Below are positions 1 to 32,000 of a DNA stretch of 32,000 nt, one piece after another; within the stretch, counting starts at the first letter, position 1, and every line of letters starts with the position of its first letter. Origin of the DNA: Candidatus Baldrarchaeum yapensis (GTDB taxonomy: Archaea > Asgardarchaeota > Baldrarchaeia > Baldrarchaeales > Baldrarchaeaceae). The notes under the pieces are model-generated. The model did not search any database. It saw only the letters and a program-made list of their open reading frames with translations, and was not told where the DNA came from. A program made the translations under genes and the position numbers. The stretch covers positions 30,001 through 62,000 of the forward strand of contig JAEOSH010000004.1 in the NCBI GenBank assembly GCA_016840465.1, read 5' to 3'.

Positions 1-239
1 TCCTCAATAGAGTACTTTATCCGCACATCAAAGTTCTCGCCATTTCCGAAGTACTCCATTATTTTCTCATACCTATACCCGCATGCTATCACTATGTCCC
101 TTATTTTGTTCTTCCTAAGCCACTCTATCTGATACTGGAGGATGGGCTTTCCTAAGACCTCAACCATGGGCTTGGGACGATCCGCAGTGAGAGGACGTAG
201 CCTCAGCCCGAGGCCTCCCGCGAGTATTATCGCATGCAT
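1..239 (-). CDS. Sugar-phosphate nucleotidyltransferase (NTP_transferase family), N-terminal part; runs off the window edge
   Basis: Not in the ORF track. Manual translation from ATG 239: MHAIILAGGLGLRLRPLTADRPKPMVEVLGKPILQYQIEWLRKNKIRDIVIACGY..., containing the LAGGxGxRLxPLT..RPKPM signature. GGTG RBS upstream. Confidence 0.93.
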   Translation of the reverse strand, partial: MHAIILAGGLGLRLRPLTADRPKPMVEVLGKPILQYQIEWLRKNKIRDIVIACGYRYEKIMEYFGNGENFDVRIKYSIE

Positions 240-337
240 GCCATTCACACCTTGCCAGTTGTTGCATGAGTTAAAATATCAAAATACTAATGAATCTTTA
301 GTGCTTCATTGCAATAGTGCGGAGGGCGGTGTCGGTC

Positions 338-805
338 ATGAGTAGGAATGAGGAAGCCGCAGAGGAGCGAGAGGGAGTTTTGAGAATAGGAGTGTCCCTC
401 CCAGCAAATCTGTTGAGGGAGTTCGATGAGATCATCGGGAAGATAGGGTACACGAGCCGGAGCAAGGCATTGGCGGATGCGATAAGAGATTTCATAGACA
501 AGTACCACTGGCTGAGAGAGGAGGAAGAGACCGTCATCACCGGGGCCCTGACCCTCATCTACACGATAGAGAAGCGGAACCTCCCCGAGGAAATTCTGGA
601 AATACAGCACAAGTATGAGGATGTCATCAGCGCGTCCATGCACATACATCTGGATGAGAGTCGTTGCTTGGAAATACTGGCGATCAGGGGTAGTAGATCA
701 AGGATAAAGAAGTTAGCCGAGGAACTATCGGCAAAGAAGGGGGTAGAGCAGGTTAAGGTCATAACTACCTACTACAGGGGGAAGAGTCACTCAGAAGGAG
801 AGTAA
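338..805 (+). CDS. nikR: Nickel-responsive transcriptional regulator (RHH + ACT-like domain)
   Basis: RHH strand RIGVSLP, then SRSKALADAIRDF; the metal-binding domain has QHKY..VISASMHIHLDESRCLE (His, HxH and Cys ligands). Start at ATG 338 or TTG 380. Confidence 0.92.
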   Translation: MSRNEEAAEEREGVLRIGVSLPANLLREFDEIIGKIGYTSRSKALADAIRDFIDKYHWLREEEETVITGALTLIYTIEKRNLPEEILEIQHKYEDVISASMHIHLDESRCLEILAIRGSRSRIKKLAEELSAKKGVEQVKVITTYYRGKSHSEGE

Positions 806-1415
806 GCGCGGCGGCAATTGCGCCGTTCTGCGCATTTATTAGATTGTCTGCCGAACCCACTATCAGGACATCTCCTTCCATTATGTCAAACTCCTTCCTC
901 AGAATTCTGGACACCTTTTCCGGAACCTCGTAATCTCCTGGCGCTAGGAACAATTTACCTCCTTTGGAAATTATCGTAGTTGCGCCCATCGCCCCCGCCA
1001 TAATTGCCGCATCCCTCTGCTCAACTCCGGATTTGACGATATCTGCAAGACCTCTTAAGTGACAGACTACATTTACCGGTCCTACCGCTATCTCCTCGAA
1101 CCCCTTAACCTCCTTTATCGCTTTTATTCGGCTCATTATCTCGTCAGCAACTTTATTTCCCAGTTCTGTGAGAAAGTGTCCACGCCGCGGCCTCACACCG
1201 ACAAGTCCCAGTCTCCTCAGGTGTTTAAGTAGAGTCTTGACCGCGGCCTCTCCCAGTCCCAACTCTTTCACCAGTCGGTATCTACCCACTAGTCCCCCCT
1301 CCCTCTTCAGGATGAATATTGTCATTATTATGTGATGGGGCTCAAATACGGGCGACGGACCGACCGATCTTTTCCTAAAAAGATCCGATATTAGGGATTT
1401 GAGAGACTTCCCCAC
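765..1415 (-). CDS. DUF4443 / PH0730-like winged-helix protein
   Basis: N-terminal wHTH (GRYRLVKELGLGEAAVKTLLKHL) and C-terminal GVEQRDAAIMAGAMGATT typical of this archaeal family. Overlaps the nikR 3' end convergently by 41 bp. Confidence 0.75.
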   Translation of the reverse strand: MGKSLKSLISDLFRKRSVGPSPVFEPHHIIMTIFILKREGGLVGRYRLVKELGLGEAAVKTLLKHLRRLGLVGVRPRRGHFLTELGNKVADEIMSRIKAIKEVKGFEEIAVGPVNVVCHLRGLADIVKSGVEQRDAAIMAGAMGATTIISKGGKLFLAPGDYEVPEKVSRILRKEFDIMEGDVLIVGSADNLINAQNGAIAAALTLLLSDSSPCSR

Positions 1416-1596
1416 AGCGGTTCACCTAGAACTCTACGACTTTGCTGTTGCAATTTTATCAGGACTCCCCGGAATATTTAGATATCGGAAGTAGTTGCCG
1501 ACCCGTAATACTGGGCTCATGTGATGGTTCCCGATTTGTCATCGTAAATTTTTATTTAGTTCAGCATTTACACTTAGTCGACGGCGGTGGATATGC

Positions 1597-2181
1597 ATGA
1601 GTAAAAAGCCGATGATGGGATCTTACTATCTCCTGAAGGTCGTACTGATAGGAGACGGCGGGGTCGGGAAAACGTCTCTGTGTCGGAGGTTCGTTGAAAA
1701 GAAATTCGAGCACAAATACCTCCCGACAATAGGCGCCGATTTCTATGTTAAGAATGTCTTCCTCGACGACGTAACCCCGGTGAAATTCCAAATATGGGAC
1801 CTTGCTGGGCAACCTAGGTTTCATTCCGTGGTTGACATGTACTTCAGAGGAGCGCGGGGGGCGTTGGCAGTATACTCCGTCGTTGACAGGGAAAGCTACA
1901 ACAATCTCATCAACTGGGTGAAAAGGCTGATAGAGAAGTCGGGAGTGCGGCCTCCACCTGCAATAATGATACTGGGGAATAAGATAGATCTCCGCGCTGG
2001 CCCAGGAGAGTTCGTATCTCCGGAGGAGGGAGAACTTCTCAAGAACAGGATTATGAAGGAGTTCGGGCTGAAAAATGTTGACTTTTTAGAAACCAGTGCC
2101 AAAACTGGGGAAAACGTAATAGAGAGTTTTTACAGATTGGCAAAGATGGCTCTTTCAATGGTCACTCGGACAGCGAAGTAA
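1597..2181 (+). CDS. Rab-like small GTPase (Ras superfamily)
   Basis: G1 GDGGVGKT, G2 YLPTIGADF, G3 WDLAGQ, G4 NKID, G5 ETSAK. Single domain, 194 aa, no C-terminal cysteine. Confidence 0.93.
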   Translation: MSKKPMMGSYYLLKVVLIGDGGVGKTSLCRRFVEKKFEHKYLPTIGADFYVKNVFLDDVTPVKFQIWDLAGQPRFHSVVDMYFRGARGALAVYSVVDRESYNNLINWVKRLIEKSGVRPPPAIMILGNKIDLRAGPGEFVSPEEGELLKNRIMKEFGLKNVDFLETSAKTGENVIESFYRLAKMALSMVTRTAK

Positions 2182-2187
2182 TAGCGT

Positions 2188-2700
2188 TCACTTCTCACTC
2201 TTTTCCTCTCTAACGAGATCCATTAAGGATGGGGCGAGGGCGAGGTGCTCCTTTACGACATTTAGCACAATTGAGGTCGATGTTCTCTCAATGCGGGGAT
2301 CCGCAAGGAGGCTTTTAACGAAATTGTCCAACTCCTTTATGTTCCTGAATTTTCCGAGGATTAAAACGTCCCAGTCCCCGGTGATGTCATAAACGGCGTA
2401 CACGTGCGGGTGAGTGCTTATACTCTCCTCCAAGCTTTTAAGTGCATCTTTACCCGTACGCCCCCTCGCGAGTATCGCGGCGGTTATCGGAAATCCAAGC
2501 TTTTTCTCGTCGACGAGGACAGAAAAACCCTTTATGAGTCCGGACTTTCGCAGTTTTTCCAACCTGTAGTGAACGGTTGCAACCGAGACTCCCAACCTCT
2601 CCGAAATTTTACGCAGGCTCATGCGGGCGTCGCGATGGAGGAAATCCAGTATTTTTATATCCAATTCGTCAAGCCGTATGCTCTCATCGCTCATGCCCAT
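2188..2700 (-). CDS. Lrp/AsnC family transcriptional regulator
   Basis: LDELDIKILDFLHRDARMSLRKISERLGVSVATVHYRLEKL HTH plus the VYDITGDWD ligand-binding motif. Start at ATG 2700 or 2694 rather than the ORF-track 2754. Confidence 0.92.
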   Translation of the reverse strand: MGMSDESIRLDELDIKILDFLHRDARMSLRKISERLGVSVATVHYRLEKLRKSGLIKGFSVLVDEKKLGFPITAAILARGRTGKDALKSLEESISTHPHVYAVYDITGDWDVLILGKFRNIKELDNFVKSLLADPRIERTSTSIVLNVVKEHLALAPSLMDLVREEKSEK

Positions 2701-2763
2701 GCACCGATAAAAAGTAGGAATATTCGTAAATAAGTTTAGAGGCAAGACCAGCACTCTGGGAGT

Positions 2764-2982
2764 TCACATCTCTCCTAGTCTATCACCCACGATTGCGAAT
2801 ATCGCGGACAGGATAAACGAAAGTAGACTTACGAAGAGGCTTTGCTGCCTTTCGATTCCTAAATCTATGAACCCGATCCATATGAACAGTGCTAAGAAGA
2901 AGAGCACAATTCCGCCGCACAGGAGTATCAGGGAAATTGTCTTAAGAATCCTGGGCTTCTCCTCTACCTCTTCCTCTCCCAT
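2764..2982 (-). CDS. Small membrane protein with two transmembrane helices, unknown function
   Basis: Two hydrophobic stretches; GAGGTG RBS before ATG 2982. Confidence 0.65.
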   Translation of the reverse strand: MGEEEVEEKPRILKTISLILLCGGIVLFFLALFIWIGFIDLGIERQQSLFVSLLSFILSAIFAIVGDRLGEM

Positions 2983-3059
2983 CGCTGGCACCTCAGAATA
3001 TTGCGCCAGTCCCCACCTTTTATCTTTTTTGCACATATATGAGCATAAAATTTAGGGTG

Positions 3060-3461
3060 TTATGAGACGGGCTTAAACGCAAGAACAGGCTTTCCGTCTT
3101 CCTCAATTACCTCCATCTGCATTCTCTGCCCCATCCTGAGCTCTTCCGGTTTGTTCGGATCGACCCCAACTATTCTTCCCATGATCATCGGTCCCTCATC
3201 CAATTTAACAATCCCCGTAACGTAGGGCGCCACGTTCTTCAGTCTCATTGGGGGAACATGTATAACCGTGAAGGTTTCCAGAGTTCCTGTTCCCTTAAAC
3301 TCCACCAGCTCTAAGTCTTTCGATCCGCACTCCTTGCACAGAAGACGTGGCGGTATCATGACAAAGTTGCACTTCTTGCACCGACAACCGATTAGCTTGC
3401 CCTCCTTAAGCTTGTCGTAAAACGTTTTCGTTAGGAACTGTGCCGCACTCCCGCTCACCAC
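3060..3461 (-). CDS. DUF35 family Zn-ribbon/OB-fold protein (thiolase partner)
   Basis: CxxC..PPRxxCxxCGS Zn ribbon followed by an OB fold. AGGAGGTG RBS overlaps the thiolase stop; GTG start at 3461 or 3458. The ORF-track N-terminal extension is spurious. Confidence 0.9.
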   Translation of the reverse strand: MVSGSAAQFLTKTFYDKLKEGKLIGCRCKKCNFVMIPPRLLCKECGSKDLELVEFKGTGTLETFTVIHVPPMRLKNVAPYVTGIVKLDEGPMIMGRIVGVDPNKPEELRMGQRMQMEVIEEDGKPVLAFKPVS

Positions 3462-3463
3462 AA

Positions 3464-4699
3464 TCACCTCCTTAATATCACAACTCCGCAGCTGGCACCT
3501 GTTCCTCCAACATTGTGCGCGAGTCCTATCTCGGCATCGGGGATCTGCCTCTTTCCCGCCTCTCCTCTGAGTTGCTTCCAGAGTTCGTGGATCATCGCAG
3601 CCCCCGTTGCACCTACGGGATGACCCTTGCACTTAAGTCCTCCTGAGGGATTCACGGGTCTATCGCCATCAAGTGCGGTTCTTCCCTCCACGGCCGCCTT
3701 TAAACCCTCTCCTCTCTCAAACAGTCCGAGGTCTTCGGTGGCTATTACCTCGGCGATCGAGAAGCAGTCGTGTACCTCCACCACATCCACATCTTTCGGC
3801 TCTATACCTGCCATTTTGTACGCTTGCCTACTTGCAAATACCGCGGACGCGAATGATGTGAGACTAATCCTGTCATGAAGCGCAAGGGTATCGGTTCCGA
3901 ATCCTATACCTGCAACGCGTATCGGCGTATCTGTAAACTTCTTTGCAACATCCTCGGCCGCGAGTATTGCAACGGCTGCGCCGTCTGATATCGGGCAGCA
4001 ATCAAATAACCTCAGAGGCCATGCTATGACCCTGTTGTACTTAGATTTCAGGAAGTCTAGGGGATCTTTGAACGTGACTCCCTCTCTTTGCCCTATCCTC
4101 TTTGCTATGTCCATTATCTCCTCTTGGAACTGCGCCTTTGGATTCAAGGCACCATTATGGTGGTTCTTTATTGGTATTGCCTGTAAGTCCTCCCAGGTCA
4201 TGTTGTACTTCTTAAAGTACGCCTGAGCAAGGAGAGCGTAGAGTCCTGGGAAGGTGGCTCCTGCGGGTATTTCGTAGTCGTCGTCAGCGGCCACCGATAG
4301 AGCGTCAGTTACTCCCTCGGTTGGCAATGCTGTCATCTTCTCAACTCCGCCTACCATCACGACATCATACCATCCGGATGCTATTGCAAGGACCCCCGTC
4401 ATGAACGCCGCTATGGAACTTGCGCATGCAGTTTCGGTTCTCCACCCAGTGATTGGAGTCAGCCCCATCCAATCCGTGACGAGGGGGCCTATATGCCCCT
4501 GATGCTCGTATAAGGAGGGAGTGAAGTATCCCACGAAGAGCGCCTGTATATCCTTTCTCTCTATGCCCTTATCGACGCTTTCCATAGCCTCGAGTGCCGC
4601 TTCGACGAATAATTCCCGGCCACTTTTGTCCTTATGAATTTTGTGGTGAAATCTCGTCATCCCAGCACCAATTACGCAAACTCCTCTTTGTAGTCCCAT
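3464..4699 (-). CDS. Thiolase-family protein (archaeal/SCP2-type acetyl-CoA acetyltransferase)
   Basis: ETACASS active Cys, VEVHDCF, NPSGGL.CKGHPVGATG and HNVGG motifs; directly upstream of DUF35. Confidence 0.93.
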   Translation of the reverse strand: MGLQRGVCVIGAGMTRFHHKIHKDKSGRELFVEAALEAMESVDKGIERKDIQALFVGYFTPSLYEHQGHIGPLVTDWMGLTPITGWRTETACASSIAAFMTGVLAIASGWYDVVMVGGVEKMTALPTEGVTDALSVAADDDYEIPAGATFPGLYALLAQAYFKKYNMTWEDLQAIPIKNHHNGALNPKAQFQEEIMDIAKRIGQREGVTFKDPLDFLKSKYNRVIAWPLRLFDCCPISDGAAVAILAAEDVAKKFTDTPIRVAGIGFGTDTLALHDRISLTSFASAVFASRQAYKMAGIEPKDVDVVEVHDCFSIAEVIATEDLGLFERGEGLKAAVEGRTALDGDRPVNPSGGLKCKGHPVGATGAAMIHELWKQLRGEAGKRQIPDAEIGLAHNVGGTGASCGVVILRR

Positions 4700-5041
4700 T
4701 TCCACCACCCACGAGCCCAAGTGCTTCCTTGATGATTACCGTGCAGAATTTAAAATTGTTTTTGTCAATTCACGAATATTTCCTCTCATGTGCGTTCACT
4801 TCTGATGAAAAATAGTGGACAAATACCAGTATACTGGGCTTCTAGTAACGAAATCGTTAATTGTCGTGTATAAGCACTTTCTCTACGTGAAGATCATGTG
4901 AGAGGTCGTTGCCGGAAAAATCCTATAAAACTCATTTTTGGAAGATTCTATGTTCATCTCCAGCTAATTCAATGATTTACACGATAAATATGAAATTTTT
5001 CCCTGCTTCGCTTCATGCGATCACCAGCATCGTTTGTATTC

Positions 5042-6013
5042 TCATTTTTCCTTAAAATACCTGAAAACTTTCTCAACGTTTTCCCGTACAACGCTCCACG
5101 CAAAATCCCTGTCCTTCTCTCTTATTTTGAGTTCTCCAACATCAGGTAGTGTTCCTACATCCTTTCCAGCAAGGGTCGCTACGACCCCGTATATAACAAG
5201 TTTTGCAACGTCCGGATTGGAACCGCCACTCAGAAGTACAACCATCCTCCCACCACAAACTTTTTCCGCAACATCCTTTATTGTGTGACACAATCCGATA
5301 AACCCGTTCACGGTCAGTTCAAACCCGCCATAATCCCTGTGATGAGCGTCATGTCCAAGTTCCCAGAGGATCATTTCTGGCTTGTGTCGTTTGGCAAGTG
5401 GAGGGAGTAGTTCATTAAGAGCCCATACGATTTGCTCGTCGGTTGTATTATGTGGCAGTGGTACGCTGACCGCAGTCTTGCCAAGATCTGGGTCATATGG
5501 ACCTCCGCTGTGAAACTCCAAGAGGAAAACCTCGTCATCGTCCCGATAGATGTCAAAGTTTCCATCGCCAAAATGAGGGTCTGTATCCACAATCATGAAT
5601 CGGCGTGCACTCATCTCGCTCCTCAGGGTTTCTATAAGCACCGCCGCGTTATTTATATAGCAGAAGCCCCAGAAGAAGTCCTTGTTTGCATGGTGCCCGG
5701 CCGCCGCCGTAAAGACGAATGCCGAATCGACTTCTCCCGAATATACGAGTTTTCCGGCAAGCGCCGCTCCGCCTGCTGTTAGCATGGCAATATCGTAATA
5801 TCCCGTCACCGACACCTTTTTCAGGTGGTCTTCAGTATGTATTTTTCTCACGATCTCAGGAGATGCCGGAACTGGTTCGTAGAGGACCACTGACGGGTCA
5901 TTAAGCAGTCCGGTTTCTTTGAGGTACTCAAACGCGGGTCTTAGTCTTCCACGCAGTACCACATGACCCTCCTCGGGGTACCTGTCATTCCATATGACAG
6001 CAACCTTGCCCAT
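5042..6013 (-). CDS. Histone deacetylase / acetylpolyamine amidohydrolase family protein (atypical)
   Basis: AGHHA His dyad, GFCYINN, DTDPHFGDG and GHDAH Zn ligands. The final motif is LSGGS instead of LEGGY. Confidence 0.88.
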   Translation of the reverse strand: MGKVAVIWNDRYPEEGHVVLRGRLRPAFEYLKETGLLNDPSVVLYEPVPASPEIVRKIHTEDHLKKVSVTGYYDIAMLTAGGAALAGKLVYSGEVDSAFVFTAAAGHHANKDFFWGFCYINNAAVLIETLRSEMSARRFMIVDTDPHFGDGNFDIYRDDDEVFLLEFHSGGPYDPDLGKTAVSVPLPHNTTDEQIVWALNELLPPLAKRHKPEMILWELGHDAHHRDYGGFELTVNGFIGLCHTIKDVAEKVCGGRMVVLLSGGSNPDVAKLVIYGVVATLAGKDVGTLPDVGELKIREKDRDFAWSVVRENVEKVFRYFKEK

Positions 6014-6059
6014 GGCGACCCCCAATAAAGATTTACGATTGACCTTAAGTAATGTTCAC

Positions 6060-7325
6060 ATGGCAGTGCAGGAGTCCTCATTACGCCTGAACATGAACTC
6101 TCCCGGGGGTTCTCTTATTACTAAAACACACGCGATTACCGGAGTGGACGCAGCGATTTTCGCAGTATGCCTTTCAACATTCCTTGTAAGATTTGGGTTC
6201 GGAGAACTCAACTTGATCGTCCCTTACCACCTAGCGTCTATTGGGGTTCCAAGGACGCTCATCGGAATCGCCCTCTCTCTGAACGCAACTGTGGAGATGT
6301 GTACCGCGTTGCCCGCGGGGGCAATGGCTGACAAATTTGGCAGGTCGAAAATGTTTCTATTGGGCCTTTTCTTGGTCTCCCTGACGCTTGCGTGCTTCTC
6401 TCTGGCAACCGAATGGTGGCATTTTGCAATGCTGTGCGGATTCCTCGGCTTTGGGGAGGCATTTACGATCGCGCCGGCACTTGCGCTATTGACGGACTAC
6501 ACGGAGGTGGAGAGGAGGGGAAGGGTCATGGGGTTCTTTGACGCATCGGTGACTTTAGGATATGCTGCGGGCCCGCTGGCCGCCGGTTTTCTTTATGAGA
6601 AATTCGGTCATGGAATCACGTTCCAAATCGCGAGTGGAATGGTAATTATCGCTTTTGTCATATCAGCATTTTTAGTAAGGGATGTGAGCCGTGATGTGGG
6701 TCATTTGGGTTCTAAGAGAAGTATCATTCTGTCCGATGCTGATTTATCTCAGTATAAGAGACTCTTCCCGCTAATCGTGTCTTGGATACTTGCGATGTTT
6801 ATCTTAGCTGTGGGGCAGGTTGTCATTCCAATGTACGCGGAAGCCCACAATGTCGGTACGGGAAGACTGGGAATAGTGATGGCGGCCGTGTGTATAACGC
6901 TGATTGCAAGCTACGTACTGTTCGGCGCGATCGCAGATCGTGTTGGGAGAAAGATTCCGATGATATTTGGGCTGTCGGTATCCACGGTATCGATAATGCT
7001 GATGGGGATAACAAACACATGGGAGAGCGCCGAAATTCTCCTCCCGATGGTTGCCGTCGGAGGGGGTGCGTTTGCTCCCGCTGCTCTTGCGCTTCTGGGA
7101 GACATTGCTCCCGAGAGGGGTAGGGGGGTGACTATGGGAATCTACGATGTCGTCGTGGCGACCGGGATGACCATGGGTCCCCTCTTTGCGGGCGTGATTT
7201 CGGATCTCATGGGATTCGGTGCACTTTTCTTAATGTGCTCCGCAATAACCGCCGCCAACCTGGTGATGGTCACGTTTTTCGTAAAGATGGGGGACGGGGG
7301 CGGGAAATGTGCACACCGATCATAG
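6060..7325 (+). CDS. MFS transporter
   Basis: About 12 hydrophobic segments; motif A appears twice (GAMADKFGRSK, GAIADRVGRK). Start uncertain (6060 or 6093). Confidence 0.9.
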   Translation: MAVQESSLRLNMNSPGGSLITKTHAITGVDAAIFAVCLSTFLVRFGFGELNLIVPYHLASIGVPRTLIGIALSLNATVEMCTALPAGAMADKFGRSKMFLLGLFLVSLTLACFSLATEWWHFAMLCGFLGFGEAFTIAPALALLTDYTEVERRGRVMGFFDASVTLGYAAGPLAAGFLYEKFGHGITFQIASGMVIIAFVISAFLVRDVSRDVGHLGSKRSIILSDADLSQYKRLFPLIVSWILAMFILAVGQVVIPMYAEAHNVGTGRLGIVMAAVCITLIASYVLFGAIADRVGRKIPMIFGLSVSTVSIMLMGITNTWESAEILLPMVAVGGGAFAPAALALLGDIAPERGRGVTMGIYDVVVATGMTMGPLFAGVISDLMGFGALFLMCSAITAANLVMVTFFVKMGDGGGKCAHRS

Positions 7326-7701
7326 AGGGGATGAGTATCGAGAGGAGCATGGTCGTCGCGTTGTGTTCAAATGGTGCGGTGGCGGTCCAGATCGTCAGGT
7401 GGATACCCGACAGCGATGATAATACGAGAAACGCGACTATAGACGCGATCGTGCAAATTACCGAAACCAAGAGGCATCTCCAATATTCCCTCATTATGAA
7501 TCCGGATGAGAGGCCAGCGACTGCCCATGCTAATATCGGCACATAGACTCCACGGCGATAGTTTGTGTAGGGGGAGCATAGATCCGCCAGCACCCTGAGG
7601 AGGGCGTACGTCGCGGTGTACGGCAATCTTTGTATCCACAGGTATTCTAGGGAGAGTGCAACTATGAACACCATTATAATTGCGGCGAGCGATCTCTTCA
7701 T
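7270..7701 (-). CDS. Hypothetical membrane protein (about 4 TM)
   Basis: ATG with GGAGGG RBS; hydrophobic pattern; fills the gap between the MFS gene and tgtA. Confidence 0.6.
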   Translation of the reverse strand: MKRSLAAIIMVFIVALSLEYLWIQRLPYTATYALLRVLADLCSPYTNYRRGVYVPILAWAVAGLSSGFIMREYWRCLLVSVICTIASIVAFLVLSSLSGIHLTIWTATAPFEHNATTMLLSILIPSMIGVHISRPRPPSLRKT

Positions 7702-7773
7702 GAACTCGCCCTCCTAGAAAGAGAGTGAACTTCCGAGTTTTGAAATTTTCGAGTGAAAGGAGATGTAGCGTCC

Positions 7774-9840
7774 ATGGCGTTTGAGATAAAATATCGTGAC
7801 GGCATGGGCAGGATAGGGCTGCTTGAGACGCCTCACGGGAGAGTGGAGACGCCGGCATTGATGCCGGTGGTCAATCCGAAAAAGCCGGTCATTCCCGTCG
7901 AGGAATTGGTGAAGACCTACAAATCCGAGATAATAATCACGAACAGCTACATCATCTACAGGGATCCCGAACTCAGAGAGGAGGCACTAAAGCGCGGAGT
8001 TCATGAGTTGCTGGGATTTAAGGGTCCTATAATGACTGACTCCGGGGCTTTTCAGATGTACGTCTACGGGGATGTGCAGGTGGAGCCCCTAGAGATAGTA
8101 AGGTTCCAGAGGGAGATGGGGAGCGACATCGGGGTTATTCTCGACATTTTCGGGAACCCGTATGAGGAGGAGAGTGTAGTTCGGTGGTGGGTTGAGGAGA
8201 CGGTCAAGAGAGCCCAAATGGCGGTCGCAGAGAAGGGCAACATGTTACTTGCGTGCACCGTGCAGGGTGGACGCTATCCACACTTGAGGGCGGAATGTGC
8301 ACGGAAACTATCCGAGTTGGACGCGGATGTGTATCCGATAGGCGGGGTTGTACCTCTGATGGAGAACTATAAGTTCAGAGACCTCGTGGAGGTGATAATA
8401 TCCTCGAAATTAAACCTTCCGCCTGAAAAGCCAGTCCATTTGTTTGGTTGCGGACACCCGATGATTTTTGCGATTGCGGTCCTCCTCGGGTGCGATCTTT
8501 TCGATTCCGCCTCCTACTCGAAGTACGCTGCGGATGATAGAGTCATTTTGCCTACGAGAACCGTAAGGCTCGAGGAACTGGACTACATCCCATGCTCCTG
8601 TCCGGTGTGCTCAAAGTATGATGTCAAGGAGCTTAAGGAGATGAGGAGAGAGGAGAGGTTTCCGCTGATTGCGAGGCATAACCTGTTCGTCAGTTTTGAG
8701 GAGATAAGGAGGGTGAAGCAGGCAATAAAGGAGGGCATGCTTTGGGAGCTGGCAGAGCAGAGGGCGAGGGCTCACCCCAATCTGACAGCCGCTTTTCGCG
8801 TGATCGGGAAATATGTTGACAAGATGGAGAGGTACGACCCGGTGATCAAGAAGTCGGCATTTTTCCATTTGAGTTGCGAATCTCTCAGCAGGCCGGAACC
8901 GTATAGATACGCCAAAAGGCTCAAGGAGAGGTACAAGCGACCGCCTGATGCAAAGATTCTACTATTGTTGCCGGACAGGGGAGAGAAGCCCTACACGGTT
9001 GATTACTCTTCCGAGTTATCCGAATTGAAGAAAGCCCTCGGAGATTTGTTTAACCACGTGCATGTGGCTTTCCTCACAATATTCGGTATCGTTCCCATAG
9101 AGTTGGAGGAGATATATCCCGTGCAGCAGTCAGTCATTCAGAAGAGATTTACTTCCGATGAGCTGAAGTACGTCGAGCACAGAATGCTCGAGTACTTTTC
9201 TAAGAACACATATGAGCATGTGCTTTATTTGAGGGGAGGCGTCGACTTCGACGATCTTGTCAGCAGGATCGCTTACAGATTTCTTATCAGCATGTGTGAT
9301 GATGTGGGAGATGTGGCAGATACTATTAAGAGGATATCCCAGGAGACGACTGTGAGGCCACGCGTTTTTGAATTGGAGAAACTGATTGCGGTTGCCGACT
9401 ACCAATTTGGCGAGGGCGCGGGCGAGGCTCTCTTCATGCCCGCCGACAAGATAAGGTGGGAGTTGTCGAAGCAGACGGGGAAGATAAGGTTTGTGTACAG
9501 GGATGACGAGTTGATTTTAACCTTAGTGCCGACCACAGGCTTCTTTACGTTAATGCCGCGGGCCGCCAAACTTCTGGTCAGAAGGCTGGAGTATCCGAGG
9601 CTCAGAGTAGTTGTGAACGAGGACGCCGAGCCATTTGTTAAGAGGGGTAGGAGTGTGTTCCCCAAGTTCATAGTCGATTGTGACCCCGAAATAAGACCGG
9701 AGGAGGAAGTGATAGTGGTGAACGAGAACGATGATGTGCTTGCGGTGGGGAGGGCTCTTCTTTCCGGGGTGGAGATGAAAAGGTTCAGAAGGGGAGTTGC
9801 GGTTAAGGTGAGGAGGGGCGTTGAAAAAAGTAAAAAATAA
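7774..9840 (+). CDS. tgtA: Archaeosine tRNA-guanine(15) transglycosylase with C-terminal PUA domain
   Basis: ETPALMPVV, MTDSGAFQ, VQGG, PIGGVVP, HLFGCG, DLFDSASY, Zn site CSCPVC..HN, and PUA domain (GRSVFPKF...GVAVKVR). AAGGAG RBS before ATG 7774. Confidence 0.95.
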   Translation: MAFEIKYRDGMGRIGLLETPHGRVETPALMPVVNPKKPVIPVEELVKTYKSEIIITNSYIIYRDPELREEALKRGVHELLGFKGPIMTDSGAFQMYVYGDVQVEPLEIVRFQREMGSDIGVILDIFGNPYEEESVVRWWVEETVKRAQMAVAEKGNMLLACTVQGGRYPHLRAECARKLSELDADVYPIGGVVPLMENYKFRDLVEVIISSKLNLPPEKPVHLFGCGHPMIFAIAVLLGCDLFDSASYSKYAADDRVILPTRTVRLEELDYIPCSCPVCSKYDVKELKEMRREERFPLIARHNLFVSFEEIRRVKQAIKEGMLWELAEQRARAHPNLTAAFRVIGKYVDKMERYDPVIKKSAFFHLSCESLSRPEPYRYAKRLKERYKRPPDAKILLLLPDRGEKPYTVDYSSELSELKKALGDLFNHVHVAFLTIFGIVPIELEEIYPVQQSVIQKRFTSDELKYVEHRMLEYFSKNTYEHVLYLRGGVDFDDLVSRIAYRFLISMCDDVGDVADTIKRISQETTVRPRVFELEKLIAVADYQFGEGAGEALFMPADKIRWELSKQTGKIRFVYRDDELILTLVPTTGFFTLMPRAAKLLVRRLEYPRLRVVVNEDAEPFVKRGRSVFPKFIVDCDPEIRPEEEVIVVNENDDVLAVGRALLSGVEMKRFRRGVAVKVRRGVEKSKK

Positions 9841-9858
9841 AGTGATGAGTGTAAGGGA

Positions 9859-10011
9859 TCAATCGGCTTTTTCGTAGAATATGAGTTTGCAATTGGCGCA
9901 CTCGAATACCCTTACTCTGATTCCGCGCGTCCTTCCCACCTTTATCGTCGGCATTCCCAGCTCGACTCCCTTCCCACCGCATCGGGGACACTTGTGTTCC
10001 TCTTCGCTCAT
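9859..10011 (-). CDS. Small CPxCG-type Zn-ribbon protein (about 50 aa)
   Basis: Below the ORF-track cutoff. Manual translation: MSEEEHKCPRCGGKGVELGMPTIKVGRTRGIRVRVFECANCKLIFYEKAD, with two CxxC pairs. AGGGGG RBS upstream; alternative ATG at 10017. Confidence 0.75.
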   Translation of the reverse strand: MSEEEHKCPRCGGKGVELGMPTIKVGRTRGIRVRVFECANCKLIFYEKAD

Positions 10012-10168
10012 GTTCATCCCCCTAAGAGAATTTTGTGCCTACGAAAATTTACGGATATCGTATCCGGGTGTGAAGATGATGGCTTTAGGTGGGACTTAAA
10101 TTGTCGAAGGCGATCACGATCGCACATTTTATTTATCATCAGGCCGAATGAGAAGTGGTGTTTTCGAG

Positions 10169-11401
10169 ATGAAGCCTGCGATGATTACTGTATCGTCGGA
10201 TCCGCAGGAAAGGGGGGCACGGACGGTTCACGCAAGGTATGCATCCCTGCTCAGGAAATTCTGCTCGGAAGTTCTTCCTATTGTTACAACTTCCGAGGAA
10301 CTAGAGAAGTTGGAAGATAGATTGAGAAGGCTACCGTTGGTATTTACAGTAGTCGCGACCGGTGGAACCTCAGATCTGATATTGAAAATTGCGGAGTATA
10401 CGAGGGTTGTGATGCTAACACACGGGAAGCAGAACTCCCTCGCATCTGCGTTGAACGCCACCATTCGTCTTAAGCGTAGGGGGATATACACTAAGGTCAT
10501 CCATGAACTATCAACGGATACATTAAGAGAGATCGCGGTGATTTCACAGGCAGCCGACGTTCTTTCTAGAATTAAAGAATTGGAAGTGGTGTTGTTCTGT
10601 GCGCCGGAACAATGGGCCCGAGAAAGATACGGTGTGGAGTTCCTCGAGAGTCTCGGAATGAAACTGACGTTTGTAAACCCCGATGAGTTCATCGAACGGT
10701 ACGAATCTGCTATGGAGAGCATAAAATTGCTAAAGAGGTTTCTGGAAGTTCCTTCGGTTGATGTGACGCAGGAAGACGTATCAAAGGTATCTAAGATTTT
10801 AGCGGCGGTTCTGCAGTACATGCAGGAACATGGCACGATCATTTGTGCCTTCAGATGCTTTCCATTTTTGAAGAAGACAGGAATAACTCCATGTCTTGTG
10901 CTATCGTATCTCCTCGATAGAGGAGTAACCGCAGCATGTGAGGGAGATCTTTCATCCATGCTCATGATGGAGATCCTGCGCCTTCTTTCCGGGAGACCGG
11001 CATTTATGGCAAACATAGAAGATGTAACGGGCAATATGCTTTTTCTGGCACACTGTACTGTTGCGACGACGATCCTCAGAACATACGTTTTAAGGACCCA
11101 TTTCGAGACCGGGTATGGGGTGAGCATAGCTGGGATATTCGATGATAACTTGGAGGTTACCGTCGCGAACTTCTCCCCGGACTTTAAGGAAATGTTCGTA
11201 GGTAGGGGAATAATAAAGGACGGGAAACCGAAATCTGAGGAGTGTTGTCGCACACAGGTGCTCATCGAAATGACAGGAGATCTTCAAACACTTTTGGACG
11301 AACCCGTTAACAGACATCTATGCGTTGCCATCGGTAATTACGAGGCGCATTTGAAGGCTATTGCAGAAATGCTCGGCATAAAAGTGAGAACGCCGAAGTA
11401 A
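10169..11401 (+). CDS. L-fucose/L-arabinose isomerase-like protein
   Basis: ATGGT, AACEGD, LAHCTV, CRTQ and NRHL..AIG motifs of the FucI/AraA-like family; GTGGTG RBS. Confidence 0.7.
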   Translation: MKPAMITVSSDPQERGARTVHARYASLLRKFCSEVLPIVTTSEELEKLEDRLRRLPLVFTVVATGGTSDLILKIAEYTRVVMLTHGKQNSLASALNATIRLKRRGIYTKVIHELSTDTLREIAVISQAADVLSRIKELEVVLFCAPEQWARERYGVEFLESLGMKLTFVNPDEFIERYESAMESIKLLKRFLEVPSVDVTQEDVSKVSKILAAVLQYMQEHGTIICAFRCFPFLKKTGITPCLVLSYLLDRGVTAACEGDLSSMLMMEILRLLSGRPAFMANIEDVTGNMLFLAHCTVATTILRTYVLRTHFETGYGVSIAGIFDDNLEVTVANFSPDFKEMFVGRGIIKDGKPKSEECCRTQVLIEMTGDLQTLLDEPVNRHLCVAIGNYEAHLKAIAEMLGIKVRTPK

Positions 11402-11487
11402 TAATTATCGGATCCAACTCACTTACAGTTTTCTGTTAATTTTTCATAAAGAGTAAAACTCAACAATATCATCGATCTTAAGTTGAT

Positions 11488-12948
11488 TTGCGGAAGGTGT
11501 GGAGGTTGTGCAAGTCTGCTGAGAGTGTGGGGGTCATAGTCGGGAAGACCACCACTCACACAGTGACGATAGAGGTCACGGGGAGGATTGAGAATAAGAG
11601 TTTCGTGGAAGTCAAGCATAATGACCGCAACTTCCTTCTTCTTGTAACCGATATGTGGATTAAGGACGGGAAAACTTATGCAAAGTGCTCGGTAATTGGG
11701 GACCTGCCCCCGACACCATTTGTGCCTGGAACGGAAGTGCATCCAGCATCTCATGAAACAATACGCAACGCACTTATGCTCAAGGTCTCGGAGAAAGAGG
11801 GTATCTACATCGGGAGGCTACGTAATTATCATGACATCAAAGTTCTGCTTCCGATAAAGAATTTGGGAAGGATCTTCATAACGGGGAGGACCGGCTCAGG
11901 TAAGTCTTACACGGTTGCGGTGTTTGTGGAGGAGTTTCTGAAAAAGGAAATTCCGGTAGTGATAATAGATAGGCATGGGGAATACTCCAGTCTCAAAGTG
12001 CCCTCAGACGAGAGTAAAATCCCGGAGGGGTTTGATGTCAGTCCACGGGGGTACCGAGATCAAATAATGGAGTTTGCGAGGGTGGATGTAAACCCCGGGG
12101 CGGATCTTCCCATTGAGGCAATACTCACCGCGGAGCCTCAGGATCTCGTGGCATCTAGGCAGTGTACAATAATAAACTTGCGGGGATTGGACCCCGAGGA
12201 GCAGCATGTTCTGGCGTCCGAGGTCCTCGGGAAGTTGTTTGATGCAGCGATGGTTGGAAGGATACAGCCGTTTTTCATCGTGATAGACGAGGCGCATTTC
12301 TTTGCGGGAAAGGAGAAGGTTCCGTCTAAGGAAATTGTGAGGCGGATTGCGCAGGAGGGGCGGAAGTTTGGGATCAACATGATACTCGTAACGCAAAGGC
12401 CTCAACTTCTGGATACGACGATAAGGGCGCAAACCGGGACCTGGGTGATTCACTGCTTGGTGGACTACCGAGATATCGACATAGCGGTAAAGAGTGCTGA
12501 GGGAATGGATGAAACGTGGAAGGAGGAGATAAGAAGGCTGGATCCGGGGATTGCGGTAATAACGGGAGATGCCGTTGGCAGAGTGCCCTTACTCGTGAGG
12601 ATCCGGCCGAGGGAAACGATCCACGGGGCTGAAGGGTTCAACCCTTTAGAGTTTGTTGAGCATAAGGATCGCGAGGAGATGGAGAGGCGCCGAGAGGCCC
12701 TGATGGAGAAATTTTCAGCAAAGCTTCGGGAGGGGCGAATATTATGGGAAAAATACATTGCCAAAGGGAGAACCAGTGTTGAGAATTTGCGAAGGGAGCT
12801 TGAAAGGGTAATAAGGGAAAGAGATCGACTTCTAAGGGAGAACGAGAGGCTTAAGGAGGAGAATAAGAGGCTACGGGAGAGGCTTAAAGAGTTGATAAGA
12901 AAGGCAGAGGAGGCGATCGAATCTATAAAAAGGTCTCGACGATTATAG
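11488..12948 (+). CDS. HerA/FtsK-superfamily ATPase (DUF87) with N-terminal HAS-like barrel and C-terminal coiled coil
   Basis: Walker A GRTGSGKS, IIDRHGEY, Walker B IDEAH, arginine finger EGRKFG, TQRP; E/R/K heptad tail. Start uncertain (11488-11506). Confidence 0.85.
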   Translation: MRKVWRLCKSAESVGVIVGKTTTHTVTIEVTGRIENKSFVEVKHNDRNFLLLVTDMWIKDGKTYAKCSVIGDLPPTPFVPGTEVHPASHETIRNALMLKVSEKEGIYIGRLRNYHDIKVLLPIKNLGRIFITGRTGSGKSYTVAVFVEEFLKKEIPVVIIDRHGEYSSLKVPSDESKIPEGFDVSPRGYRDQIMEFARVDVNPGADLPIEAILTAEPQDLVASRQCTIINLRGLDPEEQHVLASEVLGKLFDAAMVGRIQPFFIVIDEAHFFAGKEKVPSKEIVRRIAQEGRKFGINMILVTQRPQLLDTTIRAQTGTWVIHCLVDYRDIDIAVKSAEGMDETWKEEIRRLDPGIAVITGDAVGRVPLLVRIRPRETIHGAEGFNPLEFVEHKDREEMERRREALMEKFSAKLREGRILWEKYIAKGRTSVENLRRELERVIRERDRLLRENERLKEENKRLRERLKELIRKAEEAIESIKRSRRL

Positions 12949-12950
12949 AA

Positions 12951-13793
12951 TTACTGCATCTGTCTCGACTCTTTTCTTAAAACTTCTCTAATGAGGTATT
13001 CAAAGCAGGGAACTATTTCTTCCACAAGCTCTCTTATCTTCCTGTACAAAACCCTATAGTCTATGTGCAAATACCTGTGAACGATTATGTTTCTGAGCCT
13101 CACAAACCCCTTAAGTCTTTCACCGAAATCATAAGGGAAGTATTGAGCCTCTACGAGTTTTTCTATAAATTCCACATATGTCTCGGCGGGACCAAGCCCC
13201 ATTGCTGAAACCAGATGACGACACACATCCAGCAGGGCTTCTATCAACACCTGAACGCTTCTCTCCATCGCTCTTCTTAAAGTTCCCGAGGACAGTATTT
13301 CCTCTATGCTCCTCTTAAGGATTTCATCCTTAAGGTATTTTGTCTCTCCTCGTGCAGCTTCAAGTCTGCTGAGAACAACCTGTTTATCTATTCCATTACC
13401 GTTCAGAAACTCTTTAATGGAAAGTTCTCGCAATAGTTGGATTTCCGGGTACCAGGTATTGACCTCGTTAATGATTTTATTCTCAAAACCTCCTCTATCG
13501 ACGAGTTTGATGCCTTCTCTTAAGATCTTAAACTTCATAGAAAGAGGGATGTTCTTGAGGTTCACAAGATCTACTTTTTCCTCGGGAACATTGAGAACTT
13601 TTGCAATTTTAGACTGGAGATGAGCCTCAAGGGCGAGGTCGTCGCCGGAGAGGAGGACCGCTATGTCCCAATCACTATGTAACCTTTGGGAACCGCGCGC
13701 CCTTGAACCGAACAAATATGCTAATAATACTCGGTGCTCCCTTAGCAGGAGCTCCTTGATCCTTTTTATCTCGTCGGAGGCCAATTCTTCCAC
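12951..13793 (-). CDS. Fused MNT nucleotidyltransferase - HEPN (DUF86/HepT-like) toxin-antitoxin protein
   Basis: N-half: YLFGSRARG..SDWDIAV..VDLV (GS + DxD + D). C-half: AMERSVQV..D..H and RNIIVHRY (Rx4HxY). One continuous frame. Confidence 0.88.
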   Translation of the reverse strand: MEELASDEIKRIKELLLREHRVLLAYLFGSRARGSQRLHSDWDIAVLLSGDDLALEAHLQSKIAKVLNVPEEKVDLVNLKNIPLSMKFKILREGIKLVDRGGFENKIINEVNTWYPEIQLLRELSIKEFLNGNGIDKQVVLSRLEAARGETKYLKDEILKRSIEEILSSGTLRRAMERSVQVLIEALLDVCRHLVSAMGLGPAETYVEFIEKLVEAQYFPYDFGERLKGFVRLRNIIVHRYLHIDYRVLYRKIRELVEEIVPCFEYLIREVLRKESRQMQ

Positions 13794-13800
13794 CAGTTCT

Positions 13801-14601
13801 TCACCACTCTAATAGTAGGGACCTCAGATATTTTATTCCCTCGAGTGAGAGGTTCGGCTCGTACACCTCAATTACTATGGCTCCGGTAAACTTAATATCC
13901 TTTAACTTTCCGATCAGTGCCTTCCAGTCTATATTTCCGGTCCCGGGAGGCTTATGGAGGTCTTCGGTTCCATCATTATCATGCGCATGTACGCAGACGA
14001 TTTTATTGGAGAATTCGTCGATGTATCGGAGGGCCCCCTCAGCGAGATTTGCGTGTCCCACGTCAAGACACAATTTTATCATGTCCGAATCAAGGGATCT
14101 AAGCAGGTATTGGATTTCAGGAATATTATCGCACAAGTATACGAGTTCGCTGCAATCGGGTACGGGCTTGAGGTTTTCTATTGCGGCAGGTATCTGAATA
14201 TTTTCGAGAACGGGTATAAACCTTCGAAAAGTGTCGATTGCAATCTCGAGCGCTTTTCGCTTCCCCTCTCTGTAACCAATGTGATGCCCTATGTGAGTGG
14301 TCACCCATTTAGCGTTTAGCACATCCGCAAGTCTCAGGATTCTATCGTAAAGCCTGATGTGGGCGTTCCTTATCATCGGAATTCTATCTCCGAAGTTCAG
14401 CGTGTACGGAGTATGAATGCTCAAACTAATACCCAAAGAATCGGCAATTTCTGCAATTTCCCTAACCTCGCTACTTTCCGGGTTCTCGGCGAGTGCGTAA
14501 TTTGTGTAAATGTCTATCTCAACATGATCTATTCCATGGTGTTCCGCAAGATTTAGATAGAACTTTGTCGGTCTAGGCGATGTCAGGACGCCTATACGCA
14601 T
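13801..14601 (-). CDS. Xylose-isomerase-like / endonuclease IV-like TIM-barrel metalloenzyme
   Basis: IHTPY, THIG, IENL, LDVGHAN, HAHDN, DLH and IEVY metal ligands. Confidence 0.85.
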   Translation of the reverse strand: MRIGVLTSPRPTKFYLNLAEHHGIDHVEIDIYTNYALAENPESSEVREIAEIADSLGISLSIHTPYTLNFGDRIPMIRNAHIRLYDRILRLADVLNAKWVTTHIGHHIGYREGKRKALEIAIDTFRRFIPVLENIQIPAAIENLKPVPDCSELVYLCDNIPEIQYLLRSLDSDMIKLCLDVGHANLAEGALRYIDEFSNKIVCVHAHDNDGTEDLHKPPGTGNIDWKALIGKLKDIKFTGAIVIEVYEPNLSLEGIKYLRSLLLEW

Positions 14602-14613
14602 GATACCACCGTG

Positions 14614-15084
14614 TCACGGCTCGGCCGCCGTGACGACCTCATCTTTTTCCTCCCTTACTCTCTTACAGCATCTTTCATCGGAGAAAATAGGCTTGCCATG
14701 GGGACATGTGGAAGGGTGATTGAGGAGTTTGCATATTCGGTTTATGAACTCCTCCGATACCACGAAGTCCATGTTTGCGGCCTCCGTGCACGCCTTCTCT
14801 ACATTATACCCCAAGAACTCGACCATGAATACCTCCAGTATCCTATGATTTCGTAAAAGCTGCCTCGCTAATTTTCTTCCCTCCTCGGTGAGCCTTATTC
14901 CCTTGTATGGGATGTACTGTATGTGGTTCCGCTTGGAAAGTTTCTTGAACATCTCAGTGACGGTTGAGGGACTTACCGAGAGTCTCTTCGCGACGTCCAG
15001 CGTTCTTATTATCTCCATGCCCTCCATTTCCATTTCCAGCAGAACCTTAAGATATTCGTACATCCTGCGCCCCAATGCCCTCAC
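14614..15084 (-). CDS. DtxR/MntR/IdeR family metal-dependent regulator (no SH3/FeoA domain, altered metal site)
   Basis: EYL..., DVAKRLSVSPSTVTEM HTH, YKGIRLTEEG, HRILE and PSTCPHGKPI. GTG start overlaps the ATPase stop (GTGA). Confidence 0.9.
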   Translation of the reverse strand: MRALGRRMYEYLKVLLEMEMEGMEIIRTLDVAKRLSVSPSTVTEMFKKLSKRNHIQYIPYKGIRLTEEGRKLARQLLRNHRILEVFMVEFLGYNVEKACTEAANMDFVVSEEFINRICKLLNHPSTCPHGKPIFSDERCCKRVREEKDEVVTAAEP

Positions 15085-15950
15085 CTTCTTCCCGAGATGA
15101 CAACATTCGCTATCAGATCGGCAAGTTCCTCATCGGTGAGGGGCACGACGTCCTCGGGTATGGGCACACCCTTTTGCCTCAGCATCCTCACTATACGTAT
15201 CGGCTTGGGAGGATATAAGGATGCCATATGCAACAATTCTTCGTCCGAAAATATTCTCCTAGGCTCCCCCTCTGCAATTATTGATCCATTTTTCATCAAA
15301 TAAATCCTATCTGCAAGTATTGCGGCAACCTCTACATCATGCGTTGCGATTACAAGCGTTAGGCCGCCTCTTTCCTTTAAATCTTTCAGAATACCGAGAA
15401 TCGTCATCTTAGATTCGGGATCCAAGCCGGCAACGGGCTCATCAAGAACGAGTATTTCCGGCCTCATCGCGAGAACTCCTGCTATTGCTGCTCTCTTTTT
15501 CTGTCCACCACTCAGATGATGAGGGGGCTTGTGCCGCACCTCCTCCAAACCGGTCACCTTGAGTGCCCACTCTACCCTTCTCCTCACCTCTTCTATTGGA
15601 AGCTTCTGGCATAATGGTCCAAATGCAACATCCTGCTCAACCGTCGGTGCGAAAAGCTGATCATCTGGGTTCTGGAAAACCATTCCCACTATTTTCCTTA
15701 TCTTCGGGAGGTTCCTTTTGGTGACCGGGATCCCCTTTACGATCACGGAACCCTTGGTCGGGAGGAGGATTCCATTGAGATGCAGGAGGAGTGTAGTCTT
15801 CCCCGCACCGTTTGGACCGAGAATTGCAACGCATTCACCCTTTTTCACATAAAATTCGAGATTGCAAATTGCGCGAGTCCCATCGGGATAAACATGCTCT
15901 ATACAACATGCTTCGATAATATTATCGTTGGAGTTTTGGTCAGATGGCAA
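15081..15950 (-). CDS. cbiO: ECF transporter ATPase (CbiO/NikO-like)
   Basis: GPNGAGKT, VFQNPDDQLF, LSGGQKKR, LVLDEP and THD motifs. Confidence 0.92.
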   Translation of the reverse strand: MPSDQNSNDNIIEACCIEHVYPDGTRAICNLEFYVKKGECVAILGPNGAGKTTLLLHLNGILLPTKGSVIVKGIPVTKRNLPKIRKIVGMVFQNPDDQLFAPTVEQDVAFGPLCQKLPIEEVRRRVEWALKVTGLEEVRHKPPHHLSGGQKKRAAIAGVLAMRPEILVLDEPVAGLDPESKMTILGILKDLKERGGLTLVIATHDVEVAAILADRIYLMKNGSIIAEGEPRRIFSDEELLHMASLYPPKPIRIVRMLRQKGVPIPEDVVPLTDEELADLIANVVISGRR

Positions 15951-16749
15951 GGATCTCCACCTCCGTTGTTATCCATAAAAGGAGAGAGAGCGAGGAGAGA
16001 GAGCTTACCAAAAATGCCATATCGGTGGCGGAAAATTTCTTATGGGGAGATAGAAGCCTTATTGTGCCATCAAAGCCACGTACCTCCATTGCTGTGTACA
16101 CCCTTTCCGCCCTTTCCATTGTTCTGATAAGAAATGCTCCCAAGATGTTCCCGAAGAGTTTGATATTCTCGAAAAACGTTCGTATCAGGCTCCCCCCACG
16201 TGCTCCCACGGCCTCCCTCATCCTTTTCATCTCATCTATAACCAGAAAGACGTACCTGAATGTGAGCAATAGCATGACGGAGAGAGTTCGTGGAAAGGCC
16301 TTCTGAACGTAATAGAGGAGTTCAAAGTGTGAGGTTGTCAGAACGACCATGAATATCGCAAGTGCAGCTGTTACCACTTTTAAAATTATGATTAGCCCCT
16401 GCATTACCCCCTCGATGCTGAGCGTAACCTTAAAGAGTAAGAGGTCGACAGAAAGTAGCGCCCTTCCCGGCACCGTGAATGGCAACATGATCGAAATTGA
16501 AAAACCGAAGAGGAATGGGACGGAAAGCCAGGAAATGAAATAACGTGGCGATGCGCGTGTCAGCAGGCAGAGGAAAAATGTCAAAAGGAGTAAGGCGACA
16601 AGAGTTTCAAGGTTATATGTTATTACAACGAGAACTGTGATTGCCAGCACGGTCACCAACTTCGCTATAGGGTGTATCCTGTGGAGAGGACTATCGCCAT
16701 TCTCCGCATACTCGTTTATGAGCCAGAAGTCCGGAAATAGCCCCATCAC
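15940..16749 (-). CDS. cbiQ: ECF transporter T component (CbiQ/NikQ-like)
   Basis: SPLHRIHP..KL, FRY..V..DE, RARGG-like segment and ERAERVY.AME.RGF.G. Confidence 0.9.
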   Translation of the reverse strand: MMGLFPDFWLINEYAENGDSPLHRIHPIAKLVTVLAITVLVVITYNLETLVALLLLTFFLCLLTRASPRYFISWLSVPFLFGFSISIMLPFTVPGRALLSVDLLLFKVTLSIEGVMQGLIIILKVVTAALAIFMVVLTTSHFELLYYVQKAFPRTLSVMLLLTFRYVFLVIDEMKRMREAVGARGGSLIRTFFENIKLFGNILGAFLIRTMERAERVYTAMEVRGFDGTIRLLSPHKKFSATDMAFLVSSLSSLSLLLWITTEVEILAI

Positions 16750-17357
16750 TTCACCTCCACGAGTTCACTGCCCATTTGGGAGAGGTAGTGGAGGATGACC
16801 GCCGTTATTAGGGACTCCACCACCGCCGCACCCACAAAGGCAATTAGAAGGATCAGGTACGTGGCGGGTGATAGCGCTGCACCGAGCGCCAGCATTCCCA
16901 CCATTGCGAATGCGCTTATCACTAACGACACGAAGGTCGCCACGGCCCCGCGTACCAGCACTCTAGGGATTACTCGTCTCAATGAGGTGAATAGCCAGTA
17001 AGCAAGCATCGCCTCAAACACTCCCAGCAGTATTGTGTTTGCGCCCGCAACCATGACCCCGCCGTGGCCTATCATTATGCAGAAGAGGTTGACGACAAAG
17101 GCCGCGAGAAATCCGAGGTACGGGCCCGATAATATTCCGATAAGCGGCATGAAGTCCAGATGAATTCCCCATGCCACAGGTACATTTATTTGCATTACCC
17201 CGAACGCAAACGCTGCGAGGATTGCAGTCCTCACAATCCTTCTCGGATTCTCATTTCTAGTTTTAAAGAGAGAAACTCCTAGCATGAGTAGTGCGGCGCC
17301 CCACCAGATGAGGCACCAGGTCATGGGGAGCACTGCCTCACTGTGGATATGCGCCAT
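16746..17357 (-). CDS. cbiM: ECF transporter S component (CbiM/NikM family, variant N-terminus)
   Basis: MAHIHSEAVL N-terminus, GIHL....LIGILSGP and GHGG..VAGANT; GGGGG RBS 8 nt before ATG 17357. Confidence 0.85.
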   Translation of the reverse strand: MAHIHSEAVLPMTWCLIWWGAALLMLGVSLFKTRNENPRRIVRTAILAAFAFGVMQINVPVAWGIHLDFMPLIGILSGPYLGFLAAFVVNLFCIMIGHGGVMVAGANTILLGVFEAMLAYWLFTSLRRVIPRVLVRGAVATFVSLVISAFAMVGMLALGAALSPATYLILLIAFVGAAVVESLITAVILHYLSQMGSELVEVK

Positions 17358-17370
17358 AATGCTATCCCCC

Positions 17371-17419
17371 AAATTTCGGTACTACCAAAATTCGGTACCA
17401 CCGAAATTTAATACTTTCG
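17371..17419 (-). promoter_or_regulatory. BRE/TATA promoter of the ECF operon with two tandem palindromic operators (TTCGGT-N3-ACCGAA)
   Basis: Minus strand reads CGAAAG (17419-17414) then TATTAAAT (17413-17406). Palindrome centres at 17382 (ttcggt-act-accaaa) and 17398 (ttcggt-acc-accgaa). The outer arms 17371-17380 and 17400-17409 are a perfect 10-bp inverted repeat. Confidence 0.7.
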
Positions 17420-17725
17420 AAAACGAACGTCGCGAGAACCTCTCTGTCCCATTAATAAAGGGACATTAAACATAATTTTTGATGTACACTTTTTATCCGA
17501 CATAATAAGTGGTCGGTAGGTTTATTGTGTTAACAACGTCGTTTTCAACTCGACATAAATCTGAATTTTAGGCAGAAGAAACCGACGATTTGATGCAACT
17601 AAAGATATTGAACGTACGTTCGTACTTGAATTACCAAGTCCCGAATCAGGAGAAGGTATAGAAGTGCAAGGATTTTACCTGAAAGATGGGCTGACATTAA
17701 GGATTTTGCGATAAGGATTGGATAT

Positions 17726-18568
17726 CTATCTCATATAGGTTGCTATTAACTTTATTCCGATCTTCTCCGCATCTTTCTGAGCGCTGGGGTGCACCAAGAA
17801 TCCGAAGAGAAAGCCTAATACATCCTTTTCACGATACGCCCTTTTCACCTTATTTAAGGTCTCCGCAAACTTCTTTACCTCCCTCGAATAAATCCTAGAC
17901 TTGCATTCACCCACTATTATGACTTCCTTGCCCTCTCTTCGTCCTATCCCAAATAGATTCAATTGTACTTCCTCTCCATCGACAACAACGAACGCTGGCT
18001 GAAGGTCTTCAACGTATATCTTCATATGCCGCTCAAGCCACCCCGGAACCATTACCCTCGCAATGTCCTCCAACCCAAACCCTATCAGGTCGCTTAATCT
18101 GCCGACTTGCCTTGCTAACTCCTGGACCGCCTTCGCCAATTCTTGAACTTGCTCTTCAGTCCTCCTCTGCGCCTCTGCCAATCGGTTCAACTGCTCCTCG
18201 GTGCGCCTCTGCGCTTCCGCGAGTTGGTTAACGCGTTCCTCCGTCCTCCTCTGCGCCTCCGCGAGTTCGTCCACTCGCCTTGCGAGTTCGTTCAGCCGTT
18301 CCTCGGTGCGCCTCTGCGCCTCCGCGAGTTGGTTAACCTGCTCCTCGGTCCGCCTTTGCGCTTCTGCGAGATCGTTCACCCGCTTTGCGAGCTCATTCAG
18401 CCGCTCTTCTGTCTGCCTCTGCGCCTCCACTAAGACTTCTATTTTTTCGGATAGTATTCGCACATTTTTTGACAGTTTATCAAACTCTTCTCTCGTTACC
18501 TTGATGTCCTTAACCTTGTCCTCAATGACCTTTACGATGAACTCATAAAGCTCGGGGCTTATGCTCAT
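17726..18568 (-). CDS. Heptad-repeat coiled-coil protein with C-terminal PD-(D/E)XK-type domain (DUF3782-like)
   Basis: Six LAEAQRRTEE-type repeats, then LSDLIGFGLEDIAR and EVQLNLFG...VGECKSR. Confidence 0.8.
   Translation of the reverse strand: MSISPELYEFIVKVIEDKVKDIKVTREEFDKLSKNVRILSEKIEVLVEAQRQTEERLNELAKRVNDLAEAQRRTEEQVNQLAEAQRRTEERLNELARRVDELAEAQRRTEERVNQLAEAQRRTEEQLNRLAEAQRRTEEQVQELAKAVQELARQVGRLSDLIGFGLEDIARVMVPGWLERHMKIYVEDLQPAFVVVDGEEVQLNLFGIGRREGKEVIIVGECKSRIYSREVKKFAETLNKVKRAYREKDVLGFLFGFLVHPSAQKDAEKIGIKLIATYMR
18140..18433 (-). repeat. Intragenic tandem repeat, units of 63-42-63-42-42-42 bp
   Basis: Six copies of the ctcctcggtgcgcctctgcgc-like core on the + strand; all unit lengths are multiples of 21 bp (one heptad). 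Confidence 0.9.
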
Positions 18569-18722
18569 GAGCAACCACTCCGGTCACTCTAACTTCGAGG
18601 ATTCTCTATTTAACGTTTATAGTCTCGGGCATTTATCACTAGCAGTCAATGGGTAACATATCATGCAACACGTTACATTCCGTTACGAAATCGAAAGGTC
18701 TCTCATTTCACACAATTCTCTC

Positions 18723-19808
18723 TTACAAAAAGCCAGTATAAGCTTCCGTTATTGCAGAGCATGCCCCACATCTCACACATCCTGCCCTATTCTTCCGTGG
18801 GTCCACTCCGTAAGATTTCAGAGTTTCCGCAAGGACTCTGTACAATTTTATCATCCGCTCCGGTGTGGGTGGTGCTCGATTTTCGAAAGGCGTGCCAATA
18901 ATTGGGCGTAGCGGAACGAGATAAGGAATTACTCCCATTCTTGCCACCTCCTCTGCTCCCCGCAATATGCTCTCATCATTTTCTCCAATTCCCGCTATTA
19001 CAAATGTACTCACTTGGTACTCACCAAACAGGTCAATGCAAGTGCGCCACGCCTCAAAATACCTATCTATGTCTATTCGGGCCTTCCCTGGGCATACTTC
19101 CTTGAAAACCTTCCTATCGAAGGTCTCAACATGAATCCCGATGGTATCCGCGCCGGCATCGGCAAGTTCCTCGAGAAACTTGTCGTCATCGGGAGGCTCT
19201 AGCTGTACGTGTATCGGTATATCGTGATGAGACTTCACCTCTTGGACTATCTCCTTCAGTATCAATGCGCCCCGGTCCGGAGACCCCGTTGTCCCGATAG
19301 TCAGCGTTATGTGTTTACAAACCCCCTCTCTAACCGCAGCATCCACTACCTCTCTGAACTGTTTTGGCCTTTTGAGGAGGATCGTCCTGCCCGCCCTGTA
19401 CGACAACTCTATCCCGCAAAACTTACATGCTTTCCCATGCCTCCAGTAAACGCATGTCTGCAGAACCGTTGTCGCGAGACAATCGGTGCCATGTAATAGC
19501 GCAACTTTCCACATAGGTACGCCATCCGATGTCTTCATTTTGTAGAACTCCGGATAAGGCACCACCTTGGCTTCGGATATCTCCTCATTCCCTCTCCTTA
19601 TTATGATCTTGCCTCTATGCTCGACTAAGGTGAAGGGGGAACTTTCGACGAACTTCCCCCAGAAGGCGGCGTTCACGCACAGATTCCCGGGCAGCAAAAG
19701 GTACCTTCCTCCGGCAGGTCCCGCCCCTCCTTTTCTTCCTTTGTCGATTTCAACTTCTGGTTTCAGCCCTAAGCACAGGAGGTGCACCTTTAGTTCAGCT
19801 GGTTTCAA
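18723..19808 (-). CDS. Radical SAM protein, MSMEG_0568 (Nit1C/NitD-like) family
   Basis: VALLHGTDCLATTVLQTC, non-canonical Cx8Cx2C (CVYWRHGKACKFC), IHVQLEPP, EVCPGKA, and the C-terminal AGCVRCGACS cluster. TTG start overlaps the GNAT stop. Confidence 0.8.
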   Translation of the reverse strand: MKPAELKVHLLCLGLKPEVEIDKGRKGGAGPAGGRYLLLPGNLCVNAAFWGKFVESSPFTLVEHRGKIIIRRGNEEISEAKVVPYPEFYKMKTSDGVPMWKVALLHGTDCLATTVLQTCVYWRHGKACKFCGIELSYRAGRTILLKRPKQFREVVDAAVREGVCKHITLTIGTTGSPDRGALILKEIVQEVKSHHDIPIHVQLEPPDDDKFLEELADAGADTIGIHVETFDRKVFKEVCPGKARIDIDRYFEAWRTCIDLFGEYQVSTFVIAGIGENDESILRGAEEVARMGVIPYLVPLRPIIGTPFENRAPPTPERMIKLYRVLAETLKSYGVDPRKNRAGCVRCGACSAITEAYTGFL

Positions 19809-20308
19809 GACTCATCCTCCTCTGCTACAATCTTCTCATACAGATGAACGAGCATGCCAGGTATCTGCTCATACTCTTTTATCTTTTTAAAGCCGTACCT
19901 CGTCACCAGGCGGACGCTTGCCTCTTGGTGGGGAAGAATGTTCACATGAACCCTTCTGCATCCCATTTCCTTGGCGAATGTGATTATGTGGGCATAGAGG
20001 GTCCGGGATAGGCCTCTCCTCCTAAAGTCTGGGTGCACCGATAAATGCTCCCCTAAACAGATATCGTCATAGATCTTTGCCTTGTAGAGGGCCACCACCC
20101 TCCCCTCTTCCCTAATTCCGAAGTAGAAGTAGCCACTTCGCATTTCCTCCCTCACCTCATCAGCGCTGAGCGCTCGCCTTTTTCGCCATTCATCGGGATA
20201 ATCTTCGGCGTAAGGCCATACGGACTTAAGAAGGTCCTCTATCTCCTCGGCATCCTCTTCTTCTAAGAGTTCCACGACTCTATCTCCGATTTTCCATGTT
20301 TTTCTCAT
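19805..20308 (-). CDS. GNAT family N-acetyltransferase
   Basis: LSVHPDFRRRGLSRTL acetyl-CoA motif A and N..S..L...YGF motif B; GGGGGT RBS before ATG 20308. Confidence 0.85.
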   Translation of the reverse strand: MRKTWKIGDRVVELLEEEDAEEIEDLLKSVWPYAEDYPDEWRKRRALSADEVREEMRSGYFYFGIREEGRVVALYKAKIYDDICLGEHLSVHPDFRRRGLSRTLYAHIITFAKEMGCRRVHVNILPHQEASVRLVTRYGFKKIKEYEQIPGMLVHLYEKIVAEEDES

Positions 20309-20447
20309 CAAAATACCCCCTATGGGCTGTCTAAATGCCATTCCGGGTGGGTGGTCCACACATCTTATTACGAAACAATTTATAGGTGTTACCTAATTTC
20401 TGAGAACGTGAGATGAGGCCGGGTTACAGGTGCTATATGTAGCGCAT

Positions 20448-21857
20448 TTAATACTTGCGTACTTCGATACCCGCCTTTCTGCATACTCTTACTACGTCTT
20501 CGGCATCGACCGGTTGCGTGAGAGATCGTTTGAACCGCTTTAATAGTTTTCTCAACTCGCTCGGGTACCTTATGAAAAAGCCGGGATCGAGGGGATAAAA
20601 TTTTCTGTTATTGCCCACTAGGTGCACGTCGCTGACGTCTGAGAGGAGCGATAACCACATATCGAGAGGGACAAGATCGGGAGTTGTATCCATCGTGGGA
20701 AACAGTGTCAAGAATATTTTAGAGACTAAATTTTTGATTCCCGGGTCAAGTCTTCTCAGGAACTCCTTAAGAAACGAAAAACAATTGTCAGAAACGTATG
20801 GAATCCACAGTGGAGCGGTACACGTCTTCAAATTAAAAGTTGGATTCGTGGCTGTAAAGCTATCAATGTATATCGTGATTGGATTGCTATTTGTGCAGTA
20901 ACTGCTCAGAAACGTATAGAAAACAAGGGAAGATAGATCAAAAGGATTCTTTGACCTCAGCACCAGCAAGTCGATTCCCTCCTCTATACAAAAATTCCTC
21001 GCTGATTCTATGAACTGCGGTGGTGACCCCCATTCGCTCTCTCTTCCGACTTCCTGTTGCATATCGGTGATGGACCAGCCGCTTTTATGCCTAGATTTTA
21101 ATCCTTCAAGCCAGCGATCCAGTCTATCCGACCCGTATATGTATTCGTCCGGGCCTATTCCGCCAAATCCTCCGATCTGCACAAATATGCGGTCATCAGT
21201 TTGATATCTGTACCACTGGAAAGTGCACTCCACAAGTATCACGGTTCCCTCCCGGTGAAGATGCCGCTTGATGAAATCTATGTATTGAATCGGTAATTGA
21301 AGTAGCTTCACGCGCACGGTATCGAGAAATCTCAGCATTGATCTGTCATGCACCGGGTCGTAGTGAATGACAACTTCCGCATTCGTTAACGTCCTACAAA
21401 GGTTAAGAGCCACCGAGGACGCGCTTTTTAGTACAGAGGGGAAATCTTCGGGCTTCCTTTTCTTGGCCTTCACCCTGAGAAGAAAACTGTGAGATAAAAA
21501 GGGAGCATGCAGCATTGCCGCGAGATGGGAGACAGCACCGGAGGGGGCTCCCATTACCACGTATTTAAATTTCTTTTCACGGGGAATGTTGTAAATCGAA
21601 GTTGCAAAAAGCGCGAAATCCTCCTCCGTCAGGAATCTAAGTGCGCTTCTGGGAACACTCATACGTTTAAGGTAATGGTCTACTGCTACACGTAGCAGTT
21701 TTCTGCTACGTGAAACTAATGGCAATAATAAGCGTTCCGGCAATGATACCTCTATGGGGTTTAAAATTTCCCCGCGTAGCGCTGCAGCACAGGCTCTCAT
21801 TGCCATTGACGAAGAATCTGTTATTGAAATCTTCATGATCTCCGCCCGGTCTTTCAT
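20448..21857 (-). CDS. Conserved-looking hypothetical protein (469 aa)
   Basis: Long open frame; the ATG overlaps the phosphorylase stop (ATGA). Motif-like blocks GAPSGAVSHLAA, HYDPVHDR, QIGGFGG and ESEWG. Confidence 0.75.
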   Translation of the reverse strand: MKDRAEIMKISITDSSSMAMRACAAALRGEILNPIEVSLPERLLLPLVSRSRKLLRVAVDHYLKRMSVPRSALRFLTEEDFALFATSIYNIPREKKFKYVVMGAPSGAVSHLAAMLHAPFLSHSFLLRVKAKKRKPEDFPSVLKSASSVALNLCRTLTNAEVVIHYDPVHDRSMLRFLDTVRVKLLQLPIQYIDFIKRHLHREGTVILVECTFQWYRYQTDDRIFVQIGGFGGIGPDEYIYGSDRLDRWLEGLKSRHKSGWSITDMQQEVGRESEWGSPPQFIESARNFCIEEGIDLLVLRSKNPFDLSSLVFYTFLSSYCTNSNPITIYIDSFTATNPTFNLKTCTAPLWIPYVSDNCFSFLKEFLRRLDPGIKNLVSKIFLTLFPTMDTTPDLVPLDMWLSLLSDVSDVHLVGNNRKFYPLDPGFFIRYPSELRKLLKRFKRSLTQPVDAEDVVRVCRKAGIEVRKY

Positions 21858-22627
21858 CTCGTTATTTTATCCAGCAATATCCCTGCGGTTCTTATGGTGA
21901 TGTCGACTCCGACGTCTATCGATCGCAGGACAGTTTCATCCACGAAGAAGGGGGTCCATTTGTCTCCTGCAATGGAATCGCTTATATAGAGCAGGACTCC
22001 CGCCTCGACGCCTCTGAACTTTGAGACCGCGTATAAGGCCGCCGCCTCCATTTCACATGCGAGGACGCCCCACGATTTATACCTCTCAAGTACGTCTCTT
22101 CTCTCTCTGAATATTGCATCCGTGGTCCACACGGTTCCTTCCCGATAATCCGCATTGGAAACTCGGCAGGCTTCCTTGAGAGCCTCTATTACCATTGCGC
22201 TTGCGTCAACGAATCTAGAGGGAGGCAGATAGTGATACGAGGTTCCCTCATCTCTTATGGCCCTCGTTGCAATCACGAGGTCTCCGGGCTTCAGATCTTC
22301 TTGTATTGCGCCCGCACCTCCGAACACTATAAAATACCTTGCCCCCGCGGCTATTAGTAGCTCTAGGTTGTGAACTGCGGCAGGTGCGCCCCAATCGAAT
22401 TTCCTTATACTGATGATTTCCCCCTTCATGCTGAAGGTATAGAGCCTGTTGTCTATCCAGTTTTCCTCCCTGACGGCCCCGGTCTTCTCCACAAGTTTTT
22501 TAAGGATTCTGCTCTCAAAGCACCCTATACATACTCTCCCCACCCTCACTGCCGGCAATTTTCTCAGTTTTTTCCCATACTCGAGCATATCACTCGGCTC
22601 GATAGCGACCTCCTTTTTCCCCTCCAT
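21854..22627 (-). CDS. Nucleoside phosphorylase (PNP/uridine phosphorylase family)
   Basis: FGGAGAI, GDLVI..AIRDEGTSYHY, GTVWTTDAIFRE and GVLACEMEAAAL. Confidence 0.9.
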   Translation of the reverse strand: MEGKKEVAIEPSDMLEYGKKLRKLPAVRVGRVCIGCFESRILKKLVEKTGAVREENWIDNRLYTFSMKGEIISIRKFDWGAPAAVHNLELLIAAGARYFIVFGGAGAIQEDLKPGDLVIATRAIRDEGTSYHYLPPSRFVDASAMVIEALKEACRVSNADYREGTVWTTDAIFRERRDVLERYKSWGVLACEMEAAALYAVSKFRGVEAGVLLYISDSIAGDKWTPFFVDETVLRSIDVGVDITIRTAGILLDKITR

Positions 22628-22654
22628 GAATTCAACCTCGGCGGGTGCGCACTA

Positions 22655-23155
22655 TCACTTCAGCCTCATAGATGCTATTGCGACAAGTTCGGAAAGCAGC
22701 AACCAGATAATCATTACTAATGTCACAAACTTCCATAGGCTGATTCCAGTATACGGTATCTCTGTTACATTAAAGTACTCAAGCATGATCGGAACGACAA
22801 GTAGAATTGAAACCGGAGATAGGGCGTATGCCGCCGCAACAAACCCCTTACCTGCAGGTTTGCCAGAACTTCTCGCAACAGCCGAGCATATGATTCCGAA
22901 GACCAGCCACACCACCGAACAGACGGTAAATCCCCCTAAAAACGGTATTAGTACGTTTTTTGAGACAATTTCCCAGATTTTATACCGAATATAAGGACGC
23001 CAATACCCCATCGTGCACATGTAGTAGAAGTGATATCCCATAATGGTGCACATTGCAAAATACACCAGAACCCCGCGTCCATTCGCGCGTTCGTCTCTTA
23101 GAATGTCCCTATAGGCGCTAGGTCTAAGGACAAGTGACCTTAAGAAGGTCTTCAC
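22655..23155 (-). CDS. Yip1-domain-like membrane protein
   Basis: GGGGTG RBS before GTG 23155; 4-5 TM segments with the AAAYALSP pattern and an N-terminal L.RP..YRDI helix. Confidence 0.55.
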   Translation of the reverse strand: MKTFLRSLVLRPSAYRDILRDERANGRGVLVYFAMCTIMGYHFYYMCTMGYWRPYIRYKIWEIVSKNVLIPFLGGFTVCSVVWLVFGIICSAVARSSGKPAGKGFVAAAYALSPVSILLVVPIMLEYFNVTEIPYTGISLWKFVTLVMIIWLLLSELVAIASMRLK

Positions 23156-23412
23156 ACAAGCACCCCCTTGATTAGTACACCAGCATCGAACTATAAAAAC
23201 ATCATGCAAGGCGCCCTCTCCACGACCAGAATTTGCATACACTTTTGGGACCCGTGTTGGCTTTTGATGCACCAATTCTGGAGAAAGGGGTGATGCTAGC
23301 ATTTCTTTCAGTTTGCTGGTAGAAAGTGAGCCGCGTGACCTCTTGAGGAAAAGTATTTAAAAGCGGACGGAATTTAAAAGTGTAAACCGAATTTTACAAT
23401 TATGCAAGGATA

Positions 23413-24282
23413 GTGCTGGGTTTGTGCTCACGAGTGATTGCTTGCATTCCGGCATATAATGAGGAAGAAAGAATAGGAAAGATTGTAAATGAGGTACTGA
23501 AACATGTCAACGAGGTTCTGGTGATAGACTGTGGTAGTCTCGATAACACAAGAGGCGAGGCAGAAGCGGCTGGTGCAACTGTAATAGAAGCAGTTGGTGA
23601 TGGAACTTACGGTAACGCATTGATCGTCGGGTTCAAAGAAGCCCTGAGGAGGGGTGCAGACATTGTTGTGAGCATAGACACCGATGTCAGGTACAACCTG
23701 GAGGCGCTTCCCGCACTCCTGAAACCGATAGTTGAGAACAAAGCCGACGTGGTAATAGGATCACGATATCTCCCGGAAGGGCGAATCAGAGGACTTAGCA
23801 GAAAGTTTCTGACGTGGCTACTACGGAGGCATCGAAACCTGAAAAATGTGACAGACGGGCAGTCAGGATTCAGAGCATACCGCAGGGAGGTTCTCGAAAA
23901 GGTGAAACCGAAGGGGGATGATCCTAGTCTTGCAATCGAGATTCTCGTAAGGGCGGCATCCCACGGATTTAGAATAATGGAGGTTCCGGCAGGTAGCATG
24001 GAAAGGAGGCATGGGGTTGAGAGGTTAAGGTTTCTACACCTGTTAGCATTACTGATCTCCGTTTTTGCAATACTCGCGCATGAGGACCCCGTGAGGTTTT
24101 TAACGTTCCCCGGAATCATTTCTATTATAAGTGGACTTTTTCTTTTAATGTTCACGGTTTATGTCTCCGTTCTTCCATGGATTGCGCTTCTGGCATCGTT
24201 CTTTTCTCTCTTCCTCGTAATATTTGGAGTGGCGGCGAGCGTTATTAGCCTATCCATTTATCTGTTCAGGAGGGAAGGCTAA
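23413..24282 (+). CDS. Family 2 glycosyltransferase (Dol-P-sugar synthase-like) with C-terminal TM helices
   Basis: IPAYNEE, DCGSLD, IDTD, DVVIGSRY, DGQSGFRAY and I.EVP. Confidence 0.85.
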   Translation: MLGLCSRVIACIPAYNEEERIGKIVNEVLKHVNEVLVIDCGSLDNTRGEAEAAGATVIEAVGDGTYGNALIVGFKEALRRGADIVVSIDTDVRYNLEALPALLKPIVENKADVVIGSRYLPEGRIRGLSRKFLTWLLRRHRNLKNVTDGQSGFRAYRREVLEKVKPKGDDPSLAIEILVRAASHGFRIMEVPAGSMERRHGVERLRFLHLLALLISVFAILAHEDPVRFLTFPGIISIISGLFLLMFTVYVSVLPWIALLASFFSLFLVIFGVAASVISLSIYLFRREG

Positions 24283-24494
24283 TGTCACGGCGAGAGAAAG
24301 AAAAAATAGTCCAGCACCGACATTGTAAGGTATGTGGTAAGGCAATTCCACTTGATAGGGAGTTCTGCTCAAGGCAGTGCGAAATTAGCTACCGGGAGTG
24401 GGAGCGGAGGAACCGCCGCCTTACAACGATTATGTATCTAGTGCTGTTGATAATATTCATAGTTCTCATGATGTTCATGGCTGTGGGCATATAA
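24282..24494 (+). CDS. DUF2116 family Zn-ribbon membrane protein
   Basis: HRHCKVCGKAIP....FCS..C followed by one TM helix; the start overlaps the GT2 stop. Confidence 0.85.
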   Translation: MSRREKEKIVQHRHCKVCGKAIPLDREFCSRQCEISYREWERRNRRLTTIMYLVLLIIFIVLMMFMAVGI

Positions 24495-24512
24495 TCTCCA
24501 GAAATCAAGAAA

Positions 24513-25463
24513 TCATATCGAACGGTACTCTTGGAGGAATATGTACCCGTCCGGGGAGTTCAGAATGAAGTCTAGGGTTTCCAGCATGTATCCCTTGTCT
24601 TCCGGAAGATACCCATCTATTGCTCCAGGCTTTATGTAATGGGTTCCGTGCACGTACAGCCGCGCCCTGATGTTCAGGTTCTTTATCAGCTCCCTTACCT
24701 CCATGACTATTTCTCTCCATGACGCCATTTTGAACTCTCCGCTTATAATATCCTGATAGAGAGGGGCATCCGGATGCGGAAAGAGGGCGTGGAGACGCAC
24801 CTCGTCCGGTTTCATCTCGTTCAGCGCCTTTGCGGTCAGTTCGGCGTTTCTCTTCCAAGAACCCGCTCCGCCGAGGCCTTGGATTATCGTTACCGATAGT
24901 TCCATTCCCGCATCCTTCACCATCTTCGCGGCCTTTATCATGTCGGCGACGGTTGCGCCTTTGTGCATTTTCTTGAGCAGTTCGTCATCGCCGGTTTCTA
25001 GTCCCATGTAGATTTTCTTAAGCCCCGCATCGCATAATGCCTTGAGTTCGTCCTCCCCCTTCTTTATTATATACTTTGCCGCGCCATAGCAACTGACCCT
25101 AGTAAGATGGGGGAATGTCTTGAAGCACTCCTCCACAATTCTCAGCAGATCCTCGGTTTTCAGAATTATGGGGTTTCCATCCGCGAGGAACACCCTAGTC
25201 GGCCGGTCGCCGTAGTACCTCTTAGCGATCTTAATGTCTTCCAGCACTTCCTTCACTCTTATTCGAAACTTCTGTCTCTTATAAGTTCCACAAAACCTGC
25301 ACCTGTTCCATGGGCACCCAACGGTCGGTTGCAAAATGAGGCTGGTTGCCTCAACCGGGGGTCTGAATATTATCGGTTGAGTTGCCACAACCATTCCAAT
25401 CCGTGGATCATAAATGTAGCGCCCCGCTTCCACCGCGTAGCCGTCCCGGAACACCGGGACCAC
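24513..25463 (-). CDS. Radical SAM protein (RPPxEAxSL family, COG1032-like)
   Basis: IFRPPVEATSLILQPTVGCPWNRCRFC, FLADGN and YMGLETGDD. Start uncertain. Confidence 0.85.
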   Translation of the reverse strand: MVPVFRDGYAVEAGRYIYDPRIGMVVATQPIIFRPPVEATSLILQPTVGCPWNRCRFCGTYKRQKFRIRVKEVLEDIKIAKRYYGDRPTRVFLADGNPIILKTEDLLRIVEECFKTFPHLTRVSCYGAAKYIIKKGEDELKALCDAGLKKIYMGLETGDDELLKKMHKGATVADMIKAAKMVKDAGMELSVTIIQGLGGAGSWKRNAELTAKALNEMKPDEVRLHALFPHPDAPLYQDIISGEFKMASWREIVMEVRELIKNLNIRARLYVHGTHYIKPGAIDGYLPEDKGYMLETLDFILNSPDGYIFLQEYRSI

Positions 25464-25569
25464 CGGCTTTTGATTTTTTTAAAGGCGCTATGGTGCTCGG
25501 CCGGTTGATCCTCGATCATCGGCCGACATTGGCCTCAGAGGGTGGCTTGTCCTCATCGCAAGGTTTTAT

Positions 25570-26538
25570 ATGTCCGTAAGCATTTTTAAAAACATCATTT
25601 GTTGGCATGCCCCCGTGGCGGGGGCGTTGAGAGTGAAAGTACATAGAGTCCTATTGAGGGCGGACTTGCCCTTCCTTGTAGATGTGAATGTGTACCTGGT
25701 GGGGGCGGGACGTGAGTGGGTACTTGTAGATAGCGGTTACGGCAGGGAGGGGATGGTCGACATAGTCGAGAAAGAAGTGCAGAGAATTGCCGGTTCTGTT
25801 GCCAATTTGAAGGGGATTCTGGTCACACATGCTCACATCGATCACTTTGGTGGCGCAACGGTACTTAAGAGAAAGGGATGCGTGAGGGTGATGATGCACA
25901 AAGTGGGAGCTCCGATGCTCGAGGACTTCAGGAGACTTGCGGAGAAGTACTTTGGAATGCGCGAAGAGGAAGAACGGAAATATGTGAACGTTTTTCTTAA
26001 GGAAATATGTGGAGCCTCCGAAACACGAGTCGATGAAACATTGGAGGATGGAAGCGAGGTCGAAGTTGCGGGAAGCGTGCTCAGGGCGGTGCACACACCC
26101 GGACATTCTCCATGTCACGTTTGCTTCTACGACCCGGACAATAGAGTTCTGTTCTCAGGCGACCTGATAATAAGCGAGAGGAGCACGTGGATAGGGTACC
26201 CCTCCGGGGACGTGGGGCTCTATCTGGACAGCGTCAGAAGGTTGTCAAAATTGAAGATCGACGTAATATACCCAGCACATGGGGGAGTCATCGACAACCC
26301 TGCGGAGAAAATAAAGGAGGTGATAAGGCATAAGGAGGAAAGACTTTCGGAGGTCTACTCGCTACTTAAAGAAAAGCCTCGAACGATTGCTGAAATCGCA
26401 AAGATAATTTATGCAAATGTTCCTTGGCCCCGAGGAAGGTGGCTCGAAAGGGCCATTAAGGCGTACATTGTCGAGTTAGAGAAGCGGAGAAGGGTAAGAA
26501 GGGTAAAAGAGCAACCCGAAGTTTATGAAGCAATTTAA
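25570..26538 (+). CDS. Metallo-beta-lactamase fold hydrolase with C-terminal winged helix
   Basis: LVDSG, THAHIDHFGG, HTPGHSPCH, FSGD and PAHG. The true start may be GTG 25633. Confidence 0.9.
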   Translation: MSVSIFKNIICWHAPVAGALRVKVHRVLLRADLPFLVDVNVYLVGAGREWVLVDSGYGREGMVDIVEKEVQRIAGSVANLKGILVTHAHIDHFGGATVLKRKGCVRVMMHKVGAPMLEDFRRLAEKYFGMREEEERKYVNVFLKEICGASETRVDETLEDGSEVEVAGSVLRAVHTPGHSPCHVCFYDPDNRVLFSGDLIISERSTWIGYPSGDVGLYLDSVRRLSKLKIDVIYPAHGGVIDNPAEKIKEVIRHKEERLSEVYSLLKEKPRTIAEIAKIIYANVPWPRGRWLERAIKAYIVELEKRRRVRRVKEQPEVYEAI

Positions 26539-26707
26539 AAATCTTGATTTGAAAAATCCTGCCAACACCTTCGTAATTCACTTAAAATCTAAAGATGGAT
26601 CCAATTTTACGCATCGAGATAGGGTCTGCATACTTCTTGAGTAATAAGTCCGCCCGAAGAGAGGAAACTATCGTGAGAAAGGATTAATTGGAGGTTCGCA
26701 TAATAGT

Positions 26708-26932
26708 TTATGTGTGCCCCGGTGGCTTAGTGGCTAGAGCGCCCGCTTGGTAAGCGGGAGATCCCGGGTTCAAATCCCGGCCGGGGCTCCAAAATTCGTT
26801 CTCGTCCGACAATATTTTCCGCAGCGTCTCCTCGAGCGTGCGCTCCAGCAGCCGCGAGACGTTAAGCCCGAAGTACCGTGCGCGTTCTACCAAATCCGAG
26901 CGGACATAGACTGATACCCACTTCTTTCTCAT
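26708..26932 (-). mobile_element. Probable N-terminal fragment of a split (SSV/pTN3-type) integrase: RHH/CcdA-like domain reading antisense through the tRNA
   Basis: MRKKWVSVYVRSDLVERARYFGLNVSRLLERTLEETLRKIL (RHH-like) runs without a stop into the tRNA antisense strand (WSPGRDLNPGSP...) and ends just beyond the tRNA 5' end. Confidence 0.6.
26716..26791 (+). tRNA. tRNA-Thr(GGT), intronless, CCA encoded
   Basis: Acceptor stem GCCCCGG/CCGGGGC, anticodon arm CCCGC-TTGGTAA-GCGGG, T arm GGTTCAAATCC, discriminator U, then CCA. Confidence 0.97.
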
Positions 26933-27253
26933 ATAATTCTGTGCATGCATATGCATACTTGTGCAGATACCAGTTAAAAATACCGTATGCAGTACGAGAC
27001 GTGGTCAAAGTTCCAAGTGTTCAATCGGTGACGAGATTCTATGCATCTTTTACTAAATCTGAGCAAATTTTTAGCGGAAATCACGTCTTCCGCTTATGCA
27101 TACACAGAACGACATCAAAATACCATTAATTATCATGTATGTGAAGCGGCAACAAGAGTAAATATCGTACGCGGATACTTATATACCGCTCACGTGTCAA
27201 TCAGGTAAAATTATCGGTGAAGTTACCAAGAAACTGGCACAGGTTTCGTAACA

Positions 27254-27277
27254 TTTATAACTTACCTTGGTAAGTTA
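27254..27277 (+). promoter_or_regulatory. TATA-like box followed by a 20-bp palindrome
   Basis: TTTATAA at 27254-27260; TAACTTACC-TT-GGTAAGTTA at 27258-27277 with perfect 9-bp arms, upstream of the ATPase remnant. Confidence 0.5.
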
Positions 27278-27309
27278 CCGAACCGATCAGTAAGCTATAG
27301 CTATATTGA

Positions 27310-28071
27310 AGTGATACTCATACGCTTAGGCTCTTACCATTCTTCGTAGATAGGGAGGAGGAATTAGCTTTTCTCAAGACGATTATCAGAGCGAGTGGAA
27401 CTCTGCTCATAAAGGGGCGCAGAGGTTCCGGGAAGACCGCGGTAGTGGTAAAGTTGCTGGAAGAGTTAGAGAAGGAGGGGATGAAGTGCGTGTTTATAGA
27501 CTGTCAGCGACTGTCGAGGGTGATAGACCTGGTAAAAATCGCCATGAAGGAGCTAGAAGAGCGTTTTCTCACTCCCAGAAATGGAGATAGAGAGTCCCTC
27601 GAGAAACTTTTTGCAATTTTAGGGGAGGAAGATGTGCGGGTTGTCGCATTTGACGAATTTGTATTCTTGGTAAAGTGTCTTTCTAGGCGCGAGGACTACG
27701 GAAATACTGAGTCCATGGTGGCGCGTTTGAGAGCACTCGCATCGACTGCTCCGTTCTCAACAGTCTTCACTTCAAGTTCCCTAAGGGAAGTACGTGCAAT
27801 GATGAGCACGCATAGAAGGGTCATAGCAAGAGGATTTGATGCGATCCTTGGTTTAAAGCCGCTATCCTTTAAGCACTCGGTGGAGTTCATCAAAAAGGCT
27901 TCAGCACTGTACGGCATCGACATACCGGAGGATGATACGCTGAAGATGGCAATATACGGCGATGAAATACCTTTTTACATGCTATCTCTCGTGAGATCAT
28001 ACGTAATGGCTAAAAGTGCTGACAACGCGCTTAAGGAGGAACTCACGAATAGACCAGTTGAGAGATCTTAA
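27310..28071 (+). pseudogene. Archaeal AAA+ ATPase (ATPase_2-like) remnant
   Basis: FVDREEEL (from 27343), Walker A GRRGSGKT and Walker B FDEF are in frame, but there is an in-frame TGA at 27307 and no ATG/GTG/TTG before Walker A. The frame ends soon after the GDEIPFY motif, with no C-terminal domain. Confidence 0.7.
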
Positions 28072-28191
28072 AAAAAGATAAAAATGGGGCCGTTTTTCTA
28101 AGTCTTCCCGAAGCAATGAGGCTATGGTTTTCGGCATCTCTATCGGAACAAATAAGAGGAAACCCGGATACTTAGGTTGAGAGGGATTCCA

Positions 28192-28717
28192 ATGTATCGC
28201 ATTGAGGTTCAATCTCTTACATTATCTGTCCCGAGAGAGATTATCGAAAAGGCCGAGAGAAAGGGTGTAGATTTAGAGTCATTAATACTAGAGGTGTTGA
28301 TAGAAAAGCTCGATCTTAATCCTGATGATGCTTCAAAAATCCATATTAGTCGAGCAAAGAAGTTTCTAGACGAGGGAAAGGAATTAATAAGTAAGGATTC
28401 CGTGCAGGCCAGTGAAAAGTTGTATAAGGCCGCAGAGGAGTGCGTTAAGGGGCTCACTTATTACTTCAATATCGAAGACGTAATAAACGAGGGAAGGAGG
28501 AGGGGGAGATGGACAGTTTCATTGCTCGAAAAAGCGGTGGAGGAAATTTCAGAGAAGCTGGGTACGTGGTTTCGAAGAAGCGTGGGACAGAGCAAATTAC
28601 CTCCATGCCTGGGGCTTCCACGAGGCAAAACTCGATGTCATTGCGGTGGAGAGAAGAGCACCTTACGTGGAGAAAATGGTAAATGAAGCCCTAAAGATAA
28701 TTTTTGGACCCGCATAA
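28192..28717 (+). pseudogene. PaREP1 family protein with a +1 frameshift
   Basis: DSVQASEKLYKAAEE...GRW in frame 1. After removing one T at 28570-28572 the frame continues FEEAWDRANYLHAWGFHEAKLD... to TAA at 28717. Confidence 0.85.
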
Positions 28718-28901
28718 GATAGAGATACCGAATGACATTCGAGAGTAGCGGTATTATTCTCCAAACATTATGTGGCGTTTTTAAGTGCGACATTTAGTCG
28801 GATATGAGTACTTCTAATGACTCCAATCCACACATTGAAAAATGTATGTGCTATTGTAAAACTTGGTTGTAATAACTCATACAACAATCGGGATGATATT
28901 T

Positions 28902-30128
28902 ATGCCAGAAGAGTTCTTTACAGAAAAATCCAAGGACGCCGTCAAAATATGTGACGATGTGTACTGGGTTGGCGCAATCGATTACAAAATCAGGGACTTC
29001 CACGGGTATTTTACGCCGCATGGCACCACATACAACGCGTATCTGATCCTCGGAGATGAGCCCATCCTTATCGACACTGTGAAGAGGGGGTTCTTCGGGG
29101 AAATGCTGAGCAGGATAAGCAGCGTGGTCGAGCCGGAGGAGATAAAGTATATCGTAGCACTGCACTCCGAGTTAGACCACTCCGGCAGTCTTCCCGCAAT
29201 TTTGAAGATAGCAAAGCATGCGAGAGTAATAGCGTCGGAAAAATGCCAAGAGTTTTTAAAACTGCACCACCACAACCTTAACTTACAGGTCCTCACCGTC
29301 GAAGATGGAACGACATTGAAGATCGGCAACATGACGTGTACGTTCCTCAACGCGTCGATGCTCCACTGGCCCGACAACACAATGCTCTTCCTACATGAAA
29401 GAGGAATCCTATTCTCAAGCGATGCGTTCGGACAACATCTGGCAACGCGCGAGAGGTTTTCCGACCAGGTGTCTAATGACGTGGTCATGTACGAGGCTAA
29501 GAAGTACTACGCAAACATAATATCAAGATACGCCGCCGTAGTCACCAAAAAACTGAATGATCTCCTCAGTAGGAACTTTAACATTGAGATTATTGCCCCG
29601 GCACATGGAGTAATATGGCGCGGGGATCTCAAGGGGATCCTAGATGCGTACCTCAAGTGGAGCAACGGGGTTCCCGAGAAAAAGGCGGTAGTGGTATATG
29701 ATACAATGTGGGGAAGCACCGCGAGAATGGCGCACGCAATAGCGAGCGGGATCATGAGTAAGGGAGTGAAGGTGAAGGTCTTTAACCTGAGGAGCACGGA
29801 CAGGTCGGAGGTCCTTACCGAGGTCTTAGATGCATGTGCGATTGTCGTGGGCTCCCCCACGCTAAACAACACCATGTTTCCAACAGTTGCAGATTTCCTC
29901 ACATATCTGAAGGGCTTCAAGTTAAAGAATAAGATAGGCGCCGCATTCGGATCTTACGGGTGGAGCGGTGAGGCGCCCAAAGAGGTACTCGATATTCTGA
30001 AATCCATGGGGTTCGAGGTCATAGAACCTCCCCTCAGAACAAAGTACGTGCCGTCAGAGGAAGACCTCGCCAAATGCCAAGAATTCGGCACAAAAATAAG
30101 CGATATGGTGCTATCCAAAACCGCTTAA
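28902..30128 (+). CDS. fprA: Flavodiiron protein (type A flavoprotein; MBL-like + flavodoxin domains)
   Basis: GTTYNAYL, HSELDHSG, LHWPDN, SSDAFG, APAHG, YDTMWGST and FGSYGWSGEA. Confidence 0.93.
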   Translation: MPEEFFTEKSKDAVKICDDVYWVGAIDYKIRDFHGYFTPHGTTYNAYLILGDEPILIDTVKRGFFGEMLSRISSVVEPEEIKYIVALHSELDHSGSLPAILKIAKHARVIASEKCQEFLKLHHHNLNLQVLTVEDGTTLKIGNMTCTFLNASMLHWPDNTMLFLHERGILFSSDAFGQHLATRERFSDQVSNDVVMYEAKKYYANIISRYAAVVTKKLNDLLSRNFNIEIIAPAHGVIWRGDLKGILDAYLKWSNGVPEKKAVVVYDTMWGSTARMAHAIASGIMSKGVKVKVFNLRSTDRSEVLTEVLDACAIVVGSPTLNNTMFPTVADFLTYLKGFKLKNKIGAAFGSYGWSGEAPKEVLDILKSMGFEVIEPPLRTKYVPSEEDLAKCQEFGTKISDMVLSKTA

Positions 30129-30303
30129 AGGAATCATCTTAGCCCGCTGTTTGTAGCAATTATCTTTTTTCTTTCATCTAAGAACATTTAATTTAAACCC
30201 GTTCTTTCCGTAATCGCTAAAACGATAAAAACATCCGTATGCTCCACACCGTTGTCCATCGTTCCGTTTTCGCAGATTTATATACGGAGAGTTCTGTAAA
30301 TAA

Positions 30304-30819
30304 ATGAATGAGCACGGAGGGGCTTCGTTGACAGTAGAGCTGCCCGAGAAAATCTTTAAGGTAATAGCAGAGGAGGCACGTAGAAAGAAGAAGACGATAG
30401 AAGGTGTAATAGTGGAGAGGTTCATAGAGGGTCTCGATCCCAGAGCGAGGGTTGAAGTGTACATGGAGTTGTTCGATAAATACTTGCGAGAGGCGGATGA
30501 GAACTACCAGAGGGGAGATTTGCCACAGACGGGTGAGAAGTACTGGAGAGCCGTGACATCCCTCTTAAACGCAATCGGAGAACTGGAGTCCCTCCCCCAC
30601 TATACCCATAGGGACTATGTCGAAATCGTCGAACATATTGCCGAAAAGTATAGCGACCCCGAAATATCGACCCTTTTCAGACTGGTGGAGGGGCTTCATG
30701 CAAACTTCTATCATAATTTCCTCAGAAAGATGACCTTCGAAAGTCATAGAAGTGGCGTTCTCACTCTCATTAAAAAGCTAGGGTCGGTAATTGAGAATCT
30801 AATGCGGAAAAAACTTTGA
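30304..30819 (+). CDS. PaREP1 family protein with N-terminal RHH-like segment
   Basis: GDLPQTGEKYWRAV and LHANFYH motifs; TTTATATA box at about 30277. Confidence 0.8.
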   Translation: MNEHGGASLTVELPEKIFKVIAEEARRKKKTIEGVIVERFIEGLDPRARVEVYMELFDKYLREADENYQRGDLPQTGEKYWRAVTSLLNAIGELESLPHYTHRDYVEIVEHIAEKYSDPEISTLFRLVEGLHANFYHNFLRKMTFESHRSGVLTLIKKLGSVIENLMRKKL

Positions 30820-30855
30820 TTATTTGCGAATCAATGTTTTATCCCGGACATCGCA

Positions 30856-31095
30856 TCATCCGAAAGAAGTTTTCACAACTTCGAAACTCTCACAGATGCT
30901 AATGCGGCCTTCTCCGCATCGGATGAGTATATGAAGATCTTACCTCTCTTAATTTTATTTTTCAATATCTATTCTTTTTCTCCTCAATACGGTTTTTATG
31001 CTATTAACTAGGATGTTTTCCATTCTCGATCTGACTCTATCGGACTTTAGGGCTATTTCCCCGTATCTGACGATGACGGTGTCGTACACTTTCAT
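30856..31095 (-). pseudogene. thiI: tRNA sulfurtransferase ThiI N-terminal fragment, frameshifted
   Basis: MKVYDTVIVRYGEIALKSDRVRSRMENILVNSI, then TAA after an A run. KRGKIFIY..AEKAA..VRV continues in another frame, and a second shift gives FEVVKTSFG*. No PP-loop domain follows. Confidence 0.8.
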
Positions 31096-31111
31096 GAAAC
31101 CCCATACATTT

Positions 31112-31673
31112 TCATGTTAAGGGGCATATAGGGCTCGATGTAAGTAGCTTATCAAAGGCAATAGACATAGTCGAAAAATTCAAGCGCTGCCCGAGGGTCT
31201 TCATGATCTGCACGTGCTCCGGGGATTATAACCTGATACTAATACTCATTGCGGAAAACTTTGATTCTCTGAGAGCCTTCATTGAGAAGAATATACGAAG
31301 TATCGCGGAGGTCAGAAAGATTAGCGTGAATTTCGGAGACGTTGTGCGTCCCGATTTCGTTCCGATCCCATTCAGGATACATGACCCCTGTTGTATTCCC
31401 AATTGTGATGAATGCGAAATGCTCAAGGACCTTCAAATTTGCTCGGGATGTGCCATGTGCAGGTTTAGCTTTCGAGGATTGATGTTCGCCTGGACTTTCA
31501 TCACTCCCTCTCTCACAAGTCTTGATATGCAATCCCGTACGGACGGGTGCTTCAGCCCCACCTTCTCTCCTAAGCTTACGAGGCTCTCCCTTCCGTTATC
31601 TTGGAGTTCCGCTATGAGTTTTTACGTCGATGCTGTCCAGCTGGGGTACATCCTTTCTGACCCTTTTCTCCAT
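31112..31673 (-). pseudogene. Lrp/AsnC regulator with C-terminal Cys cluster, broken by an internal inversion (31125-31450) and a +1 frameshift
   Basis: HTH on the minus strand (31673 to 31448); ligand-binding and Cys part on the plus strand (31125-31450). Re-inverting and removing one A gives one 187-codon frame. Confidence 0.85.
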
Positions 31674-31755
31674 TTCGTACACACTGTCTACAATTTGTAG
31701 GGATAATCATATATTTGCCTACTGATTGTAAGTAAAGGTGCCGCGAGGGTGTCAT

Positions 31756-31974
31756 ATGGTGAAGCGAAGGGTTGGTCTGAAAATCAGAGGTATGCGGTGT
31801 ATTGGTTGTGTTGAAACGATAAAGGGCGCACTTAAGCGCATTGATGGAGTTCTAGACGTAAATATAGATTTGGAGTCGGGAAACGCGGTCATAATATTCG
31901 ATGATGAAAAGACGTCTCTGGATGCGTTGGTTGGGGTTGGCGAGATAAAGAGACTGGGGTACGATGTTACATGA
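31756..31974 (+). CDS. copZ: Heavy-metal-associated (HMA) domain protein, CopZ-like chaperone
   Basis: GMRCIGC (GMxCxxC) and terminal GYDV; GAGGGTG RBS before ATG 31756. Confidence 0.85.
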   Translation: MVKRRVGLKIRGMRCIGCVETIKGALKRIDGVLDVNIDLESGNAVIIFDDEKTSLDALVGVGEIKRLGYDVT

Positions 31975-32000
31975 CGAACGTTACCACATCTTCGCTCTTT

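Follow-up and report, generated by a model that had tools for sequence, protein, structure and literature searches.

Organization of the Locus

The window analysed here, a stretch of 32,000 nucleotides from the genome of Candidatus Baldrarchaeum yapensis, carries on its reverse strand a cbiM-cbiQ-cbiO-dtxR operon with two tandem boxes, one perfect and one mismatched, and, downstream, genes for a TIM-barrel protein and an MNT-HEPN protein. In the direction of reading, the features are:

17406..17413, minus strand: TATA-like element TATTAAAT, with purine-rich, BRE-like bases immediately upstream (function judged from sequence)
17391..17405, minus strand: putative operator site 1, a perfect palindrome TTCGGT-N3-ACCGAA
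17375..17389, minus strand: putative operator site 2, TTTGGT-N3-ACCGAA, 16 bp from site 1 and over the expected transcription start
17365..17370, minus strand: Shine-Dalgarno sequence GGGGGA (from sequence)
16746..17357, minus strand: ECF S component of the AHIH clade of the CbiM/NikM family, 203 aa (PF01891, 3e-32)
15940..16749, minus strand: ECF T component (CbiQ/NikQ), 269 aa (PF02361; TIGR02454 above cut-off)
15081..15950, minus strand: ECF ATPase (CbiO/NikO), 289 aa (TIGR01166 above cut-off)
14614..15084, minus strand: short DtxR-family repressor of the Cys98 (ZntR-like) clade, without a FeoA/SH3 domain (PF01325 and PF02742; fold; clade)
13801..14601, minus strand: xylose-isomerase-like TIM barrel, similar to MJ1311/D-tagatose 3-epimerase (PF01261; 3WQO, 8e-15)
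12951..13793, minus strand: fused MntA-HepT (MNT-HEPN) gene, an incidental neighbour with a paralogue on contig C35

The gene order and junctions reported in an earlier note on this DNA were confirmed: cbiM/cbiQ and cbiO/dtxR are joined by GTGA overlaps, cbiQ and cbiO overlap by 11 bp, and gaps of 12 and 7 bp precede the TIM-barrel and MNT-HEPN genes, respectively. The genes of the operon are presumably co-transcribed. The S-component start proposed there, MAHIHSEA at ATG 17357, is also correct, as GGGGGA lies 7 nt upstream and a start-type codon is found immediately 5' of the Ala codon in 92 of 94 homologous loci. An upstream TTG (17372) was considered as an alternative start and rejected. 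As had been noted, a CbiN partner is lacking: PF02553 has no match in the genome, the sole PDGLE/NikN protein sits in a separate canonical operon, and no auxiliary N subunit for this operon was found in the window or elsewhere in the genome. A nikR gene, said to lie about 14 kb away, was located at window positions 317-805, a distance of 13-16.5 kb.

The boxes had been described as two TTCGGT-N3-ACCGAA palindromes overlapping the TATA box. They do form a tandem pair, but only site 1 is perfect, and the TATA-like element (17413-17406) abuts this site outside its core. Across the 2.27-Mb genome, the pattern TTnGGT-N3-ACCnAA occurs at these two sites only, and site 1 is the sole copy of the perfect palindrome. 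Since 2.5 matches to the loose pattern are expected by chance (0.13 for the perfect 12 bases), a single site is unremarkable; what is remarkable is the tandem placement and its conservation in a relative (L236), where the pair is kept. Five further, loose matches to TT(T/C)GG-N5-CC(A/G)AA in the genome lack both the GT..AC core and the flanks. A scan of the stretch for bacterial promoters and terminators gave matches at chance level.

A Third Clade of S Components

The S component has the PF01891 domain and the seven-segment NikM fold, and its predicted model matches TtNikM2 (4M58/4M5B) with a Z score of 24 and an rmsd of 2.0-2.2 over 193 residues; across the NikMNQO/CbiMNQO structures, including RcCbiMQO (5X3X), Z is 22-24. 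The system resembles these in its T and ATPase subunits, in the N-terminal loop before helix 1, and in equivalents of the NikM residues His67 (H66, invariant) and Glu198 (E181). It differs in having no N partner and a regulator that is neither a canonical NikR nor a riboswitch, and the protein itself scores below every NCBIfam CbiM cut-off. All 86 clade members start with A-H-I/V-H in place of the free-N-terminus signature M-H-I-x-D/E-G, and the loop before H66 is shorter. Of the NikM second shell only Glu198 is retained: Gln94, Met113 and His190 are absent, the first two columns differing in all 86 members. Invariant residues of the clade are H3, H5, H66, H98, N107 and E115. Two registers of the N-terminus against NikM were obtained: the structure match places Ala2 on Met1 and the alignment places His5 on His2 (N-terminal pLDDT 58). 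The initiator Met is presumably removed.

In a quick tree the AHIH clade stands apart from NikM and CbiM (SH-aLRT 99), and by its sequence it is a third S-component clade, common in Methanomicrobiales. The distinct subfamily proposed in the earlier note is supported; the invariant, newly gained Glu115 had been overlooked. Methanogen AHIH systems have a 90-aa two-helix candidate partner, which the window operon lacks.

A Cysteine-Rich DtxR-Family Regulator

The regulator carries PF01325 and PF02742 and has the DtxR/MntR fold, with the winged helix and dimerisation domain of DtxR/IdeR and MntR/ScaR/SloR/MtsR (TM about 0.8), and it retains H79 and the CPHG motif. Unlike these proteins, it has lost the primary metal site (M/D10, C/E102, E105, H106) along with His98, having C99, A103, D106 and F107 instead, and it scores below the NCBIfam MntR and DtxR cut-offs. 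The helix ACTEAANMDF indeed represents H98C/C102A/E105D/H106F in DtxR numbering, as first read, and the earlier proposal of a DtxR-family repressor with a reworked metal site and a box of its own is supported. The conserved change, however, is a new Cys-rich site and not the helix stressed before: the protein has H80, C99, C118, C127, H129, C139 and C140, and among 119 members of the Cys98 clade C99 is kept in 118, C118 in 117, C/H129 in 119 and C139 in 116. The last three of these positions had been missed. Glu at the M10 position, previously listed as a marker, is uninformative, as D or E is common in ordinary DtxR homologues and the position varies within the Cys98 clade. A contig search with this single regulator as query returned two distant loci.

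A new sensor was not borne out. The regulator belongs to a clade (100/96) that contains a Methanoregula regulator located beside znuACB and a published ZntR box, the comparison to ZntR itself (MA0022) being by box and neighbourhood. Archaeal ZntR is a small DtxR-like repressor tied to znuACB, with a predicted zinc box TTTGG-N7-CCAAA (Haas et al. 2009, PMC2770081, suppl. 8), and methanogen members of the Cys98 clade carry this box. The regulator class has therefore already been predicted as ZntR; its zinc specificity is likewise a prediction, which counts against a firm assignment of zinc, and our literature search found no experimental proof of zinc-dependent DNA binding by ZntR. The window box, TTT(C/T)G-N7-CGAA(A/T), is a 17-bp palindrome of the same centre, length and geometry that departs from the methanogen version at positions 4 and 14, and here the regulator is attached to an ECF transporter in another archaeal lineage. 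The TTnGG-centred palindrome is shared more widely with DtxR-family boxes, including that of haloarchaeal TroR (TTTAGGC-NNN-CCTAAA, PMC10783522).

Exchange of Transporters under One Regulator Clade

The closest orthologues of the regulator, from the sister family (G003 and G004; 51-54% identity, support 99/96), close an operon for ZnuA, an ATPase and an ABC-3 permease. The box of that operon, TTTTG-GTA(A/C)(C/T)AC-CAAAA, is near-identical to the window box, and site 2 differs by one base from the box preceding znuACB in G004 and L237. Within the phylum sample, Cys98 regulators lie beside znu genes in 13 other genomes and beside ZIP in two; znuACB is the neighbour in G003, G004, L237, 11 more phylum genomes and the methanogens L195 and L196, and ZIP also in L184 and L197. 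The substrate-binding protein of L195/L196 has AztC as its best match, and that of the sister family matches ZnuA, SloC and MntC with equally weak scores. Among ZnuA-family (cluster A-I) proteins and ZIPs there are also carriers of Mn and Fe, a point against reading these neighbours as zinc-specific.

Methanogen Cys98 regulators with znuACB or an AHIH ECF downstream are interleaved in a single clade (100/100). In 32 of 33 metagenome loci with a linked dtxR, the published ZntR box lies no more than 250 nt from the AHIH gene, compared with 7% of random windows, although these loci, like all AHIH and Cys98 loci counted here, are kin and not independent. A single clade of ECF-linked regulators was rejected (p-AU 1e-93) on a 43-row subset picked after seeing the large regulator tree, itself a quick tree; since the group tested includes methanogen rows interleaved with znu-linked ones, the result shows swapping and not the order of events. 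The idea that transporter, sensor and operator co-vary as one module is not supported: in most genomes this sensor clade and its box precede znuACB or ZIP genes, and there are also AHIH transporters controlled by a NikR paralogue. AHIH ECFs without a Cys98 regulator have the box of this paralogue, which elsewhere is divergent from P1B-2 (Zn/Cd-type) ATPases. AHIH operons adjoin NikR-family genes in L043, L121, L143, L157 and L169, and some of these genes have an intact H76/H87/H89/C95 site.

Metal Specificity

No match to ZnuA, ABC-3, ZIP, Nramp or MntABC was found in the genome (96% complete). It does encode a separate nikMNQO of the canonical MHIPDG type, bearing a NikR-type box (GTAACAC-N14-GTGTTAC), as well as a long DtxR ahead of feoB. 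Methanogen loci similarly have MHIPDG and MHIMEG systems beside the AHIH one. In families f8 and f18, genomes with an AHIH system also have ZIP genes; no ZnuA was found in them.

From sequence rather than from measurement, we infer that the metal is zinc and that the operon probably encodes a zinc-importing ECF transporter replacing ZnuABC. The extracellular Ala-His-Ile-His loop of the S component would capture Zn2+ through its additional His (H3, H5 and H66, possibly with H98/E115), replacing the square-planar, four-nitrogen Ni/Co site. The presumably co-transcribed ZntR-like repressor, which no longer has the primary site of DtxR but has acquired a thiolate-rich one (H80, C99, C118, C127/H129, C139), would bind both boxes between the TATA box and the start site when zinc is sufficient, turning the operon off. 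In this lineage the ECF would have replaced the znuACB operon that, in the sister family, is under the orthologous regulator and box. Pointing away from zinc are the AHIH operons whose NikR-family neighbours keep an intact site, the ZIP genes of f8 and f18, the difference between window and methanogen boxes, and the missing N-type partner.

A second Ni or Co importer, in which Met removal leaves an Ala-His start that rebuilds the planar site of amine, His2 and His67 and the regulator reflects general metal limitation, is unlikely. The TtNikM2 fold, in which residue 2 of the model falls on Met1, the retained His67 and Glu198 equivalents, an H98 common to Co-type CbiM, and the adjoining NikR-family genes would all suit it, and every characterised metal ECF carries Ni/Co (PMC3945884). 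Yet insertion of Ala between Met1 and His2 abolished canonical transport (PMC3945884), the pocket residues Gln94, Met113 and His190 are gone, the genomes concerned have canonical systems as well, the NikR next to it is a paralogue whose box differs and which is tied to Zn/Cd-type ATPases, and the other targets of the main regulator are znuACB and ZIP. The metal is most likely other than Co/Ni, as the earlier note had also proposed. Slightly less probable again is manganese or ferrous iron, with the cluster A-I ABC and ZIP partners as Mn/Fe importers. Members of the DtxR family typically sense Mn or Fe, H80, E84, C127 and H129 match site 1 of MtsR/SloR (His76, Glu80, Cys123, His125; PMC9253540), the genome has no match to Nramp or MntABC either, and in L183 the regulator follows a ferritin gene; but the carboxylate/His site 2 found in Mn sensors has been lost, E84 is replaced by Ser in 72 of the 119 Cys98 clade members, the gained Cys residues would favour Zn over Mn by established metal-ligand preference, and iron is seemingly covered by the DtxR-feoB pairs.

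It is very improbable that the operon is a self-contained, co-evolved module feeding metal to the TIM-barrel enzyme, as originally suggested. The 12-bp gap suggests co-transcription and the barrel retains metal-ligand motifs, but none of the other AHIH or Cys98 loci examined has a TIM homologue next to it, its two nearest relatives in the phylum sample sit among sugar-acid dehydratase/FAH genes, and the ECF-linked regulators are not one clade. The TIM barrel is adjacent and probably co-transcribed, outside the conserved module; it and MNT-HEPN were rejected as module parts, being incidental neighbours, with the former absent at related loci.

Implications

Characterised metal ECF transporters are selective for Ni/Co only, which is explained by square-planar coordination at an N-terminus where insertions are not tolerated. 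No published description of a zinc ECF or of an A-H-I-H N-terminus was found in the literature searched, though this ECF may already be listed within a ZntR regulon elsewhere. The chances are about even that the AHIH clade is a third, zinc-specific class of metal ECF, wrongly annotated as CbiM and widespread among archaea, Methanomicrobiales included, that is paired with a DtxR evolved to a Cys-rich zinc site and has repeatedly traded places with ZnuABC and ZIP beneath this regulator. A natural clade that begins with the very 'forbidden' Met-Ala-His and is under zinc-type control allows the N-terminus model to be tested directly, and it offers a candidate for zinc import in archaea without ZnuABC, including cultured Methanomicrobiales. 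The predicted archaeal ZntR gains a residue signature (Cys98, Cys118, Cys/His129 and Cys139), and many methanogen genes counted as cobalt/nickel transporters may not be such.

Operon organization and upstream region

The six genes from cbiM to the MNT-HEPN gene have the order and junctions described in the earlier note, and all are on the minus strand:

17357–16746, minus, cbiM (ECF S component)
16749–15940, minus, cbiQ
15950–15081, minus, cbiO
15084–14614, minus, DtxR-family gene
14601–13801, minus, TIM barrel gene
13793–12951, minus, fused MNT-HEPN gene

Upstream of cbiM are found:

17413–17406, minus, TATA-like element
17405–17391, minus, palindrome site 1 (TTCGGT-N3-ACCGAA), perfect
17389–17375, minus, palindrome site 2 (TTTGGT-N3-ACCGAA), one mismatch, 16 bp from site 1
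minus, Shine-Dalgarno, 7 nt ahead of the cbiM ATG

Of the two tandem palindromes reported earlier, the pair is present but the second copy is imperfect. They are the sole matches of their kind in the genome (G000), and the same tandem pair is also present at the closest S-gene relative (62% identity). A further inverted repeat (TGTCCC-TTTATTAAT-GGGACA) is located at 17433–17452, some 30 bp ahead of the TATA-like element. Upstream of the operon, on the same strand, 17726–18574 encodes a DUF3782-like coiled-coil protein with AEAQRRTEE repeats and a nuclease-like C-terminus.

The TIM barrel and MNT-HEPN genes, listed in the earlier note as coupled to the others, are neighbors and do not belong to the module. 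The TIM barrel is similar to MJ1311 and to D-tagatose 3-epimerases, has no homologue in any other locus examined, and its nearest relatives are located among dehydratase and FAH genes. The MNT-HEPN gene encodes a fusion of MntA and HepT that resembles type VII toxin-antitoxin systems; contig C35 carries a full-length paralogue (25870–26748).

The S component

The sequence A-H-I-H directly follows a start in all 119 nearest homologues, in most of them as MAHIHLEDG, and on this comparison the unusual start of the window protein is not a local mutation. The homologues that come with a taxon name belong to Methanomicrobiales. A start-type codon immediately precedes Ala in 92 of 94 loci. In L236 (349–351), L042 and L161 the codon is ATC, ACG or CTG, which may reflect a non-canonical start or a sequence error; these three proteins are wrongly extended by gene callers, and L236 has a good Shine-Dalgarno. 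A quick tree placed 86 AHIH proteins in one clade, distinct from the MHIPDG (NikM-type) and MHIMEG (CbiM-type) proteins (SH-aLRT 99). The predicted model folds like NikM, with Z 24 and an rmsd of about 2 across 193 residues. Residues H3, H5, H66, H98, N107 and E115 are invariant in the clade. Two of these, E115 and the second His of the N-terminus, are new; H98 is shared with Co-type CbiM, and the NikM pocket residues Gln94, Met113 and His190 are absent. The proposal that Ala2 takes the place of Met1 agrees with the structural alignment, but MAFFT sets His5 on His2 and the model is weak at the N-terminus. In the canonical system, transport is lost when Ala is inserted between Met1 and His2 (PMC3945884), so the AHIH start implies a changed metal site and not a silent variant. 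The system would work like NikMNQO but lacks its defining N-terminal feature, and therefore should be classed as neither CbiM nor NikM.

Searches of the operon and genome confirmed that this operon has no N subunit. Methanogen AHIH systems, ordered dtxR-cbiQ-cbiO-cbiM-90aa, have a small two-helix partner of 90 aa (L035:6648–6926, L038:6666–6938) with a GP(L/M)GIEERF motif, an acidic/His loop and no Pfam match, which is probably the N-type subunit of the clade. In families f8 and f18 of the phylum of G000 (L042–L051) the AHIH S components are longer, at 260–300 aa, with an insertion ahead of the last helix, and in f8 the gene immediately upstream encodes a 340-aa protein that looks secreted. 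At loci L128, L130, L138 and L140 the AHIH S gene is an orphan, with neither a T component nor an ATPase or regulator encoded close by.

The regulator and its targets

The window regulator falls within a clade of short DtxRs without a FeoA domain (the Cys98 clade), apart from His98 DtxRs (support 100/96). The mapping of the helix changes noted earlier (H98C, C102A, E105D, H106F) holds; positions 10, 102 and 106 are variable in the clade. In MtsR/SloR the ancillary site is H76/E80/C123/H125 (PMC9253540). Among 119 clade members the near-constant residues, in the regulator's own numbering, are H80 (119), C99 (118), D/E106 (119), C118 (117), C/H129 (119) and C139 (116), a pattern which argues that the conserved innovation is a Cys-rich site built around the old ancillary site, with the primary site lost. 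Thiolate ligands favor zinc, and the thiolate-rich site would point to that metal.

The orthologues nearest to the window regulator come from the sister family (G003, G004, L237) and sit at the end of a ZnuA-ATPase-ABC-3 operon, where the box ahead of znuA is one base off site 2; the genomes carrying them have no AHIH match. The ZnuA-like protein there (L033:2271–3347) carries a membrane anchor at its C-terminus and has no counterpart of the usual third His motif. In a set of 400 genomes from the phylum, G000 alone pairs the Cys98 regulator with the ECF system; in 13 others the regulator adjoins znu genes, and in two it adjoins ZIP. It heads ZIP genes in two more archaeal assemblies, and in methanogens heads either znuACB or the ECF operon. 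The class was already predicted in 2009, when a DtxR-like znuABC repressor of Methanosarcina and Methanoregula was named ZntR, with listed sites TTTGG-N7-CCAAA (Haas et al., PMC2770081). This box precedes methanogen znuACB loci and also the AHIH gene in 32/33 dtxR-linked metagenome loci (59/80 overall, versus 7% of random windows); the window box has the same center and length but C/T instead of G at position 4. A single clade of ECF-linked regulators was rejected (p-AU 1e-93), so transporters have been swapped under the regulator more than once.

Metal specificity

The draft genome (96% complete; some genes may be missing) gave no match to ZnuA, ABC-3, ZIP or Nramp. It has a canonical MHIPDG nikMNQO (contig C3, 11046–13845, L187) with a NikR-type inverted repeat, GTAACAC-N14-GTGTTAC, its only nikR far away at window 317–805, and DtxR genes adjoining feoB. 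These genes indicate separate nickel and iron routes, while zinc has no other obvious import route. Import of manganese or iron by the window operon is rather improbable.

Import of nickel or cobalt is unlikely, and the evidence bearing on it includes the minority of AHIH operons without the Cys98 regulator and ZntR box (5/80 metagenome loci, plus f8 and f18). Several of these adjoin a NikR-family gene and carry TTATTAA-N14/15-TTAATAA, and some of the NikR-family copies retain all four Ni ligands, which would fit nickel. The NikR paralogue has a DNA-binding strand, PI(I/V)S(I/V)SL, unlike that of canonical NikR, and in some copies the residues at His87/His89 vary. About 20 genomes of the phylum (L204–L230, e.g., L220 and L229; full genes L231 and L233) have this paralogue and its box in divergent orientation to a P1B-2 (Zn/Cd-type) ATPase gene, which makes the paralogue a candidate non-nickel NikR, and this link would fit zinc.

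Apart from a 2015 survey that possibly mentions the transporter, the AHIH clade is apparently undescribed in the literature searched. Among metal ECF S components it is a third clade, real and widespread, placed under a ZntR-like DtxR rich in Cys, and the window operon would probably be a zinc importer.

Follow-up and report, generated by a model that had tools for sequence, protein, structure and literature searches.

Self-splitting integrases are regarded as an archaeal peculiarity and are known mainly from viruses of the Sulfolobales and plasmids of the Thermococcales. A 2001 study by She and colleagues is said to have described relics of 'gene capture' in Sulfolobus, left by elements of the SSV/pXQ type, in which the Int(N) fragment persists at an archaeal tRNA gene after the element has decayed. 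The Pfam family PF16795 (Phage_integr_3) marks the suicidal SSV, pTN3 and pT26-2 integrase families (Badel et al., PMC8371274). The pTN3 and pT26-2 integrases are plasmid-borne, target tRNA genes and leave non-excisable copies in Thermococcales genomes (PMC7253208; Cossu et al. 2017), and neither of these two sources mentions a ribbon-helix-helix (RHH) domain in them. In the type I integrases of SSV1 and SSV2 (PF16795; PDB 3VCF), attP is contained in the integrase ORF, where it reproduces the 3' part of the tRNA gene in antisense, and integration places Int(N) over the tRNA gene and Int(C) behind the second att copy.

We compared these systems with a short ORF at a tRNA gene of Candidatus Baldrarchaeum yapensis. 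The stretch analysed, hereafter the window, comprises 32,000 nucleotides and corresponds to positions 30001-62000 of an 88,923-bp contig (C89), which belongs to a 2.27-Mb, 100-contig assembly of 96% completeness. The ORF is probably a solo Int(N), the relic of an SSV-type integrase with an RHH domain at its front, and marks an old attL at tRNA-Thr(GGT). Its relatives share with SSV1 and SSV2 both the location of attP and the split into two parts, of which the window displays the Int(N) side; unlike integrated SSV-type elements, the window retains no Int(C) or attR. In contrast to SSV1 and SSV2, the N-terminus of the RHH-fronted integrases is a CcdA-like RHH domain (PF07362), followed by a linker that is modelled with low confidence. 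The combination of RHH and Phage_integr_3 is not listed among the suicidal families in PMC8371274. The hosts also differ, being mainly Bathyarchaeia and other uncultured lineages rather than the Sulfolobales that harbor SSV. Compared with the relics ascribed to Sulfolobus, the window represents a different lineage and an Int(N) of the RHH type.

The only tRNA gene that ARAGORN detects in the window is an intact tRNA-Thr(GGT) with an encoded CCA (26716..26791, plus strand). It is the presumed integration target and would form the attB side of attL. On the opposite strand, an ORF of 82 codons from its first ATG (26956), or of 74 codons from the ATG at 26932, extends to a stop at 26708. The ATG at 26932 is more plausibly the start, as the sequence MRKKWVSVYV suits the strand of an RHH domain. 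In this 74-aa form (26708..26932, minus strand), the Int(N)-like ORF is composed of the RHH domain, an 8-residue spacer and an antisense read-through of the tRNA that stops just beyond the tRNA 5' end. A first-pass annotation, made from the sequence alone, had located the start 141 nt from the tRNA 3' end on the opposite strand and had described the ORF as open across the whole tRNA. Both statements hold, with the ATG at 26932, the tRNA end at 26791 and all 76 nt of tRNA-Thr open in the antisense frame of the ORF. The first 47 residues are encoded outside the tRNA. Starting with the Trp codon at 26791-26789, which is the reverse complement of the encoded CCA, the ORF simply translates the tRNA in antisense (W-S-P-G-R-D-L-N-P-G...). 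Taken alone, the openness across tRNA-Thr is at chance level: one or more antisense frames are open at 29 of the 32 tRNAs in the genome, and open frames account for about 46% of the antisense frames overall.

The RHH DNA-binding domain occupies residues 1-43 (26804..26932, minus strand), as defined by Pfam, an AlphaFold model, fold comparison and alignment with the N-termini of full-length integrases. Within the 82-aa form, the match to Pfam CcdA (PF07362) covers residues 11-48, with an E-value of 1.8e-7 and 31.9 bits, against a cut-off of 22.4. This match spans only positions 1-38 of the 71 in the profile, and positions 39-71, which represent the C-terminal, toxin-binding tail of CcdA, are unmatched. 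AlphaFold models residues 1-43 with a pLDDT of 95 as an extended segment (residues 1-11) and two helices (residues 12-20 and 25-42), which is the RHH layout. The best Foldseek rows for this model are CopG, StnY, ORF56 and RHH antitoxins, with E-values that are weak because the domain is small. The Pfam score, the confident model and the CopG-type folds confirm the earlier identification of the ORF as CcdA/RHH-like. Helix 2 carries the motif GLNVSRLLE, and the RHH subtype of the window ORF is SRLLERTLEETLRK.

The RHH-encoding part has a GC content of 0.54 and a GC3 of 0.72, compared with a GC3 of 0.44-0.63 in six neighboring genes and a GC content of 0.46 for the genome. The GC-rich codons remarked upon in the first-pass annotation are thus real in direction, but they are a weak signal, because only 47 codons are involved and 16% of 141-nt windows are equally GC-rich. 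On its 5' side, the ORF is preceded by an AT-rich non-coding stretch (26957..27309, GC 0.39), which contains a TATA-like TTTTTAA at 26972-26978 on the minus strand and a repeated GCATATGCATAC. Judged from its sequence, this stretch may be the last remnant of element DNA together with the promoter or operator of the ORF. The GCATATGCATAC / GCTTATGCATAC motif is found twice, 145 nt apart, in a 29-nt imperfect inverted repeat around the RHH start (26926-27120). A 9-nt perfect palindrome, TAACTTACC/GGTAAGTTA, is located at 27258-27277. The repeats and the palindrome may be operator sites for the RHH protein and are listed here as candidates.

A HMMER search with the 74-aa ORF against 1.84 billion representatives returned about a dozen small proteins of 69-108 aa. 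The matches align over both parts of the query, with an RHH containing ELGLNISKxCENALKEAIRRL, a variable spacer, and a segment of the type W..GRDLNPRPP... that corresponds to antisense tRNA. We collected the family by a pattern scan for GLN[IV]SKxCEN in one genome per GTDB species, which gave 61 loci. They are mostly from Bathyarchaeia, and others are found in Hadesarchaea, Methanomethylicia, Methanodesulfokora, Thermofilaceae, an Archaeoglobaceae MAG and further lineages; Korarchaeia are among the lineages with integration scars of the family. Two of the 61 loci (L100 and L102) contain an uninterrupted ORF of about 364 aa. The RHH ORF overlaps a tRNA on the opposite strand at 33 loci, is truncated with a tRNA just downstream at 6, and continues as a tRNA-like antisense peptide without an ARAGORN call at 8. 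A short RHH ORF reading into or toward a tRNA is therefore present at 47 of the 61 loci. No tRNA is visible at another 11, and one locus is cut by the contig end. The targets are many different tRNAs, and both open antisense frames are used (RDLNP and GFEP).

The uninterrupted genes reveal what the short ORFs derive from. In L100 and L102 (364 aa), PF07362 at residues 2-43 is followed by a tRNA-like linker and by PF16795 at about residues 188-347. The AlphaFold model of L102 has a pLDDT of 72, and its low-confidence linker (residues 46-86) is the part encoded by the tRNA-like DNA. The best fold match of the L102 catalytic domain is the SSV1 integrase (3vcf_A; Z 12.5, rmsd 3.5 Å, 156/160 residues), with archaeal XerA next. 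The kinship came from this fold search; searching PDB sequences with the integrase profile had yielded no relevant match.

Perfect direct repeats that begin at the tRNA 3' end are found in L068 (45 nt), L082 (47 nt), L083 (44 nt) and L113 (43 nt), where they bound segments of 7.6, 4.3, 5.9 and 6.6 kb, respectively. In each of these loci, an ORF encoding the body of a tyrosine recombinase starts exactly at the distal repeat. Joining the two halves in silico had been proposed in the first-pass annotation as a check. When Int(N) and Int(C) of the four loci are joined at att, the result is an unbroken reading frame for a full integrase (357-376 aa) that is colinear with L100 and L102. The conserved motifs TGLR, (I/L)R and GR are present, as is a Tyr close to the C-terminus. 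On the basis of the full-length genes with PF07362 and PF16795, the SSV1 fold match, the att repeats and the in-frame rejoining, the family consists of type I (SSV-type) integrases with an RHH N-terminal domain. The alternative considered in the first-pass annotation, that the homologues are stand-alone antitoxins lacking a tRNA link, att repeats and Int(C), does not apply, because the homologues are linked to tRNAs and both att repeats and Int(C) are present in related genomes. Solo Int(N) ORFs are frequent, as 12 of the 17 tRNA-adjacent family loci with a full 10-kb flank show no att repeat. The limited literature searched (including PMC8371274 and PMC7253208) makes no mention of an RHH domain, or of these lineages, for suicidal integrases. 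Suicidal integrases combining RHH and Phage_integr_3, with tRNA att sites of 43-47 nt, form a populous family that we did not find described in this limited search.

The window ORF resembles the members of this family in its geometry. It has the same position and strand relation, and its antisense frame (W..RDLNPG) is one used by several members. The GLN motif is 78 nt from the tRNA, compared with 79-141 nt in the family (median 115, from 39 loci overlapping or adjacent to a tRNA), and the length of 74 aa compares with 75-107 aa for the four integrated Int(N) ORFs measured. An HMM of the family RHH, built without the window ORF, has this ORF as its only significant match (E 1.8e-5) among 32,175 six-frame ORFs of the genome. 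The score of 25 bits nevertheless falls in the range of 17-28 bits obtained for stand-alone RHH proteins of the phylum, VapB-like or with a zinc ribbon, that are not near any tRNA. Similarly, the window RHH shares PF07362 with L100 and L102 and is matched by the full integrase profile at positions 1-43, yet stand-alone RHHs score alike. The family motif GLN[IV][ST][KR]xCEN is not present in the window RHH; GLNVSR is common to both, and CEN is absent. CcdA and VapB antitoxins and CopG repressors have the RHH domain in common with the window ORF, as seen from PF07362 and the fold rows, and are not separable from it by sequence score. Sequence alone does not bring the window RHH nearer to the integrase family than to antitoxin-like RHHs, and the assignment of the ORF to the family rests on position, not sequence.

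These scores are also what would be expected under the main rival reading, in which the RHH gene stands alone, as an orphan antitoxin of the CcdA/VapB kind or a small transcription regulator, converges on tRNA-Thr by chance and has its stop beyond an open frame. The high proportion of open antisense tRNA frames, the absence of Int(C) or att from the genome, and a second-closest relative that is a 55-aa RHH without a tRNA point in the same direction. We consider such a gene unlikely on account of its surroundings. Unlike CcdA or VapB, the window ORF has neither a toxin-binding tail nor a toxin gene, and continues as antisense tRNA after the RHH, from which the tRNA is separated by the 8-residue spacer only. 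In the ORF list, no toxin gene is found downstream of the RHH, where the tRNA is followed by a metallo-beta-lactamase (MBL)-fold gene on the other strand. By a rough estimate, about 0.2% of genome positions are convergent to a tRNA 3' end and no more than 150 nt away from it. Since the window RHH is the only gene of the genome with PF07362 above cut-off, and this single gene converges on a tRNA 3' end within 150 nt, its placement is beyond chance. Furthermore, the arrangement recurs in two other genomes of the phylum as well as in the 47 family loci.

The two genomes were identified among 400 of the same phylum, in which two other RHH ORFs read into a tRNA. One of them belongs to the same order (G003:C38) and enters tRNA-Gly(CCC), with aEF-2 on the chromosomal side. 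The other (G118:C95) has a non-CEN RHH that is 44% identical to that of the window, and its tRNA is cut by the contig end and confirmed by Rfam at 46.6 bits. A third strong member in the phylum (G027:C218) has an ORF that runs off the contig. No attR was found in G118 and G003, both of which are incomplete MAGs. The contig of G003 ends some 780 bp from its Int(N); breaks of this kind are frequent at the junctions of mobile elements. Before the contig end, on the element side of this Int(N), lies another small RHH-like ORF of 77 aa (L034, 88-321, minus strand).

The closest relatives of the window RHH are from two short contigs retrieved in a second metagenome scan, the first scan having given none. 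One of them (L128, contig Ga0180301_10091954) encodes an RHH 68% identical to that of the window and ends right after it; the DNA homology to the window is confined to 66 nt inside the RHH. The other (L129/P0007) is the stand-alone 55-aa RHH referred to above, which is 59% identical, has no tRNA and lies beside a DUF5131 gene, among neighbors that look mobile-element-like. Scans of viral contigs for the RHH subtype of the window were empty, and word-index searches for a longer protein with this subtype gave only the window ORF.

The remainder of the putative element was searched for in the contig and in the whole assembly. In agreement with the first-pass annotation, which had seen no second tRNA 3' end and no Int(C) in the window, pattern searches allowing up to 3 mismatches find no second copy of the tRNA-Thr 3' part in the window or in C89, and profile searches of the window find no Int(C). 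Genome-wide searches for the tRNA 3' half, with patterns and with blastn-short of the tRNA and its flanks, return only T-arms of other tRNAs and one 13-mer. The latter, CTCCAAAATTCGT at C89:71619, was rejected as an att copy: it is at chance level (E 6.9) and adjoins an RNA-ligase-like gene, not an integrase. A downstream direct repeat adjoining a tyrosine recombinase, for which the first-pass annotation had recommended a search, occurs neither on C89 nor elsewhere in the assembly. PF00589 and PF16795 each match only a XerA-like gene on contig C7 in the genome, and tblastn with L100 and L102 over the 2.27-Mb assembly does not detect Int(C). The full integrase profile, run against all six-frame ORFs of the genome, finds no catalytic part and has the window ORF (positions 1-43) as its top and only significant match. 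Comparison of the genome with all ORFs of seven verified or candidate family elements likewise reveals no element remains. The downstream minus-strand ORFs of 440, 384, 203 and 135 aa were considered as Int(C) and discarded, as they have no integrase signal in Pfam, NCBIfam or PHROGs.

The contig continues for 32 kb to the right of the tRNA, a stretch that contains no recognizable plasmid or virus gene. The first gene on this side encodes an archaeal ATPase (PF01637; 27310..28071, plus strand), whose domain begins at profile position 1 and lacks the usual C-terminal part. It has no in-frame start: none of the codons ATG, GTG and TTG occurs in this frame from the upstream stop (about 27307) up to 27445. 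From its sequence, it appears to be either a truncated pseudogene or a gene with an unusual start. The ATPase is followed by three PaREP1/HEPN genes and a flavodiiron protein, a thiI fragment and an Lrp gene, and further to the right by an HMA gene, a frameshifted P-type ATPase, saccharopine dehydrogenase, an SPFH protein, an M28 peptidase and others. The three PaREP1/HEPN-family genes lie within 8 kb of the tRNA (28177-28686, 30304-30819 and C89:64046-64558, the last being L018:8046-8558). They are interleaved with damaged genes, namely an N-terminal thiI fragment (30955-31095, minus strand) and the P-type ATPase, which is split at C89:62596-62599 after the HMA gene. In the translations of the first two, an RHH-like N-terminal segment is discernible by eye.

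Such a neighborhood could also be the left part of a complete large element of more than 32 kb, with its Int(C) and attR beyond the end of C89 or in unassembled or unbinned DNA. The lower GC content of the tRNA-proximal 5-8 kb (0.42-0.46), the damaged or island-type genes near the tRNA, from the startless ATPase to the frameshifted P-type ATPase, and the division of the assembly into 100 contigs are in line with this explanation. It is nonetheless very unlikely, given that the verified elements of the family measure only 4.3-7.6 kb, that ordinary cellular genes follow farther on (saccharopine dehydrogenase, SPFH, M28 peptidase and RNA-ligase-like), and that an SSV-type catalytic domain and a second tRNA 3' half are absent from all contigs of the assembly. 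The first-pass annotation had left two options, an element extending beyond the window or an eroded one. Erosion is favored because no att copy or Int(C) is present up to the contig end or anywhere in the assembly and the downstream genes look cellular or decayed. A comparison with empty sites was attempted in the nearest genomes, which belong only to the same order. Their homologues of the flanking MBL-fold gene (31-44% identical) have no tRNA nearby, and the comparison yielded no attB or element boundary.

A genome of the window's order carries a classical unsplit tyrosine integrase, broken into two ORFs, that adjoins tRNA-Ser(TGA) (L052, G003:C68, 153-1354), which implies that at least two kinds of tRNA-targeting element visit the lineage of the window. 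This integrase, and the fact that RHH regulators are common in archaeal mobile elements (PMC6563490), would be compatible with the RHH being a regulator or excisionase-like gene at the edge of an element that used another, unsplit integrase or another insertion mechanism. We regard this as highly improbable, since the RHH is the integrase's own N-terminus in every resolvable case of the family and the genome has no integrase of any type besides the XerA-like gene on C7.

The solo Int(N) relic remains the preferred reading of the window ORF, because searches of the 32 kb up to the contig end and of the 2.27-Mb assembly revealed neither an att copy nor Int(C). A relic is favored over an intact element because the verified family elements are of 4-8 kb and solo junctions are the majority in the family. 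Of the earlier proposal, which saw here the Int(N) half of an SSV-type split integrase at attL, it stands that the idea is true of a large family of related ORFs and that the window ORF shares their geometry, but no element is demonstrated at this locus.

We suggest the following course of events. In the free element, the integrase gene would encode the RHH domain, a linker specified by attP, which would correspond in antisense to the final 43-47 nt of a tRNA gene, and the core-binding and SSV1-like catalytic domains. Recombination of attP with the tRNA gene would rebuild the tRNA and cut the integrase gene in two. The RHH part would stay beside the tRNA, reading through att into the tRNA 5' half to a stop, while the catalytic part would be carried to the opposite end of the element, where it would follow the second att copy. 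For the relatives, this course up to the split is demonstrated. In the window, tRNA-Thr(GGT) would once have received such an element, whose body extended rightward from 26791. By analogy with L068, L082, L083 and L113, the att core would be the 3' 43-47 nt of the tRNA (26745..26791), present here in a single copy, and the full-length gene would read RHH, then ...SDENEFWSPGRDLNPG..., then the PF16795 domain. The element would have been unable to excise, and Int(C), attR and most or all of its genes would later have been deleted. The remnants would be the RHH ORF, about 350 bp of AT-rich upstream DNA and the startless ATPase neighbor. This ATPase, located 350 bp to the right, would fit a deletion that may have taken the element body together with the first codons of the gene, and is a possible deletion scar bounding the relic. 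The intact ORF and the TATA-like box make it conceivable, as a matter of speculation, that the relic may still be made as a small DNA-binding protein.

For the window itself this is a modest result, an old scar and not a live element. The family with the RHH N-terminus has left dozens of integration scars at many different tRNA genes and has members in the order to which the window belongs. Integrated elements or their relics in uncultured archaea can be located simply by short RHH ORFs that enter a tRNA gene in antisense, and a PF07362 match alone is poor ground for calling such ORFs CcdA-type antitoxins. Natural elements of 4-8 kb with defined att sites of 43-47 nt might serve as a basis for genetic tools in lineages still lacking them. 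More tentatively, and with somewhat less than even confidence, we propose that the RHH-fronted suicidal integrases constitute a large undescribed branch of the SSV type across Bathyarchaeia and other uncultured archaea, and that the window relic and the ORF of G003 are the first trace of self-splitting integrases in their lineage. Under this proposal, stranded RHHs, whose ORFs are intact and preceded by promoter-like DNA, may be kept as small DNA-binding proteins. They might recognize the att or arm sites of related elements that enter the cell and so act, for instance, in immunity or as repressors.

One member of the family (L096, CAZQIO010000001.1) comes from a 70-kb contig whose MAG bears the bacterial label Candidatus Saccharibacteria. 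An error of binning or labelling is the probable cause; if real, the case would represent inter-domain transfer. In a Bathyarchaeota element (L094), the att repeat is 35 nt long and 97% identical (5188-5222 and 10162-10196), and sits in the 5' half of tRNA-Val(CAC), which the Int(N) ORF reads in sense; the other resolved cases, unlike L094, all use the tRNA 3' half in antisense. A same-strand tRNA-Val(CAC) is also found in L111. Finally, the linker of the full-length gene on the 3.3-kb contig of the Archaeoglobaceae MAG (L102:2176-2290) contains two tandem T-arm-like segments, which may be two alternative attP sites.
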